From a virus, in IMG/VR virus record IMGVR_UViG_3300005613_000025, positions 27,723 to 91,722 of that record: a DNA stretch of 64,000 nucleotides. One strand, written 5' to 3'. The translations under genes were made by a program, and so were the position numbers. Positions 1 to 64,000 of the stretch are shown here, in pieces; position 1 is the first letter of the stretch, and every line of letters starts with the position of its first letter. A model generated the notes under the pieces. It saw nothing but the letters and a program-made list of their open reading frames with translations, was not told the origin of the DNA and searched no databases.

Positions 1-206
1 GTTGATTCGACCTGTTCATTGAATTGATCCATTTTTTGAACACTTGATATTGTGTAATGTATCACATAACCATTCTCATCAAGCATTTCATTTACCTTAT
101 ATGTGGCCTCACCTTCATTATCAGCATCGATCTCCATGGTGACATCTGCGCTCACAATATAATTCTGTTGTAAGTTGTTTTCTATCAGTTTAGTGAATTT
201 TCTCAT
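1..206 (-). CDS. Hypothetical protein, runs off the window edge (MRKFTKLIE...)
   Basis: Not in the ORF track. ATG at 206, frame open to position 1, TAATATATA motif immediately upstream. Confidence 0.7.
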   Translation of the reverse strand, partial: MRKFTKLIENNLQQNYIVSADVTMEIDADNEGEATYKVNEMLDENGYVIHYTISSVQKMDQFNEQVES

Positions 207-284
207 AACATATATATTATGTTTCATTTTTACAAAATTCACATTTTAAAAAATAATATATACATCAAAATAAATATCATTAAT

Positions 285-530
285 ATGCAATTCATTAAGA
301 AATTCACCAAATTCAAAGAGTCTGTTATGACTGAAGAGCCAGTTGTAAAACCAGACAGAACAAAAACAAAACCAAGTACAAGACCTCAAAGACCGACACC
401 CTTTCCGACCAAGAGGCCATCTGAACATGACCTACCAAGTCCAAAGGCAACTCAGGATGATGTTATCGATCGGTTCATACAACTTGCGATTGAGAACGAA
501 ATAGATATGAAAAAATATATTAAACAATAA
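285..530 (+). CDS. Small Pro-rich probable virion/internal protein
   Basis: Likely start is MQFIKKFTKFKES inside ORF 219..530, downstream of TAATATATA at 254-262. Confidence 0.65.
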   Translation: MQFIKKFTKFKESVMTEEPVVKPDRTKTKPSTRPQRPTPFPTKRPSEHDLPSPKATQDDVIDRFIQLAIENEIDMKKYIKQ

Positions 531-2110
531 TGAAGAATTATCAAGAATTCATAAAAGAAGCAGAACTTTCAAAGACAGAGGGTGTACCAGAGGATTGGAT
601 AAGAAAGACCGATGTGAAGGCGCAAAGAGAACTTGGTGTTAGAAAGGATGAGCCGACAGGGCGAGTGCCACACGGTCTACGACCACCACCTGGAATGCCA
701 CCACTACCTCCTGGAACGGAATTGCCTGGACCTCAAACAATGGCTCTTGTTCAGAAAATGAATAGAATGATGCAAAATGTCATGCCCATTTTCAGAAAAT
801 ATGATAAAGATGAGGTTTACCCGAAAATGACTGAAATTGCAATTGAAGCAGTAAAATCTGAATTTCCAAATGTATTGGATAATGTTACACTTGATGTCAA
901 AATGGTTGATATGTTCAAAGTTGCAGAGGAGATGCCAGATATCAAGGAGACTCCAAAGGATCCAAAATCTGAGGAGGAACAAAAAGAAAAAATAGAATCA
1001 GAGGAAGAATCTGAAAATGATGAGGGTTCTGATAATGATTCGAATGAAACCCCAATAGATGATTTTTTAAGATCACCTGAATTGAAAAAAGAGATCGACA
1101 AGGTAAAGTTGATGAATGCCATTTCACAGGGTGAAGGTTTGAACACTAAAATGATATTGCATAGTGATGTTGTAAAGGATGGTTTGAAAGAAATATTCGG
1201 TGATGATTGGCAGATCGTTTTCAATACATATGATGAGATGTCGAAGATACATCTTCAAATGAACTGGTCTCAGTCAATAGATTTCACTGCTAAGAACATG
1301 TCAGATAACTCAGAAGGAATTGCAGGAACAGTTCAAGTTGGTTGGGATGATAATAATGAAGAGGATGGTGATGAACAGACACAAAGTGCAGAGGATATAC
1401 TCAAATCAATTGAGCAAGGTGAATCTTTAAGTGATATGAGTGATGAGATAAGTGACCAACTTGAAGGTGGTAGAGGTAAAATAACCGTAAGAGCGGTTGA
1501 TCTTGCCATGTTGATACATGAAATTGTCAAGGGCATCTATCAATTGGTTGTTGTGAGTGGTATGCAAGTAATGAAAGATGAGAGAACTAAGATGGCTGCC
1601 AAGATGGCAACCGATAGTTTTGCCGATGAGGCAGAAGAGTTCCGATATGGTCCTTACATAGCTGCCGCATTGAGGGATGTTGTGAATAAATGTGACGGAT
1701 CAGATAAATATCCGAATGCAAGACTTTATGTTTTCGGGTTGATGGTTCAGATGGATGCACAGCCATTCTTGGATCTGATGCTTGAAATACTAAAGGAAAG
1801 TGATAGTGCAACTGAGATGGTGCAATCCCTTGTTGATCAGGTCAATGAGATGTTTGATGAATATCAACAAAAAGAAGTTGAATACGATCTTGATAGTGAC
1901 GGGGATGATGATCAGATGATTCCTTCACAATCGGATGAGAAAGAGTATAAGGATATGTCACAATCAGAATTGAAAGAGTTGATCGATATGTATCTTGATT
2001 CGGGAGACTTCGGCGAGATCGAGAAAATAAGACCTTACTTGAAAGAGTCGATCGACATGAGAATATATTTTGAAAGACAAGTGCAAAAAATAAAGGAATC
2101 AAAAAAATGA
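530..2110 (+). CDS. Acidic 526-aa probable internal head protein
   Basis: N-terminus MKNYQEFIKE resembles the T4 internal-protein capsid-targeting sequence MKTYQEFIAE. Confidence 0.6.
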   Translation: MKNYQEFIKEAELSKTEGVPEDWIRKTDVKAQRELGVRKDEPTGRVPHGLRPPPGMPPLPPGTELPGPQTMALVQKMNRMMQNVMPIFRKYDKDEVYPKMTEIAIEAVKSEFPNVLDNVTLDVKMVDMFKVAEEMPDIKETPKDPKSEEEQKEKIESEEESENDEGSDNDSNETPIDDFLRSPELKKEIDKVKLMNAISQGEGLNTKMILHSDVVKDGLKEIFGDDWQIVFNTYDEMSKIHLQMNWSQSIDFTAKNMSDNSEGIAGTVQVGWDDNNEEDGDEQTQSAEDILKSIEQGESLSDMSDEISDQLEGGRGKITVRAVDLAMLIHEIVKGIYQLVVVSGMQVMKDERTKMAAKMATDSFADEAEEFRYGPYIAAALRDVVNKCDGSDKYPNARLYVFGLMVQMDAQPFLDLMLEILKESDSATEMVQSLVDQVNEMFDEYQQKEVEYDLDSDGDDDQMIPSQSDEKEYKDMSQSELKELIDMYLDSGDFGEIEKIRPYLKESIDMRIYFERQVQKIKESKK

Positions 2111-4104
2111 AGTTATTCAGATTCAATAATTTTAAGAGTGAAAAATTGATAAATGAGAATGTTGCTCAGGCAAAGAAATTGGCCAAAGATACATATCAAC
2201 TTAACAAGGCTATTGTAAGTTTATCAGATGGTAAGTATAAGACCGATAAAGAAGGTCTTGTGATACTCGATACTGATGGATATCCTGTCGAGCCAAAGGA
2301 TATGGACCAAGAGATAGTTCAAAAAGCGAAAGATTCTGTTTCAGAGATAGAGGTCACTGAGGAAGAACTAAAAGCAGCTGAGAGGTCATCTGCCATGGGT
2401 GTCATTCGTGATATAGTTGGTAAAAAACAAGGATACACATATATGTTCCTTTATTTCAAGTTGGTTGAACAGGTTCCTGATGATATGCTCAAAACAATAA
2501 TGTCAAGGTTGAAACAGAATGGTGATCTTTTGAATCGACTGAGAAGGAATATTTCAAATTACATTGATCCTGAGGTGAAAAACAATTCTGAGCAATTGGT
2601 TGATGATCTTGATGATATTGAAAGATATAGAAAGGCAAAGAAGTTCATCAATGAGTTCACATCAGTGCTCAAAGAAGATTACGCACAAGCGCCACCATAT
2701 TTGAAGGATAAACTTGTTGATGTTGCATCAGCATTTGATGAACTTGGAAAAGATGATTCTGGTAAAATAGATAAGGTAGCGCAAAAAGCATCACAGAAAA
2801 TATTCTTCGATAAGATAAAGCGATATAACACAGTGAGAGAGATGTTGGTTGCTGCTGAGGCTCATCTAAAAGCTGAGGCAAATTCAGGATACACTAAATA
2901 TCTGAAATCAATAAAAGAAGTGAATCGTAAATTCGGAAAATTCGGTGCGGATGCTTTATTTGTTGAAAATGGAATTCTTGTGATGGAGCTCAAATCCTAC
3001 CAGGCAACCAAGAAACTGTGTGGTAACACTGCTTGGTGTATTAAGGATCTATACTATTGGAACAATTATGTTGGTGGAGATACTGTTTATAACAGACAAT
3101 ATGTTATTGTGAATTTCAATTTACCCACATCTGATAGGAAGAGTATGATAGGTGTCACAATAGGACCTAATCAGTCAATATATGCTGCACACTATAAGAA
3201 TGACAATGAGGCCAAACCGTATCTGAAACAAGATCTCAAAGAATTCGAAGATGAGTATGGTCTGCCAGAAGGATCATTGTGGTATTACTTACAACCAATG
3301 GATGAAAACGATATCGAAATGAAAAAGAGAAGGATCAGTGCAAATAGAAATGTCGTGAAAAAAGGAATATCGCTTGACCAATTGAAACAATATGTTGTTG
3401 AAGATGGTGCTGATGTGAATGCTGAAAACGGAGCTCCACTGGACAATGCAGTTGAGGAAGATGATTATGACAAAGTGGAATTTTTGTTGAACAGTGAGGC
3501 AAGTCCGAATTTGAGGACTGAGTTTTCAGCAACTGTGAACAAAGTGAAATCGTTCAAAATATTGAAACTTATGTTGAACAATGGTGCAGAGTTGACGAAA
3601 CACGCATTCAGGCCGATGATGGATGACCGTGATGCTATCAAGTTCTGTCTTGAGAATGGAATGGATCCTGACCTTGGTAAAGGACTTCCTATCCGACAGG
3701 CCATCAAGCGAGGTGATTTGGATCTCATCAAGGTGTTCATTGAGAATGGTGCTACTTGGGGTATGGATGACGGAAGAGCTCAGCGAACAGCATTCGAAAA
3801 AGACCAGATCGGAGTTGCAGAATATCTTGTCGAGAACGGATTCAATAAGCGATTTGATATTGTGATGGATTGGATCGGCATGATAAAATCAATGCACTCT
3901 CCTGACAAAAGATACGAACTTCTTAGTATCTGTCAGGACTGGATAGACCGTAAAAGAGTTGAAATGCAACAAAGTGGATACCGTGACAAGGATTCTGATG
4001 GAAAAACCATTGTCATTGACTATGATCGACTTGTTGAAAAGTATGGAAATTACATGAATTATGTCATAAGTAATGATCCATCTATGTCGAAATTTAAAAA
4101 ATGA
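2107..4104 (+). CDS. Ankyrin-repeat-containing protein
   Basis: C-terminal GADVNAENGAPLDNAV and GLPIRQAIKRGDLDLIKVFIENGA repeats. Confidence 0.75.
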   Translation: MKLFRFNNFKSEKLINENVAQAKKLAKDTYQLNKAIVSLSDGKYKTDKEGLVILDTDGYPVEPKDMDQEIVQKAKDSVSEIEVTEEELKAAERSSAMGVIRDIVGKKQGYTYMFLYFKLVEQVPDDMLKTIMSRLKQNGDLLNRLRRNISNYIDPEVKNNSEQLVDDLDDIERYRKAKKFINEFTSVLKEDYAQAPPYLKDKLVDVASAFDELGKDDSGKIDKVAQKASQKIFFDKIKRYNTVREMLVAAEAHLKAEANSGYTKYLKSIKEVNRKFGKFGADALFVENGILVMELKSYQATKKLCGNTAWCIKDLYYWNNYVGGDTVYNRQYVIVNFNLPTSDRKSMIGVTIGPNQSIYAAHYKNDNEAKPYLKQDLKEFEDEYGLPEGSLWYYLQPMDENDIEMKKRRISANRNVVKKGISLDQLKQYVVEDGADVNAENGAPLDNAVEEDDYDKVEFLLNSEASPNLRTEFSATVNKVKSFKILKLMLNNGAELTKHAFRPMMDDRDAIKFCLENGMDPDLGKGLPIRQAIKRGDLDLIKVFIENGATWGMDDGRAQRTAFEKDQIGVAEYLVENGFNKRFDIVMDWIGMIKSMHSPDKRYELLSICQDWIDRKRVEMQQSGYRDKDSDGKTIVIDYDRLVEKYGNYMNYVISNDPSMSKFKK

Positions 4105-4145
4105 GGAAGTGATAATAGAGATATATAAAATAAACATCTCTTTTT

Positions 4146-4859
4146 ATGAACATAATCAGTATAGACCCATCATTGATATCAACTGCAATGGTTGTGAATG
4201 GTAAGATATTCAATTATTGCAGGGAAACAGATGCCACGACCAAAAATGGACTATCTAAGTGGTTCAAGATGGCCGAACAATTATGTGAGTACAAATTCAT
4301 CAGTTATAGAAAATTCAATGGATATTCGGATGGTGAGATAATCAAGTTGATGGATTATGATAGTATAACTCAAATGATAGTTGATGATATCATTGAGAAC
4401 ATTGATGTGATGGAAGAAACCAAATGTGTTATAGAGGGTTATAATTTCGGAGCACAGGTTGGTGATCTACTTGATCTTGTTACCTTTTCCACACTATTGA
4501 GAAAAAAAATATTCGATCAGGTCACTCAAGATATAATAGTTTTCTCTCCAACTCAATTGAAATTGGAAAGCTGTAAACTGACATATCCACCATTTGAACA
4601 GATAGTTGGTGTTAGGAAAAAGAAGATAAAGACAAGTTATAGAAACAATCAAGGAATTGCCGGTGGCAAATTCACCAAAAGAGAAATGCTTTTTTCAATA
4701 TTGGAGAATAAAGAAATTGATACCGATTGGTTCAGTCATATAAAATCAATAAAACAGGATATCACTGAGAGAAAAACAATTCCAAAACCATATGAGGACA
4801 TCAATGATGCCATACTCATGTATCACATCATAGAAAAAAATATGAAAGATAATGTTTGA
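4146..4859 (+). CDS. RuvC-like Holliday junction resolvase
   Basis: ISIDPSL, VIEGY and DINDA acidic motifs of the RNase H/RuvC fold. Confidence 0.7.
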   Translation: MNIISIDPSLISTAMVVNGKIFNYCRETDATTKNGLSKWFKMAEQLCEYKFISYRKFNGYSDGEIIKLMDYDSITQMIVDDIIENIDVMEETKCVIEGYNFGAQVGDLLDLVTFSTLLRKKIFDQVTQDIIVFSPTQLKLESCKLTYPPFEQIVGVRKKKIKTSYRNNQGIAGGKFTKREMLFSILENKEIDTDWFSHIKSIKQDITERKTIPKPYEDINDAILMYHIIEKNMKDNV

Positions 4860-5148
4860 AGATGATATGCAAAATCTGCCTATGCAGGATCTCATTGAAA
4901 AATACAAATTGTATCCAGAAGTTGCTTTTGAAGAGGATGATCATGGAATTCTCATAAATGAAACATGGACATCCGATACGGACCAAGACATAATGCTTGA
5001 GAGATTCTATTATTTTGACATATATTTTGCTGAATTCCTTCCAACTGAAATTAAAAAAGAATGTTTCAGTGTGGTTTTGGATATTTATGTGGCTCGTGAG
5101 ATGTATGAGGAAGCTGCAATACTCAGGGATGAGATTCAGCTTTTATAG
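4852..5148 (+). CDS. Hypothetical protein with a UVR-like C-terminal helix
   Basis: EMYEEAAILRDEI. Confidence 0.55.
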   Translation: MFEDDMQNLPMQDLIEKYKLYPEVAFEEDDHGILINETWTSDTDQDIMLERFYYFDIYFAEFLPTEIKKECFSVVLDIYVAREMYEEAAILRDEIQLL

Positions 5149-5318
5149 CTACCACCTCTTTTCTTTCTCTTACAGAACTGTTTCTGTGAAAATCCCTTTG
5201 GATCATTACAGTTTATCGACTTTTTATACTTGACCGACCATCTTTTCTTCATTTTCTTTCGCGGTTGGTTGTACTCTTTCTTCTCGTTGAATTCGTAAAA
5301 GTCCTGTAAGTGTGTCAT
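5136..5318 (-). CDS. Small basic phage protein
   Basis: WSVKYKKSINCNDPKGFSQKQFC; N-terminal F..FNE motif. Confidence 0.7.
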   Translation of the reverse strand: MTHLQDFYEFNEKKEYNQPRKKMKKRWSVKYKKSINCNDPKGFSQKQFCKRKKRGGSYKS

Positions 5319-5656
5319 TTCTTTTCAACATTTATTATGATCCTGTTTCTATCTCTATCATAGTTTACTGATCCCATATCAAGACCTTTTAATTCAAGTT
5401 CAGATTTCAATTGCTCGATAACTTTCTTTTCTTCAAGTTCTTTCAATTCAAGTTCAAGGTCATTATTTGGCTTTTCGTCCAACTCTTTATCGAATATCTC
5501 TATTGTAAAGTTGTTCTCATCTTTTTTATTCATTTCGATATCGAGAAAAAGCCATTTATCAAATAATTCATCAAGTGTTGACTTTATATCATCTGCATTT
5601 ATGTTGAAATCATTATTGAGGTCAAAGAATTCATTTATAGGTTTCAAGTATTTCAT
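5315..5656 (-). CDS. Hypothetical protein (probable virion-internal)
   Basis: MKYLKPINEF start; TAATATATA upstream. Confidence 0.65.
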   Translation of the reverse strand: MKYLKPINEFFDLNNDFNINADDIKSTLDELFDKWLFLDIEMNKKDENNFTIEIFDKELDEKPNNDLELELKELEEKKVIEQLKSELELKGLDMGSVNYDRDRNRIIINVEKK

Positions 5657-5712
5657 AGGAAATTATTTATTTTTCAGTTTATATATTAAAAAATAATACT
5701 TATATTTGTGTT

Positions 5713-6126
5713 ATGAAATCGAACAAGCTTAATAGACACGAATCTCTAAAATTCATTTTCGGTGGTAATTCAACATTTACTTTTAAGAACAACATCACTG
5801 AGAACCGATTCACATATCGAGTGAGAAAACACAAGACAAACGACATTTACTTCGTAAGTGTTTTGACTCAGCCAGATACATACACATTCATCGGATCAAT
5901 TTTCAAAGAAGGAAATTACAGACATTCTGTGAAAAGTAAAATATCATCAAATGCGCAATCTGTGAAAGTTTTTGATTATGTTCTTAGAAAATTGCATACA
6001 GATTCACTGAGTGAGTCCATTGAAGTATGGCACGAGGGTAGATGTGGTCGATGTAACAGAAAATTGACCGTTCCTGAAAGTATCGAGTCAGGATTCGGAC
6101 CGGAATGTATAAGAAGGCAAAAATGA
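5713..6126 (+). CDS. DUF6011-like zinc-binding protein
   Basis: CGRCNRKLTVPESIESGFGPEC. Confidence 0.75.
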   Translation: MKSNKLNRHESLKFIFGGNSTFTFKNNITENRFTYRVRKHKTNDIYFVSVLTQPDTYTFIGSIFKEGNYRHSVKSKISSNAQSVKVFDYVLRKLHTDSLSESIEVWHEGRCGRCNRKLTVPESIESGFGPECIRRQK

Positions 6127-6692
6127 TATCATTACTTTTAATCACACTATTATCATATCATTTCATATTTCAATATCGATACCTTCGAGTATTGTCTGAA
6201 TTGAGGTCAATGTCGAGGTGTCATCATTGTTATGTTAAAAAAGATTCATATGATATAAGTTTCAATCAAAAAACTGGTGAGATCCATGCAAAACTCAATG
6301 GTAAATATTGCACATCTTGCCATGAAAAAATAACGAGAAAGAAAAAATTGAACTCACTTCTTTCTAAAAAATTCACATATTACAAAGAAAAGTTCGACCA
6401 ATCCCAATTTGAAAAAAAATTCGATAATATACTACTGTTGTATCTTATTTCAATTTTTATTTTGAGTTTGTTCACTCTAATTTTCATAAGTGATGAGTCA
6501 GGAATCATTTTAAATGTTTACAATTTCGGGAATTGTATATATTGGATCTTTTTAGTGAGAAGGAATTATTTCATAAAGAAAAAGGTCCAAGAACATGACC
6601 GTTCTCAGACCTTAGGGCCAACACTTTTTGCTGACATCCACCACTTTATTTTTAAAAGAATAAAGAAACTTAAAGATTATATTAAGAATTGA
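6105..6692 (+). CDS. Membrane protein with CxxC motifs
   Basis: Hydrophobic segments; CHHC and CTSC. Confidence 0.55.
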   Translation: MYKKAKMISLLLITLLSYHFIFQYRYLRVLSELRSMSRCHHCYVKKDSYDISFNQKTGEIHAKLNGKYCTSCHEKITRKKKLNSLLSKKFTYYKEKFDQSQFEKKFDNILLLYLISIFILSLFTLIFISDESGIILNVYNFGNCIYWIFLVRRNYFIKKKVQEHDRSQTLGPTLFADIHHFIFKRIKKLKDYIKN

Positions 6693-6713
6693 AAAAATGT
6701 TTATATTTGTGAT

Positions 6714-7832
6714 ATGAAAGAACAACTAATTCAACTTATTGAAGAAAAATCACCAGGTTCAATTCCTGTTTACCTCGTTATTCGTGGGTCACACGCATAC
6801 GGAACTAATATCGAAACATCTGATGTTGATTATTCAGGAGTCTTTGTACAAAGCCAAGATTCCATTTATGGGATGTCTTATAAAGAGCAGATCAATGACG
6901 ATACTAATGATATTGTTATTTACGAGATCCGTAGATTCCTTGAACTTCTTGAAAAAAACAATCCAACCATTTTGGAACTTCTCAACACACCTGAGGATTG
7001 TATCATCTATAAACATCCTATCTTTGATGAAATTCTTAAAAATAAAGAGAAATTCATTACTAAGCAATGTGCTAATTCATTTGGTGGTTACGCCAAACAA
7101 CAGATCAGTAAGGCTCGTGGTATGAACAAGAAACAAAACTGGGAGAAACAAAAAGTAACTCGTAAAACACCACTTGATTTTTGTTATATTCACAGAGGAG
7201 AAAAGTCGATGCCACTTTCTGATTTTCTAAAAGAAAAGGCAATGGATCAAAGATTCTGTGGACTTTCAAATGTTCCACATTCACGAGATACTTATGCTCT
7301 TTTCTATGATTTCAAAGAAGAAGAAACTGATGGTGAGATCAAAAACTTTGGATTCAAAGGAATTGCTTTTGAATCATCAAATCAATTGAGACTTTCATCT
7401 ATTCCTAAGAACCTGACACAGACTAGGAATTTCATCGGGTATGTTTCATATAATAAAGATGGATATACTAAACACTGTATTGATTATTCATCTTATCAGA
7501 AATGGCTTGAAGAAAGAAACGAGGCAAGATATGTTGATGTCAAAGGTCACGGACAAATGATCGATGGTAAGAACATGATGCACTGTCGTAGGCTGATGGA
7601 TATGGCAAGAGAAATTGCCGAAGGTAAAGGAATCATTGTAAGGAGACCAAACGCTGATCAACTACTTGATATCAGAAGAGGAAAGGTTGATCTGAAAACT
7701 CTTATTGATCATGTTGAAAGTGAGATCAAAGAGGTAGATAACCTGTTCAAAGAATCAACTTTACCACAATTGGTTGATACAAAATATGTAGAAGAGTTGT
7801 TGGTAAAAATCAGAAAAACTATATATAAATAA
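6714..7832 (+). CDS. Pol-beta-superfamily nucleotidyltransferase (RlaP/YcgL-like)
   Basis: GSHAYGTNIETSDVD, NPTILELL, KNMMHCRRL, LLDIRRG. Confidence 0.85.
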   Translation: MKEQLIQLIEEKSPGSIPVYLVIRGSHAYGTNIETSDVDYSGVFVQSQDSIYGMSYKEQINDDTNDIVIYEIRRFLELLEKNNPTILELLNTPEDCIIYKHPIFDEILKNKEKFITKQCANSFGGYAKQQISKARGMNKKQNWEKQKVTRKTPLDFCYIHRGEKSMPLSDFLKEKAMDQRFCGLSNVPHSRDTYALFYDFKEEETDGEIKNFGFKGIAFESSNQLRLSSIPKNLTQTRNFIGYVSYNKDGYTKHCIDYSSYQKWLEERNEARYVDVKGHGQMIDGKNMMHCRRLMDMAREIAEGKGIIVRRPNADQLLDIRRGKVDLKTLIDHVESEIKEVDNLFKESTLPQLVDTKYVEELLVKIRKTIYK

Positions 7833-7833
7833 A

Positions 7834-8412
7834 ATGATCGAATTCTTAATTTTCATATTTGGTGCCGTTGTAGGATATATTATGAATATACTATATCAAG
7901 AACTTGTTAAATATCTTGGTGTGAGAAAAAACAAGATATTGTTCGATAGTTTACTCACATCAGTTGAAGGAGGTGAAGGTAAATTTGTCAGTAGGCTCGG
8001 TGATTCGATCACCATATTCTTGAAGAAAGGCTCTCATGTTGGAAAATACATCATATATGATAAGACTTCTAGATATGTCAGTATTATTTCTGATAATAAA
8101 GAATTGACCAACTCAAAAAAGGTAAGATTATACTTTCCAAAAGAAACGGTAGTTGATGACCTTATTGATGAGATCGAATATAGATTCCATGAAAACATTG
8201 AAGATTATGTTGTTGTGAGTGGTATAAAAATAGACCGCGAATATCTTGATTCAATGATGAAAAAACAAATGGATAATTTAGATTCAATGTACAGTACATA
8301 CCAAAAAAAGGAAGAAAGTTTCAACATTGATGACATCTTGGATAAGATAAATCAAGTTGGGTTCGAAGGACTTACAGATAAAGAAAAAAACTATTTAAAA
8401 AATATAAAATAA
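7834..8412 (+). CDS. Membrane-anchored protein with DUF6576-like C-terminus
   Basis: N-terminal TM helix; IDDILDKINQVGFEGLTDKEKNYL. Confidence 0.65.
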   Translation: MIEFLIFIFGAVVGYIMNILYQELVKYLGVRKNKILFDSLLTSVEGGEGKFVSRLGDSITIFLKKGSHVGKYIIYDKTSRYVSIISDNKELTNSKKVRLYFPKETVVDDLIDEIEYRFHENIEDYVVVSGIKIDREYLDSMMKKQMDNLDSMYSTYQKKEESFNIDDILDKINQVGFEGLTDKEKNYLKNIK

Positions 8413-8413
8413 A

Positions 8414-8596
8414 ATGGACGAATTAAAGGAAATACTTGACGAGAAAACTTTTTATGAACTTGAATTGTTTTTTGCAAATACGAATTTGGACAGAAAAGGG
8501 CGAGAACAGTTGATTGATATCATAAAGAAGGTATCAAATCCAACACTTATTGACCAAGTTTTAAGTTTCAGTGAGGAAATCAAAAGCAATATCTAA
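8414..8596 (+). CDS. Hypothetical protein
   Basis: Operon-packed ORF. Confidence 0.55.
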   Translation: MDELKEILDEKTFYELELFFANTNLDRKGREQLIDIIKKVSNPTLIDQVLSFSEEIKSNI

Positions 8597-8820
8597 TGTC
8601 TTCATACGAAAAATTACAGAATATCTTCAAAGAGGACGAGAAAAAACTCAGCAGTTCTGGTAGAAAGAGACTCGATGCGATTCTTGGTAAGAAAGAGTCT
8701 GTTGTGAAATGGCAATCATTCAAAGATATTTTTCAAAAATTGAAATCACCTTTTTTAAAATTGGATAGTCTCATTTTCAAAGATCCGCCTAAATACACAA
8801 ATCAATTCAATAAGAGATGA
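8596..8820 (+). CDS. Hypothetical protein
   Basis: Start and stop overlap both neighbours. Confidence 0.55.
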   Translation: MSSYEKLQNIFKEDEKKLSSSGRKRLDAILGKKESVVKWQSFKDIFQKLKSPFLKLDSLIFKDPPKYTNQFNKR

Positions 8821-9296
8821 AAAAATTCAATAACAGACCAAATAGATTCGTAACATCTGATTCAGATTCTGGATGGATTAGCAGATCATGTGTTGTGGTT
8901 GCACTTATACATCACGATAATAAAATATTGTGTGTTAAAAGAGGTGATGATATGACACAAAGTGGTAAATGGTGCATGCCGTGTGGATACCTTGATTGGA
9001 ATGAAACCATAGAACAAGCTGTTCACAGAGAAGTGTATGAGGAATCCGGAATATATCTACCGGATATCGAACATGAGTTACATGGTCCTGTTCATATAAA
9101 CTCACATCCTATCGGTAAAAAACAGAACATCACATTTCATTATCATATTGAATTGGATAGTTTGGTCGATTTCAATATTAGTGTTGTTGATCCGGGAGAA
9201 GTTACCGATATTGCATGGGTCGAAAAAGATCACATAACTGAGTATGATTTTGCTTTTAACCATAATAATATAATCAATGAATACTTTAAAGGATAA
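8817..9296 (+). CDS. Nudix hydrolase
   Basis: GYLDWNETIEQAVHREVYEESG Nudix box. Confidence 0.92.
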   Translation: MKKFNNRPNRFVTSDSDSGWISRSCVVVALIHHDNKILCVKRGDDMTQSGKWCMPCGYLDWNETIEQAVHREVYEESGIYLPDIEHELHGPVHINSHPIGKKQNITFHYHIELDSLVDFNISVVDPGEVTDIAWVEKDHITEYDFAFNHNNIINEYFKG

Positions 9297-10122
9297 AAAA
9301 GGATTTCTTAAACTTTTTGACATCAAGATACCAAGAGAGTGTGATTTTGACTATTATATAGATCAATTGTCAAATCTATCAAGATACTCCAATATCAAGG
9401 AACTGGTGGATATATATCACGAGGATGAGTTGAAATATGGTGACCTTTTCGAACTTAGAATGATTCTTTCGAATGAGATCATCAATGAATTGAAAAACAC
9501 ACATGCTTATAATGAAATGTTGATCGATCAACTATCAGGACTTCCTACGAATAAAAGTTATTCATATGACAATGGTATTTATGTTTCGATCGACCTTAGG
9601 TCTGCTAATTTCCAATCTCTGAAAAAGTATGACCAAAGAGGTGAAATTCCAACCAGTTATAGTGAGTTGTTAAGTAATTTCAATTCACCAGAGATATTCA
9701 AGCATTCAAAATATCTCAGACAGGTGATTTTTGGTAATCTGAATCCTAAAAGACAACAACTTGTTCAACGACATATAGTTCAAGAACTTGTAAGAAAATT
9801 GGATTCAGAGAATATTCAAGCAGTGAGAAATGATGAGATAATCATAAAGTTGGAAAGTTATGATGAATATGAATCCAATATAGAACCATATGTTGATTTT
9901 GAAAAGTATCGTGTGAAAATCTTTCAAAATTCAAACTATGATGGATTCAGGATCGAGCGTGAGATAGATAGTGATGGCCGACTTATTTCAAAGGATTTTT
10001 ATGGATTGAACAGGAACATGTTATTTTGGAAGATCAAGGAACTTATAACATTCGAAGAAATAGAAGATCGAGATCTTTATTTCATATCCGAAGGAAAACT
10101 TGCAAAATGGGTCATTGAGTGA
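9277..10122 (+). CDS. Hypothetical protein
   Basis: 281-aa ORF; SIDLRSANFQ and RNDE motifs. Confidence 0.65.
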   Translation: MNTLKDKKGFLKLFDIKIPRECDFDYYIDQLSNLSRYSNIKELVDIYHEDELKYGDLFELRMILSNEIINELKNTHAYNEMLIDQLSGLPTNKSYSYDNGIYVSIDLRSANFQSLKKYDQRGEIPTSYSELLSNFNSPEIFKHSKYLRQVIFGNLNPKRQQLVQRHIVQELVRKLDSENIQAVRNDEIIIKLESYDEYESNIEPYVDFEKYRVKIFQNSNYDGFRIEREIDSDGRLISKDFYGLNRNMLFWKIKELITFEEIEDRDLYFISEGKLAKWVIE

Positions 10123-10465
10123 CTTTTATTTGTAATTTTCCATCCATACTGCTGAAATTTTTATGCTGTTTTGTTTCTAAAAGATAATAGCTAACTTCGA
10201 ATCCAATATCATTTAACCTTTTAAAGAATACATCACATTCTTTGTATATCTCTTGCATTTCATTTTGATTTTCATAGATATTCATTGGAACATGTCCTTT
10301 TATTTCATATTTGAATTCCACCAAGTATAAACTCTGCTGTTTCCATCTATTGTGAAGTTTTGCAGTGAACTCATCGACCTCATCTATCAGTTCATATGCA
10401 GCATCATATATCTTGCTGATGTTATCATCTGTTTCATTTTCAAATATGTGTCTGATATGCTTCAT
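10112..10465 (-). CDS. Hypothetical protein (probable virion-internal)
   Basis: MKHIRHIFENE start. Confidence 0.65.
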   Translation of the reverse strand: MKHIRHIFENETDDNISKIYDAAYELIDEVDEFTAKLHNRWKQQSLYLVEFKYEIKGHVPMNIYENQNEMQEIYKECDVFFKRLNDIGFEVSYYLLETKQHKNFSSMDGKLQIKVTQ

Positions 10466-10520
10466 TTTTATTTCTATTTCTATTTTTGTATATAACCAGC
10501 TAGCTGTTTATACAGTAGTT

Positions 10521-10736
10521 CTATTTTTTTCTGTAATGATCTATGATATCACGACCATTTACTAACTCATCTGGTGCATTCTTTATTTTTGAATCTTCGC
10601 AATTGTGAGATACCTTATATTTTCTTTTCACCTTTTCAATGATCTTCACTGGTGTTATCATATTATTGTACCAATATTCTATCAATACAACATCACCTTC
10701 ATTGAAATAACTTTTATATTCGAGTAAATGTCTCAT
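10521..10736 (-). CDS. Small SH3/Tudor-like protein
   Basis: FNEGDVVLIEY..PVKIIEK..YKVSH beta-barrel pattern. Confidence 0.5.
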   Translation of the reverse strand: MRHLLEYKSYFNEGDVVLIEYWYNNMITPVKIIEKVKRKYKVSHNCEDSKIKNAPDELVNGRDIIDHYRKK

Positions 10737-11622
10737 AATTCTGTAAATTTTTAAGAACCTGTTCTCGGTTGTTCATTATATATCTGATGACATCAGGTCT
10801 TATTTTATTTCCCACATATCCGAAGACTTCGGTCGAAAATTTGGTTTCCTCTGGATTCTTGGCCAATTTTCTGAGTTCTTCTGTCGAAACTTTTGGAAGT
10901 ATCACTCTTGAAATATTATGAACTTGTTTATCAGTGTATGTGGAATTTATTGCAAGCTGATACTGTTTTATCCAACCACCTTTACCAGCTACCGTATTGC
11001 CTGTAAGTACGAAATTACCCATTTGTTCTTTTGTGAAATAATGCATTATTATCTCGGTCTCGTCAGAGTTGGGATGTGCGATCAACCAACCATTAACATC
11101 TTTTGATATGATATCCCATATTTCTTTTTTCAATTGATAATCATCTGAATGAAATACCTTACCAAGCGATTCATATCCACCTATTTCATCTTTGTAATCA
11201 GAAAGTATTGATTCATATGATCCTAATTGTACTCTTTCGTTTTCATCTCTGTAAAATTTGACTGAAATATTCTCACCATTAACGGTGATATCGTATTTAC
11301 TACCCCTTTTGGTCAATGTGCCACCATAAACACCACATAAGAACCCCTCAAAATTATGTCCTCTGATATCCTGGTGTTTTATAAGTGAGTCAAAATAATC
11401 TGCAAATCTCACCTTATCGTGTGTTTCTTGATAATCTAGATCTATATTTTCCCCAAGTTTAAAGAATTCACCCTTTGTTTTCATTATGATCCTTTTTATA
11501 ACTTGTGATGATTTTTCCTTAGGTAATGGAATCGAACCATATAAGTGTAATAATTTACCCATAAGATCGTCATACTCACTATCATGTGATTCAAACAATT
11601 GAAAACTCACTAAATTCTTCAT
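10714..11622 (-). CDS. Hypothetical protein, possible PD-(D/E)xK nuclease fold
   Basis: GHNFEG..YDI..ISVK; N-terminal F.LFE motif. Confidence 0.5.
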   Translation of the reverse strand: MKNLVSFQLFESHDSEYDDLMGKLLHLYGSIPLPKEKSSQVIKRIIMKTKGEFFKLGENIDLDYQETHDKVRFADYFDSLIKHQDIRGHNFEGFLCGVYGGTLTKRGSKYDITVNGENISVKFYRDENERVQLGSYESILSDYKDEIGGYESLGKVFHSDDYQLKKEIWDIISKDVNGWLIAHPNSDETEIIMHYFTKEQMGNFVLTGNTVAGKGGWIKQYQLAINSTYTDKQVHNISRVILPKVSTEELRKLAKNPEETKFSTEVFGYVGNKIRPDVIRYIMNNREQVLKNLQNYETFTRI

Positions 11623-11662
11623 ATTATCTATATATTAAATTAAATTTTCATATATTTGTATT

Positions 11663-12052
11663 ATGAAGGATTATCCTCTTTTTATTACTTTGGTCAGATA
11701 TTATCGAGATAAAACAACATCTCATAATTTCAAACAAGGCAAGCTGTCGATAGCTGAACTTGTTCTCACCGAAGATGGCCAATTATATTTACATCAATCT
11801 GATAATAATGTGATAACCATGAATTCCCCAGAAAAACTTGCTGAATCAAGATGCATCATATATTACTCATGGGTAAATTTAGATCAAATTAAATATGTTC
11901 ATGATTATTGTGAAATGTTGTCAGATGAAAAAGAATGGTTGGTCGGTCACACATACACAAAGGAGTTCATGGCATCTGTGATCAAAGATTTCAGAAAATA
12001 TAAATTGAAACTCATCACCGGTGATCTTGATATCGAAAAGATAAAGTTTTAA
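11663..12052 (+). CDS. Hypothetical protein
   Basis: ORF behind TATATTTG; RKYKLKLI motif. Confidence 0.6.
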   Translation: MKDYPLFITLVRYYRDKTTSHNFKQGKLSIAELVLTEDGQLYLHQSDNNVITMNSPEKLAESRCIIYYSWVNLDQIKYVHDYCEMLSDEKEWLVGHTYTKEFMASVIKDFRKYKLKLITGDLDIEKIKF

Positions 12053-12846
12053 ACTTTGTATCTTTTCATTATATCGATCAAAAATGGATCCCGCACAATG
12101 TCATCTTCTGTGAATTCAACTATTCCGACACCATCCATCTCTTTGAATCTTTCTATGGCATCAACGAGTCCATTTTTTTCATTTTTATTTAATTTGATAT
12201 CACATTGTTCTGGATCACCACATATTACCATTTTTGAGTTTTCACCTAATCTTGAAATGAAAGTTTTCATTTCAGAAACAGTAAGGTTCTGTGCTTCATC
12301 CAATAAACAATAAGTGCCGATAGGCTCATTGTTCTCATCGTATTTTCCAAAAGTTGTTCCTCTCATGAAATTAACAACCTTATCATTGACAACATTACTT
12401 CCCTTTAAGAATTTTCTAACTTTGCTTCCGACCATCTTATCCAAGTTATCATAGAAATGGTCAAAATAATTGGTTATCTTATCTTGAAGGTCGCCAGGCA
12501 ATGCACCCAATGATTTTGGAGAAACTTCAATTATAGGAGTGGTCAACATCATATCTCCAATTCTAAAATCATCTGACTTCAATAATTCCAATCCTGTTTT
12601 CAAGGCAATGAAAGTTTTTCCTGATCCTGGACTTCCAGTTACGAATGTTATTCTATTTTCTTTTATCGTATTGGCCAATTGTTTTTGCTTTTGGTTCTTG
12701 AACTTACAATTGATCTTGAAATTCAGATTCATCAATTGTCTCATTTCATCAGCTCTGATATCTTCCATTTCGTTCAAAGCATCTTGTAATTCTTGTTTCT
12801 TGGTTCTTCGTCTAGCCATGTAATTGATTTTTTTAATAGTTGTCAA
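12049..12846 (-). CDS. phoH: PhoH-family ATPase
   Basis: GSPGSGKT, LGALPGD, FMRGTT, LDEAQN, SRLG, GDPEQCD, DIVR. Confidence 0.95.
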   Translation of the reverse strand: MTTIKKINYMARRRTKKQELQDALNEMEDIRADEMRQLMNLNFKINCKFKNQKQKQLANTIKENRITFVTGSPGSGKTFIALKTGLELLKSDDFRIGDMMLTTPIIEVSPKSLGALPGDLQDKITNYFDHFYDNLDKMVGSKVRKFLKGSNVVNDKVVNFMRGTTFGKYDENNEPIGTYCLLDEAQNLTVSEMKTFISRLGENSKMVICGDPEQCDIKLNKNEKNGLVDAIERFKEMDGVGIVEFTEDDIVRDPFLIDIMKRYKV

Positions 12847-13288
12847 ACAGAAAATCTCTCAATTTACTGCCTTTCAATTCGATACCATAATATGATTTTC
12901 TTAATATTGTCGTTTCAATTATCTCACCATCATATGGGAAGTATATCCATGAATGCTGTCGCCATACACTATCATCAATACCTAAGGCCCATCCTGTCAT
13001 CAATGAAATTTCATCTGGTGAATTGTTCTGATCCATCCAATTCTCATAGAATGTTGCAGAATTTCTATGACATTTTGATGGATCCATCTCATACAATATG
13101 ACTGAATAATCATCTGAATCGTAAAAATCACCTGATCCGATCAATTGTTCGATGTCTTCTTCAAAAACTTGATTCACTTGATCACCATCGTGCTCCAATA
13201 ATATTGATTCAAGCTCTTTGAATCTATTGAATGATTCGTATTTTTTTATTGTTTTATCATCTTTCATAGAATCCAGCAAATAATTCAT
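12833..13288 (-). CDS. Hypothetical protein
   Basis: ORF with CHRNS..GWAL..WRQHSW. Confidence 0.6.
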   Translation of the reverse strand: MNYLLDSMKDDKTIKKYESFNRFKELESILLEHDGDQVNQVFEEDIEQLIGSGDFYDSDDYSVILYEMDPSKCHRNSATFYENWMDQNNSPDEISLMTGWALGIDDSVWRQHSWIYFPYDGEIIETTILRKSYYGIELKGSKLRDFLFDNY

Positions 13289-14312
13289 GTTGTGTCAGAT
13301 AATTGTAATGATCATCTTTCATATATTTTGGATTTATCAAAAATCCTTTCAAGTATATATCAAGTGGCTCAATTGACCCTCCTGATTTTTCTCTTTCATT
13401 TAAAAATTTTCTTCCTTTCAGTGAATGTTTTATTACTTTTGTTATAAGAAATTCTTCACGCTCTCGTTTCATATTCATTCCCTGTTCATATCCTCTACCT
13501 ATTGAATATCCCCAGTTATATGGTACTATTTTATATTTCTGTTTCAATTTGTCTTGATCGAATATGAAAACAACTGATTGCCATTTTTTTGCATATTCAA
13601 CATCTCTTGTAAGTGATATTCCTCTCATCCACCAAGAATCATCATATCCTGGCATGTCATCTTTCAGTCTTTTACCACCTGGCCAAGTTCTTTGAAATCC
13701 ATAGCAGTCCAATCTGTTCAATTCAAGTGCATTGATAGCATACTTTGCTTCAAGTGCGTGATAAAGGTCAGCTCTTGACACTTCTTCTGTGATATATTCA
13801 GAGAATCTTATCACCTTTGGATTCATTTTGAAATCAAGTAAGTAATCTTCGTTGAATTTACCACCACCACACTTTGAACATGATAATTTGTTCTTTGGCT
13901 TTATGTTCTTATAGAACTTTTTATGACATGTTCTGCACTCAGCTATCCATTTTGCAACATTGTCCATATTCACACTTGAAAGTGGTGTGCATTCTTTTGC
14001 ATTGCAACCTATTTCTTTTGCAATTCGTTGCCACTTACTATCATGGTTTGATTTCTTACCTCTATTATTGAAGTCAATTGCGTGTGCTATCTCATGCAAT
14101 ATCGTGTTCTTTATTCTATCAAGTGATGTTTCATTCTTGGTCAATTTTCTTGATAGTATGATTTGTTTATATCGATAGTTACATCTTGCAAAATAAAATT
14201 TCTGATTGTCTTTCATTTCACGATCGTTACCGAATTTGAATGTCCAATCACTCAGTCCATGTTGTCTTAGCATGGAATCTCCCATTTTTTTTATTTTGTT
14301 CAGGTCCATCAT
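13257..14312 (-). CDS. SprT-like metalloprotease fused to an unknown C-terminal domain
   Basis: TILHEIAHA, HDSKWQ, two CxxC pairs. Confidence 0.85.
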   Translation of the reverse strand: MMDLNKIKKMGDSMLRQHGLSDWTFKFGNDREMKDNQKFYFARCNYRYKQIILSRKLTKNETSLDRIKNTILHEIAHAIDFNNRGKKSNHDSKWQRIAKEIGCNAKECTPLSSVNMDNVAKWIAECRTCHKKFYKNIKPKNKLSCSKCGGGKFNEDYLLDFKMNPKVIRFSEYITEEVSRADLYHALEAKYAINALELNRLDCYGFQRTWPGGKRLKDDMPGYDDSWWMRGISLTRDVEYAKKWQSVVFIFDQDKLKQKYKIVPYNWGYSIGRGYEQGMNMKREREEFLITKVIKHSLKGRKFLNEREKSGGSIEPLDIYLKGFLINPKYMKDDHYNYLTQHELFAGFYER

Positions 14313-14322
14313 ATTATTTCAA

Positions 14323-15048
14323 TCATATTATTTCAACATCAATTGCGCTAGTCAGTTCGATAACTATTGATGACAAGTCATTTGTTCTGAATATGCCGAT
14401 GAATACCCGATTTCTGATCCTGCTAGTGAACACTGGAAAGGTTTCTCCTGGGTTTCGGACCCATGTTATATCTTTTAATTCTTCCCATAGTTTATTCATC
14501 ATACTTTTTTTGATTTTATCTGATGTTATAACTAAATGATTTCTATCCAGATTCTTAGTGTGATTGATAGACATATCCTTCAAATTGAATTCTTTTTCAA
14601 GATATTCTGTAAATAACTTTTTATTGAGTGTCAAAGTGTTGTCTTTAATAGAGAATGAATTCGATGCTTTATCCCACCATTTTTCGAAAATGAACAGGAT
14701 AGCGATCTTATTCATGTTTTCGAAATTTACCCATACCTTATCGAAATTATCTTCGATCTTGCCTATACTTTCTTTTATGAGTTCGACTATTTTCAGGCTG
14801 TTACTCATTTGATTTATAACTCTATCAACATCACTGACAGATTTTGCGAACATGTTCGATTCACCTATCTGTTTATCAAGTGTCACTAAAATGAGATGCT
14901 CTTGATTTTCGTATTTTATCTCATAATCGGTCAATTCATCCTCGACATCCAACATAGCTTCATTTACGAGTGTACGCAACTTTCTTTTCATTTCTACCTT
15001 ATCTTTAAGGTCACTGGATTCATTGAACTGACTGAATTTGTGTATCAT
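14323..15048 (-). CDS. Hypothetical protein (probable virion-internal)
   Basis: MIHKFSQFNES start; TAATATATA upstream. Confidence 0.65.
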   Translation of the reverse strand: MIHKFSQFNESSDLKDKVEMKRKLRTLVNEAMLDVEDELTDYEIKYENQEHLILVTLDKQIGESNMFAKSVSDVDRVINQMSNSLKIVELIKESIGKIEDNFDKVWVNFENMNKIAILFIFEKWWDKASNSFSIKDNTLTLNKKLFTEYLEKEFNLKDMSINHTKNLDRNHLVITSDKIKKSMMNKLWEELKDITWVRNPGETFPVFTSRIRNRVFIGIFRTNDLSSIVIELTSAIDVEII

Positions 15049-15112
15049 TTATCAATTTTATTTTGTTACTCTATATATTAAAACCAAACTACAATAACCA
15101 ACTATAATTCAC

Positions 15113-16783
15113 ATGTCAATAAGGAGAGATGTAAATAAATATAAGCCAAGAAAAGAGCAACAAGAGTGTTTGGATTTCATTGATTCAAATTATAAGAAAA
15201 ATCCACAGGATAAGATATATCTTTTGGATCTTCCAGTAGGTGTGGGAAAGTCACATCTTGCTATGATGATATCACAATGGTATTTTGATAATGTTAACAG
15301 GATGGCAAGAGTTGATGTCATCACGAATTCAAAGATATTGCAGGATCAATATTCATCGACCTATAATTCAATTCAAGACCTGAAAGGAAAGGATAACTAT
15401 GAATGTAAAGAATATGGATGTTCCTGTGCGCAAGGTGCAGAGTTCAATAAATTGAATAAGACGAAATGTGATGATTGTCCTTATCAGTATGCAAGAGAGT
15501 CATTCATAAATGGTAAAATTTCATTGACCAACTTTTATCTTTATGTACTTTATGCACTTTACATACCAAAGGTGTTGGAAAATAGAGCAGCATCTGTTCT
15601 TATAGTCGATGAGGCTCATTCATTTGATGAGGTCATGAGTAATTTCATATCAGTAAAGATAACTGAGAAAACCATTAAAAAGATGAAACTCACCGATGAG
15701 AGGAAAATGCTAAGTGAGTTGAAGTCGGTCAAGACGATATCAGAATATATCAAATTCTTGAAGAAGCTTGAAAAAACAATTTCAAATTCAATGAATGACA
15801 TTACACGATCAATGATGGGCAGATCACGAAGCATCACAAAAGATAAAAGAAGTGTTAAATTATCAGTGATACTGGAAAAAGGTCCGAACAGTGATGTGAA
15901 AATGATGAATCTCATATCTGACCTTGATCAGTTGAGATCAAAGATCGAGATATTTTTAAAAGAGTATGAGAATGATCCTGACAATTGGATATTGGAATCA
16001 AATTGGAATGAAAAGACCAAGAAGGTTGAACTTTCACTTGAGCCGATATGGGCCTATGAATATCTTGATAAATATGTTTTCTCAAAATACGATATGGTCT
16101 TTCTCATGTCAGGAACAATATTGAACAAATCTCTTTTCTGTGAAATAAATGGCCTCGATGTTGATCGGTCAGTATATTACTCGATCAATTCACCATTTGA
16201 AGTAAGTAAAAGACCTATATTTTATATGCCGCTTGGTAAAATGTCATATAAACAAAAAGAAACAACATTCAAGAATTACATACCATATATACATAAGATA
16301 CTGAAAAAGTACAATGATAAGAAGGGGATCATCCACACAAATTCCTTTGAATTGTCAAAATGGATCGAGGATTCAGTCAAGGATGATAGATTGATGTTCC
16401 ATGATTCATCAAATAAAGATCAGGTCCTGAACGAACATTATGACTCTACTAAGCCGTCAGTGATTGTCTCACCATCAATGGATACCGGTGTAAGCTTCGA
16501 TGATGATAAGGCAAGATTTCAGATCATTGCAAAGGTTCCATATCCTACACTCGCATCTAAAAAGAACAAGATGCGTCAAAAAATGAAACCTGATTGGTAC
16601 ATATGGAGAACCGTGTCCGGCTTGATACAAATGACCGGAAGAGCTGTAAGATCAGTGGATGATCATGCCGATACAATTATAATAGATGGAGGATTCGGTG
16701 ATGTAATGAGATTCAGTTCACATTTTTTACCGAAATGGTTTCAAAATGCAATAAGATCGGTCAATATCAAAACAAAAGTTTGA
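15113..16783 (+). CDS. DinG/XPD-family helicase
   Basis: Q motif, PVGVGKS, Cys cluster, DEAH, MSGT, QMTGRAVRS..D. Confidence 0.92.
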   Translation: MSIRRDVNKYKPRKEQQECLDFIDSNYKKNPQDKIYLLDLPVGVGKSHLAMMISQWYFDNVNRMARVDVITNSKILQDQYSSTYNSIQDLKGKDNYECKEYGCSCAQGAEFNKLNKTKCDDCPYQYARESFINGKISLTNFYLYVLYALYIPKVLENRAASVLIVDEAHSFDEVMSNFISVKITEKTIKKMKLTDERKMLSELKSVKTISEYIKFLKKLEKTISNSMNDITRSMMGRSRSITKDKRSVKLSVILEKGPNSDVKMMNLISDLDQLRSKIEIFLKEYENDPDNWILESNWNEKTKKVELSLEPIWAYEYLDKYVFSKYDMVFLMSGTILNKSLFCEINGLDVDRSVYYSINSPFEVSKRPIFYMPLGKMSYKQKETTFKNYIPYIHKILKKYNDKKGIIHTNSFELSKWIEDSVKDDRLMFHDSSNKDQVLNEHYDSTKPSVIVSPSMDTGVSFDDDKARFQIIAKVPYPTLASKKNKMRQKMKPDWYIWRTVSGLIQMTGRAVRSVDDHADTIIIDGGFGDVMRFSSHFLPKWFQNAIRSVNIKTKV

Positions 16784-17188
16784 TCATTTGAAGCTATCGA
16801 ATCGAACTATACTGGATTCATTCTTCTTCTTTTTCTCAATTGCCTTTCTCAATCCTTCTGGAAGCTTCTTTTGTTTTGCAGTTAATCCTTTTGATTTTCC
16901 TTCTTCTTTATCTTCCATTGAATCTTCGATCGCTTTTCCTCTTGATTTCTCATACTTAGAGATTTTCTTGTTCTTATCGAGGTCAGCTTTTTTTGGATTT
17001 TTCAATCCTGATTTTTCGTACGATACTTCGTTCTTTTTCTTTTCATCAACCTCGACAACTTCTGATGCCTCAGACTCACAGGTATCACAACCTTCTTCTT
17101 CAAGTTCGGATATTTCATCCTCTTCTTCGTATTCGTCTTCAAATTCTGGTTCTACATAGAATTTTTCAAATTTAGTGAGGTGTTTCAT
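16784..17188 (-). CDS. Charged low-complexity probable virion protein
   Basis: MKHLTKFEKF; KADLDKNKKISKYE; LTAKQKKLP. Confidence 0.65.
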   Translation of the reverse strand: MKHLTKFEKFYVEPEFEDEYEEEDEISELEEEGCDTCESEASEVVEVDEKKKNEVSYEKSGLKNPKKADLDKNKKISKYEKSRGKAIEDSMEDKEEGKSKGLTAKQKKLPEGLRKAIEKKKKNESSIVRFDSFK

Positions 17189-17257
17189 AATAAAAGATTT
17201 AATTTTAATGTATATATATTATTCTAAAAATAGAAAATGTGATTTTATATATATTTC

Positions 17258-18490
17258 ATGAAAAAAATTTTCGATTATTACCAGTTCATAAATGAGTCGA
17301 AATATGTGAAGGTTCCATTTGTTTTCTCAATAGATTTCGGAAAAACAATAAGAAAAATAGATGAGTTGATCGGAACAGATGTTGCCAATAAATTACTTGA
17401 TAGAACAATCGATTTCAGGTCGGATATTTCTTTGATCGACCTATCAGATGATCCGAACATGGTTGAATTCACAACTGCAGATAAAATATCACAAAAGTTC
17501 AATACAACTGATTTTGTCCTATTAGGTCTTAATATATCACCTTTGGTCTATTCTGGATCTAAAATTTACAATGAACAAAGATCCAAGATGAGGATAGGAA
17601 AATTCCTTAAAAAAATATTAGGTGCTGATATCAATGACCAAGAAGTTGAAAAGTTCTCAAAGGCATATGAATCACAGAATCGAGAAGATTCAAAATATTT
17701 CGAGATATATCGAGGAGTTGATATCAAAATAGGTTATGATACTGAAAATTTTGTTGAAGCGGGATCAAGTGAGTTGCACAATTCATGCATGAATGATCGA
17801 TTTTATGAATTGGAATTCTTTCTTGGGTGTCCTGTCATGTTACTTACTTTGAAACAGAATGAAAAGATATGTGCAAGAGCGCTTATTTGGGAAGTTGAGG
17901 TTATTGATAGGTCAGGAACTTTATCCGGCAAATCCAAAAAATACAATTTCATGGATCGTGTGTATTACATTGATACAAAAGACCTATACAGGTTTCAGAG
18001 ATGGTCCAAGGAAAATAAAGTGTTGTACAAGAGCGATAATAAAACAGGCCCATTCGAAAAAATAACAATGCCTGATGGAACACAAACATTTCTGAATATG
18101 AAATGTGAGATAAAAATCGATCTTGATGAGTGGCTTGATATAGATAATCCTTATATGGTTCCTTACATTGACACTCTCTGCCATGGTCAGAAAAATCAAC
18201 TTAGTAATTTCATACCATCAGATGGAAAATATTATGTGTTTCAAGAAACAGATGGTACCGTATTGGTGCAATCGAATATGAAAGATGTAAATGGTGAAAG
18301 AATACCGGAATCAGAATCACACAATTATGTGATGTCGAATTATCAGCAAGGACTTGTTCATGTAGATGATGTCGAATATGTTGAATATGAAGCTGATGGA
18401 AAAATTATGAAAGATCCGATTGATATAGAAGTTCTTAAACAGTCTGATGATTTTAAACAAATAGATAATAAATGGATAAAAGTCAAGTAA
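17258..18490 (+). CDS. Hypothetical conserved phage protein
   Basis: NSCM, ARALIW, FMDRVY, PYIDT motifs; N-terminal Y.QFINE. Confidence 0.65.
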   Translation: MKKIFDYYQFINESKYVKVPFVFSIDFGKTIRKIDELIGTDVANKLLDRTIDFRSDISLIDLSDDPNMVEFTTADKISQKFNTTDFVLLGLNISPLVYSGSKIYNEQRSKMRIGKFLKKILGADINDQEVEKFSKAYESQNREDSKYFEIYRGVDIKIGYDTENFVEAGSSELHNSCMNDRFYELEFFLGCPVMLLTLKQNEKICARALIWEVEVIDRSGTLSGKSKKYNFMDRVYYIDTKDLYRFQRWSKENKVLYKSDNKTGPFEKITMPDGTQTFLNMKCEIKIDLDEWLDIDNPYMVPYIDTLCHGQKNQLSNFIPSDGKYYVFQETDGTVLVQSNMKDVNGERIPESESHNYVMSNYQQGLVHVDDVEYVEYEADGKIMKDPIDIEVLKQSDDFKQIDNKWIKVK

Positions 18491-18499
18491 AATGTTAGA

Positions 18500-19132
18500 A
18501 TGATGCTTGATAAAATAAAAGAAAATTTCAAATACAGTGAATCAATTCACGGATCATTTTATTATTTGAATGAATCAAAAATCAATAAACACATTTTTGA
18601 TGTAAATGTTCTGAGCTTTAAAAACTTCTACGCCAACCTCATACTTTATGTGAATGATAACATATTCGAACTGGGCGACGAATCTATTGAAGAATTGAGA
18701 AGCTTAATGGATCAAAATGACATAGACAGTAAGTATTACAGGAACTCTTTTTTTGGAAAAAAACTGATGAACAAATATCACAGTATCAATAGAGAGGATC
18801 AAAGAGGAATGAAAATGGGAAACATGGTCATACAGATCGGACGGGAGATAATGGAATCAGTGAGACATAACTATCATGATGTTACATGTATTGATACAGA
18901 CATGATAATCTCTGAGTCAACAATAGAAATTGACATAGAATTACCAATTGAGAAGGAAAAATACGAATGTATCAGGTTTATAAATGCAAAAAGGTATGTC
19001 TTTAAGGAGTATGGAGAATCAGAGATCAAAGTAAGAGGGTACACCAGAAGAGACCTTCAGAAAACCTTGGGTTACCAACAAGAAATGATGAAATTATTAA
19101 GAAAGCAAAAGCTTAAAAAAATCTTAGAATGA
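18500..19132 (+). CDS. Compact, degenerate family-B polymerase palm-like protein
   Basis: FKNFYANL, NSFFGK, IDTD, AKRY, VRG occur in PolB motif order. Confidence 0.5.
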   Translation: MMLDKIKENFKYSESIHGSFYYLNESKINKHIFDVNVLSFKNFYANLILYVNDNIFELGDESIEELRSLMDQNDIDSKYYRNSFFGKKLMNKYHSINREDQRGMKMGNMVIQIGREIMESVRHNYHDVTCIDTDMIISESTIEIDIELPIEKEKYECIRFINAKRYVFKEYGESEIKVRGYTRRDLQKTLGYQQEMMKLLRKQKLKKILE

Positions 19133-19323
19133 AAAAAAGATGTGAAACATGTGCTCATTTTAGAGAATACTTCCATATGGATACAATATATTCGGACGAG
19201 TATATATGTAAATTACATGGGGACTCTGCACTCATAACACATCCTGATACACAATGTTGTGAGAAGCATATAAGTGATTTAGGTCACAAACGAAAAGAAA
19301 AATTAAAAAAACTTCTTGATTGA
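19129..19323 (+). CDS. Small Cys-rich protein
   Basis: CETCAHF..CKLH..CC. Confidence 0.6.
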   Translation: MKKRCETCAHFREYFHMDTIYSDEYICKLHGDSALITHPDTQCCEKHISDLGHKRKEKLKKLLD

Positions 19324-19354
19324 TTTCTATTATAATAGAAAAATATAAATTAAA

Positions 19355-19675
19355 ATGGCAGAATCAGTAACAGATAATAACTTCTCAGAATTCATCCAGA
19401 ATAAAGTAGTTCTGGTGGATGTATTCACAACTTGGTGTGGACCATGTAAGATGCTAGGACCTATCATAGAAGATGTTTCAAATCACTACGAGAATGATGA
19501 AAAAGTGAGTATAGGAAAGATGAATGGTGAGGAAAACAGAGAAACTATCACACAACTACAAGTGAGAAATGTTCCTACGATCATATTTTATAAGGATGGT
19601 CAAGAAGTTGAGAGAAAAGTGGGTGTTGTTCAAAAAAGTGAATTGATCAATATCATTGATAATCTTAAAGATTAG
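19355..19675 (+). CDS. trxA: Thioredoxin
   Basis: WCGPC active site, VPT. Confidence 0.95.
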   Translation: MAESVTDNNFSEFIQNKVVLVDVFTTWCGPCKMLGPIIEDVSNHYENDEKVSIGKMNGEENRETITQLQVRNVPTIIFYKDGQEVERKVGVVQKSELINIIDNLKD

Positions 19676-19680
19676 TCTAA

Positions 19681-20235
19681 ATGGATGAGTTCTTAGAGAT
19701 ATTGAACGACCATTCGATAATAACGATGAGTTATAATTCATCATATGAAATAAAGGTCAACAGCTTTATCAAGTATTTTTACAATGATCCTACATTTTTC
19801 TCGGATATGGATATCGATGAGATATTTGAGAAACTGAATGAAAAAAAGTTCAATCGATCTATTGTGATATCATCGATAGTTGGTAATGAGAAAACAATAG
19901 TCATAGATCTACCATCATTGCATCTACCAGATGGTTTGCCTCTTAATTCGAGAAATCAACATAAAACTCTGATGCACCGATTATCTGAACTTATTTTCAT
20001 TAATGATGAAATAAAATGGAGGTTCATAATTCTCTCACATAAATATACATCTTTTGGCAAGCATAATATTTTAGGTGGTGAGCAGCTTTTATATCACTCA
20101 CATCATGTGCTCGATATTGATGAAGATATCAACATAATCAAATCCAGAAATTTCTCACCGAAATATCTTGAAAAATCAGATAAATTACTTAGAAAGATCA
20201 AATTGAATGACATACTCAATGAAACTGAAAAATAA
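19681..20235 (+). CDS. Hypothetical protein
   Basis: ORF with C-terminal RKIKLNDIL. Confidence 0.6.
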   Translation: MDEFLEILNDHSIITMSYNSSYEIKVNSFIKYFYNDPTFFSDMDIDEIFEKLNEKKFNRSIVISSIVGNEKTIVIDLPSLHLPDGLPLNSRNQHKTLMHRLSELIFINDEIKWRFIILSHKYTSFGKHNILGGEQLLYHSHHVLDIDEDINIIKSRNFSPKYLEKSDKLLRKIKLNDILNETEK

Positions 20236-20656
20236 AAAAGCATATTTTGACTTTGATATAGAACAAGAATATGTTTGTGGTATCAAACTTGTTGGATCCG
20301 AGGTCAAATCCGTTAGAATGAAGATGATATCATTCTCAGACTCATATGTTCTGATAGATAATGAGAATCAGGTGATCCTTAGAAATCTCAGTATTGCAAA
20401 ATATGAGAATGCATCATTTGACAATCACGATGAGAAGCGGGATAGGATACTTCTTTTGAATAAAAAGGAGATTGAAAAGATATCTCACTCACAGATGGCA
20501 AAGAACCTTTCTATCATTCCTCTTGAAATATTCACAAAAGGAACACTTATAAAAGTGAAGATAGGTCTTGGCCGTGGTAAAAAGAAGTATGATAAGAGGA
20601 ATTCAATTAAGGAAAAGGACATAGAAAGAGAAGTAAAAAGAAATGAGAAAAATTGA
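20207..20656 (+). CDS. smpB: SsrA-binding protein
   Basis: NKKAYFDF, GIKLVGSEVKSVR, RILLLNKKEI, GKKKYDKR. Confidence 0.96.
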   Translation: MTYSMKLKNKKAYFDFDIEQEYVCGIKLVGSEVKSVRMKMISFSDSYVLIDNENQVILRNLSIAKYENASFDNHDEKRDRILLLNKKEIEKISHSQMAKNLSIIPLEIFTKGTLIKVKIGLGRGKKKYDKRNSIKEKDIEREVKRNEKN

Positions 20657-21017
20657 TATTGAATTTGGTGATGTAACATCTGAGTTCTTGGACAGAAGTA
20701 GTATAATGGCTCGAAGTCTTATAAAACAACTTATACGAGAAGGTATAAACAAAGATTTCTCATCAGTTCTACTATCACCTGGTGTCATATTAGAGGTCGA
20801 TTTTCCAAGATACAGTTTGATACCATCCGAAAATCAATCAACCGGTCAAATAATGATGATAGGTATGTGTGATGGTTTTTTCATATTCAAGGATATGGTT
20901 GGATTTTTAGACCATTCACATCAAGCATGTTTATTTGACACATATGATATTCAAGTAGTATCAAGTATGATATTGAAAGATATCAGAATGAAAAAAATGA
21001 AAGATATACTTAATTAA
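20643..21017 (+). CDS. Hypothetical protein
   Basis: ORF with C-terminal RMKKMKDILN. Confidence 0.55.
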   Translation: MRKIDIEFGDVTSEFLDRSSIMARSLIKQLIREGINKDFSSVLLSPGVILEVDFPRYSLIPSENQSTGQIMMIGMCDGFFIFKDMVGFLDHSHQACLFDTYDIQVVSSMILKDIRMKKMKDILN

Positions 21018-21209
21018 GATTCCTCGGATTGTTCATTTTTACCTTCTTCCTTTGTCTTATCAAAGTTTTCAGAGCTTATCACAACCAATTTATTTATTTC
21101 AACATCTGAACCGTTCTCGGTTTTCACTTATATATAAAAAAATAAAAATAAAATTTTGGTGGTAAACTTTTAATATATATATTTGTATAACAATTGAGAG
21201 TCAATTAAT

Positions 21210-21345
21210 AGACACTTGGAATTCTCACACTGAGATAGGCCGTCGCATTAAAACGGGGTTGTTTTATAAAATAAAACTATACGTGATGTAACCCGTGGCT
21301 GAATCCCTTTCTTGGATGTGGGTGAAAATCCCACCGAAAGTGTCT
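21210..21345 (+). ncRNA. Candidate structured, partly tRNA-like ncRNA
   Basis: Closing stem AGACACTT/AAGTGTCT, internal hairpins, T-arm-like GTGGG-TGAAAAT-CCCAC; promoter motifs at 21171-21186. Confidence 0.55.
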
Positions 21346-21586
21346 TTAAAGAACTTGGTTAATAATTTTTATCTCTTTTATAAACCCTGGTTTGAGATTA
21401 CTTTCAATTATAATATTATAATATAGATATAATAAAAAAATAAAGAGGTCTTTTGTGTTAGTATATGGTAAGTGTAACTTTCACAGATGATATATGATTT
21501 AGATAAAATATATAATTGAATTATATATGAATAGCTTACCTTGATGTGTCTATGATGGTATGACACATCAATAAGATGAAACCATT

Positions 21587-21764
21587 ATGGAGAGTTGAAT
21601 ACGGCAAAACGGGACATTGCCAAACCAAGGGACATTAGAGTAGCTCATATTCTTTTGTCTTTTAAGATAAAGTCCAAGTGGTCAGACCACAAAAGTTAAA
21701 CGAACATCAAGTTCAAGGTTTTAGGCTTTAGACCTAGTTTAACAGAAGTTCCACAACTCTCCAT
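21587..21764 (+). ncRNA. Candidate multibranched ncRNA (~178 nt)
   Basis: Perfect 11-bp closing stem ATGGAGAGTTG/CAACTCTCCAT with several nested hairpins. Strand inferred from context. Confidence 0.6.
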
Positions 21765-21796
21765 TTATTTTGCAACAATTTTAAAATCAATATAAA

Positions 21797-22195
21797 ATGA
21801 CACTTAAAGAACAGATCAAAAAAGATTTCATGGCAGCTTTCAAAGCAAAGCAAACTCTGAAAAAACAATTGCTATCAACCATCAAAGGTGAGATTGAAAC
21901 ACAGGAGAAATCAGGTGTTGAGATGACAGATGACCAGGTTGAGAAGATCCTACAGAAATTCAAAAAGAATCTTGAGCAATCATTGAGTGTGAGAGATGAT
22001 GAATCAACCAGAGAGGAATTGAACATTGTATCTAAATATCTTCCTGAGGAATTGTCAGAGGAGGCCATTCGTGAAAAGGTGTCACAACTCATTTCCAGTG
22101 GAGTTGGACACATTGGACAGATCATGAAAGAATTTTCAAATGTTCCTTGTGATAAAAAGGTTGTATCACAGGTTGCAAGAGAGATGCTTCAGTGA
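21797..22195 (+). CDS. GatB/YqeY domain protein
   Basis: LKEQIKKDFMAAFKAK, YLPEELSEE, IGQIMK. Confidence 0.9.
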   Translation: MTLKEQIKKDFMAAFKAKQTLKKQLLSTIKGEIETQEKSGVEMTDDQVEKILQKFKKNLEQSLSVRDDESTREELNIVSKYLPEELSEEAIREKVSQLISSGVGHIGQIMKEFSNVPCDKKVVSQVAREMLQ

Positions 22196-22219
22196 TATCG
22201 ATTTTTTTTGAGATGAGAG

Positions 22220-22248
22220 ACCGGATTGAAAATCAATCCGGTTTTTTT
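22220..22248 (+). terminator. Intrinsic terminator
   Basis: ACCGGATTGA-AAA-TCAATCCGGT followed by a T-run. Confidence 0.85.
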
Positions 22249-22259
22249 ATATATATGAC

Positions 22260-23336
22260 ATGGCAAAAGAGTTCAAAACAATAGATGAGTTTGTAAGTTA
22301 CCTCAGGTCAAGGAATAGAGAATCCAATATCAATGTCCGCAAAGGAGAAATATATTCAATCGGTGATGTTAGAATGTATAATGATGATATCGATAAAGTG
22401 CCTTTTAAGTTTGAATTTGTAGATGGGTATATTGATGTATCAAATAATGATCTAATGAGTTTTGAATTTCTTCCTGAAGATGCAAAATCCTATGATATAT
22501 CAGGCAATCCAGGAGTTACCGGTATCTTAAAAGAGATAACTGATAAATGTTCACACTGGACATTCAAAAAAATATACAACCAACTCATACAGAATTGTCT
22601 TATCAATGATGTCTGGGTGGATGGTGTAACAAATCTTGAGATCATCGAAGAAATTTGGAAAGAAACAAAAAATGACATTTATTTGGAGGATAAAAATGGA
22701 TTCATGTCAAGATACTACAAATTACTTGACTCGAATGACATCGATCTTCTGGCGGATTATTATGATGTCACAGGTGACATATGGTCAAGTGATGATATAT
22801 TGAAAAAGATATTTGACAAATTCGCTTCAGATAAATCAAATGAAAGAATTTTGAATTTCAGAATCTTATCAGTTCTCATGTCAAATGATGAGGATAGCAA
22901 GATCAAAGACCTTATAGTGAAAAGTGGTTATGAGAAAGTATTGCCTTATATTTCATTATCTGAAAGACAAGATGAAGAAAAGAACATTCAAAAGGTGATA
23001 TACCTGTTAGGTAAAAAAGTAACTCGTGGTGAGAAAACAATACAACGCGATGAGGAAAATGAGTGTCTTGTTTTCAATGCATCATACGAGTTCATAGAAA
23101 ATGATCAAGGTCTGTTCAAGAAGCAATTGAATATTGAAAGATTGATGAAGGTGGACATATACGATGCATCTGACCTTCAGATCATTAACATGATGAAGAT
23201 GAGATCAAGATTCCAACAGGATGTTGAAACATATTTCATATGGGTTCCAAAAGGATCATTCGATGAATACATAGAAACGAATGATATTCCCGATTATATC
23301 CTTGATCTCATAGATAAAAAGAAAACAAGAACATGA
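22260..23336 (+). CDS. Hypothetical protein with a short LRR-like N-terminal segment
   Basis: GYIDVSNNDLMSFEFLP..YDISGNP. Confidence 0.55.
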   Translation: MAKEFKTIDEFVSYLRSRNRESNINVRKGEIYSIGDVRMYNDDIDKVPFKFEFVDGYIDVSNNDLMSFEFLPEDAKSYDISGNPGVTGILKEITDKCSHWTFKKIYNQLIQNCLINDVWVDGVTNLEIIEEIWKETKNDIYLEDKNGFMSRYYKLLDSNDIDLLADYYDVTGDIWSSDDILKKIFDKFASDKSNERILNFRILSVLMSNDEDSKIKDLIVKSGYEKVLPYISLSERQDEEKNIQKVIYLLGKKVTRGEKTIQRDEENECLVFNASYEFIENDQGLFKKQLNIERLMKVDIYDASDLQIINMMKMRSRFQQDVETYFIWVPKGSFDEYIETNDIPDYILDLIDKKKTRT

Positions 23337-23980
23337 AATCATTTAAACAATTCAATGAATCGAATCAGGAATCTCTTCCATACCTTAATATCAAGGATGG
23401 GAAGTATAAATATGATTATTCTAAGATGTCAGTTGATGACCTTAATAGACAATTTGACTTTCATAGAGAAAAACATATTGAAATGGAAGATTCAGATCCT
23501 GAATTATCAAAACATCATCTTAATATGATGAGACAAATACACACTAAATTGATAAATTCGCAAAAGAAGCAAAGAGCTAAGAAAAGACAAGATGATATTG
23601 CTCAACATAAAGAAAGGATAACTGATATCTTTCAAGATATGATAGACGAGGATCTTACTGATTTCAGTATTAAAACCTTCAGTCATACCGGTGAGTTCGG
23701 AGTAATTCGTGACGAATCGATTTACAGAACGATACTTGTTGGAATGACGATGGAAATAATGAACAGTTCAGATAGTGCATTCATTGAGACTGAGCATTTC
23801 AGCGGATTTACGAATTTCGATGGTATGTATGAAAAGCTTGGATTTTTAAAGAAATTCGATCAGATACAAAAAGTGTTGAAGGATGCAGGGTATGATTTTA
23901 CTTTCACATGCGAAGTTGATATAAATGAAGATGAAACTTCTAAAATTCATGTGAAAGGTTTCTGTGCATTGAAAAAATAG
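23333..23980 (+). CDS. Hypothetical protein (probable virion-internal)
   Basis: MKSFKQFNES start. Confidence 0.65.
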   Translation: MKSFKQFNESNQESLPYLNIKDGKYKYDYSKMSVDDLNRQFDFHREKHIEMEDSDPELSKHHLNMMRQIHTKLINSQKKQRAKKRQDDIAQHKERITDIFQDMIDEDLTDFSIKTFSHTGEFGVIRDESIYRTILVGMTMEIMNSSDSAFIETEHFSGFTNFDGMYEKLGFLKKFDQIQKVLKDAGYDFTFTCEVDINEDETSKIHVKGFCALKK

Positions 23981-24004
23981 TTATATTTGTAAAAAATAAA
24001 TTAA

Positions 24005-24394
24005 ATGCACTCAATACAAGTTTATCTATTGGACAAAAAAGAAATAAGAGGTGAAAAGATCAGATCCGTAACAGAAGGTGAAAGTTCGGATATAAAATTC
24101 ACCAAAATGGGTGAAGGTATCTTAGCAACTACTCACATTCCAAAATTCAAAGAATTCAGAAAAGGAAAGACAATAGCCAAGATCGAAACAGATTATTTTG
24201 GAGGATCTGGTGAGCAATCTGCCAAACTTTATGTTGATGGAGTCAAGAAGTATGATGAATCAGATGTTTTTGATTATTCAAAAACTCCTATCAATGATGT
24301 TCTCAAAATGATGGGTGTTGTTAAAAAAACAGGTATGGATGAATTTGATACTATCGGACTTGGGAAATTTAGAACAAATCAAGATTTCGAATGA
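24005..24394 (+). CDS. Hypothetical protein
   Basis: ETDYFGGSGEQSA and DEFDTIGLGKFR motifs; TATATTTG upstream. Confidence 0.65.
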   Translation: MHSIQVYLLDKKEIRGEKIRSVTEGESSDIKFTKMGEGILATTHIPKFKEFRKGKTIAKIETDYFGGSGEQSAKLYVDGVKKYDESDVFDYSKTPINDVLKMMGVVKKTGMDEFDTIGLGKFRTNQDFE

Positions 24395-24867
24395 AAGATA
24401 AGGTATTGAAAATTGTAAATGACGAAGAATTCCAAAAACATTTCAATAAGTGGAACTTTTTTGATTATGAGGGAACCTTAGAAAATGAATTAGGACATTT
24501 GCCATATTCCAAGGATCTTTCATTGAGAAAACCTGGTCAGATATTCTTATTTGAGAATTTTCAAGATAGTGATTATCAAATAATACATTATCCAACATTA
24601 GCAGTTTTCTTAGACTATATTCCGTGTGATCAAACCGTTGAAATTGAGTATTCACCTATCAAAAGAAATCATCAATTAAAGAAAAACGAATATCTCGAAG
24701 CAGAGATAAGAAGAGATGCACAATGGCATAATTATCATTTGATATATGGTGTTTGGAATTCTTATCCAACTTGGAAAGAATTAAGAAGAGCATATGAAAG
24801 AACATGGTGGTTCCATAAAACAAAAAAACAAAAAAGAAATATAAAGATCAATCAAATTTTTAAATGA
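24391..24867 (+). CDS. Hypothetical protein
   Basis: ORF with C-terminal RNIKINQIF. Confidence 0.6.
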   Translation: MKDKVLKIVNDEEFQKHFNKWNFFDYEGTLENELGHLPYSKDLSLRKPGQIFLFENFQDSDYQIIHYPTLAVFLDYIPCDQTVEIEYSPIKRNHQLKKNEYLEAEIRRDAQWHNYHLIYGVWNSYPTWKELRRAYERTWWFHKTKKQKRNIKINQIFK

Positions 24868-25373
24868 GAAAAAACACAGAGCACAAACTCAATAATCAAG
24901 TAAGATTTCCAAAAGTAAGAGTTATCGGTGATGGTGACGGTGAGATAATGTCATCTTATGATGCATTTCAACTTGCAAAATCACAGGACAAAGACCTTAT
25001 ACTCATATCAGAAAAGGCAGATCCGCCTGTTGTGAAAATAGAAGAGTATAGCAAATTCATCTATGATCAGAAACAGCGTGAGAAAAAGATGAAAAAGAAC
25101 CAAAAGCGGGTCGAGATGAAAGAATTGAAACTGAGTGTGAATATTGCAGAACATGACCTCATGGTAAAGGCAAAAAAAGGTGAAGAGTTTCTCAAAAAGG
25201 GAAATAAGATCAAATGCACTTTGATGATGAAGGGCCGACAGAACCAGAACAAACAACAAGGAGAGGTTGTCATGTTGAAATTCGCAGATATTCTTTCTGA
25301 CATCGGTGTTCCTGAGTATCTTCCAAAATTACAGGGAAATAAATGGCAAATGACTCTGAAGCCAAAGCAATGA
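24864..25373 (+). CDS. infC: Translation initiation factor IF-3
   Basis: N..VRFPKVRVI, PPVVKI..YSKF.Y, KELKL..IAEHDL..K..FLKKG.K.K. Confidence 0.95.
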   Translation: MRKNTEHKLNNQVRFPKVRVIGDGDGEIMSSYDAFQLAKSQDKDLILISEKADPPVVKIEEYSKFIYDQKQREKKMKKNQKRVEMKELKLSVNIAEHDLMVKAKKGEEFLKKGNKIKCTLMMKGRQNQNKQQGEVVMLKFADILSDIGVPEYLPKLQGNKWQMTLKPKQ

Positions 25374-25684
25374 ACTTAAATGAACCTTTTTTCATTCTTT
25401 ATTTGAATGTTGATGGAATGAGTCAGCAATTTATCGATGAATATACTTCACAGTGTTCAAAGACCTTATCACATCAAGGTATAGTATCATTTGTTATTCC
25501 TGTAAGAAATCAGGAAACAAAATTCGAATGTGTTTGGAAAGGTTCAAAAGAAGATCCGCAGAATTTCGATTTTATGGTCGAAAAAATGAACAAATTATTT
25601 AAAATGATGAGTGATGGTATTGATAATGATACCATTACAAGGAAAGTAAGACAATTCACACTTGAAAATATTCTAAATGAGTGA
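25343..25684 (+). CDS. Hypothetical protein (start possibly 25370)
   Basis: Operon-packed ORF. Confidence 0.55.
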   Translation: MANDSEAKAMNLNEPFFILYLNVDGMSQQFIDEYTSQCSKTLSHQGIVSFVIPVRNQETKFECVWKGSKEDPQNFDFMVEKMNKLFKMMSDGIDNDTITRKVRQFTLENILNE

Positions 25685-26072
25685 CATTTCAGAAAAAGTA
25701 AAAAATGAAGGTGACCACCATGAATTCAATTATAGAGGATTCAGATGCTCTATGATCAGAAATGCTTTTTCCACATGGTGTGGTTATATTGATATACCAT
25801 CAGATTATGATGGAGATATCAACCATATACATGTTCATGGTGGTATCACCTATGATCAAGTGGATGGTGATATAAGAACAATTGGGTTTGATTGTGCTCA
25901 TGCAGGAGATCGTGTGCCTTTTTATGATCATATCGGATTATATGATAGTGGAATTTACCGAGATAAACAATTCGTGATAGGTGAACTAAGATCAGTTGTT
26001 GATCAATTGATGAATATCGACTTTTTCATCAGATATTCAAGAAATAAGACATTGAAGTTTTTAAAGGAATGA
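25677..26072 (+). CDS. Conserved phage hypothetical protein
   Basis: WCGY, VHGGITY, GFDCAHAGD. Confidence 0.75.
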   Translation: MSDISEKVKNEGDHHEFNYRGFRCSMIRNAFSTWCGYIDIPSDYDGDINHIHVHGGITYDQVDGDIRTIGFDCAHAGDRVPFYDHIGLYDSGIYRDKQFVIGELRSVVDQLMNIDFFIRYSRNKTLKFLKE

Positions 26073-26223
26073 TTATATTTGAAAAAAAAGAAAATGGAAT
26101 ATAACTATATTGAAGAATTGAAAGAATCGGTATCTGAATCAAAATATTTTGATATCTGTGTAATGGAAGAAGAGTATTTTCAACAACTTGAAATAGAAAA
26201 TATCATAGAAAAAGAAAAAAGCG

Positions 26224-26526
26224 ATGAAAGTTACATTTGATAATATAGAAAGTATAATTGAAAATCTACCCTTGGATCAGAACACAAAAGATAAAATGGT
26301 TGAAAACTCAAGAATAATAACGAGCTTCAGAGATCATTTGTGTGATTGTGACGGTCTAACAAAAGAGGAGGCCGAGAAAATGATACAGAATGTTACTACA
26401 TCTTCATTTGATGGATCAGTAGAATCCATAAATGAATCACTCGTTAAATTTGCAAGAGAAAAGAATTTCAAAGATGTTGATAAGATTGAAAAATCATTGA
26501 ATTATTTTAAAAATGTCAAGCGATAA
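26224..26526 (+). CDS. Hypothetical protein
   Basis: Operon-packed ORF. Confidence 0.55.
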   Translation: MKVTFDNIESIIENLPLDQNTKDKMVENSRIITSFRDHLCDCDGLTKEEAEKMIQNVTTSSFDGSVESINESLVKFAREKNFKDVDKIEKSLNYFKNVKR

Positions 26527-27028
26527 ATTCATATCCAAACTTAGAAAGCTAAAGATGAAGGTTGTCTTTGGTGAGGTTGAGTTCAATATATCGCGTGATA
26601 AATTAAAAGAATTCAAAAAAAGCAAAGAGTTCAAAATATACAAAAAACATTATCAAGGCGAGGTTATAACAGGATCAACTGTCCTTTTGGTATATGATAT
26701 GTTGTTAAGATATCCAGTCGATATCGACATTCTTGATACGCTATCAAGAGATACCGACATTGTTAGAGGTGAATATCCATCGGATTTTCCTGATGGATAC
26801 CGTGGTTCAGTGAAACACCAATTCGGTAAAATATTCAAAGATTTTATTTATGTTGATCTCTTTGAACCTAAAACTGATGGTCATACTGAGATCGATGGTA
26901 TAAAATTTGACAATGTTCTAAATGTATTGAAATCCAAGATACGTCTTATCGAAAGGTCATCATCGATGACACAAAGAAACAAACACATAAATGATATTTC
27001 ACATATTTTCACTAAATTTGATATATGA
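26513..27028 (+). CDS. Putative nucleotidyltransferase-fold protein
   Basis: ITGS..L..R..DIDI and a terminal KH..D. Confidence 0.55.
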   Translation: MSSDKFISKLRKLKMKVVFGEVEFNISRDKLKEFKKSKEFKIYKKHYQGEVITGSTVLLVYDMLLRYPVDIDILDTLSRDTDIVRGEYPSDFPDGYRGSVKHQFGKIFKDFIYVDLFEPKTDGHTEIDGIKFDNVLNVLKSKIRLIERSSSMTQRNKHINDISHIFTKFDI

Positions 27029-27657
27029 AATATGAAAATTACAGATATCTTTATCCACCAAGGCCAAAGAATGCCATACCTCCATCTGAGCTGAAAGGAT
27101 ATGATAATAATATACTATTTGCACAGCCAAAACTCAATGGGTCAAATTGTGTGATATTCACCAACGGCACTGAGTGTCATATGATGAATAGACATTATCA
27201 GAGAATGTCAAATTTTAAAATATCGAAAAATGAGATAATCAGCACATTCAAACCCAATGGAAAGTGGATCGTTCTCAATGGTGAGTATATGAACAAGTCA
27301 AAGCGTGATGAAAGGAATGAGTTGTTCAATCACAAGTTTGTTCTATTTGATTGTCTTGTCATTGATAATAAATATCTAGTTGGTAAAACATTCAAACAAC
27401 GAGTTGATATCATTGAGAAATTCAATGATATTGGTTCAAATATCGAACATCTTGATAGATTGTCTGAAAACATATATAGAGTGAGAACATATAATGAACA
27501 CTTTACTGAACTATTTGAGAAGTTGATAGAAGTTGATATGATGGAAGGTCTTGTTCTGAAAAGAAAACGAGCAAGACTTGAGACCGGATACAATGAATTG
27601 AATAACACAAAAACTCAGTTAAAGTGTAGAAAGCCTACAAAAAATTATCACTTTTGA
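27025..27657 (+). CDS. Minimal ATP-dependent ligase (adenylation domain only)
   Basis: QPKLNG, LNGE, LFDC, EGLVLK, LKCR motifs. Confidence 0.8.
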   Translation: MKYENYRYLYPPRPKNAIPPSELKGYDNNILFAQPKLNGSNCVIFTNGTECHMMNRHYQRMSNFKISKNEIISTFKPNGKWIVLNGEYMNKSKRDERNELFNHKFVLFDCLVIDNKYLVGKTFKQRVDIIEKFNDIGSNIEHLDRLSENIYRVRTYNEHFTELFEKLIEVDMMEGLVLKRKRARLETGYNELNNTKTQLKCRKPTKNYHF

Positions 27658-28053
27658 ATGAAAATATATTTAGATTTTGATGGAACTGTTGTTGAACACA
27701 TGTATCCTGAAATTGGAAAAATAAATCCAGGATCTTTGGATGTAATACAAAAATTACACGATGCTGGTCACGAAATAATAATAAACACGATGCGTGCTGA
27801 TATGAGAAACGGTACACTACAACAGGCACTGTACTTCCTCAACTCAATACCTTACTGTAATATCAAGTTTGAAAAGTTCTGTGCATCAAAAGTTGATCCT
27901 GATGAATGGGTAACCCCAAATAAAGAAATGGAAAAGATATACATTGATGACATTGCACACGGAATCCCACTCAGAGACGGATTCCATGTAGGTTCAAAAA
28001 TGGTTGATTGGCAAGAACTGAATAGACAATTTACAGATAATAATATTTATTGA
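27658..28053 (+). CDS. HAD-superfamily hydrolase
   Basis: YLDFDGTVV, IYIDD. Confidence 0.85.
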   Translation: MKIYLDFDGTVVEHMYPEIGKINPGSLDVIQKLHDAGHEIIINTMRADMRNGTLQQALYFLNSIPYCNIKFEKFCASKVDPDEWVTPNKEMEKIYIDDIAHGIPLRDGFHVGSKMVDWQELNRQFTDNNIY

Positions 28054-28538
28054 TGAAGAAGGAATTAAGAAAACTCAAATTATTTGAACTTGGTATAGGA
28101 GAATGGCCATATACTACCTCCTACGAATCGATGAAAGATGTGGTTGATCGAAATCTTGATGGGTGTGTTATCAAGACAAGTGATGATTGCCCAGATTCTT
28201 ATGTTTTCATTCAAGGGGGAAAGTATATTATGGAGCAGGATAAAAAAAATGACGCTTTATGGGTCAGATGGGATGGTCTTTGGTCCATTTTTTCAAATGA
28301 CTTTTCTTTGGAACATAGTGACATTCAAGCAATTATAAAGTTCCTGGTGGAACAACATCTCAAATCAAAGGTAGGAACACCAAAATACGACTATCCGAAT
28401 TCAACATCTGAGGTGGAACAACATCTCAAATCAAAGGTAGGAACACCTGGTCTTCATATCAATTACACCATTGAAGGGGTGGAAAAACATCTCAAATCAA
28501 AGGTAGGAACACCCCAGGAATCTACTTGGTACAACTGA
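28050..28538 (+). CDS. Array-associated small protein A (C-terminus reads through the repeats)
   Basis: Paralog of 37339..37725; VEQHLKSKVGTP repeats at a 22-aa period. Confidence 0.75.
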   Translation: MMKKELRKLKLFELGIGEWPYTTSYESMKDVVDRNLDGCVIKTSDDCPDSYVFIQGGKYIMEQDKKNDALWVRWDGLWSIFSNDFSLEHSDIQAIIKFLVEQHLKSKVGTPKYDYPNSTSEVEQHLKSKVGTPGLHINYTIEGVEKHLKSKVGTPQESTWYN

Positions 28539-28579
28539 ACACCGGTGGAACAACATCTCAAATCAAAGGTAGGAACATC
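28346..28579. CRISPR. CRISPR-like mini-array 1: four 36-bp repeats, three 30-bp spacers, no cas gene in the window
   Basis: GGTGGAACAACATCTCAAATCAAAGGTAGGAACACC at 28346, 28412, 28478 (one mismatch) and 28544 (one mismatch); spacers unique. Confidence 0.75.
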
Positions 28580-28725
28580 CGATTGGGTCACGCGGATCCT
28601 GAGTTGAAAAAATTAGTGGATAATTGAACTCGTGAAAGACTATCAATAGTATCAACATCTGAAAGCCCAAACAACTTTGACAGATATTTTCAATAGAATT
28701 TAAAACTGTTAAAAATATAAAAAAA

Positions 28726-29451
28726 ATGGATTTAGGAAAAGATTTTAGAAAATTTGCCAATTCTGAAGGAATTGCATCAACAACATTGGACTCAATAGAA
28801 GCGTCACTTACACCTTATATTCTTGAAGAACGAGAAATGAGAGCAACTCAGATCGATATATTTTCAAGATTGATGAGAGATAGAATTCTTTGGGTAAGTG
28901 GTGTGGTTGATCAAAGAATGTCTGATGTTGTTCAGGCACAACTTCTATACTTGGACCAAGCAGAAAAGAAAGATATCAATATGTATATCAATTCACCAGG
29001 TGGTTCTGTTATGAACGGTCTTGGTATTTATGATGTTATGAATTATATCTCATGTGATGTTGCAACTATGAACTTGGGTATGTGTGCAAGTATGGGATCG
29101 GTTCTTCTGTCAAGTGGTGCCAAAGGTAAACGATCATCTTTGATATACTCAAGAGTTATGACACACCAAGTAAGTAGTGGAAATCAAGGCGTGATTGAAG
29201 ATACTAGAATATCACAAATAGAAAGTGAAAAGTATAATTACATACTATTCAGAATATTGGCAAAGAATTGTGGTAAAACATTTGATGAGATGTTAGATTC
29301 GTCAAGAAGAGATAAGTGGTTTAATTCACAGGAGGCTCTTAATTTTGGACTAATTGATGAGGTAATAGGAATTGAAAAAAACAATGGAATTGAGAACTTA
29401 TTGGAGGGATTTGATTCATATTATAAAAAAGAGGTTTTAGGAAAATTTTAA
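28726..29451 (+). CDS. clpP: Clp protease proteolytic subunit
   Basis: DIFSRLMRDRI, YINSPGGSV, ASMG, MTHQ, RD.WF..EALNFGLID. Confidence 0.95.
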   Translation: MDLGKDFRKFANSEGIASTTLDSIEASLTPYILEEREMRATQIDIFSRLMRDRILWVSGVVDQRMSDVVQAQLLYLDQAEKKDINMYINSPGGSVMNGLGIYDVMNYISCDVATMNLGMCASMGSVLLSSGAKGKRSSLIYSRVMTHQVSSGNQGVIEDTRISQIESEKYNYILFRILAKNCGKTFDEMLDSSRRDKWFNSQEALNFGLIDEVIGIEKNNGIENLLEGFDSYYKKEVLGKF

Positions 29452-30572
29452 TCATTTCCAAGCCAATCATACCAATTTGTCCATTCTTCTTTGTAAACAT
29501 AATCTGGGGCGGATGGTAAACGAATGAACTCTTCTGGTTTATTTTTACACCATTCTCTCCATTCTTTATTTGTGTTGATATTCAAACTTCTTGAAATTTT
29601 TCTAGCTTCATTAAAATTCATGTAAAATTCTTTACTTTTACTTCTCTGATTGCTGAATAGATATTCCGACCATTTGAAGTTTTCATAGTATCTCTCTGGT
29701 TTTTTCGGTAAAAAATCAGATAATGTGTTTTCTTTCGATTTCTTTCTATACTCAGCGACGGTAATCTTACCGTAATTTTCTTTTATCCATATTTTAGCCG
29801 ATTCAAAATCAAGATAATCATTACCTTTCCTTATTTTAGATTCATATCCTATAAAATCCTCCCACTCAAACAATTCTTTATAGATATTTTTAGGATTCTT
29901 CGGTATAAATAAAGGAATTTCTTTACACCTTCTAAAATCCATAGAATTTTTAAAATCAAAGTTCTCTTTCAGATATTTTTTAGCTTCTTCGTAACTCAAA
30001 TAAATATCTTTTCTATTATGTGCATGTATATTTCCTGTTCCTAGATAATCTCCCCAGTATGTCCAATCTGGAAAAACTTTATTAGGAGCCTTTGGGAGAA
30101 AATCGGGAAATTTTTTCATTTTTGACCATTTTTTGTAGTCAATCATTCTTGTTACCCATTCAGGTTTATTTAATTTCAGCCAAGTTTTACACTCATCAAA
30201 TGACTTATTATATTTGTTAAACATTTTACCATCACCACCGTCTGTAAGATTTACAAGATTGCATTTTTCTCTGTATTCCTTAATTGTCTCGGTTTCAACT
30301 TTTTTCCATAATTCTTGACTTGACACTTTCAAAACCTTAATACCAACATCACTACCTTTGGAAACAACACTTTTTATCCAAGATGATTTATAGCTTGTTC
30401 TTCTTTTATCATTTTTGTGATCTCTTATTCTCTTTTTTGGATTATCGGTTTTACCAATGTATCTTATTTCATCCTCTTTACCTATTTCATAGAGTCCATA
30501 TATGTATGTAATTTTGCAACTGTTCATTAAACTAATGTATATTTTTTCATATACTATATATAAAAAAACCAC
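29448..30572 (-). CDS. GIY-YIG-type homing endonuclease with C-terminal repeats
   Basis: YIYGL..IRYIGKT..R..H, NLTDGGDG; repeated LP..P..Y..W..W.DWLG units. Confidence 0.8.
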   Translation of the reverse strand: MVFLYIVYEKIYISLMNSCKITYIYGLYEIGKEDEIRYIGKTDNPKKRIRDHKNDKRRTSYKSSWIKSVVSKGSDVGIKVLKVSSQELWKKVETETIKEYREKCNLVNLTDGGDGKMFNKYNKSFDECKTWLKLNKPEWVTRMIDYKKWSKMKKFPDFLPKAPNKVFPDWTYWGDYLGTGNIHAHNRKDIYLSYEEAKKYLKENFDFKNSMDFRRCKEIPLFIPKNPKNIYKELFEWEDFIGYESKIRKGNDYLDFESAKIWIKENYGKITVAEYRKKSKENTLSDFLPKKPERYYENFKWSEYLFSNQRSKSKEFYMNFNEARKISRSLNINTNKEWREWCKNKPEEFIRLPSAPDYVYKEEWTNWYDWLGND

Positions 30573-30580
30573 TTCCCTAT

Positions 30581-30760
30581 ATGGAAATAAATGAGAATAT
30601 CAAGAAATCAAAAAGAAAATATGGTGATAGATACAATAAAGAGAATGTAAATGTTCAATTGAATCGAGAATTGATAAATAAATTGAAAGAGAAATTGAAT
30701 AAAGAGAAAAGCATCAAATCTCATATTGAGGAATTGATAGAAAAAGATATCTTAAAATGA
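30581..30760 (+). CDS. 59-aa basic protein, possibly ribbon-helix-helix
   Basis: Read manually: MEINEN..VNVQLNRELINKLKE..SIKSHIEELIEKDILK; stop overlaps the next ATG. Confidence 0.55.
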   Translation: MEINENIKKSKRKYGDRYNKENVNVQLNRELINKLKEKLNKEKSIKSHIEELIEKDILK

Positions 30761-31491
30761 TAGAATTGAATAGAATATTCAACGAAGATTGTCGTGAAAC
30801 CATGTCAAGGATGGGTGATGATTCGATCGATCTTGTATTGACCTCACCACCATATAATATGATGACACAGGTCAAATATAACAAGTATATACGAAGGGTA
30901 TCACCAAAACACAGATCCAACAAATATCTTGATTTCAATGATGGATTGAAACCTGATGAATTTTATCGGACACACTCAGAGATACTTAAAGAACTTTTAA
31001 GGGTCTCTAAGTGTGTTCTTTATAATTTTCAGATTGTGAGTGGTTCAAAAGAAGCTTTCTTCAAGATAATAGGAGAATTCAATACTTATATCAAGGATAT
31101 AATAATATGGGATAAATGTAGGTCTCTTCCTGCAAGTAGAGAAAAAATATTGAACGCAGGATATGAGATGATACTTGTCATGGAGAACGACCAACATTTA
31201 GGTAGAACAATTCAAAATGCTCAATTTGCAAGATGTGAATTGGATAACATCCTAAGAATTGAAAGAAAAAAAGTTGTCATCGATGGTGAAAAACACAACG
31301 CTGTCTATCCAGAAGAACTTTGTCGTATCTTGATAGATGCGTTCTCCAAAGAGAACGATATTGTTTATGATCCGTTCAGTGGTACAGGAACCACATTGAA
31401 AATAGCAAAGGAAAGAAATAGGAATTTTATTGGAAGTGAAGTTTCAAGTGAATATTGTAAATTGATTGAAAAAAGGATAAGTCTGATTTAA
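30757..31491 (+). CDS. DNA methyltransferase (beta class, N4-C/N6-A)
   Basis: LTSPPY, H.AVYP, DPFSGTGTT. Confidence 0.93.
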   Translation: MIELNRIFNEDCRETMSRMGDDSIDLVLTSPPYNMMTQVKYNKYIRRVSPKHRSNKYLDFNDGLKPDEFYRTHSEILKELLRVSKCVLYNFQIVSGSKEAFFKIIGEFNTYIKDIIIWDKCRSLPASREKILNAGYEMILVMENDQHLGRTIQNAQFARCELDNILRIERKKVVIDGEKHNAVYPEELCRILIDAFSKENDIVYDPFSGTGTTLKIAKERNRNFIGSEVSSEYCKLIEKRISLI

Positions 31492-31517
31492 TATATAATG
31501 AAATCATACTTATCAAT

Positions 31518-32087
31518 ATGCAAAGATTTTCAAAGCTAAAACCAAAAACAGAATTCGAACCAAAAAAGGATGATGTTGTCTTCAAGACAGATCATATGTC
31601 ATTGATCGAGTATGAAGGATGGTCAATAGTAGATGAGCCTGATATGGTTGTTTGTATCATATACCTTATTCAAGAAAATCTTTTCATACTCAGACATGAG
31701 TATATACCAACATTCAAATATTGTGAAGGCCAGGAGTATCACATGACCGTATTGAGTGGTACAATGGAAAGAGGGGAAGATCCAAAGGTAACTTTATTGA
31801 GAGAAATTGAAGAAGAGGCCGGTATAGTAATATCTCCCGATATAGAGATAGAATTTGAAAAGCCTCTTTTTGTGTCGAAAGGCAATACTGCTAAATACCA
31901 CCCTGCAATAATAACATTGACCGAAAGTGATTATCACGAGATAATTCCACCAACTGATGGATCGAATGCAGAGAAGAAAAGTAAAACCGTAAAACTTGAA
32001 ACGAGATACTTGAATTCAATAAACTCATCAGATCTGATAACTGAATACATGCTCGATAAGTTCAAAAAATTCATAAATTTCCAATGA
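31518..32087 (+). CDS. Nudix hydrolase
   Basis: GTMERGEDPKVTLLREIEEEAG. Confidence 0.88.
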   Translation: MQRFSKLKPKTEFEPKKDDVVFKTDHMSLIEYEGWSIVDEPDMVVCIIYLIQENLFILRHEYIPTFKYCEGQEYHMTVLSGTMERGEDPKVTLLREIEEEAGIVISPDIEIEFEKPLFVSKGNTAKYHPAIITLTESDYHEIIPPTDGSNAEKKSKTVKLETRYLNSINSSDLITEYMLDKFKKFINFQ

Positions 32088-32143
32088 AACATTTAAATCG
32101 GAAATTATGTTTGATTTTTTAATATATAATAAAAATTGATGTA

Positions 32144-33031
32144 ATGATAATGAAAAAATTGAAATATTTTGGTGAATTTGTAAATGAAAATTATAACCAA
32201 TCATTAAATGAGGGTTTATTTGGTAAATTATTTGATTGGGCTGGTGGCATTTTAAAACTTGGAAAAGTTAAGAAAGCATTAGAGACATATGAAAAAGAGT
32301 TAATAGGCAACATTCAAGTTGATATGACTGATGAAAATGAAGACAAAATGGGCATCTTTGCAAAGATATTAAAGAAAGAATTCGAAATTGAGATAGCAAA
32401 GAAAAATAAACAAAATACAGAAGAATTTAAAAAACAATTAAATTTATTGAAAGAGGAAGAAAAAAATATAAAAGAATTTTTAGATAATGAAATTTCACAA
32501 GCAATAAAAAAGAAACCAAATATTAAATATAAAGCTACTAAACTTAAACTTGAAATGAATAAGAAAGGTATAGAAGCTAAAAGAAAGATATTGGAAAAAT
32601 TTCAAAAAGATGAAAAATACAAAGGAATATCATCGATAAGTGCTAAGCTAAAAGATATTAAAAATATTGAAAACAAAATGAATTCAGAATTGGCTAAAAT
32701 CGATAATATATCTAAAGGATATCAACCAGGTGATGTGGTTAAATATAAGTCTAAGGATGGTGGTGAAAATATAATATTAATAACAAAAGTCGAAAACGAT
32801 GATAGGGGTGAAATCAAAGATATAATGGCAAAAACATTAAAAGAAGGTGATGGAGAATTAAGAACTGAAAAAGAAATGCAAGAAAAAGATTCTTTTACAC
32901 CTATTAGAAATAATATTGGCGAAAAGATAACAGATGAAAAGGAATTATCAGATTTATTTGGTGGTGAAGAAGGTAGTTTAGATAAATATAAAGAATATAA
33001 AGAAAAAAATATAATAAAGTCTAAAGATTAA
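32144..33031 (+). CDS. Lys/Glu-rich probable virion-internal protein
   Basis: KLKYFGEFVNE..LNEG N-terminus; TAATATATA upstream. Confidence 0.6.
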   Translation: MIMKKLKYFGEFVNENYNQSLNEGLFGKLFDWAGGILKLGKVKKALETYEKELIGNIQVDMTDENEDKMGIFAKILKKEFEIEIAKKNKQNTEEFKKQLNLLKEEEKNIKEFLDNEISQAIKKKPNIKYKATKLKLEMNKKGIEAKRKILEKFQKDEKYKGISSISAKLKDIKNIENKMNSELAKIDNISKGYQPGDVVKYKSKDGGENIILITKVENDDRGEIKDIMAKTLKEGDGELRTEKEMQEKDSFTPIRNNIGEKITDEKELSDLFGGEEGSLDKYKEYKEKNIIKSKD

Positions 33032-33033
33032 TT

Positions 33034-33279
33034 ATGAAACATTTAAAAAGATTCAATGAAAGTATCAAGAATGAAATAATATCACACCTATCAGAAAAAG
33101 AAGGAGATATTGATTCAGAGGAGATACAAAATGTTTTTGATATACTCAATGAGTATGATGATGATCTGACCGGATTGACATCAATTGACAGTAAATTGAT
33201 ATCAAGATTATTGGATGATAAACGAATCATTTCAAGGATCGAGGCTGATGATTCTTTTAGTGATCCATTTGAATTTTAA
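33034..33279 (+). CDS. Small acidic protein
   Basis: MKHLKRFNES start. Confidence 0.65.
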   Translation: MKHLKRFNESIKNEIISHLSEKEGDIDSEEIQNVFDILNEYDDDLTGLTSIDSKLISRLLDDKRIISRIEADDSFSDPFEF

Positions 33280-33329
33280 ACTTTTTGTAAATAACATATA
33301 TAATCATTCAAATTATTAATATTACTGAA

Positions 33330-33800
33330 ATGAAAAATTATGTTACAAAAAAGGGATATGACCAACTACAATCTCAACTTGATAAACTTGTTCGTGTAGA
33401 TGCACGAGAGGCAATTGAAATGATAGCAGATGCCAAGGACAAAGGTGATCTTTCTGAGAATGCTGAGTATGAAGCTGCAAAAGCTTATCAAGAATCGGTT
33501 CAAATAAAAATACACCAACTTTCTGAAAAATTGAGAAACAGTGAGATAATTTCGACTCCGAAAGATGTCACATCTGTTGGTATGTTGACACAAGTTGAAT
33601 TGAAAAATCACACGAACGGTCAGAACATGATCTGGTCATTGGTTCCAGAGAATGAAATAGATATTAAAAATGGTAAGATATCATTCAATTCTCCGATAGC
33701 TGCCGGACTGATAGGAAGAAAGGTGGGTGAGATGGTTGATGTGAAAGTTCCTGTTGGTGAGATGCGATTTGAAATACTCGCCATCAAACCACACCTTTGA
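33330..33800 (+). CDS. greA: Transcription elongation factor GreA
   Basis: GDLSENAEYEAAK, ISFNSPIAAGLIG. Confidence 0.96.
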   Translation: MKNYVTKKGYDQLQSQLDKLVRVDAREAIEMIADAKDKGDLSENAEYEAAKAYQESVQIKIHQLSEKLRNSEIISTPKDVTSVGMLTQVELKNHTNGQNMIWSLVPENEIDIKNGKISFNSPIAAGLIGRKVGEMVDVKVPVGEMRFEILAIKPHL

Positions 33801-33836
33801 TTTTTTTAATTCAAAAAAAATTCATATATTAGTGGT

Positions 33837-34274
33837 ATGAAAAAATTCAGTTTTGACATACATGGAGTGATTGATGCGACCCCTGATATGTTTTCATTCC
33901 TGACATCAATATTGGTTGATTCTGGTTGTGAGGTACATATTCTTACTGGTGGATCTTGGAACGAACAACTTGAATCACAATTACGAGAAATGAACATAAA
34001 ATGGACACATAGTTTCTCTGTGTATGACCATCTCATAGAAAATAACACACCAACAAAAGGACATGTTGAATTTCCTGATGGGACGGTTCAAAAAAAATTT
34101 ATTGATGGATATTGGGATAAAGTGAAGGGTGAATATTGTAAGAAACATAATATTGACCTTCATATTGATGATACTCTGATATATAATGATTTCTTTTCTA
34201 CGCCATTCGCAAGGTTCTGGTCACATAATAACAAACCAAAGGCAAAACATAAAGATGTGAGATTATTGAAATGA
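33837..34274 (+). CDS. HAD-like protein
   Basis: FDIHGVID, LTG, K..IDLHIDD. Confidence 0.7.
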   Translation: MKKFSFDIHGVIDATPDMFSFLTSILVDSGCEVHILTGGSWNEQLESQLREMNIKWTHSFSVYDHLIENNTPTKGHVEFPDGTVQKKFIDGYWDKVKGEYCKKHNIDLHIDDTLIYNDFFSTPFARFWSHNNKPKAKHKDVRLLK

Positions 34275-34277
34275 ATA

Positions 34278-34559
34278 TCAATTTCCACTGAAAGAGTCAG
34301 AAAATTTTCCACCTTCTACCCACTTTCCCTTTTTATCATCCCAGTTCACATAATTGACATCTGGGTTTTTTCTTATGAATTCGACATATTTTTCTGCCTT
34401 TTCATCTTCACTCTTTTTTAAAAGATCGTTATAAATTTTTCTTTTTGCCGGGTGTTTATCTATGATACCCAAAGCTTCTTCTCGAGATTTCTTACCGAAT
34501 CCTAAGAAACCTTCATTTGTTGGATTTTCAAAAGATTCAAATGTTGTCAAATGCTTCAT
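34278..34559 (-). CDS. Small probable virion-internal protein
   Basis: MKHLTTFESFE..NEG start. Confidence 0.65.
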   Translation of the reverse strand: MKHLTTFESFENPTNEGFLGFGKKSREEALGIIDKHPAKRKIYNDLLKKSEDEKAEKYVEFIRKNPDVNYVNWDDKKGKWVEGGKFSDSFSGN

Positions 34560-34610
34560 TTCAAAATAATATATTTTTAATTATATATTAAGTTAAAAAT
34601 ACCTTTATTT

Positions 34611-35012
34611 TCAAATTTCAGATAAAACTTGCCTATCATATTCTGATAGGCTTTCTATTCCATGTAAATTTATTTTATCCAATACTATATCAACCGTCAA
34701 ATTAGAATTTATATAATCTTGTTTTATGAGATCGAATTCAGTATCATCAAAGTCAATATTGTCAGTGATGACATCGAATGTTACATCGTTGAACTCAAAT
34801 TTGATCTCATTGTCAAAAAATACATTGATGAAGAAATCCAGATCGGTTTCGTTAATATACACATAAGATATTAAATGGTCAGTAGATACCCATTTATCCA
34901 ATGTGTCGCCTGGCATATTATGAAGTTTTTCTAAAATTGTAATAGGCAAATTATTTTCGATGAAAGAAATCCTTTTTTTGGTTTCAAATATGTCGAACCT
35001 ATAGAACCTCAT
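34611..35012 (-). CDS. Hypothetical protein with DUF6576-like C-terminus
   Basis: VDIVLDKINLHGIESLSEYDRQVL. Confidence 0.6.
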   Translation of the reverse strand: MRFYRFDIFETKKRISFIENNLPITILEKLHNMPGDTLDKWVSTDHLISYVYINETDLDFFINVFFDNEIKFEFNDVTFDVITDNIDFDDTEFDLIKQDYINSNLTVDIVLDKINLHGIESLSEYDRQVLSEI

Positions 35013-35641
35013 CTTAATTGAGCGAAATTTTGCACGAACTTAATGTTTTGGCAATTATCAACCTGAACGACAGCGACAATATTCCATTTTTCATTGAAAA
35101 TGTTTTTTCTGTGACCTTTGTTATCATTGTTGCTATCAATTATGAATTGTAACATCGTATCGATAACTTCATCACTTGTGGAGATATTCTCACCCCATGA
35201 TAAATGATCGGTTTGTGAGTTATCGATGTGCTTGATCGAATCATTTTTTTCATTTTGTTTGAAGTTATGATTCTTCATTGTATTATACATCGTGGTGTCG
35301 AATTTGAGAGGAGATACTGGTGAAACGGTATCTAGAAAAGAAATGGTCTCATCAATATCTCGAATTATGTTTCGTTTTTCAAATTTTTCAGATTGTGATG
35401 TTTTAAAAGATACCATGATATTTTCTGATATCTTTTTCTTCAATTCATCGACCAAACTCATCGTATTGTTTTGGTTCTCATACTCAAGTTCTTTATTTTT
35501 AAGTGAGTCGAGCATTGGTATGAATGATCTAGGTGATGTTCTGATTTGATTTATAAGGTTCAACATTTTAACTTCTTCGATTGTCTGTGTGAAAGAAACA
35601 AATGGAAGTATGATCAAAAGAAGTGTCAGTGATTTTTTCAT
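35009..35641 (-). CDS. Secreted CAP-domain protein
   Basis: Signal peptide; LINQIR, GENI, GHRKNI, VQNF. Confidence 0.85.
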   Translation of the reverse strand: MKKSLTLLLIILPFVSFTQTIEEVKMLNLINQIRTSPRSFIPMLDSLKNKELEYENQNNTMSLVDELKKKISENIMVSFKTSQSEKFEKRNIIRDIDETISFLDTVSPVSPLKFDTTMYNTMKNHNFKQNEKNDSIKHIDNSQTDHLSWGENISTSDEVIDTMLQFIIDSNNDNKGHRKNIFNEKWNIVAVVQVDNCQNIKFVQNFAQLR

Positions 35642-35683
35642 ACTTTAAATATATGAAATATTTTTAACATATCCAAAAAGATG

Positions 35684-36808
35684 TCATCTGCGTTTAACTC
35701 GTTTTTTCTTGAAATCTTCACAACCACCAGCCTTGCATGTCGAAAAAATTGTCGTTACAGGATTATTATTTATTGAATTTTTGCTCTTTTTCGTTTTTTT
35801 GGATTTTTTCTTTTTACCATATACTTTTGTCATCATCAGGTCATATAATATAACGGAGCTTTTATCATTATCAATATCAAACACTGGATCCTTTGCCTCT
35901 ATATCTTCATCAAAATCCGTGAAATATATTTTGATATTTACATATCTGGCTTCAGGATCTTGCTCTTGTGATGAACCTAATTCACCTTTACCCTGTTCAT
36001 ATAATATGTTTTGGTCAATCATTGGCAATCCTTTCTCTGGAACACCTTTTCCCTTTAAAAATTCTACTATTTCAGATCTTACTTTGTTATTTCTTACAGT
36101 CGATAATCCTTTATTATCACCAGAAACTCCTAAATTCATTAACTTTTTTGATAAATTTTCAGAAACTCTTTGTTTATCTGTTGATGATTCTATTTCAATT
36201 TTCAATATGGTACCACCAGATGAATTTAACAATTCTAAAGTCCTGTGTATATTTTCCTTGAATTTTTCTGTAATATCAAATGAACCGATCTCGAAAGCTT
36301 CTTTTGATTTTACATCTATGTCCAATGAATCAAACGCAATTTGAATATCTTTTTCCAATTTTTTTTCTTTATATAAGTTATCAATATCTTTATTCAAGGT
36401 ATCTATATCTATCGATGAAATGGCCCAACCATTTCTCAATTTTTCTCTGATCTCGTTCAGATCAGAAACTTTTTGAGTTCTGAATCTTTCTCCTTTTTTG
36501 AAATTATCAAGTCTTAATATGACCTCATCTGCATTTTTTTCAATTTTTTTAGCAGCATCTTCCATACCATGTTTCTCCAATTCAGATATAATTGATTTTT
36601 TCTTTTGCTCATCTTTTAAAATGTTTTCAATTTGAGCAGCATTATCTCTTAATTTTTCTTTGTTCTGTGCAATACTATAATCGGAAAGAACACCGGTCAG
36701 AAGTCCAATGCTCAAAAGTATCTCTTTCAAGCCTTCATTCAATGATTCGGACTTTGTTATTTTTGATTCGATAATGAACTGATTATATCTCTTAACTCTC
36801 ATAAACAT
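35684..36808 (-). CDS. Hypothetical protein, possible degenerate OmpA-like domain
   Basis: IEIESSTD..NKGLSTVR..ARYVNI pattern; N-terminal Y.QFIIE. Confidence 0.5.
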   Translation of the reverse strand: MFMRVKRYNQFIIESKITKSESLNEGLKEILLSIGLLTGVLSDYSIAQNKEKLRDNAAQIENILKDEQKKKSIISELEKHGMEDAAKKIEKNADEVILRLDNFKKGERFRTQKVSDLNEIREKLRNGWAISSIDIDTLNKDIDNLYKEKKLEKDIQIAFDSLDIDVKSKEAFEIGSFDITEKFKENIHRTLELLNSSGGTILKIEIESSTDKQRVSENLSKKLMNLGVSGDNKGLSTVRNNKVRSEIVEFLKGKGVPEKGLPMIDQNILYEQGKGELGSSQEQDPEARYVNIKIYFTDFDEDIEAKDPVFDIDNDKSSVILYDLMMTKVYGKKKKSKKTKKSKNSINNNPVTTIFSTCKAGGCEDFKKKRVKRR

Positions 36809-36856
36809 ATATATTAAATTTCAGATCACTTAATTTTTTTTTATTATATTTGTTTT

Positions 36857-37342
36857 ATGAAAATGACATCAAAACAACTATTGGATAGACACGATGAGAT
36901 AAAGGACCGTATCTCAAAAAAGTATGGATTTTTTCTTTATTTTCTTTTACAGAACATTTTCAACATCTCGAAACTTGAAGAACTTGTCGAGTCAAAAGGA
37001 TTCAGTGTGAAAAGAAAAAAAGTTGGATATGATATATTATCTGAAATATATGATGGTGAGAAACATATCGGTCTTATACAATCAACTGCCGGTTGGCCAA
37101 CCATTGAACTTTTAAAGTTCAAAGGAAACAAAAAAATTGCAAGATCACTTGCCGAGTCTGATATTATCATAGAACCGGTTGAAGGATATCATAGGATCCT
37201 TGATTGGCACGATGTGTGTGGTAAATTACATATATTGGCCGGTGGTCAGATAATACTGAATTCTCTGCCCCATGAACTTAAAGATCAACATGTTTCAAAA
37301 TTCATAAATGATAATAATTTAACATCTTTAATAGGGAAATGA
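36857..37342 (+). CDS. Hypothetical protein
   Basis: ORF behind TATATTTG, translationally coupled to 37339. Confidence 0.6.
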   Translation: MKMTSKQLLDRHDEIKDRISKKYGFFLYFLLQNIFNISKLEELVESKGFSVKRKKVGYDILSEIYDGEKHIGLIQSTAGWPTIELLKFKGNKKIARSLAESDIIIEPVEGYHRILDWHDVCGKLHILAGGQIILNSLPHELKDQHVSKFINDNNLTSLIGK

Positions 37343-37725
37343 AACAACAACTCAGAAAACTAAAGCTTTATGAATTGGGTATTGCTGAATGGCCTTATGC
37401 GACCTCCTATGAAGAGATGAAAGAAGTGGTCGAGCGTAACTTGGAAGGATGTGTTATCAAGACATCCGATGAGTATCCAGGTTCTTATTTTTTCACGCAA
37501 GGAAAAAAGGTTATCATGGAACAAAATCAAAAAAATGATGTTCTATGGGTGAGGTATGATGGGTTTTGGTCCATTTTTTCAAACGACTTTTCCTTGGAAA
37601 GGACTGACATTCAAGCAATTATAAAGTTCCTGGTGGAACAACACCTCAAATCAAAGATAGGAACACCGGCTAGCACCTTCACTCATTTCAGTAAGCGGTG
37701 GAACAACACCTCAAATCAAAGATAG
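37339..37725 (+). CDS. Array-associated small protein B
   Basis: Paralog of 28050..28538, clearly similar up to VEQHLKSKIGTP. Confidence 0.75.
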   Translation: MKQQLRKLKLYELGIAEWPYATSYEEMKEVVERNLEGCVIKTSDEYPGSYFFTQGKKVIMEQNQKNDVLWVRYDGFWSIFSNDFSLERTDIQAIIKFLVEQHLKSKIGTPASTFTHFSKRWNNTSNQR

Positions 37726-37856
37726 GAACACCCCGCATTCATCTCGTTGGCGAAGTAGTTGTGGTGGAACAACACCTCAAATCAAAGATAGGAACACCAT
37801 GGCTTAGGTCACAAAGAGTTAACGGGCAGGTGGAACAACATCTCAGATAAAGGTAA
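37632..37856. CRISPR. CRISPR-like mini-array 2: three full repeats plus one degenerate; spacers 29/30/30 bp
   Basis: GGTGGAACAACACCTCAAATCAAAGATAGGAACACC at 37632, 37697 and 37763; degenerate copy from 37829. Confidence 0.75.
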
Positions 37857-37867
37857 TATAAGGATTC

Positions 37868-38227
37868 TTATCCTCTCGGAATCTTCATATCAGATACAAT
37901 ATCAACTTTGAAAGCAAATCCACTATCGTCCTGTGAATAACTTGTGTTTGAATCATAATCACCACCGAATGTTGCAGGTCTTGGTGCATTCATTTTTCTG
38001 ATCTTTTCCTGTCTTTCTCTTTCAATTCGTTGATCTTCCAACCTACAAAGTTCCGCGTATGACATATCACCTTTCGGATCATTCGGTGCATGTTGTGTCT
38101 GTGTGTATGTATCTGATTGTGGTTTATAACCATACTTCCTTAATAGTTGTTCTTTCTCCCACTCCTGTATATCAGCAGGTCTTACTTCATCAGTTTGTTG
38201 GTCAATAATTCTAACTTGCGCTCTCAT
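37868..38227 (-). CDS. Hypothetical protein
   Basis: ORF with TAATATATA just upstream. Confidence 0.6.
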   Translation of the reverse strand: MRAQVRIIDQQTDEVRPADIQEWEKEQLLRKYGYKPQSDTYTQTQHAPNDPKGDMSYAELCRLEDQRIERERQEKIRKMNAPRPATFGGDYDSNTSYSQDDSGFAFKVDIVSDMKIPRG

Positions 38228-38275
38228 AATATGTATATATTAAAAACCAGAATCGAAATTTAATATATACACATT

Positions 38276-39553
38276 ATGGAAAAGAAATTGTTACCATACC
38301 TGGTTGTCATATCAGGTCTTTCAGTTACATTATCAGCAGCGTTCTATTCGATAACAGGTCTTGGTAAAATGTTTGCCGGTGCTTCGATGCAAGTAATGAT
38401 AATGGTCGGATCTCTTGAAATTGCAAAACTGGTACTTGCCTCATTGATATATCAATATTGGAAAGATATTTCCAATTGGTTGAGATTCTATTATATTATT
38501 GCTGTTTTCGTTCTGATGGCAATCACATCAGGAGGTATTTATGGATACTTATCTGCAGCTTATTCAGAAACAAAGAATAAAATGACAAACATTGATAAAC
38601 GAATTGAAGTTCTTGATACTAAAAGAAGCATGTTCTCAGAGAAATTGGCATCATATCAGGTAGAAAAAGATATGAATAACGAACGGATAAACCAACTCAC
38701 AGAAGGTCTTTCAAATAACAAGATACAATACAAGGACCGTGAAACTGGACAGATAATAACAACAACATCATCATCTAACAGAAAGGCATTTGAAAAGCAA
38801 CTTGAGTCTGCACAACAAAGAAGGGATGTAATAAATGAGAATATCACCGCAATGACAGATTCGATATCAAATATAGATATCAAAAAGCTTGAGATCGAGA
38901 CGAATTCAGATATAGCATCTGAGATAGGTCCGTTGAAGTACATAGCCGAACTTACGGGTAGGACAATTGATCAGGTTGTCAATTGGTTCATACTTGCATT
39001 GATGTTTGTTTTCGACCCATTGGCAGTTTCACTTATAATAGGAGCAAATATGATATTTTCAAAGATATCAAGTGAAAAGGAAAAAGAGAAGATCGCTGAG
39101 AACATTGATGAGAAAATTGCAGAATTCAAGAAAAAGGAAGATGAGTTCAAAGAGTTTGAGAAGAATTACAGTGATAAGTTGAATGATATCGAGAACCGTG
39201 AAAAAGAGATTGAAAAGATCAAGCAGGAAATTGAATCCAAGAAATCACAACTTGATGAATCAAATACTGAAATGTCCGAGTCGATAAAAAATGAAAGAAG
39301 ACGGCTGCAGAACATTGAGTACGATCTCACAGAGGAAAGAGCAAAGTTCAAAGAAGAAAGGGACAAATACAAACATATTGTAGAAAATCTCGAGAGTGAA
39401 AAACAGAAAATAGAAGAAGAAAAAAAGAAACTTGAATTTCAAAAACAAGATCTGAAAAGACTTGATGATGAGATCAAAAAGTGGGAATCAACACATTGGA
39501 AAATGAGAAGAGGTAAATATCCAGAATCTGCCATTGTGAATGAAAAGAAATGA
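38276..39553 (+). CDS. Multi-pass membrane protein with long coiled coils
   Basis: Three N-terminal TM segments, EIGPLKY, FVFDPLAV, heptad-rich tail. Confidence 0.75.
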   Translation: MEKKLLPYLVVISGLSVTLSAAFYSITGLGKMFAGASMQVMIMVGSLEIAKLVLASLIYQYWKDISNWLRFYYIIAVFVLMAITSGGIYGYLSAAYSETKNKMTNIDKRIEVLDTKRSMFSEKLASYQVEKDMNNERINQLTEGLSNNKIQYKDRETGQIITTTSSSNRKAFEKQLESAQQRRDVINENITAMTDSISNIDIKKLEIETNSDIASEIGPLKYIAELTGRTIDQVVNWFILALMFVFDPLAVSLIIGANMIFSKISSEKEKEKIAENIDEKIAEFKKKEDEFKEFEKNYSDKLNDIENREKEIEKIKQEIESKKSQLDESNTEMSESIKNERRRLQNIEYDLTEERAKFKEERDKYKHIVENLESEKQKIEEEKKKLEFQKQDLKRLDDEIKKWESTHWKMRRGKYPESAIVNEKK

Positions 39554-40324
39554 TCAAGAATCAACAGAAGCTCCTTTTGACATATAATCTTCATAATCGA
39601 ACATTACATGCTTGACCATATTCTTATCAATTCTTCCTTTATTGGTCTGTTTATTAAAATATGCAACTACATGCATCTCATCATATTGTGGCATGAAAAT
39701 GGTCATGTATATGTGTGTGATATCTGGATCATCAGCCTCTGGACTTACTTCGAGATATTTATTGAAGAATTCTTTATCCATTCCTTTTTCGATATAAAAC
39801 TCTCTCAATTCTTCTATGAATTTTTTCAATTCGGTCGGATTATTTGAAAATTCCTGATAAAATTTAGCAACATCAGGATTGTTATGTTTTCTTTTTATGT
39901 GAAGTAACAACTTTAAAACGCCAGACTTACCATATTTGACCTGTGTTCCAGGATATCTACTGAGTTCAACATTTTGGAATTCATAATCAGTACCATCAAG
40001 GAATATTTTCAATCGATCATCAAAAAGTTGAATGTCAGAATTTATTTCCGATATGAATTTTTTCAGTTCATCGAATGAAAAATTCTCTTTATAATCATAG
40101 GTCTTTGAGAAAAAAATCTTTGAATGAACATATTCCCCGTCAATATAATTCCAATTTGTAGATATCGAGAAAAGTTCATCTATGAGTTCATCAAAATAAT
40201 CTTCAATGAGTTCTTTTTTTATAGCCTCCTTTTTGACCAGATCTTGATACTCTTGGGTATCTTCAAATCTGGCAGCGTATTGCCATTTTTTATTCTCAGT
40301 GATGAATCTTATATAACTTTTCAT
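39554..40324 (-). CDS. Hypothetical protein (probable virion-internal)
   Basis: MKSYIRFITEN start. Confidence 0.6.
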   Translation of the reverse strand: MKSYIRFITENKKWQYAARFEDTQEYQDLVKKEAIKKELIEDYFDELIDELFSISTNWNYIDGEYVHSKIFFSKTYDYKENFSFDELKKFISEINSDIQLFDDRLKIFLDGTDYEFQNVELSRYPGTQVKYGKSGVLKLLLHIKRKHNNPDVAKFYQEFSNNPTELKKFIEELREFYIEKGMDKEFFNKYLEVSPEADDPDITHIYMTIFMPQYDEMHVVAYFNKQTNKGRIDKNMVKHVMFDYEDYMSKGASVDS

Positions 40325-40341
40325 ATATGTATATATTAATT

Positions 40342-41121
40342 CTAAACAAAGATTTTTTTCAGATCGATCTTGGATGTTATTTCGATCACAGATTCATCTT
40401 TTTTCAAAGAATATTCACTCATATGTTTGAATATCGATATTATATCTTTGATACGATTCTTTTCGTCCTTACTGATGTCATTGGTGAAAACTTCTAAGAG
40501 ATTGTCTATTTCTGAATAGGAGAGTTTATTCTTATGTCCAAGAAAATAAACGAAATCATAGTTCATTGACTCGTATTTTTTTACCATGTTCTGATCTGAC
40601 ATACTCAGTAGAAATTCTGTGAGTGAGTTCTCAGCACCTATTGATGGCACAGAATACCGAAATCCATCTATTATGAATTCTTTTGTTGTTTCATTATAAT
40701 ATTTCATAATGTTATTGTCCAATGGCATGTAATTGAAATTTTCAGGACCGAATTCAACTTCACATCGTTGCCCATATTCATCTTTATACTCGATCATTAT
40801 TGGTCTTTTATTCGTGAATTTTGCAATTTCCAAGAAAATAAAAACAATATCAGCACTTTTAATGTCATCAAATGTGTAACCGTCACTCAATATGGCGCAT
40901 TTTTCAACAACCCTTTTCAATTTTTCGATGACCATTGATACTGAATCCAATGTAAAATCATATTCGTATTCAATGATATCTTCCATATCGGCCTTTCTTA
41001 TTGATATCTCAAAATCGTCTTTGTAAAAAACTCCTCTGGTCGGGAGATTTCGAGTGTTTATCACTTTTCTTTTATTTATTACCTGTAATAGTATATTTGA
41101 GAGATTCATAAAGTAATTCAT
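40342..41121 (-). CDS. Baseplate hub protein-like (paralog of 51354..52292)
   Basis: LPTRGVFY..IRKA..EY, D..FIFLEI, PSIG, shared with 51354. Confidence 0.55.
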   Translation of the reverse strand: MNYFMNLSNILLQVINKRKVINTRNLPTRGVFYKDDFEISIRKADMEDIIEYEYDFTLDSVSMVIEKLKRVVEKCAILSDGYTFDDIKSADIVFIFLEIAKFTNKRPIMIEYKDEYGQRCEVEFGPENFNYMPLDNNIMKYYNETTKEFIIDGFRYSVPSIGAENSLTEFLLSMSDQNMVKKYESMNYDFVYFLGHKNKLSYSEIDNLLEVFTNDISKDEKNRIKDIISIFKHMSEYSLKKDESVIEITSKIDLKKIFV

Positions 41122-41833
41122 TGTTTTTTATCGTATCATATATCTTATCATATATATCTTTAACATCATCATTCATGTCACATTTTACTGAAACACGACC
41201 ATCATTGAAACTTATATCAATATCAATTGTACCATCTGAGAACATGTGCAGTTCATTTGGAAACGACCATTCCAGTGATGCAATATCAACATGCTCATAC
41301 TCTATATTACTTATCAATTTGGTGAATTCAAGATCAGTCATTCGGTAACGACTCACGACATCATTTACAATTTGAATTTTATCACTGAATATATCATTCA
41401 TTATTTTTTCAGTATGGTCCATTATGACCTCGAATATCGAATCTAGCAATCTGAGCTTTAAAAATGTATCCTCATCTGTTATCATTATGTACTGGTCATT
41501 TGATAGTTGTTGCATGAACTCTGCAACTTTATAAACACCATCAGCTTGTTTATCTATTATTATCTGAATGTCATCCAGGTCACTTTGGTTCAGAAATTCA
41601 GTTTTTTCATAATCACGGTGATCCATTTTGAAAATGATACCATTCGGTGATTTACCATCCTCATATTGTGTGTAAATGTCCCAATATAGATTCACCTTTT
41701 CTGTTTCGGGAATTGCAAAATCCAACCTCACTGAGAGAAAGTCTTCAACTATTTCACTTAATTGATCCAAGTAATTGAACATCGACTCGGAAATAAACTC
41801 TGAATATTTTAATAATTTCTTGTTAGGGGCCAT
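41072..41833 (-). CDS. Acidic hypothetical protein
   Basis: KLLKYSEFISE N-terminal motif. Confidence 0.6.
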   Translation of the reverse strand: MAPNKKLLKYSEFISESMFNYLDQLSEIVEDFLSVRLDFAIPETEKVNLYWDIYTQYEDGKSPNGIIFKMDHRDYEKTEFLNQSDLDDIQIIIDKQADGVYKVAEFMQQLSNDQYIMITDEDTFLKLRLLDSIFEVIMDHTEKIMNDIFSDKIQIVNDVVSRYRMTDLEFTKLISNIEYEHVDIASLEWSFPNELHMFSDGTIDIDISFNDGRVSVKCDMNDDVKDIYDKIYDTIKNNELLYESLKYTITGNK

Positions 41834-41854
41834 TATAACGGTATATATAAAAAT

Positions 41855-42580
41855 ATGAACGGTGAAATTATTCTTGGTGACGCATTTGATGTTATAAAAA
41901 ACATTGAAAATAGATCAGTTGACCTCATACTCACAGACCCACCATATAATATTTCAAAGCAATCATGTTTTAATAAGAGTGATTATCATTTCAAGTTCAG
42001 TCAGATGAGCCACGATTTTGGTGAATGGGATCATAACGAGATAGATATTTATGCATTGTTCAAAGAATTTTACAGAGTGCTGAGAAAGGGAGGTACAGTA
42101 ATAATGTTCTATGATATTTGGAAAGCAGATCTTGTCAAGGCGGCGGCAGAAAAGGCAAATTTCAAACAGCCAAGAATAGGTCAATGGTTGAAGAACAATC
42201 CAGTGCCAATAAATTCAAAGAGAAATTATCTGTCGAATGCGTCTGAATATTTTTTCATGTTCGTAAAATCTGGAAAACCAACCTTCAAATCTGAATATGA
42301 TAATGCCATATACCGACATGCTCTGTGTCACGGACATGAGAGAACGAAACATACTACACAGAAGCCACTTAATCTGTTCAAAGAACTCATTGAAAAACAC
42401 AGCAATGTCGATGATCTTGTACTTGACACTTTCTCAGGATCCGGTACAACGGCAGTTGCCTGTGAACATCTCAATAGAAGATACATATGTGTTGAGAAAA
42501 ATAAGGAATATTTTGATATTTCAAATACAAGATTAAACAATATGATCACTGATACATATAAAGAAAAAAATAACAATTAG
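41855..42580 (+). CDS. DNA methyltransferase (beta class, N6-A/N4-C)
   Basis: LTDPPY, HTTQKP, DTFSGSGTT. Confidence 0.94.
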   Translation: MNGEIILGDAFDVIKNIENRSVDLILTDPPYNISKQSCFNKSDYHFKFSQMSHDFGEWDHNEIDIYALFKEFYRVLRKGGTVIMFYDIWKADLVKAAAEKANFKQPRIGQWLKNNPVPINSKRNYLSNASEYFFMFVKSGKPTFKSEYDNAIYRHALCHGHERTKHTTQKPLNLFKELIEKHSNVDDLVLDTFSGSGTTAVACEHLNRRYICVEKNKEYFDISNTRLNNMITDTYKEKNNN

Positions 42581-42582
42581 AT

Positions 42583-42993
42583 ATGTCATTCAAAGTAAAA
42601 AATTCACAATTATCGAATGAGGCACTTGGTGTTCTCAATTCATTGATCGAAATGAATATCAATGCAACTTCTGCTTTCAAGCTTGCAAGGATAGTAAAGC
42701 ACCTTTCATCCATTGTTGAGGATAAGATCAACGCTGAAAAAAGAATATACCAAAAGTATGTTGAGCGTGATGAATCGGGAAATCCAATCGTACCAAAGGA
42801 CAATGATGGTAATCCAATTGAAGGATCAGTCGCTATCAGTGACATGAATGCCTTTTCAAATGAGATGAACCAGCTTTTGGCAATTGAGAGTGAGGTTCCG
42901 TTTGAAAAGATAAATTTTCAGGATCTCGATCTGAAAACAGCAAAGGTTAAGGATATGTTGAAAATAGAATTTCTTTTTTCAGACCTTTCTTAA
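42583..42993 (+). CDS. Hypothetical helical phage protein
   Basis: 136-aa ORF with normal codon usage. Confidence 0.65.
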   Translation: MSFKVKNSQLSNEALGVLNSLIEMNINATSAFKLARIVKHLSSIVEDKINAEKRIYQKYVERDESGNPIVPKDNDGNPIEGSVAISDMNAFSNEMNQLLAIESEVPFEKINFQDLDLKTAKVKDMLKIEFLFSDLS

Positions 42994-43305
42994 TATCAAC
43001 ATGTTATTTGTTCTTATGACCTGCCAACCGGCAGGTTTTTTTCTTTCAAATATATCATAACAGATATTCATCCATTTTCTTGCATCATAGAATTCTGTGT
43101 TGGTTGCATAAGCGGTCATTATCTGTGTGATATTACTATTTCGATTAAGAAATCGGTCAACTTTTTTTTGAAAAATATTGAAAAGTGAGAAAAGATTTAT
43201 CTTATTTTTCGAATTATCCAATCGGATTATCTCCAAACAGATAGTGGTTTTATTGATTTCTTTGATATCAAGTGAAAAATTAACATTATCGATATTTTCT
43301 ATCAT
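42979..43305 (-). CDS. Hypothetical protein
   Basis: ORF fills the gap between genes. Confidence 0.5.
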   Translation of the reverse strand: MIENIDNVNFSLDIKEINKTTICLEIIRLDNSKNKINLFSLFNIFQKKVDRFLNRNSNITQIMTAYATNTEFYDARKWMNICYDIFERKKPAGWQVIRTNNMLILRKV

Positions 43306-43352
43306 CTTAAAGGATCAATTTTTTTATATATAAGAAAACTTAATATCCGATA

Positions 43353-44801
43353 ATGTCTGCAACTTACTCGATCAATATTGGCAACACAACAGAGGCCGTG
43401 TCATTCAACAATATCTCTGCCATGTTGAATGGTTTGCCCAACAATACAAACCGACAAATCACCCCAAGAGATGTTAGAAATGCTGTTTTCTCGAACTGGG
43501 AAATGACAATTTTCAAATACACCACGGCAGGAACAAATGAATATATCGGTATTGACAGAGATGATATCAAAGATAAGATATTCATCGGTAAAAAGAAACT
43601 GAATACAACAAACATAATTTCAAATACATTGGCATCATCTGATGTTGATATTTTCTTTTATAACACGAAAAGTGATACTGCACCCTCACAGACAACTAAA
43701 ATTCAATTTTTAGGAGGTGATGATACATCAATACATCAGTATGCTCCATATCTATCGGTTCAAAAGGTTGCAGGTCTGACACCATCACTTTCATTGACAC
43801 TTGCACACACCAATCCGTTCGGTGGTGACTTTAACTTTCAAGCTGGGAATGATGGAAGAATATCTTTGAACAACTTGGTATTCCCATCAGTGAATGAGTT
43901 ATCCTTGATGGGTAGCAATCAAGTGATATCAACCGATAGGTTCTTAGTGAGAACACAAGCAGGATTCGTAGAGTTGAAAACTGCAAGTTTCTCATCAGCA
44001 ACACTTCCAACATTCACAGATTCAATGCCAACACCAGTGGATTTTGGAGGAATTCCGGCTGGTTCAACATTTTCGAATGTTCCACTTGAAGAAATGATAA
44101 GACAGATGCTTTATCCATATCTTGGCCCACTTGCATCAATTCTTATAACAAATTCTGTAAGAGAGAGAAATCATGTTGCATCTGATATAGTAAATTATGA
44201 ATATACACTCACAAAGCGAACTGCTCCTGTGACATCTCAGATAACATTTGATGGTGCAACACCGCCGATCGCACCGGTAGTTGGTCCATCGATCGGTGGA
44301 TCATCATTTGTGACAAATACATATACTGCATCACAGACATTGACGAATGCTCAGATACAGAACTCTACATCAGGAACCTTTACATTCTCTGTTATTGTAA
44401 CAGATGGAACACAGTCAAGCACAGCATCACAACAGGTCAATTATGTTTATCCTTATTATTATGGATTCTCTCCAACAACCAGTTCACCAGCAGCTCAGAT
44501 CGCATCTGGAACATTCAGTAAACTGATAGATGTTTATGCAAGTCAATCAGTTGCACTTGCTGGAACAGGATACTTACACTTTTGTTATCCTGAAACATAT
44601 GGAGATATCAATGAGATATATGATAGTAATGGATTCTTATTATATCAAGGAGGATCTGCGTCCACCTCATGGACATATTCAACCGTTGGTGGTGTGAGTT
44701 CAGAACTTGGTCTTTGGTCAGGTGTTACATATAGGATATACAGAACAACCTCACAGGTTACAATACCATTACCATCAGAACTTTATGAATTCAATTTTTA
44801 A
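43353..44801 (+). CDS. Probable virion structural protein (tail/fibre-associated)
   Basis: Thr/Ser/Gly-rich beta composition; ITPRDVR, GGIPAGSTF..MLYPY. Confidence 0.6.
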   Translation: MSATYSINIGNTTEAVSFNNISAMLNGLPNNTNRQITPRDVRNAVFSNWEMTIFKYTTAGTNEYIGIDRDDIKDKIFIGKKKLNTTNIISNTLASSDVDIFFYNTKSDTAPSQTTKIQFLGGDDTSIHQYAPYLSVQKVAGLTPSLSLTLAHTNPFGGDFNFQAGNDGRISLNNLVFPSVNELSLMGSNQVISTDRFLVRTQAGFVELKTASFSSATLPTFTDSMPTPVDFGGIPAGSTFSNVPLEEMIRQMLYPYLGPLASILITNSVRERNHVASDIVNYEYTLTKRTAPVTSQITFDGATPPIAPVVGPSIGGSSFVTNTYTASQTLTNAQIQNSTSGTFTFSVIVTDGTQSSTASQQVNYVYPYYYGFSPTTSSPAAQIASGTFSKLIDVYASQSVALAGTGYLHFCYPETYGDINEIYDSNGFLLYQGGSASTSWTYSTVGGVSSELGLWSGVTYRIYRTTSQVTIPLPSELYEFNF

Positions 44802-44817
44802 AAAATAAACAAATGAT

Positions 44818-46296
44818 ATGCCAAACATAATAGAAGGATTTTTTCTTGGAAATGCAACACCGATCGACACAAGAATAGTTGCACAAAATGCAACAGAGAG
44901 ACTGAATATTCAATATAAATACGATGGTCTGAAAGTATTTCAGACCGATACAAGAGAATCTTGGGTGTGGAATCAATCGATACCTGATTGGGAATTGGAA
45001 GGATCAGGAACATTGACCGGTTTGGGTGATCCAAATTATGTTGCAAAATGGGCATCAACAGGATCACTTACAGCATCCAACATATATATAGATCCTTCAA
45101 ATAACAATATCGGTGTGGGAACAACCTCTCCACAATCAATTCTACAATTGAACTCATCAACAACTCAGCCTTTCAATATCAATAATTCATCGGATGGAAT
45201 TGGTATATCTTATAACTGGCGGTATCAATCAGGAAATAATGTTCACAATGCTGCTCAAGGATCCGTAAAGGTTGAGATGATGTCACAAGGATCAAGTTTT
45301 CTTGTATCAACAAGACAGAGTGGTGATCCAGGATCAGATTTTCATGATCTTTTTTGGATCAACCGAGAATCAGGTAGTGAGGGATGGAATATTTTGAAAT
45401 CACCACAGAGTGGTAACTTCATAAATGGTAAAACAATATTTGATAATCAATTCTTCCAAACAGGAGATCCAGTTATTACATATTCAAAACCACAACATGT
45501 TTATGTTGATCAATCATTCAGAACCAATTCTGCCGAACACGAGTCTGTTACGAAATTGACCTTTGAGGTCAGTGGTTTTATTAACATAATAACAAGACAA
45601 TTTGGTGCAACAAGACTTAACAATACACTACCGGTTGCTACAACACAACAAGGCGTTTCGACAACATATACACTTAATGCAACAGATAGGAATATAATAC
45701 TTGACTTAAAAACTGCAACACCGATGATAATAAACTTGGGTGATATCAATACAAATAATACAGATAATGTTGGTCGTGTGTTGGATGTTTCTGTTCATAG
45801 CTCAAATTCAAGTAATGGTCAAGTAAGTTTTACAGCAACACAGGATATAGTTGATATCAACGGAAATTCAACTGACCTTACTTTGAGACCAGGGGAATCT
45901 ACAAAATTGATAGCAAGTGTTCAATCCGGTGTTGTGAAATGGCAAATATTACACAGAGTTAATCGAAAACCATATAAATCATATGTTGCAAAATTATCAC
46001 AATCTGGAACTTCTGCACCAACTGCTACTGTAATGGAGAATACATTTACAACGAATCCGACATTTACGAGAATACCTACCGGTAGATACAATTTAGAAAT
46101 AACAGGTGCTTTCCCTTTGGACAAAACATTTGTAATGATAAAATCGATCAGTGGTGGTCTAACAACCAATGTTTACACATTCGAAGCTTTAAGACAGGAT
46201 GTTGATAAAATACTTATACTTTCAAGAAATGAATCAAACTTACTTGCCGATAGTTTATTAAATGATACTGAAATAGAAATAAGGGTATATTATTGA
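44818..46296 (+). CDS. Probable tail fibre/appendage protein
   Basis: NIGVGTTSPQSILQL fibre motif; C-terminal YVAKLSQSGTSAP..IEIRVY domain. Confidence 0.65.
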   Translation: MPNIIEGFFLGNATPIDTRIVAQNATERLNIQYKYDGLKVFQTDTRESWVWNQSIPDWELEGSGTLTGLGDPNYVAKWASTGSLTASNIYIDPSNNNIGVGTTSPQSILQLNSSTTQPFNINNSSDGIGISYNWRYQSGNNVHNAAQGSVKVEMMSQGSSFLVSTRQSGDPGSDFHDLFWINRESGSEGWNILKSPQSGNFINGKTIFDNQFFQTGDPVITYSKPQHVYVDQSFRTNSAEHESVTKLTFEVSGFINIITRQFGATRLNNTLPVATTQQGVSTTYTLNATDRNIILDLKTATPMIINLGDINTNNTDNVGRVLDVSVHSSNSSNGQVSFTATQDIVDINGNSTDLTLRPGESTKLIASVQSGVVKWQILHRVNRKPYKSYVAKLSQSGTSAPTATVMENTFTTNPTFTRIPTGRYNLEITGAFPLDKTFVMIKSISGGLTTNVYTFEALRQDVDKILILSRNESNLLADSLLNDTEIEIRVYY

Positions 46297-46967
46297 TCCA
46301 ATTTCTCGAACCACCAATTGAAATAGATGAAATTCTCATTCCTCAGAACATATTGATCGCCTTCATATGAAATATGTATCCTATCATTATATGATTTCAG
46401 AACTTCAACTTCAGCACCTTGTTTTATTTTCATCATTTTACCATCCAATGAAGAATAACAAATAACATGGTCTCTCATCAATTTGAACTTACCTGTCTGT
46501 GGTTTTAAAAATGTCTGTATCGTCTTTATTAAGAATCCTTTCAACCTTTTGACCCATATATGTGTCTGAATAAGAGAAGTGTCAGTGAACACCTCTGAAA
46601 TAACTTGTGCATTACCCAATATATCTTTTATCACACCCCAATATTCTTCTTCATCAATATTGAAACTTATATAAACATCATATGTGAAATTTGCATTTCT
46701 TGTTATTCTGATTATCTTAAGAGATTGAACATTCTGGTCATCAAGTGATAATCTTGATTTCAGATTCTTGTATGCAGCAGATCCACCAAGTGATTTATGT
46801 ATGTCTCCGATACGGGAAAGAGCCTGCCTTATCATATCCTGATGTTTATCAAATGCATCGATCGAAAGTTCAGGGTTCTGAACCCACATGGCAGGCTGGA
46901 CAGCATCAGGATTGAACCGTTGCAAGTTGAATTCAGTGAATTCTCTGATGAGTTTTGGTCTTTTCAT
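46290..46967 (-). CDS. Hypothetical protein
   Basis: KLIREFTEFN N-terminal motif. Confidence 0.6.
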   Translation of the reverse strand: MKRPKLIREFTEFNLQRFNPDAVQPAMWVQNPELSIDAFDKHQDMIRQALSRIGDIHKSLGGSAAYKNLKSRLSLDDQNVQSLKIIRITRNANFTYDVYISFNIDEEEYWGVIKDILGNAQVISEVFTDTSLIQTHIWVKRLKGFLIKTIQTFLKPQTGKFKLMRDHVICYSSLDGKMMKIKQGAEVEVLKSYNDRIHISYEGDQYVLRNENFIYFNWWFEKLDQ

Positions 46968-46968
46968 T

Positions 46969-46982
46969 TTAATATATATTAA
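46969..46982. promoter_or_regulatory. Palindromic TTAATATATATTAA, candidate bidirectional phage promoter
   Basis: Carries TAATATATA on both strands, between divergent genes starting at 46967 and 47000. Confidence 0.55.
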
Positions 46983-46999
46983 AAATCAATTTTGCTAAA

Positions 47000-47302
47000 A
47001 TGAGAATTCTTAAATTCAACGAACAAGTGGAAAACATGTCATCAGAGAGAATAGATGAAATAACCGAAGAGTTAACTTTGATGTCAGAATATATCAATGA
47101 GAAAAAAGAATTCTTTGATCAGGTATTGAACGAACTTGATCAGTTCAAAAGTGACAATTCGAACAAGATAGACCAGATCGATGAAACTATCAAGAACATG
47201 CAATTGATAAACAGTACATTTGATGACCTATCTGATAAGTTGGATAATTGCATGGTTGAATTGAAAAGTTACAAAGACGAAGGAAGGCAATATTTGTACT
47301 AA
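47000..47302 (+). CDS. Small coiled-coil protein
   Basis: MRILKFNEQ start. Confidence 0.65.
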   Translation: MRILKFNEQVENMSSERIDEITEELTLMSEYINEKKEFFDQVLNELDQFKSDNSNKIDQIDETIKNMQLINSTFDDLSDKLDNCMVELKSYKDEGRQYLY

Positions 47303-47326
47303 ACATTTGACATTCAATTCATTATA

Positions 47327-48841
47327 ATGTCTATGTTAATAGACACAGAATACTTAAGCCGCTCACAGAAACTGGTATGTTCATATATTGACTCTGCCGG
47401 TGAGATCAAATTGAAATACTTTGATTTCACAACACCTATGAAATATGTGACATGTGATGATACAGACCCACAGAAACACCCAACATACAGATCTTGGGAT
47501 GATAAGGCAGTGAAGCAGGTCATGACAAATAGACCTGATAGATACGCCATATATGAATTCTTGGATCAACAGGATGAAAAAACAAAAGATGAGATATTCG
47601 GATTTCACACACCGAACATATATTTTGTCGATATCGAGACCGAGATAGATCCTGCAACTGGTGCATACTCACAACCTGATGATCCGAATGGTAGGATCAT
47701 ATCTGTTTCGGTTGTTTATGATGAAAAGATAATTCTGATGGGATTGAAAGATATGCCAGATGACATGCAAAAAAGAATTGAAAAGAATACGAATGAATAT
47801 TTCAATGATGGTGTTGAATATAAGCTCAAATATGTCAAATTCCAAGATGAATTTGATATGTTGTGGACCTTCTTCAACAAAATGACCGTAAAGATGCCAC
47901 TCATCACTGGTTGGAACTTCCTCAACTTCGACTGGAGATATCTTGTGAACAGAGCAAGAAAGCTCACAAAGACGGTCAATAATCAAACAATGATAATTGA
48001 TCCTAAGATAAGTTCACATACAAGAAGACTCAGAACATTGTTCGGAACAGATTATGAGGTTCCTATGCATAGGATGGTATTTGATTACATGCAACTTTAT
48101 GAAGTTGCAGATACATCTATCAAAGTGAAAGAATCATCCTCACTTGACTTTGTTTCTTCGAAATTGGTCGGTGTTGAAAAGATCAAATATAATGGGTCAC
48201 TTCAAAAATTATATGAAGATGATTTTGAAACTTTCATGTATTATAACGCAGTTGACTCGGCATTGGTTCAAAAGATACACCAATCAAAGAATTACATATC
48301 GATCATATTTGCAATTTCATCATTGTCACAGATAAAAGTAACAGATGTTGTATCTCAGATGAACAATGCACTTGCATCACTTGCCATCACCGAAGGTGTT
48401 CTCAGAGGCAGATTCAGAGAAATGCAGAATGTGGTTCTTTTCAAAGATGAGAATTTCTCATCACAATCTGCGAAAGGAATTGCAGGTGGATATGTGATGG
48501 ATCCAGTTCAAGGTATGAACCTTTGGGTTGCCTGTTATGACTTTGCAAGTCTTTATCCCACGACCATGGATCAATTCTTCATTGCACCTGAAACATTCGT
48601 TGGTGTTCAGGGAGAAGATAAAGCATATTGTTTCAACGGTAATAAGAGAACAAAGATAGATAAGACGATACATGTGGTCTGCAACAATGGATGTGTTTTC
48701 AAAAAAGAACTTACTCCAACTCTTAAGATGATCAAAGATGTTTATGCCGACAGAAAAAAGAACAAAAAGATAATGATGCAGAAAAAAGAAGAACTTAACA
48801 AAGTTCTTCACGAAATCCAAAAATTGGAAGCCACTATTTGA
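47327..48841 (+). CDS. Family-B DNA polymerase, N-terminal part (3'-5' exonuclease plus motif A)
   Basis: DIET, GWNFLNFD, YNAVD, GGYV, YDFASLYP; ends in the fingers region without motifs B and C. Confidence 0.88.
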   Translation: MSMLIDTEYLSRSQKLVCSYIDSAGEIKLKYFDFTTPMKYVTCDDTDPQKHPTYRSWDDKAVKQVMTNRPDRYAIYEFLDQQDEKTKDEIFGFHTPNIYFVDIETEIDPATGAYSQPDDPNGRIISVSVVYDEKIILMGLKDMPDDMQKRIEKNTNEYFNDGVEYKLKYVKFQDEFDMLWTFFNKMTVKMPLITGWNFLNFDWRYLVNRARKLTKTVNNQTMIIDPKISSHTRRLRTLFGTDYEVPMHRMVFDYMQLYEVADTSIKVKESSSLDFVSSKLVGVEKIKYNGSLQKLYEDDFETFMYYNAVDSALVQKIHQSKNYISIIFAISSLSQIKVTDVVSQMNNALASLAITEGVLRGRFREMQNVVLFKDENFSSQSAKGIAGGYVMDPVQGMNLWVACYDFASLYPTTMDQFFIAPETFVGVQGEDKAYCFNGNKRTKIDKTIHVVCNNGCVFKKELTPTLKMIKDVYADRKKNKKIMMQKKEELNKVLHEIQKLEATI

Positions 48842-48866
48842 ATGTTTTTGAAAAAAATTGAAATAT

Positions 48867-49868
48867 TCAATTGAACATTTTCTTGTAAAGATCAGGAGCA
48901 GTTTCAATATCAAGAACTTTGGCCTTTATTGTTTCAATGTTGTTGTTTATTGCCTTTTGTAATCTGTGATGACCATCAAGTATCATTCCCCAACTACCAT
49001 CTTGTTTCTTAACTATTATTATCGGATAGTCTAAAATGGCTCTTTGAACACGGTCTAATGTTGCCTTATCTTTCTTGTCTTTATGAATTGACAGATCAGC
49101 TATTTCACTGACAGGTATCTCGGTGATATCAACATCTTTAAGATGATCTTCAACATCATGTATTGTTATTGTTTCTGACCTGCCATCAATATCCATTGTC
49201 CAACTAGTCGATCGGTAATTGTCATTTTCATTTTTCAATATCTTATTGAGTGTGTATGGTGATGGAAAATATCCGATCTCTTTAGTTGTTTTTTTCACAT
49301 TATTATAAAGATTCGTATAAAACCTATCATAACTTTTGAATATGTGATTTCTGTCACTATCAACATAATCGATCACTCTTCTGGATTCGATGAAATCAAG
49401 TATATCTCTCACATTGAATCTAGAACAGGCACCTCCGATAACTGCATTTTTCGGAAATACACCGAATCCTTTCTCACCTTCTGAAAATTCAACATCTTTG
49501 AAAATGTTCAATTCTGGATTCAATTTCAATAGTTCATTGAATATGATATCTGTTATCTCCTCATCATTTATGAAAATACCTGATAGATTCTCAATATGTT
49601 CTTCATCCATATTGAACGGCATTTTCCATTTATTTGACAATCCAGACACACCTGATGTTTTTTCAAGCTCTTCTGCCGGAAAGTGTGTTTTAAAATAAAT
49701 ATCCTCCTGTGGATCATCTTTAGAATTCCTTCTCAGATTGTCAAGTAATGCAATGACCCTATCAAGATCGCCTTGTTTCATTGATTGTTCCAGCTTTTCA
49801 ATGTCATCGTGAAATTTGTGTGGAATTATTTCTTTTTGAAACTTTTCGAATAACTTTAAATATCTCAT
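48867..49868 (-). CDS. Protein with C-terminal ParB/Srx-like domain
   Basis: YPIII..ILDGHHRLQKA; MRYLKLFEKF start. Confidence 0.75.
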   Translation of the reverse strand: MRYLKLFEKFQKEIIPHKFHDDIEKLEQSMKQGDLDRVIALLDNLRRNSKDDPQEDIYFKTHFPAEELEKTSGVSGLSNKWKMPFNMDEEHIENLSGIFINDEEITDIIFNELLKLNPELNIFKDVEFSEGEKGFGVFPKNAVIGGACSRFNVRDILDFIESRRVIDYVDSDRNHIFKSYDRFYTNLYNNVKKTTKEIGYFPSPYTLNKILKNENDNYRSTSWTMDIDGRSETITIHDVEDHLKDVDITEIPVSEIADLSIHKDKKDKATLDRVQRAILDYPIIIVKKQDGSWGMILDGHHRLQKAINNNIETIKAKVLDIETAPDLYKKMFN

Positions 49869-49886
49869 AAAATATAAATTTTAATT

Positions 49887-51164
49887 TTAAACATATAAAT
49901 AACTTTGATGATTTATATAACCCACCAAAGACTTACCTGTTTTAAATTTACTGAAAACAACTCCTGTTGAAACCCGGTATCTCATTCCCAGATTTTTTAT
50001 AAAACTAAATAATTCTTTCCAAGTCTTAAAATCATCCAAATTAAATTTGTCCTTCCATTGGCTCTTTAATTCTTCTTTTAATTTTAATTCTGGGTAGAAT
50101 TGTTTAGTTTTTTTAATTATACATTCAAATCCTCTACGCCCAATTTCTAAACTTGCGTTTACTGGATCATCGAAATTCCATTGAAGATTTCCAATGAAAC
50201 TTGAATAAGCTGGATTAACTCGATAGAGTTTTTGTCCATTCATGGAACATCTTTTTTCTAAATTATTAATTAATATTTCTCTTTTCCATAAATTTTTGTT
50301 CTTTCTATTATATCTTGTATTTCCTTTAAAACTTAGATCTTCTATAAATATAAATTTACACCCAAATTTCTTTGAAATTTCACTTATATCCTTAGATATT
50401 TCGAGGATTTCGTGGTTTAATTTATTATTTAGTGATTTAAATTTTGGATTAGAACTTGAAACTCCTAAACCAATTATTTTATCAGTTAATTTTCTAACTG
50501 AGTAAAGTTTTGTATGGATGATTTTATCATCTTCTTTAATGGAAATTCCAATATATTCTGGATTTAAATCGATTCCTAAATATCTATTTTCGTTTAAATT
50601 TATAGTTTCTTTGGTTTCTTCAAAACTTATAAGTAAGTGTTTATCAGTTAGTTTGACTGAATAAGTTATTGGAGTTTCCATTAAATTATAGAATTCTTTA
50701 TATGATCCTCTTAATTTAGGAATTTGGAGTTCAAAATGTTCTTTTCTTGAATGTTTATAGATTATTTTATCATTAAATAAATCCAGTTTAAATTTTCTAT
50801 TACCACCATTAGCCTTTTCACCAAAGATATTCAGTGGTAATAATTTATTCTCCTTATAAACTTCCTTACTAATTAAACCTTTTAGATATCTAACCATATT
50901 TAACTTCCCACCAAAGATAACTTTATTTTCTCCATTTCTTTTTAAGATTTGTTTAGCTTCGTTGATAGAACACTGACGTGTCCAAGCATCCAAGTTATCT
51001 ATGTTATTTAATTCTTTATGTAGAACTCTTATGTCTTTTTCGGGTGTTCCTTCTTTTAATCTGTTATATGAATACCTAACCAAACTTGAGTATTCTCGTC
51101 TTAAATCATTCAAGAATAATTTAAATTCATCACTGGATTTATAAGGAATTTTAAGAGTTAGCAT
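49887..51164 (-). mobile_element. tnpB: IS200/IS605-family TnpB-like RuvC protein, no tnpA adjacent
   Basis: LGIDLNP, FIEDL, VNPAYSS, DPVNASLEIGRRG; more AT-rich than the flanks. Confidence 0.8.
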
Positions 51165-51353
51165 ATATCTATATATTAAAATCTTAAACTCACTTTTAGT
51201 TATTATTAAAACTTAAATAATTTAAATGACATAAGTTATTATTGTTATTTATAAATAACAACATTATATATTACATTTTAAAAATTATTTTTCAAACTAA
51301 GCAAGAGAAATGCAATATAAACATATATATTGCTAAAAAATAATCATTAATAT

Positions 51354-52292
51354 ATGACGCAATCACAAATGTCTCAAGAAGAATACCTTAGACAACACCT
51401 TTCAGGTATTCCAAACAACACACAGAATAAAATGGACGATTTTGTAAAGAATGTAAATTCTGAAAAGAAATCCGGATCAAGAACTGAAGATCTTCAATAC
51501 CTGAGTTTTGATATAAAACAACTACCATGTGGTGACTTTTATCCAGAGGGAACTGTTCTAATGGTCAGAGCTGCTCAGGTAAGAGAAATACAATCATATT
51601 CAATGGTCGATGATAATAACTTTTATGATGTTGTAGATAAAATGAATGACATGTTGGCAGCTTGTGTACGGTTGAAAAATCCAGATGGGTCAATTGCAAC
51701 ATACCTTAACATAAAAGACCAAGATAGATTGTATCTTATCTTTTTGATAAGAGAACTTACATTCCAAAAAGGAAATTCACTCACAGTGAAATCAGAATGT
51801 GCATGTGGTAAATTGGTCGAGGTTGAGCTTAAGCGTGAGAACTTTATTTTCCATCAGATAGATGAAAAGTTGGATCAATACTATGATAAAAGAAATGCAT
51901 CATTCTTCTTTGAAACTGTGAATGGTAAAGAATATAGAATGACACCACCTACAATAGGACTTCAAAAATCATTTGCAGACTATATCGTGAAGGAGAATAA
52001 TGAGAAAAGAAAGCCGAATCTAGCATTTCTGAAGATAATTCCTTTTCTGATAGGTGAAAGAAATAATATCACATATGATGGCATCAGATCAAAATTGACA
52101 GAATTTGAGAAAATAGACGATATCAGTTTTCAATTTTTGAATGCGGCAGTTGGTAAAATGACCTTCGGTATCAAAGAACTCAGAAAAACATGTGAGTGTG
52201 GTTTGGAGGTCCACACTGAAATGGCCTTTCCCAACGGAGCGTCAGGTCTTTTCGTTATTCATGATGCCTTTGAAACCCTTATTAAAAAATAA
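51354..52292 (+). CDS. Baseplate hub protein (T4 gp26-like)
   Basis: LPCG.FY, DRLYLIFLIRELT, CxCG twice, PPTIG; tail gene context. Confidence 0.65.
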   Translation: MTQSQMSQEEYLRQHLSGIPNNTQNKMDDFVKNVNSEKKSGSRTEDLQYLSFDIKQLPCGDFYPEGTVLMVRAAQVREIQSYSMVDDNNFYDVVDKMNDMLAACVRLKNPDGSIATYLNIKDQDRLYLIFLIRELTFQKGNSLTVKSECACGKLVEVELKRENFIFHQIDEKLDQYYDKRNASFFFETVNGKEYRMTPPTIGLQKSFADYIVKENNEKRKPNLAFLKIIPFLIGERNNITYDGIRSKLTEFEKIDDISFQFLNAAVGKMTFGIKELRKTCECGLEVHTEMAFPNGASGLFVIHDAFETLIKK

Positions 52293-52512
52293 ACTTCAAA
52301 TACTCAAACATTATTCTGGATTGAATGAACAGGCCATTGATCGATGGCCTTTCTGGCAATACGAAGAGAATATAACAATCATCAATGAGTTGGTAGATGA
52401 GGAAGAGCAAGCGCAGAAGAAACAGCAAGAAGAGCAAGGTCAGTCTATGCCTAATTTCAACCCCTCTTCGTATATGAATCAAATGAACAGTATGGCGAGC
52501 AAGTTCAAGTGA
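52261..52512 (+). CDS. Baseplate hub assembly protein (gp51-like); likely start 52261 or 52264
   Basis: IDRWPFWQYE..INELVDEEEQAQ; overlaps the end of the hub gene. Confidence 0.55.
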   Translation: MMPLKPLLKNKLQILKHYSGLNEQAIDRWPFWQYEENITIINELVDEEEQAQKKQQEEQGQSMPNFNPSSYMNQMNSMASKFK

Positions 52513-52551
52513 TGTCTTTGAGAGGCCTGTTAAATAATAATACATACATGT

Positions 52552-54201
52552 ATGATACTTGATGAAGCGGTTGATATATCTACTAAGAATAATAAAAAGT
52601 TGAAACATTACAAGAATCTCGGATATGATGTTTCAATGGATATTATTTGTGTGAATGTAGAAGATCTACCACGATCGATTTCGATATCTGTAAAGGTCAA
52701 GTGTGATTATTGTGATAAAGTTCATGATAGAAAATTAGTTGACTATAACAGAATAGTTGATAAAAGTGGAAGTGGTAAATATGCATGTTCTCGTAAATGC
52801 GGTGTTTTAAAATTCAAAGAAACAATTGCTGATATTGAAAAGAAACCACATGTGAACAAGGGTAAGAAAATACCACCTGAAAAGCTTGATAAGATAAATG
52901 AAAAACGAAAAAAAACAAATTTAAAAAAGTATGGCACTGAGCATGTATTACAAAATGAAAGTGTCAAAGAAAAGTTTAAAAGAACAAATATCGATAGGTA
53001 TGGTGTTGATAATTATTCAAAAACTCAAGAATTTTTAGAAAAACAACAACAGACCTGTATAGAGAAATATAATGAAAAACACATATCACAAATAGAAAGT
53101 GTCAAAGAGAAAATAAAGAAAACCAATCTCAGTAGATATGGTGTGACGACTACATTACAAACTAAAGAATCGATCGAAAGTAGAAACAGAAAATTCAGAG
53201 ATGAAGAATTCAGAAAGAACTTTGATATAAGTAATGATGAAAATTATATCAAGTATATCGGTGATTCTGTATCATTATTTCTTTGTGATATGAACAAAGG
53301 ACATGAATTTGAGATAAAATATGATAATTATCGAAGTAGAAAGAAGTTCAATATACCGTTATGCACGACATGTTACCCTATTTCAGAGCTCATATCAATA
53401 AAAGAAAGGCAACTAAGTGAATTCATATCAAGTATATATGACGGAGAGATAATATCAAATTATAGGGATAAATTTGAAATAGATATATTTTTACCTGATA
53501 TGAATTTAGGATTTGAGTTCAATGGTTTATATTGGCATTCTGACTCATATAGGCCAAAATCATATCATTTAGATAAGAAAAATCATTTTTTAGACAGAGG
53601 TATTACGATATTCAATATTTGGGAGGATGATTGGACCTATAATAATGAAATTATTCGATCACAGATACAGAATTTACTTAAAAAAAGCAAAAGAATATTT
53701 GCAAGGAAATGTCATGTTCGAAAAATAGACATAAACATCTCAAAAAAATTCTTGAACGAGAATCATATACAAGGATTCAACAGATCGAAAATAAAAGTTG
53801 GTCTTTTCTTTAATAATGAGTTAGTTTCAATTATGACATTTGATAAGTTCGAAGGAAGAAAGAAAATGAAGGATGGTGAGTGGAACTTATCTAGATTCTG
53901 TAACAAGTTAGGTGTTTCTGTTGTAGGTGGTGCATCCAAATTACTGAATTTTTTCATCAATGAATTCGAACCCAAAAGGATCATTTCATATGCTGATAAG
54001 GATTGGTCGAGTGGAAATCTTTATGAAAAGCTTGGATTTGAGAAGGTATATGAAACCAAACCTGACTATAAGTATCTTGTAGGTGATAAAAGAAAACATA
54101 AATCAAATTTTAAAAATTCTTTGACAGGCACAAAAGAGTCACTACTTGATATACCAAAAGTATATGATTGTGGTAAAATGAAATTCGAACTTATCATTTG
54201 A
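52552..54201 (+). CDS. Homing-endonuclease-like protein (Vsr/PD-(D/E)xK-type core with KYG repeats)
   Basis: TNLKKYG repeats, EIDIF..FEFNGLYWHS, IWEDDW, LSRFC. Confidence 0.75.
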   Translation: MILDEAVDISTKNNKKLKHYKNLGYDVSMDIICVNVEDLPRSISISVKVKCDYCDKVHDRKLVDYNRIVDKSGSGKYACSRKCGVLKFKETIADIEKKPHVNKGKKIPPEKLDKINEKRKKTNLKKYGTEHVLQNESVKEKFKRTNIDRYGVDNYSKTQEFLEKQQQTCIEKYNEKHISQIESVKEKIKKTNLSRYGVTTTLQTKESIESRNRKFRDEEFRKNFDISNDENYIKYIGDSVSLFLCDMNKGHEFEIKYDNYRSRKKFNIPLCTTCYPISELISIKERQLSEFISSIYDGEIISNYRDKFEIDIFLPDMNLGFEFNGLYWHSDSYRPKSYHLDKKNHFLDRGITIFNIWEDDWTYNNEIIRSQIQNLLKKSKRIFARKCHVRKIDINISKKFLNENHIQGFNRSKIKVGLFFNNELVSIMTFDKFEGRKKMKDGEWNLSRFCNKLGVSVVGGASKLLNFFINEFEPKRIISYADKDWSSGNLYEKLGFEKVYETKPDYKYLVGDKRKHKSNFKNSLTGTKESLLDIPKVYDCGKMKFELII

Positions 54202-54232
54202 ACATCATTATTGGATAAAATTGAGTTTTTAT

Positions 54233-55072
54233 TTATAATATGGATTCATTTGTTAAGTTTAAATCCTCTAAGATATTTTCGATATTTTCATACTCATAAA
54301 ATGGTATCCTTATTAATTTAATTTTCTTTGATTGACAATATTTGTTTTTAATTCTATCATTTTCTCTCATATATTCTAAGTTTCCCTCCCCAAAATATTC
54401 ATTTTCCACAAAGTGATGTTCACCATCATACTCAATGCACATATTTAATTCCGGTAAATAAAAATCAAATCTCAATTTTTTAACTCTCTTACAATCTTCA
54501 AATTCATAATTTCTTTTGAATGTAATATTCAGATTTTCCAAAAAAAATTTAATTCTATCTTCGCCTCTTGATGTAGAATTACACTGTGAACATCCATGTC
54601 CATATTCATGAAAATAAAGATATTGAGTAAAATCACCGTGATTTGGACAAACTATATTGATAAAACCTTTTGTAACTGATAAATCTTTATACTCGTATTT
54701 ATTATTATGTATCTTTTTGAGATTCTCTAATCTTTCTGAACTTAGTTGAATTAGTTTGTGTTTTTCTCTGGCACATGCATCACATCCTTGTTTCATGTGT
54801 ATATGATTGGTGGCTCTTATTAATATCTCACCGTGATTTGGACAAATTATAATTATTTTACTTCTTACATTTTTGAATTCAGTTTTTGAATAATCGAATT
54901 TATTCCCATGTATTTCTATGCAGTTATTAATGAATTCTTTTTGTTTTAGCCTTTTCATCTTTAATTTTTTGTCTTTTTCTATAAGTCTGTTCCATTCTTT
55001 TACAAGATCCATTACAATATTTTTTGTCTGTTCTTCCACTAAGAATTGAATTATTACAATTTCTATATTCAC
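54233..55072 (-). CDS. Homing-endonuclease-like protein (zinc-finger repeats plus Vsr-like domain)
   Basis: ICPNHG..GC..C twice, RFDFYLP..IEYDGEHH..D..KN. Confidence 0.8.
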   Translation of the reverse strand: MNIEIVIIQFLVEEQTKNIVMDLVKEWNRLIEKDKKLKMKRLKQKEFINNCIEIHGNKFDYSKTEFKNVRSKIIIICPNHGEILIRATNHIHMKQGCDACAREKHKLIQLSSERLENLKKIHNNKYEYKDLSVTKGFINIVCPNHGDFTQYLYFHEYGHGCSQCNSTSRGEDRIKFFLENLNITFKRNYEFEDCKRVKKLRFDFYLPELNMCIEYDGEHHFVENEYFGEGNLEYMRENDRIKNKYCQSKKIKLIRIPFYEYENIENILEDLNLTNESIL

Positions 55073-55216
55073 ATACTTTCATATAATATATATTAGATTG
55101 TATGTCTCCTTTTTGAAAAAAGTCATTTTTTTTATAGAATATATAATAGAGACATATATAAAAAAGATATATAAATTATAACTATTAAATAGTTAAAAAA
55201 AATTATAAAAAAAAGA

Positions 55217-55843
55217 ATGTGCCCATTACCACACTTTACTCAACTTCAGATGACCGGTAGTCCTGGTGGACCAGGTACTAATCCGCAAGAACCAATATAC
55301 CAGAATTTATTTGAGATAACATTCATCTTACCGACCATATTACAAGCACAAGGTCGAGATCCTGTTCTTTTATTACAACAGGCAACTAAAATTGACCTTG
55401 AAAAGACAAATAAGGATATAGGTGTGAAGGACCAAAGATTCAAGTACACCACAAGAGCATTCTTGGAAGCAGGTCCTGCTGAAACACACATTTCCGACCT
55501 TTCAATAAGTTTCAATGTGAACCAGAACCAACAAGGATCAATGGAAGTTTGGAATACACTGAGAGCTTGGTATGACCTTGCTTGGAACTCACAGAACGGT
55601 TTCATCAGTTATAAGGCATCAACAATCGGAACTATTATTGTGAACCAACATGATAAACAAGGACTTGTTCTTAGAAGAGTAACATTTAAGAACTGTCAGT
55701 TGAAATCTGTTACATCTCCAAGTATGGATTGGGGATCGAAGGATATATTCAGTGCTGATGCTACATTCGTGGCTGATTACTGGATTGACGAGTATATTGA
55801 TAACAACTTTACAGTTTCTCCACCATTTATTGCTGGATACTAA
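55217..55843 (+). CDS. Tail tube protein (T4 gp19-like)
   Basis: EPIYQNLFEITF, W.TLRAWYD, terminal FVADYW; located next to baseplate genes. Confidence 0.7.
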   Translation: MCPLPHFTQLQMTGSPGGPGTNPQEPIYQNLFEITFILPTILQAQGRDPVLLLQQATKIDLEKTNKDIGVKDQRFKYTTRAFLEAGPAETHISDLSISFNVNQNQQGSMEVWNTLRAWYDLAWNSQNGFISYKASTIGTIIVNQHDKQGLVLRRVTFKNCQLKSVTSPSMDWGSKDIFSADATFVADYWIDEYIDNNFTVSPPFIAGY

Positions 55844-55873
55844 TCCTCATATAATTTTTCTCATATAAATTAA

Positions 55874-57409
55874 ATGATGGATTTCAATAAGATGACAAAG
55901 GAAGAAATATTTCTTTTTTGTAAGAAAAGAAATTTCAAAATACCTGATACTGATATTCATGATATCATAGATAAAAAATATGATTTTGACATTTCTTGGA
56001 AAGCAAAGTTATATCTTTATGTTAATGATAATGACTCACCAAATAAATGTTATTGTGGTAAATTCACAAAGTTCATATCAACAACAAAGGGATTTCGCGA
56101 ATTCTGCTCGCCTAAATGTGCCAGAAATTCAAAAAAGGTAAAGGATAAAATAAATGATACAGTGAAAAGGAAATATGGTGTCGATAATGTGATGATGTCT
56201 GATACCATTAAAGAAAATTATAAGAATGCAATTCTTTCAAAATATGGTGTTGATAACATTTCAAAGATAAGATCTGTAAAGCAAAAAAAACAGGAAAAAA
56301 TGTTATCTAAGTATGGAGTTAAATATAATTCACAGAGACCAGATGTTAAGAAGTCACTTTCAAACAAAATGTCTGAGTATAATAATAACAGTAATACACA
56401 TAGACATATTGACCATTGGGTTTCAAAGTTGAATAATTTAGGACTCACATTCTCATCAAAAGAAGTTGGATCGATAATTGAAATTGAGTGTCCAGCAAAA
56501 AAACACCTATTTAAAATTCACAAAACCACATTCAATGATAGGATTTTGAATGGAACACCGATATGCACGGTCTGTAATCCAGTAAACGACTTCAAATCGC
56601 ACAAAGAAATTGAGGTTTATAATTTTATCAGTGATGTATATAACGGTGAAATAATTCAATCATATAGAGATGGTTTGGAAGTTGATATCTACATACCAGA
56701 GTTAAAATTAGGATTTGAATTCAATGGATTATATTGGCATTCAGAAATATACAAGGATAAAAATTACCATAAGAACAAATCAGAGTATTTTAAGGAGAAA
56801 GGAATACGAATAATTCACATATGGGAGGATGATTGGATATATAGTAGAAATATAATAGAAAATCAAATAAAAAACTTAATTGGACTCTCAGATAAAATAT
56901 ATGCGAGAAAATGCCAAGTAAAAAAATTAAGTGAGGTTAATGTTGTTAGAGAATTTTTAAACAAAAATCACATACAAGGTTTTGTAGCTTCTAAAGTGAA
57001 GATAGGACTATATCATGGTGATTGCTTAGTATCAGTAATGACATTTGATAAATTCGAGGGCAGGAAGAAAATGATGGATGGTGAGTGGAATCTATCTAGG
57101 TTTTGTAATTTGAGTGGTTATTCTGTGGTCGGTGGATTTTCTAAGTTACTGAAATTTTTCATTGATAATGAAAATGTCAACAGAGTAATATCCTATTCTG
57201 ATTCATCATGGAGTTATGGCCATGTTTACCGGAAAAATAGATTTTCAATACAAAGTTTGATCAGACCTGATTATAAGTATATAGTTGACAATAAGAGACT
57301 CAATAAGTCATCATTTCGGAAATCCATGACCGGTATATCAGAGAATAAACTTGATTTCAATAAAATATGGGATTGTGGTAAAATAAAGTGGTGTTTAGAC
57401 TTAAAGTAA
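55874..57409 (+). CDS. Homing-endonuclease-like protein, paralog of 52552..54201
   Basis: KYGVDN repeats, FEFNGLYWHS, IWEDDW, WNLSRFC, WDCGK. Confidence 0.75.
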   Translation: MMDFNKMTKEEIFLFCKKRNFKIPDTDIHDIIDKKYDFDISWKAKLYLYVNDNDSPNKCYCGKFTKFISTTKGFREFCSPKCARNSKKVKDKINDTVKRKYGVDNVMMSDTIKENYKNAILSKYGVDNISKIRSVKQKKQEKMLSKYGVKYNSQRPDVKKSLSNKMSEYNNNSNTHRHIDHWVSKLNNLGLTFSSKEVGSIIEIECPAKKHLFKIHKTTFNDRILNGTPICTVCNPVNDFKSHKEIEVYNFISDVYNGEIIQSYRDGLEVDIYIPELKLGFEFNGLYWHSEIYKDKNYHKNKSEYFKEKGIRIIHIWEDDWIYSRNIIENQIKNLIGLSDKIYARKCQVKKLSEVNVVREFLNKNHIQGFVASKVKIGLYHGDCLVSVMTFDKFEGRKKMMDGEWNLSRFCNLSGYSVVGGFSKLLKFFIDNENVNRVISYSDSSWSYGHVYRKNRFSIQSLIRPDYKYIVDNKRLNKSSFRKSMTGISENKLDFNKIWDCGKIKWCLDLK

Positions 57410-57434
57410 AAAGACCTCATACGAGGTCTTTTTT
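57408..57434. terminator. Bidirectional intrinsic terminator
   Basis: AAAAAGACCTC-ATAC-GAGGTCTTTTT between convergent genes. Confidence 0.75.
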
Positions 57435-58298
57435 CATTTCAACATCTTTTCCGAAAACGACCACATCAACCTTATTTTCAATCTTCATCAAAGGTGGTAG
57501 ATCAACTGAATCAACAACCCATCTTTCGATCATCAGATCGGGATCCTTTCTTGCGATGTGTTTCTTTGGCAATTTTTCCAACTCATCAGTAGTGAATTTT
57601 CTCAGAATTCGTTTTCTTTGAACATATGTGCCTCTTTTGAAAAATGCGGGATAATCATTCCAATTCACACCCTTTTCAAACAACATTTCCTGTTTTTCAC
57701 TACCATTCTTCTTGTCGAGTTGTTTGTGTGAATAAAATGAAGATGCTGCCATTGTGATCGAGTTCTTAGTAGCATCTTTTTCTCTCCACAAAAATGTGTT
57801 AACAGCTTCATCCAAAGTTGGAACATTGAAAACCCTGCAATCAAATCTTGGCCATTTGTCAGACTTCTCAGGTAGATATTCTACCAACTTCTTATTGAAG
57901 AAAACTGAAGCCATTGCAGAAAGATCAGAAACCATCTTGAAATATCTACCATCAAAGTAAATAGATGATTTTGGATCATCAACATACCACATAAGAGTGA
58001 TCTCATCACTTTGTGTGTAACCACAATTTGCGTTTGTTTCTTTCACAAGGTACTTTGTGAGTTCGATCATCAACATGGACAATCTTTCATCATAAGGTCT
58101 TTTCAATCCTTTTGTGAATTTTGAGAATCCTTTACCATCTAATCTGGCAATTACTGGAATTCGTGGAAGTAATTTGATTCCACAAGTTTGGTTCTCGTAA
58201 AACTTCATACGGTCCCCGAAGAGGTCTTTTTCTTTTTTCATATCTTTTTTCTTTTTTTTCTCAAATCTCTTTGAAATTTTTTCACCACCTTTTGACAA
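57417..58298 (-). CDS. tRNA(His) guanylyltransferase Thg1-like protein
   Basis: RMKFYE, RLDGKGFSKFT, YTQSDEI, FDCR, WREKDATKNS, KRG. Confidence 0.93.
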   Translation of the reverse strand: MSKGGEKISKRFEKKKKKDMKKEKDLFGDRMKFYENQTCGIKLLPRIPVIARLDGKGFSKFTKGLKRPYDERLSMLMIELTKYLVKETNANCGYTQSDEITLMWYVDDPKSSIYFDGRYFKMVSDLSAMASVFFNKKLVEYLPEKSDKWPRFDCRVFNVPTLDEAVNTFLWREKDATKNSITMAASSFYSHKQLDKKNGSEKQEMLFEKGVNWNDYPAFFKRGTYVQRKRILRKFTTDELEKLPKKHIARKDPDLMIERWVVDSVDLPPLMKIENKVDVVVFGKDVEMKKDLV

Positions 58299-58446
58299 AG
58301 AAAAATGATATGTTTATTAAATTATTTTATCGTTACAAATATAAGAAGTTTTTTTGAATTATGAAAATTATTGATAAATTCTTTCCTCTATCATTTTCAA
58401 AAACTTTGAATCTTGATTAATGCTCATTGAATTTAAGTAACATTGA

Positions 58447-58812
58447 CTATATATTAAATTTAATTCTATATTTCCATATAAGATTATTGAACTCTGTTTC
58501 AATCGATTCTGGTAAGACAATACCATATTCTTTGAATGTTTCATATATCTCATATTTTGTGAATGTTCCTTCCCCGATTCCTTGACACCACATATCACAC
58601 CAAAGACCCCATCCTTTTTTACCCATCATGACACCATAAAGTAGATTAGGATGACAAGTTTTAGGAATTCCAGTTTTCTTGAAAAGTCCATTTTCATATT
58701 CTTTGAAAGCAACTTTACCATCTGATGAGTTTGGATCATACTCTATCTTTATTTCAGAACCACAAAATGTGATAAGTCCTGATCGATAAAGCTTCAGATA
58801 AAATGAAAACAT
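58447..58812 (-). CDS. Hypothetical protein
   Basis: ORF downstream of the tRNA cluster; start uncertain. Confidence 0.5.
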   Translation of the reverse strand: MFSFYLKLYRSGLITFCGSEIKIEYDPNSSDGKVAFKEYENGLFKKTGIPKTCHPNLLYGVMMGKKGWGLWCDMWCQGIGEGTFTKYEIYETFKEYGIVLPESIETEFNNLIWKYRIKFNI

Positions 58813-58941
58813 CTTATTGAATTTTTCCTTGTGATTACTTCTTTTGCGTTGTTTTCTTGATCCAACACGCTTTTTTGTTTGTTCTATTCTTTTTAGCTTA
58901 TCGCCCCCAAGTCTTCCATGATTTCTTTGATTTTACTTTTG

Positions 58942-59017
58942 TGGAGGTTATGGAATTCGAATCCATCTGATTTCCGCTTTGCAAAAGCGGTGACCACTCC
59001 AAGCAGTCCCAACCCCC
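58942..59017 (-). tRNA. tRNA-Ala(UGC)
   Basis: Acceptor GGGGGTT/AACCTCC with G3:U70; anticodon arm CCGCT-TTTGCAA-AGCGG; TTCGAAT T-loop. Confidence 0.92.
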
Positions 59018-59022
59018 TTATT

Positions 59023-59097
59023 TGGAGCAAAATGTGGGATTCGAACCCCGTCCCCGCATTGGAAGTGCGGTGCTTTGCCAGTTAAGCTACATCTTGC
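59023..59097 (-). tRNA. tRNA-Gly(UCC), encoded CCA
   Basis: CCGCA-CTTCCAA-TGCGG; U73 discriminator; 8-9 bp acceptor with a short T-stem. Confidence 0.9.
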
Positions 59098-59107
59098 TTA
59101 TTATCAG

Positions 59108-59188
59108 TAGGCGAGGTGGGATTTGAACCCACGTTTCCAACGTACCACTACGAATATCCAAGGTATAAGCTTGGCTCGGTACTCGCCC
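59108..59188 (-). tRNA. Non-canonical D-armless tRNA-Ile(UAU)-like RNA
   Basis: GGGCGAG/CTCGCCT acceptor, CCAAG-CTTATAC-CTTGG arm, GTGGG-TTCAAAT-CCCAC T-arm; only 7 nt where the D-arm should be. Confidence 0.7.
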
Positions 59189-59190
59189 AT

Positions 59191-59224
59191 AAAAAAACCC
59201 AGTCAAACTAAGTCTGACTGGGTT
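59191..59224 (-). terminator. Intrinsic terminator/attenuator immediately upstream of the Ile-Gly-Ala tRNAs
   Basis: AACCCAGTCAGAC-TTA-GTTTGACTGGGTT plus T-run on the minus strand. Confidence 0.85.
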
Positions 59225-59251
59225 ACATTAATTCTTTAACTTTGAATTACT

Positions 59252-59323
59252 TTACATAACACAGCCATTGACTGACGCTCCCGCGCCGCCTCCGATTATC
59301 GCTATGTTAGTTATTGTTTTCAT
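59252..59323 (-). CDS. Leader peptide MKTITNIAIIGGGAGASVNGCVM (Ile/Gly/Ala-sensing)
   Basis: Read manually; 3 ATA, 2 GGA and 3 GCG codons; lies between promoter motifs and the terminator. Confidence 0.8.
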   Translation of the reverse strand: MKTITNIAIIGGGAGASVNGCVM

Positions 59324-59398
59324 TGTTAATTATATTATCTATATATTAAAAAGTTTTTCTCTCTTTTTTCTTTCTTTTACAAAAGTAAGGATTATTTT

Positions 59399-59653
59399 TT
59401 AAACTGCCAATTTTAGTTTTGTGATCAATTCATTTTTCATTTTTTCAATATCACTTTCATTCTCAATTTCTACATATGAACATCGTCTTGATACTTTAAA
59501 GGCTGATACTTTTACTTTATCGTCTTCCAAAGAAACATAAACTGAGTTTCCTTTTTTATTTTGAAATCCAATGTAAACTGGATTTAAACCAGGTGTGTTT
59601 TGAAATCCAAGATTAATAACTTCGAGTACTGTAAGTGCAAATAGATTTTTCAT
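59399..59653 (-). CDS. Hypothetical protein
   Basis: ORF behind TATATTTG at 59670-59677. Confidence 0.6.
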   Translation of the reverse strand: MKNLFALTVLEVINLGFQNTPGLNPVYIGFQNKKGNSVYVSLEDDKVKVSAFKVSRRCSYVEIENESDIEKMKNELITKLKLAV

Positions 59654-59784
59654 GTTTGTTTTATTTCAACAAATATAAGGATAACTTTTCAATTAACCAA
59701 TTATTTCCGAGGAACCATCTATTCTGATAAACAAGGTCGTTTATTTCTATTGTAACTATTTACATTTCTTTAATTGTTTTTGTT

Positions 59785-60096
59785 TTATGGTCTTCCGCTA
59801 TGATTTGTGTGAAAATCGTTCTTTTCATATTTGAATTCTAGCCAACTTCCTTCTCTTTGATCATGTTTCATTTCAACAGAAGTCCACCCAGCTTGTAGAT
59901 AACTATCTCTGATGAAATTAAAGTGAGAGCCATTCATACCACTTAAACCACTCAAACCACTCAAAGAAATAACACAATGAATTCCATTAGATCTGTATAT
60001 TCCTTTTTTGGTTCTGATTATCCTATCAATAACCTCTTCATATTTCTTAGCCTCTTCTCTAAGTTCTTCATTTAATTCTTCGGGTCTTACTGCCAT
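59785..60096 (-). CDS. Hypothetical protein
   Basis: ORF behind TATATTTG at 60112-60119. Confidence 0.65.
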   Translation of the reverse strand: MAVRPEELNEELREEAKKYEEVIDRIIRTKKGIYRSNGIHCVISLSGLSGLSGMNGSHFNFIRDSYLQAGWTSVEMKHDQREGSWLEFKYEKNDFHTNHSGRP

Positions 60097-60122
60097 TTTC
60101 TCTAATTTTTACAAATATAATC

Positions 60123-60326
60123 TTATTTAATTATTAACCAAAAAATAAAAGTTAAAATAGTATAGGATATGAATCCAGTTATCACTTTTGATATCCTACT
60201 GTCATTTTTGGAAGTGTTTATCCTTTCACCAAATGGCGTAAATATTTTATCATTATCTAATCCAAATGATAGAAAATATGATAACACCAAACCAACAATT
60301 GTCCATATAATAAATCCAATTAACAT
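60123..60326 (-). CDS. Small two-TM membrane protein
   Basis: Two hydrophobic helices. Confidence 0.6.
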   Translation of the reverse strand: MLIGFIIWTIVGLVLSYFLSFGLDNDKIFTPFGERINTSKNDSRISKVITGFISYTILTFIFWLIIK

Positions 60327-60338
60327 TTTTCTAAATTT

Positions 60339-61076
60339 TTAACATTGATAACTTTTTCTTAATTCATTTGAAACAATCTCAAAATATCTTGATCTCAATA
60401 ATTTCAAATAAGTTTCATTATCCATTCCATAGTTTCCAATAGCCCACATGTCATTATATTCAATAACAACATTTTCACCACTTTCTAAAATACCTACATC
60501 AATTGTATATGCTGTTGGAAACTTATCTTCATTCTTATAAACAACCTCTAAAAGTTCGATTTCGTCCGGAAAAGTAAAAATATTACCGGAATAGTTTCGT
60601 ATGTCAATTACTTTATCTCGATAAATATAACACCTCCATTCAGATTCAATAGGTGAATAAAATGGTTTATATGCCATAACCTTTGTATCATCAGGTATAT
60701 TGGAAATCGAAGTATAAATAGATTCATCAATCACAAACCCTGTGAATAATTTGATATCAAATGGTTTGATAAATAGTTTTTCACCTGATTTGGATCTATC
60801 TTTGGCTTGTTTTAGAGTTATGGTTTCAAATTTTCTGTTTGAATTTTCCGGCAACCGAACATCACTCAATCCAATTCTTGAAAAGACCATGTTCATGAAC
60901 TCAACCGAACCAACAAATAGATTATTTCTTATTAGATTGTCAAATCTACCACTTTCAACTTCTTCAAATGTTACGAATTTATAACTTTGAGCAGTATCTA
61001 TTGCTCCATACATTGCACAAGCAACATCAAAATGATGTGGTAGTTTCTTATCTGAATCTGATTGTAAGTATATCAT
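60339..61076 (-). CDS. ATP-grasp domain protein (R2K/DUF4343-like)
   Basis: FIKP..KLFTG, EWRCYI, YTIDVG..VIEYND..GNYG. Confidence 0.85.
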   Translation of the reverse strand: MIYLQSDSDKKLPHHFDVACAMYGAIDTAQSYKFVTFEEVESGRFDNLIRNNLFVGSVEFMNMVFSRIGLSDVRLPENSNRKFETITLKQAKDRSKSGEKLFIKPFDIKLFTGFVIDESIYTSISNIPDDTKVMAYKPFYSPIESEWRCYIYRDKVIDIRNYSGNIFTFPDEIELLEVVYKNEDKFPTAYTIDVGILESGENVVIEYNDMWAIGNYGMDNETYLKLLRSRYFEIVSNELRKSYQC

Positions 61077-61288
61077 TATTGAACTCTATATCTTGTGCTA
61101 GGGTAAACAGGTCTTATGTAAAAAGATATATTGCCGAACTTTTCTCTATACTTTTTCTTTACCTCTTCTATGAAGTCAGAACTATTACTACCAAATGGTC
61201 TTGGTTCTGACCAGAACTCCCAATCAAGTCCTAAAAATCTAACACCAATTATAATGTGGGTGAAACTTTGTTTCCAAATACTTTCCAT
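61076..61288 (-). CDS. Hypothetical protein
   Basis: Operon-packed ORF. Confidence 0.5.
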   Translation of the reverse strand: MESIWKQSFTHIIIGVRFLGLDWEFWSEPRPFGSNSSDFIEEVKKKYREKFGNISFYIRPVYPSTRYRVQ

Positions 61289-61296
61289 TTTTTTTT

Positions 61297-61587
61297 TCAG
61301 TTTAAAATCTTATTTAATTTATTTGATCTATCATATTTCGGATGAATCTGATTCAGATGTTTTTCCATTGCCACAAAGTCAATATCTCCAGTGATGAAAT
61401 ATTCTTTATGAATGTCAATTGCAATTTTCAAAACTCCAATTTTGAAAAGAGTATCTTTATCAGGATAAGTTCCTGGATATTCTTCCTCTTCTTTTACCTG
61501 TCCATAAAGGTCAGATATAAGCAATTTATTTGAATTTCCATACAAATTCATAAGTATATCCCGTGCTCCTTTTAACTTCTTTTTCAT
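61297..61587 (-). CDS. Hypothetical protein
   Basis: C-terminal RSNKLNKILN. Confidence 0.6.
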   Translation of the reverse strand: MKKKLKGARDILMNLYGNSNKLLISDLYGQVKEEEEYPGTYPDKDTLFKIGVLKIAIDIHKEYFITGDIDFVAMEKHLNQIHPKYDRSNKLNKILN

Positions 61588-61829
61588 TTTAATATACTTT
61601 TAAGTTTCAGCTCTCTTAATTTATCTTTATCAATCGTAATATCGTCCTCATCAATAAATTCACCACAAAATATACCTGTATGATATTCAACAATAAGGTA
61701 TTTACCCATATCTTTTACATGATGTATCAAAGCTTTTTCTCCAAACTTTTCACGAATATATGGACCTAAGATAGGATCCAAAGATTTCCTGAATTCAGAT
61801 TCTTTCTTTATTGATTTTATAAAATCCAT
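61584..61829 (-). CDS. Hypothetical protein
   Basis: C-terminal RELKLKSILK. Confidence 0.6.
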   Translation of the reverse strand: MDFIKSIKKESEFRKSLDPILGPYIREKFGEKALIHHVKDMGKYLIVEYHTGIFCGEFIDEDDITIDKDKLRELKLKSILK

Positions 61830-61832
61830 TTT

Positions 61833-62087
61833 TTAATATTTAAAATATTGAAATAAATCAACAGCCTCATTCTCGGTATATTCAGTGTTGAATAAAATAT
61901 GATCGATGAATTTATTGTCTGTTTCTTTGGCGAAATATGTAGGATATTTATCTTCTAACTGTGTGTAAAAATACATTGACTCTCTTAGAGAGATTTTATT
62001 GCTGAACAGTTTGTCTAAAATATCAACAATTTCTTTGTCAGCCATAACTGAACCAGTCTCCCAAAACTCTTCTTTGTAATTTATCAT
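61833..62087 (-). CDS. Hypothetical protein
   Basis: ORF behind TATCTTTG. Confidence 0.55.
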   Translation of the reverse strand: MINYKEEFWETGSVMADKEIVDILDKLFSNKISLRESMYFYTQLEDKYPTYFAKETDNKFIDHILFNTEYTENEAVDLFQYFKY

Positions 62088-62160
62088 CTTGACAAAGATA
62101 AGGAAAAATTATTAAATATTAGTTTTTTAGTATATATAAACTTTACAAAATGACTTTTTG

Positions 62161-62236
62161 TACTCGGTATGGGTGACGATCCCATCTTTTTCCCGTGAAA
62201 GGGGAATGTCCTCAAACCAACATAGACGAACCGAGC
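62161..62236 (-). tRNA. tRNA-Glu(UUC), atypical T-loop
   Basis: TTCCC-CTTTCAC-GGGAA; T-arm ATGGG-ATCGTCA-CCCAT. Confidence 0.85.
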
Positions 62237-62244
62237 ATATTAGG

Positions 62245-62326
62245 TTGGTAGGGAGGGATTCGAACCCCCGAACTCAGAGAGAGATGTTTTACAGACATCC
62301 TGCTTTAGCCACTTGCATACCTACCA
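62245..62326 (-). tRNA. tRNA-Tyr(GUA)
   Basis: GATGT-CTGTAAA-ACATC, variable arm, TTCGAAT T-loop. Confidence 0.9.
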
Positions 62327-62334
62327 ATATTTTG

Positions 62335-62408
62335 TAGTCCGTACGGGATTCGAACCCGTGATCTTTTGGTTGAAAACCAAACGTGTTAGGCCACTACACT
62401 AACGGACC
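62335..62408 (-). tRNA. tRNA-Glu(UUC)
   Basis: GGTCCGT/ACGGACT acceptor; TTTGG-TTTTCAA-CCAAA. Confidence 0.88.
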
Positions 62409-62416
62409 ATTTTCAG

Positions 62417-62510
62417 TGGGAAACGAAGGAATTGAACCTCTAAACTCCATACCAGTCACTATTTTGTTAACGGAGAAGGGTTTTACAGACCCTTTGTGAC
62501 AACGCTTCCC
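62417..62510 (-). tRNA. Non-canonical D-armless tRNA-Tyr(GUA)-like RNA
   Basis: GGGAAGCG/CGTTTCCC acceptor, AAGGGT-CTGTAAA-ACCCTT arm, GAGG-TTCAATT-CCTT T-arm, ~35-nt variable region. Confidence 0.7.
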
Positions 62511-62517
62511 ATATTTT

Positions 62518-62718
62518 TCAAATTTCAATCCAACGAATCAAAAGTTTTGCATCCATTTCTGGTAGAAAATCTGCTTCACCCATATCATCTGTTGGTATTA
62601 CAAAATTGACATCACCTAAGCTTGTCTCAGTTTTGTAATAAGCAGAACCCATTCGGATCATTTGAAAATTTGCGATTGGTTTCTCTTTATAAAGTACTTT
62701 TTTTATTTCATTTTTCAT
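62518..62718 (-). CDS. Hypothetical protein inside the attenuated tRNA operon
   Basis: 66-aa ORF between the terminator and the tRNAs. Confidence 0.7.
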   Translation of the reverse strand: MKNEIKKVLYKEKPIANFQMIRMGSAYYKTETSLGDVNFVIPTDDMGEADFLPEMDAKLLIRWIEI

Positions 62719-62744
62719 TTTATTTTTATTAATTTTTTAACAAC

Positions 62745-62777
62745 AAAAAAACCCATCAACTTTTTAGTTGATGGGTT
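62745..62777 (-). terminator. Intrinsic terminator/attenuator upstream of the Tyr-Glu tRNA operon
   Basis: AACCCATCAACT-AAAA-AGTTGATGGGTT plus T-run on the minus strand. Confidence 0.88.
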
Positions 62778-62801
62778 CTCAGTTACTTTATGTTTTTATA
62801 C

Positions 62802-62900
62802 TTAACTAAAGCACATAGTCTCATCAACTACAAGGTTTCCCTCATATTCATACTCATAAGCCTCATAAGACAATACTGATATGTTGTTGATGTTAGACAT
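62802..62900 (-). CDS. Leader peptide MSNINNISVLSYEAYEYEYEGNLVVDETMCFS (Tyr/Glu-sensing)
   Basis: Read manually; TAT GAG GCT TAT GAG TAT GAA TAT GAG run followed by a segment complementary to the terminator. Confidence 0.85.
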   Translation of the reverse strand: MSNINNISVLSYEAYEYEYEGNLVVDETMCFS

Positions 62901-62936
62901 TTTACTTTTTATTTTCTTTTGTTTTTAATTCTTTTA

Positions 62937-62968
62937 CAAATATAAGGTAGATTTTTTAATCTACCAAA
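62937..62968 (-). promoter_or_regulatory. Bacteroidota-type housekeeping promoter (-33 TTTG, 20-nt spacer, -7 TATATTTG)
   Basis: TTTG-GTAGATTAAAAAATCTACCT-TATATTTG upstream of the leader peptide. Confidence 0.75.
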
Positions 62969-62985
62969 TTTATTTTATTTTTTTG

Positions 62986-63061
62986 TAGCGGGGACAGGAT
63001 TCGAACCTGTGACCTCCGGGTTATGAGCCCGGCTAGCTGACCTGACTGCTAACACCCCGCA
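62986..63061 (-). tRNA. Initiator tRNA-fMet(CAU)
   Basis: CCGGG-CTCATAA-CCCGG with three G-C pairs; unpaired position 1:72. Confidence 0.9.
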
Positions 63062-63106
63062 ATGTTTATTTTATATTCTCTATATATTAAAAAGTTTTCT
63101 TCCCTT

Positions 63107-63292
63107 TTAAAAAAGTGAAGAAAAAAATCCGACACTGAATGCAACACCTAAAATTGATAGTGTTTGAACAATAATGAAAATTACAAATATCAAATTAGGA
63201 ACTTCCATCATTCTTTTTTTCTCAACCAATTTATCAAAATTATTGATACCGATGATCGGCATCAGAATATTCCAATGTTTAAAATTTTTCAT
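63107..63292 (-). CDS. Small membrane protein
   Basis: C-terminal TM helix; TATATTTG upstream. Confidence 0.55.
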   Translation of the reverse strand: MKNFKHWNILMPIIGINNFDKLVEKKRMMEVPNLIFVIFIIVQTLSILGVAFSVGFFSSLF

Positions 63293-63315
63293 AACACAAA
63301 TATAGGAAAAATCAT

Positions 63316-64000
63316 TTAAAAATCAAATTCATCATAGGATTCATCATCGACATCCTGTTTGAATGCTCCAACGGTGTAACTATCTATTTCTGTTTCCTGT
63401 GGTGCGTTCTGTACAGAAGAGCTATCACCGGTCCATTGGTTGATCCATGTTATAGGGTTTTTAACTTTATCGAATATTGGTTTCAGGCCGATTATTTTCA
63501 TTCTGTTGTTTGTAAGCCATTGCATATATTGTGTGAGTATCTCAGCGTTCAATCCGATCATTGATCCATCTTTGAAAAGGTAGTTTGCCCATTCCATTTC
63601 TTCTTTTGCAGCATCTTCATACATTTTAATAACAATATCTTCACAATCTTCTGCAATTTTTTGAAATCCTTCCTCCCATTCATTTTTAAGTGTTTTCAAA
63701 AGGAATGAAGTGAATCCCATATGAAGGTTCTCATCTCGATTGATCAATGAAATGATCTTGGCGTTCCCTTCCATTTTCTTGTTCTGTGCAAAACAATATG
63801 AACAAGCAAAACTTACATAGAATCTTATACCTTCGAGAATATTGATCGAGACCAATGTCAGATAAAGTTTCTTTTTCTTATCGTATTCAGTTTCATTGGG
63901 TATATCATTTATAAGTTGATCATAGTAATATGTCACGGACGATGCTCTTTTGAGTATCTCCTCATCTTTCATTATTGAATCAAATACTTCAGATGGATCT
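63316..64000 (-). CDS. nrdB: Ribonucleotide reductase class Ia beta subunit (5' part outside the window)
   Basis: LEGIRFYVSF, RDENLH, APQETEIDSY. Confidence 0.96.
   Translation of the reverse strand, partial: DPSEVFDSIMKDEEILKRASSVTYYYDQLINDIPNETEYDKKKKLYLTLVSINILEGIRFYVSFACSYCFAQNKKMEGNAKIISLINRDENLHMGFTSFLLKTLKNEWEEGFQKIAEDCEDIVIKMYEDAAKEEMEWANYLFKDGSMIGLNAEILTQYMQWLTNNRMKIIGLKPIFDKVKNPITWINQWTGDSSSVQNAPQETEIDSYTVGAFKQDVDDESYDEFDF

Follow-up and report, generated by a model that had tools for sequence, protein, structure and literature searches.

Enterobacterial leader-peptide attenuators, exemplified by thrL (Thr, Ile), ilvL of ilvGMEDA (Ile, Val, Leu), trpL and hisL, consist of a short leader carrying codon runs and an intrinsic terminator, and the same parts in the same order are observed at the phage locus described here. 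Attenuation also reaches the translation apparatus, as the pheM leader attenuator controls E. coli pheST (phenylalanine–tRNA ligase), a chromosomal system that reads a single amino acid and includes no tRNA genes. Current ideas on the role of the tRNA genes of large phages are compensation for codon usage and replacement of tRNAs destroyed by host defences. Regulated expression of accessory tRNAs has been described for the trn operon of Anabaena sp. PCC 7120, an array that is silent until translation is impaired (PMC8421152) and that is under repressor control at its promoter (PMC8421152), the repressor being TrcR (PMC10272220); no attenuator, leader peptide or terminator figures in the account of this operon (PMC8421152). 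A full-text literature search found no published description of leader-peptide attenuators on tRNA genes.

The window analysed here is a 64,000-nt stretch of viral DNA (IMG/VR record IMGVR_UViG_3300005613_000025, positions 27,723–91,722), in which every part of the Tyr/Glu module lies on the minus strand (Table 1). A preliminary description interpreted this region as a ribosome-mediated leader-peptide attenuator of a tRNA operon, and in the absence of wet-lab, RNA or expression data the sequence makes this interpretation likely; it is supported by the concordance of leaders and tRNAs in 20 modules, by folds with a masked ribosome and by a co-varying ortholog. Among the parts that had been listed, the host-type promoter, the unannotated 32-codon ORF with its YEAYEYEYE run, the strong terminator ahead of the tRNA operon and the 66-aa gene that follows it are all present. 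The four tRNAs had been given as exactly Tyr, Glu, Tyr and Glu, of which the latter Glu, Tyr and Glu are called as such, whereas the first Tyr gene is only tRNA-like: its fold combines an 8-bp acceptor stem and a long variable arm without a D arm, and it is missed by ARAGORN.

Table 1. Features of the Tyr/Glu module and location of the second module (window coordinates).
Feature	Position	Strand	Basis and details
Bacteroidota-type promoter	62937..62968	-	Pattern search; -33 TTTG 62968-62965, -7 TATATTTG 62944-62937
Leader ORF, 32 codons, ATG to TAA	62802..62900	-	ORF list and sequence
Region 1 (ORF nt 8-20), predicted to pair with region 2 absent a stalled ribosome	62881..62893	-	MFE fold, masked folds
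Putative regulatory codon run, codons 12-20, YEAYEYEYE	62841..62867	-	4 TAT (Tyr), 3 GAG and 1 GAA (Glu), 1 GCT
Region 2, putative antiterminator strand (ORF nt 70-80), contains TAGTTGATG	62821..62831	-	Pairing tests, masked folds
Intrinsic terminator	62740..62780	-	5' arm 62780-62766 (region 3), loop 62765-62762, 3' arm 62761-62747 (region 4), U tract
66-aa ORF, function unknown	62518..62718	-	ORF list; between terminator and tRNA genes
Atypical tRNA-like gene, GUA (Tyr) anticodon loop	62418..62510	-	Fold; Rfam tRNA-Sec 25.6 bits, sub-threshold
tRNA-Glu(UUC)	62334..62408	-	ARAGORN and Rfam, 71.5 bits
tRNA-Tyr(GUA)	62243..62326	-	ARAGORN and Rfam, 51.2 bits
tRNA-Glu(UUC)	62160..62236	-	ARAGORN only
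Second module of the same kind	58941..59387	-	ARAGORN/Rfam and motif, pairing and terminator scans

The promoter exhibits the layout TTTG-N20-TATATTTG with a hairpin inside the 20-nt spacer, and motifs of this Bacteroidota type occur at 7 sites in the window against 2.5 expected, a number reached in 0 of 100 shuffles; the same motif precedes the orthologous leader in LR745206.1. The palindrome in the spacer is conserved, and no protein is known to bind it. An E. coli-type promoter scan gave a result not above chance and was dropped for the Bacteroidota motif. The leader ORF is the longest ATG frame ending ahead of the terminator. The GUA and UUC anticodons of the downstream genes can read every Tyr and Glu codon of its run, and Tyr and Glu together make up 9 of the 31 leader residues where 3.8 are expected (binomial P=0.01). 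The run is close to a tandem TATGAR repeat, of a kind that replication slippage could create. The +1 frame (12 codons, Met-rich, ending in region 2) was rejected, because the longest frame fits both the N-terminal pattern of the leader family and the tRNA set. The terminator stem (62780–62747) comprises 15 pairs and a 4-nt loop, followed by a U tract, with a stability of about -17 to -19 kcal/mol. Under strict criteria only two strong terminators are detected on the minus strand of the 64 kb, both of them leader terminators; the other one heads a second tRNA cluster, and only short frames precede the two. Past the terminator, as far as the end of the tRNA genes (62745 to 62160), no -7 motif of the form TAnnTTTG could be read from the sequence. 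The 66-aa ORF has no Pfam family and only a weak PHROG match, to phrog_20427 of unknown function, and a 54%-identical homologue sits in a tRNA operon of another phage that is likewise predicted to be gated by an attenuator. The first regulated product of the Tyr/Glu operon would thus be a protein of unknown function, and its first 'tRNA' is an atypical one.

Region 2 begins 10 nt past the final Tyr/Glu codon in the run, and the perfect complementarity that had been noticed between the leader and the 5' arm of the terminator is found, with TAGTTGATG (62830–62822) matching CATCAACTA (62774–66) in region 3. The calculated energy of the 2:3 antiterminator duplex is -11.9 kcal/mol (p=0.02–0.06 versus shuffles) and that of the 1:2 duplex -11.2 kcal/mol (p=0.04). 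Folding with a masked ribosome footprint, which the preliminary description had proposed, predicts that the leader switches between 1:2 and 2:3 pairing as anticipated. In the absence of a ribosome an upstream segment holds region 2, which leaves the terminator arm unpaired with it; when the A site is placed on Tyr/Glu codons 12–20 the 2:3 antiterminator is obtained in 7 of 8 positions, and the 1:2 pairing returns once the ribosome is at the stop codon. The terminator (about -19 kcal/mol) is far more stable than the antiterminator (about -12 kcal/mol) and is always favoured at equilibrium, so that the switch must be kinetic, as in trp; both energies are comparable in magnitude to the textbook trp values. 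A ribosome waiting at the stop codon, 17 nt past the end of region 2, leaves this region uncovered, which implies that the off state relies on 1:2 re-pairing or on timing. Taken on its own, the Tyr/Glu locus provides evidence for an attenuator that is only moderate to weak, and as the single-locus statistics are only modest, the case rests on comparison.

For this comparison 21 modules from five huge-phage genomes were available, with 2 in the window, 8 in LR745206.1, 5 in LR756501.1, and 2 and 4 in two IMG/VR contigs. A correlation of leaders with tRNAs in related genomes, whose absence was to have refuted the proposal, is observed across the 20 tRNA modules: leader content agrees with the module's own tRNA set at z=9.9 (0 of 300,000 permutations), and all but one of the 68 downstream isotypes (67/68) are present in their own leader. 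The concordance amounts to z=9.0 in 16 modules (0 of 1,000,000 permutations), and in 9 modules the observed score is reached by only 4 of 362,880 pairings. The enrichment is specific to the reading frame, as the ORF frame contains 194 cognate codons where the alternative frames contain 84 and 57, and 173 of the 194 are readable by an anticodon encoded downstream. The modules are paralogous within a genome and some are orthologous across genomes, thus the statistics do not rest on fully independent units; operon boundaries were set by us. Leaders are lacking for tRNA-Met (63060–62987, upstream of the Tyr/Glu module), for the amber suppressors of LR756501.1 and for a Met/Tyr pair in a 597-kb contig. 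A leader with TAG codons was sought for the LR756501.1 amber-suppressor tRNAs without success, and none was found for the second tRNA cluster of a 28.6-kb contig, the operon of which may begin past the contig end.

The second module in the window is ordered as a -7 motif (59387–59380), a phage-type motif (59354–59338), a leader ORF (59323–59252) with the run IAIIGGGAGA and a terminator (about 59224–59196), behind which lie a tRNA-like Ile(UAU) gene, Gly(UCC) and Ala(UGC). The LR745206.1 ortholog of the Tyr/Glu leader conserves the promoter, the UTR and the codon run, with indels that remain in frame (6, 3 and 3 nt); the replacement of region 2 is matched by that of both terminator arms and the pairing is kept, a co-variation of the alternative pairing. 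The same genome has an Asn-rich leader of this family in front of an asparagine–tRNA ligase gene (asnS model 2e-92), and this leader too is followed by a terminator of its own. LR745206.1 was the only GenBank phage matched beyond the tRNA-Met gene in a nucleotide search. Relatives sought via the neighbouring RNR beta gene (24 loci, 65–95% identity) have no tRNA nearby and are uninformative for tRNA leaders, because synteny is not kept. Seven loci reached via a 245-aa neighbour have no tRNAs within 5 kb; the contigs of these relatives led to the 597-kb genome used in the comparison. An exact-pattern search with the 21-mer of promoter and UTR returned 12 matches, all of them unrelated Bacteroidota-type promoters.

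The antiterminator pairing extends to the family, in that the segment 3' of most cognate codons outperforms dinucleotide shuffles in pairing with the 5' arm and loop of the terminator in 19 of 21 modules (Fisher 6e-16; mean over modules -12.8 kcal/mol). In 25 control terminators without following tRNAs the pairing is never significant at p<0.05 (-7.0 kcal/mol on average; 5e-9 versus the modules by Mann-Whitney). In predicted folds of 17 modules, stalling of the ribosome at cognate codons leads to sequestration of the 5' arm at most positions, and in 14 of the 17 the antiterminator forms by default without any ribosome, such that most members would need active translation to terminate. The 1:2 anti-antiterminator pairing of classical attenuators, predicted at the Tyr/Glu locus, does not reach significance over the family as a whole (Fisher 0.13). 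The default antiterminator and the restricted occurrence of the 1:2 pairing are what an attenuator reporting general translation failure would exhibit, with slow or absent ribosomes freeing region 2 and codon content being secondary, and the induction of a cyanobacterial tRNA array by translational stress offers a precedent (PMC8421152). We nevertheless consider general failure an improbable signal, as it leaves unexplained that the leaders list the amino acids of their own block and that the enrichment is frame-specific, whereas the masked folds indicate that the 1:2 pairing of the Tyr/Glu leader keeps the operon off without ribosomes.

The polarity could also be the opposite, where efficient leader translation with the phage tRNAs melts the terminator and gives positive feedback or coupling of the pyrBI type. 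Terminators of E. coli are known to be suppressed in a ribosome-dependent manner, and all 21 modules present an ATG frame that ends 17–47 nt ahead of the terminator. That same spacing (stop codon 22 nt before the stem at the Tyr/Glu locus, at least 17 nt in every module), however, puts the terminator out of reach of a terminating ribosome, and a conserved, co-varying 2:3 pairing right after the codon run would be left without a role; we consider this polarity very improbable. Slightly less credible still is that no switch exists and that an independent small gene with its own terminator lies upstream of the tRNAs by chance, its run being a slippage repeat. The modest single-locus statistics and the repeat-like run would allow this, as would the fact that the match to Rfam His_leader (RF00514) over 62893–62743 stays, at 25.3 bits (E=0.61), under the 49-bit gathering threshold and denotes resemblance in layout only. 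Such a coincidence would need to be repeated in 20 modules that differ in their amino-acid sets, however, and it is already unlikely from the concordance and from the control terminators, which lack antiterminator pairing; nor does any promoter motif stand ahead of the tRNA genes on the far side of the terminator. We give almost no credence to a run that is read by tRNA anticodons on naked RNA, in T-box fashion and without a ribosome: its codons do match the downstream anticodons, but Rfam returns no T-box in 58000–64000 and no other riboswitch family at E up to 1, no conserved acceptor-binding element is seen, and all modules contain an open frame running from an ATG to a stop, with frame-specific enrichment and ortholog indels that are multiples of three. 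Equally hard to credit are functional micro-proteins (regulators, substrates) whose composition is selected for the peptide: a loose N-terminal pattern common to leaders across phages (M, K/T/N, T/N, I/M/L, N/T, N, I) speaks for them, but the central segment changes wholly between modules, tracking the tRNA set, and in the C-terminal parts pairing imposes a constraint on the RNA.

Under ribosome-mediated attenuation, transcription would initiate at the host-type promoter (62968–62937) and a ribosome would translate the 32-codon leader. Fast decoding of Tyr and Glu would carry the ribosome past region 2, which would re-pair with region 1 behind it, and the 3:4 terminator hairpin would form and stop transcription at about 62745. 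Scarcity of charged tRNA-Tyr or tRNA-Glu would instead stall the ribosome in codons 12–20, where it would occlude region 1 or part it from region 2; the latter, downstream of the stall, would be free to pair with the terminator 5' arm as this leaves the polymerase, in which case no terminator would form and the 66-aa ORF, the tRNA-like GUA gene, tRNA-Glu, tRNA-Tyr and tRNA-Glu would be transcribed. Leader translation, stalling, stall-dependent read-through, the direction of the switch and its physiological trigger are inferred. The outcome would be a negative feedback on decoding capacity for Tyr and Glu, and the phage probably makes these tRNAs only when ribosomes decode the corresponding codons slowly. 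Added tRNA would be of no help where the amino acid, and not the tRNA, is limiting. Attack by anticodon nucleases, which the preliminary description put forward as a trigger, is pure speculation without supporting data. The same device with another codon 'barcode' appears to stand in front of every main tRNA block in related huge phages as well as the one asparagine–tRNA ligase gene.

If the attenuator reading is correct, the phage would gauge how fast defined codons are decoded and replenish only the missing tRNAs, and a textbook mechanism known from amino-acid biosynthesis and one synthetase operon would extend to tRNA genes themselves. From the leader 'barcodes', operon structure and the identities of unusual tRNA-like genes could be predicted, and the design would represent compact, programmable, codon-specific sensors for synthetic biology. 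A tentative extension, which we think rather unlikely to hold as a whole, is that huge Bacteroidota phages possess a genome-wide decoding homeostat resolved by amino acid, in which every main tRNA block, together with at least one synthetase gene, is under its own multivalent leader, and which senses tRNA-depleting host immunity (e.g. anticodon nucleases) and releases replacement tRNAs for the attacked isoacceptors only.

Compared with described systems, the phage modules would share with the T-box leaders of Firmicutes an antitermination that answers a specific tRNA state and serves translation-related genes, although T-box leaders bind uncharged tRNA directly through a conserved fold without a ribosome, whereas the phage modules have frames of the translated type. 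Inducible accessory tRNAs would be common to the phages and to Anabaena trn, but the latter is repressor-based, unlike the terminator-based design of the modules, and its response is not amino-acid-specific. The Bacteroid-trp leader (RF01692), a leader-peptide attenuator family, is detected in Bacteroides thetaiotaomicron, used as a control genome, and has no match in the 91.7-kb phage record; the likely host phylum thus uses leader-peptide attenuation, there in front of tryptophan biosynthesis genes, unlike in the phage modules. As in pheM/pheST, attenuation would act on the translation apparatus, and the Asn-rich leader with the asparagine–tRNA ligase of LR745206.1 is a direct counterpart of that system. 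The enterobacterial leaders likewise place the antiterminator strand just 3' of the codons and read several amino acids per leader, and a 1:2 pairing like theirs is predicted at the Tyr/Glu locus. The phage modules differ from them in being phage-borne, in having no sequence homology to them and in that most family members are without the 1:2 helix. Finally, the enterobacterial leaders gate biosynthetic enzymes, whereas the phage modules would gate tRNA genes, so that the product fed back is the decoder itself.

On its own, the Tyr/Glu locus is a weak case for leader-peptide attenuation and is only suggestive. Its promoter, leader ORF, terminator and 66-aa ORF are all found on the minus strand in the order given by the preliminary description (Table), and TAGTTGATG (62830-62822) is, as claimed there, the perfect complement of CATCAACTA in the terminator 5′ arm. 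The tRNA order of Tyr, Glu, Tyr, Glu holds for the last three genes, whereas the first is an atypical tRNA-like gene without a D arm. For this single locus, however, Tyr/Glu enrichment in the leader reaches only P=0.01 and the duplex of the antiterminator strand (region 2) with the terminator 5′ arm (region 3) p=0.02-0.06; the promoter motif TTTG-N20-TATATTTG occurs at 7 sites in the whole window (2.5 expected).

Features of the putative attenuator modules (window positions unless a stretch or genome is named)
Feature	Location	Strand	Genes behind the terminator	Basis
tRNA-Met	63060-62987	minus		tRNA call
Bacteroidota-type promoter TTTG-N20-TATATTTG	62968-62937	minus		pattern search
Leader ORF, 32 codons; YEAYEYEYE = codons 12-20	62900-62802	minus
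Intrinsic terminator, 15 bp + U tract	62780-62740	minus
66-aa ORF	62718-62518	minus
tRNA-like gene, GUA anticodon loop, no D arm	62510-62418	minus
tRNA-Glu(UUC)	62408-62334	minus
tRNA-Tyr(GUA)	62326-62243	minus
tRNA-Glu(UUC)	62236-62160	minus
Second attenuator-type module	58941-59387	minus
LR745206.1 leader, His, Lys, Phe, Trp-rich	L002:1881-1976		tRNA His, Phe, Trp, Lys
LR745206.1 leader, Ser, Arg-rich	L002:3131-3205		tRNA Arg, Ser
LR745206.1 leader, Tyr, Glu-rich; main-locus ortholog	L003:3030-3116		tRNA-like GUA gene (not called by ARAGORN); tRNA Glu, Tyr
LR745206.1 leader, Ile, Gly, Ala-rich	L003:4082-4165		tRNA Ile, Gly, Met(CAU), Gly
LR745206.1 leader, Asn, Leu, Thr, Val, Ile, Met-rich	L004:1701-1817		19-tRNA block of those types + Arg
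LR745206.1 leader, Pro, Gln, Asp-rich	L005:1704-1799		tRNA Pro, Asp
LR745206.1 leader, Gln-rich	L005:2639-2689		three tRNA-Gln
LR745206.1 leader, Asn-rich	L004:4376-4426		asparagine--tRNA ligase gene (L004:4376-5500 with leader)
Five modules	LR756501.1 (735 kb)
Two modules: Leu/Val/Cys; Phe/Glu/Asp/Ala	IMGVR_UViG_3300033066_001081		latter: tRNA Asp, Phe, Glu, Ala
Four modules	IMGVR_UViG_3300020045_008999 (597 kb, 98% complete)

A second module in the window has a 23-codon leader ORF (59323-59252) with the Ile/Gly/Ala-rich run IAIIGGGAGA, and behind its terminator lie a tRNA-like Ile(UAU) gene, tRNA-Gly(UCC) and tRNA-Ala(UGC). By strict criteria the minus strand of the entire 64-kb window has no strong terminators besides these two leader terminators, and both are preceded by short frames only, indicating that they are not ordinary gene-end terminators. 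The tRNA-like genes of the two modules (the second at 59108-59188, minus strand) lack a D arm, have an enlarged variable region and carry GUA and UAU anticodon loops; each is the first RNA gene behind its terminator, following the 66-aa ORF at the main locus and coming first of all in the second module. An odd GUA gene, missed by ARAGORN, also starts the LR745206.1 ortholog. The 66-aa protein (phrog_20427), of unknown function, is embedded in putatively attenuator-gated tRNA operons of two different phages (here and at L035:6001-6213 in another phage).

The 91.7-kb virus record containing the window has a CheckV completeness of only 16%, implying a very large source phage. In GenBank, only the 634-kb uncultured phage LR745206.1, which carries 63 tRNA genes, is related at the main locus; every module found in its tRNA clusters comprises a short ORF and a terminator, and the content of each ORF fits the genes behind it. 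The same design recurs in three more genomes (LR756501.1 and two IMG/VR records, Table). Defining the leader always as the longest ATG-initiated frame to stop ahead of the terminator, we scored every leader against every tRNA set. Concordance as high as observed was reached by 4 of 362,880 pairings for 9 modules, by none of 1,000,000 permutations for 16 (z=9.0) and by none of 300,000 for 20 (z=9.9), so that the leader/tRNA correlation in related phages, whose absence would have refuted the proposal, is present. Across the 20 modules, 67 of 68 downstream isotypes are represented in the leader of their own module. Cognate codons number 194 in the ORF frame versus 84 and 57 in the others (173 of the 194 are readable by an anticodon encoded downstream), and this frame specificity argues for translation and against an RNA-level motif.

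In 19 of 21 modules, the segment 3′ of most cognate codons pairs with the terminator 5′ arm (plus loop) more strongly than dinucleotide shuffles do (combined Fisher p 6e-16; mean energy -12.8 kcal/mol). None of 25 control terminators without tRNAs after them gave p<0.05 in the same test (median p 0.51; mean -7.0 kcal/mol; Mann-Whitney 5e-9 versus modules). The main-locus leader and its LR745206.1 ortholog have promoter, UTR and codon run in common and differ by indels of 6, 3 and 3 nt; region 2 and both terminator arms are replaced jointly (TAGTTGATG/CATCAACTA in the window, GTCAGAC/GTCTGAC in LR745206.1).

The nascent main-locus RNA was folded up to the terminator loop with the ribosome footprint varied, and the predicted structure switches with ribosome position as had been proposed. 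Without a ribosome, region 1 (62893-62881, 11 pairs) holds region 2 and leaves the terminator arm free. A ribosome whose A site sits within Tyr/Glu codons 12-20 allows the 10-pair 2:3 antiterminator to form at 7 of the 8 positions, and one that has reached the stop codon lets 1:2 pairing return. The equilibrium fold is the terminator in every case, which means that switching must be kinetic. Across modules, 1:2 pairing is not a general feature (Fisher 0.13), the full 1:2/2:3/3:4 layout (3:4 being the terminator) occurring in three modules, the main locus among them. Without a ribosome the antiterminator is the default fold in 14 of 17 modules, and in most modules region 2 would be kept occupied by the translating ribosome itself. 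The attenuator interpretation of the main locus is thus supported at sequence level, by comparison across phages, through the leader/tRNA match and the alternative pairing, whereas leader translation, stalling, switch polarity and the natural trigger remain inferences without experimental data; the trigger might be starvation, a mismatch in codon demand or host-defence cleavage of tRNAs.

Several further signals accompany these regions. The motif ACTTTTTAATATATAGA has 9 sites in the window at ≤3 mismatches (1.1 expected), including 63079-63095 and 59338-59354 (both minus), and in four phages a related AT-rich TATATA element, often after a AAAAGGGA-like box, lies 8-25 nt upstream of most leader ATGs; a phage-specific promoter is the probable function. 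The tRNA-Met gene carries a ACTTTTTAATATATAGA-type motif and no leader. A hairpin-forming palindrome in the promoter spacer, flanked by the -33 and -7 elements (62946-62965, minus; also in L002, L004, L005 and L006 promoters) keeps its symmetry while its sequence varies (GGTAGAT/ATCTACC, TAGATA/TATCTA, GGTGA/TCACC), and could be a terminator of the upstream unit or an operator. In LR756501.1 two CUA-anticodon tRNA genes (amber suppressors; L044:1086-1239) directly follow a hairpin-bearing promoter without a leader ORF. AACATA (Asn-Ile), found at nt 16-21 of many leaders (62885-62880 in the window, for example), is conserved before the codon run in several phages and might serve to pause or load ribosomes; leader N termini also share a loose pattern across phages. 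Three of four leaders of the 597-kb contig stop at TAG, followed four codons on by another stop. The tRNA genes of a 28.6-kb contig are separated in places by protein genes (L038, reverse strand, about 900-1540 and 2620-3030), one of them resembling the homing-endonuclease type. A ribonucleotide reductase beta gene (63316-63972, minus) adjoins the tRNA region; its relatives on IMG/VR contigs (L010-L033, 65-95% identical) have unrelated surroundings without tRNAs, which suggests gene exchange.

Full-text literature searches found no description of attenuator-controlled tRNA genes, and leaders, attenuation and terminators all go unmentioned in the megaphage paper (PMC6784885). Rfam gave only a sub-threshold His_leader match and no T-box at the main locus. 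Bacteroid-trp has no match in the 91.7-kb phage record but does have one in Bacteroides thetaiotaomicron, which indicates that leader-type attenuators are used in the probable host phylum. Functionally, the closest analogue is the tRNA array that stress induces in Anabaena, which differs in being under repressor control (PMC8421152). The main-locus switch would resemble that of trp in having to be kinetic. Most phage modules depart from the textbook attenuator in lacking the 1:2 pairing. The asparagine--tRNA ligase gene of LR745206.1, behind its Asn-rich leader and terminator, is a phage counterpart of pheST-type control; the novelty would lie in a known kind of switch put to new use, before tRNA genes.
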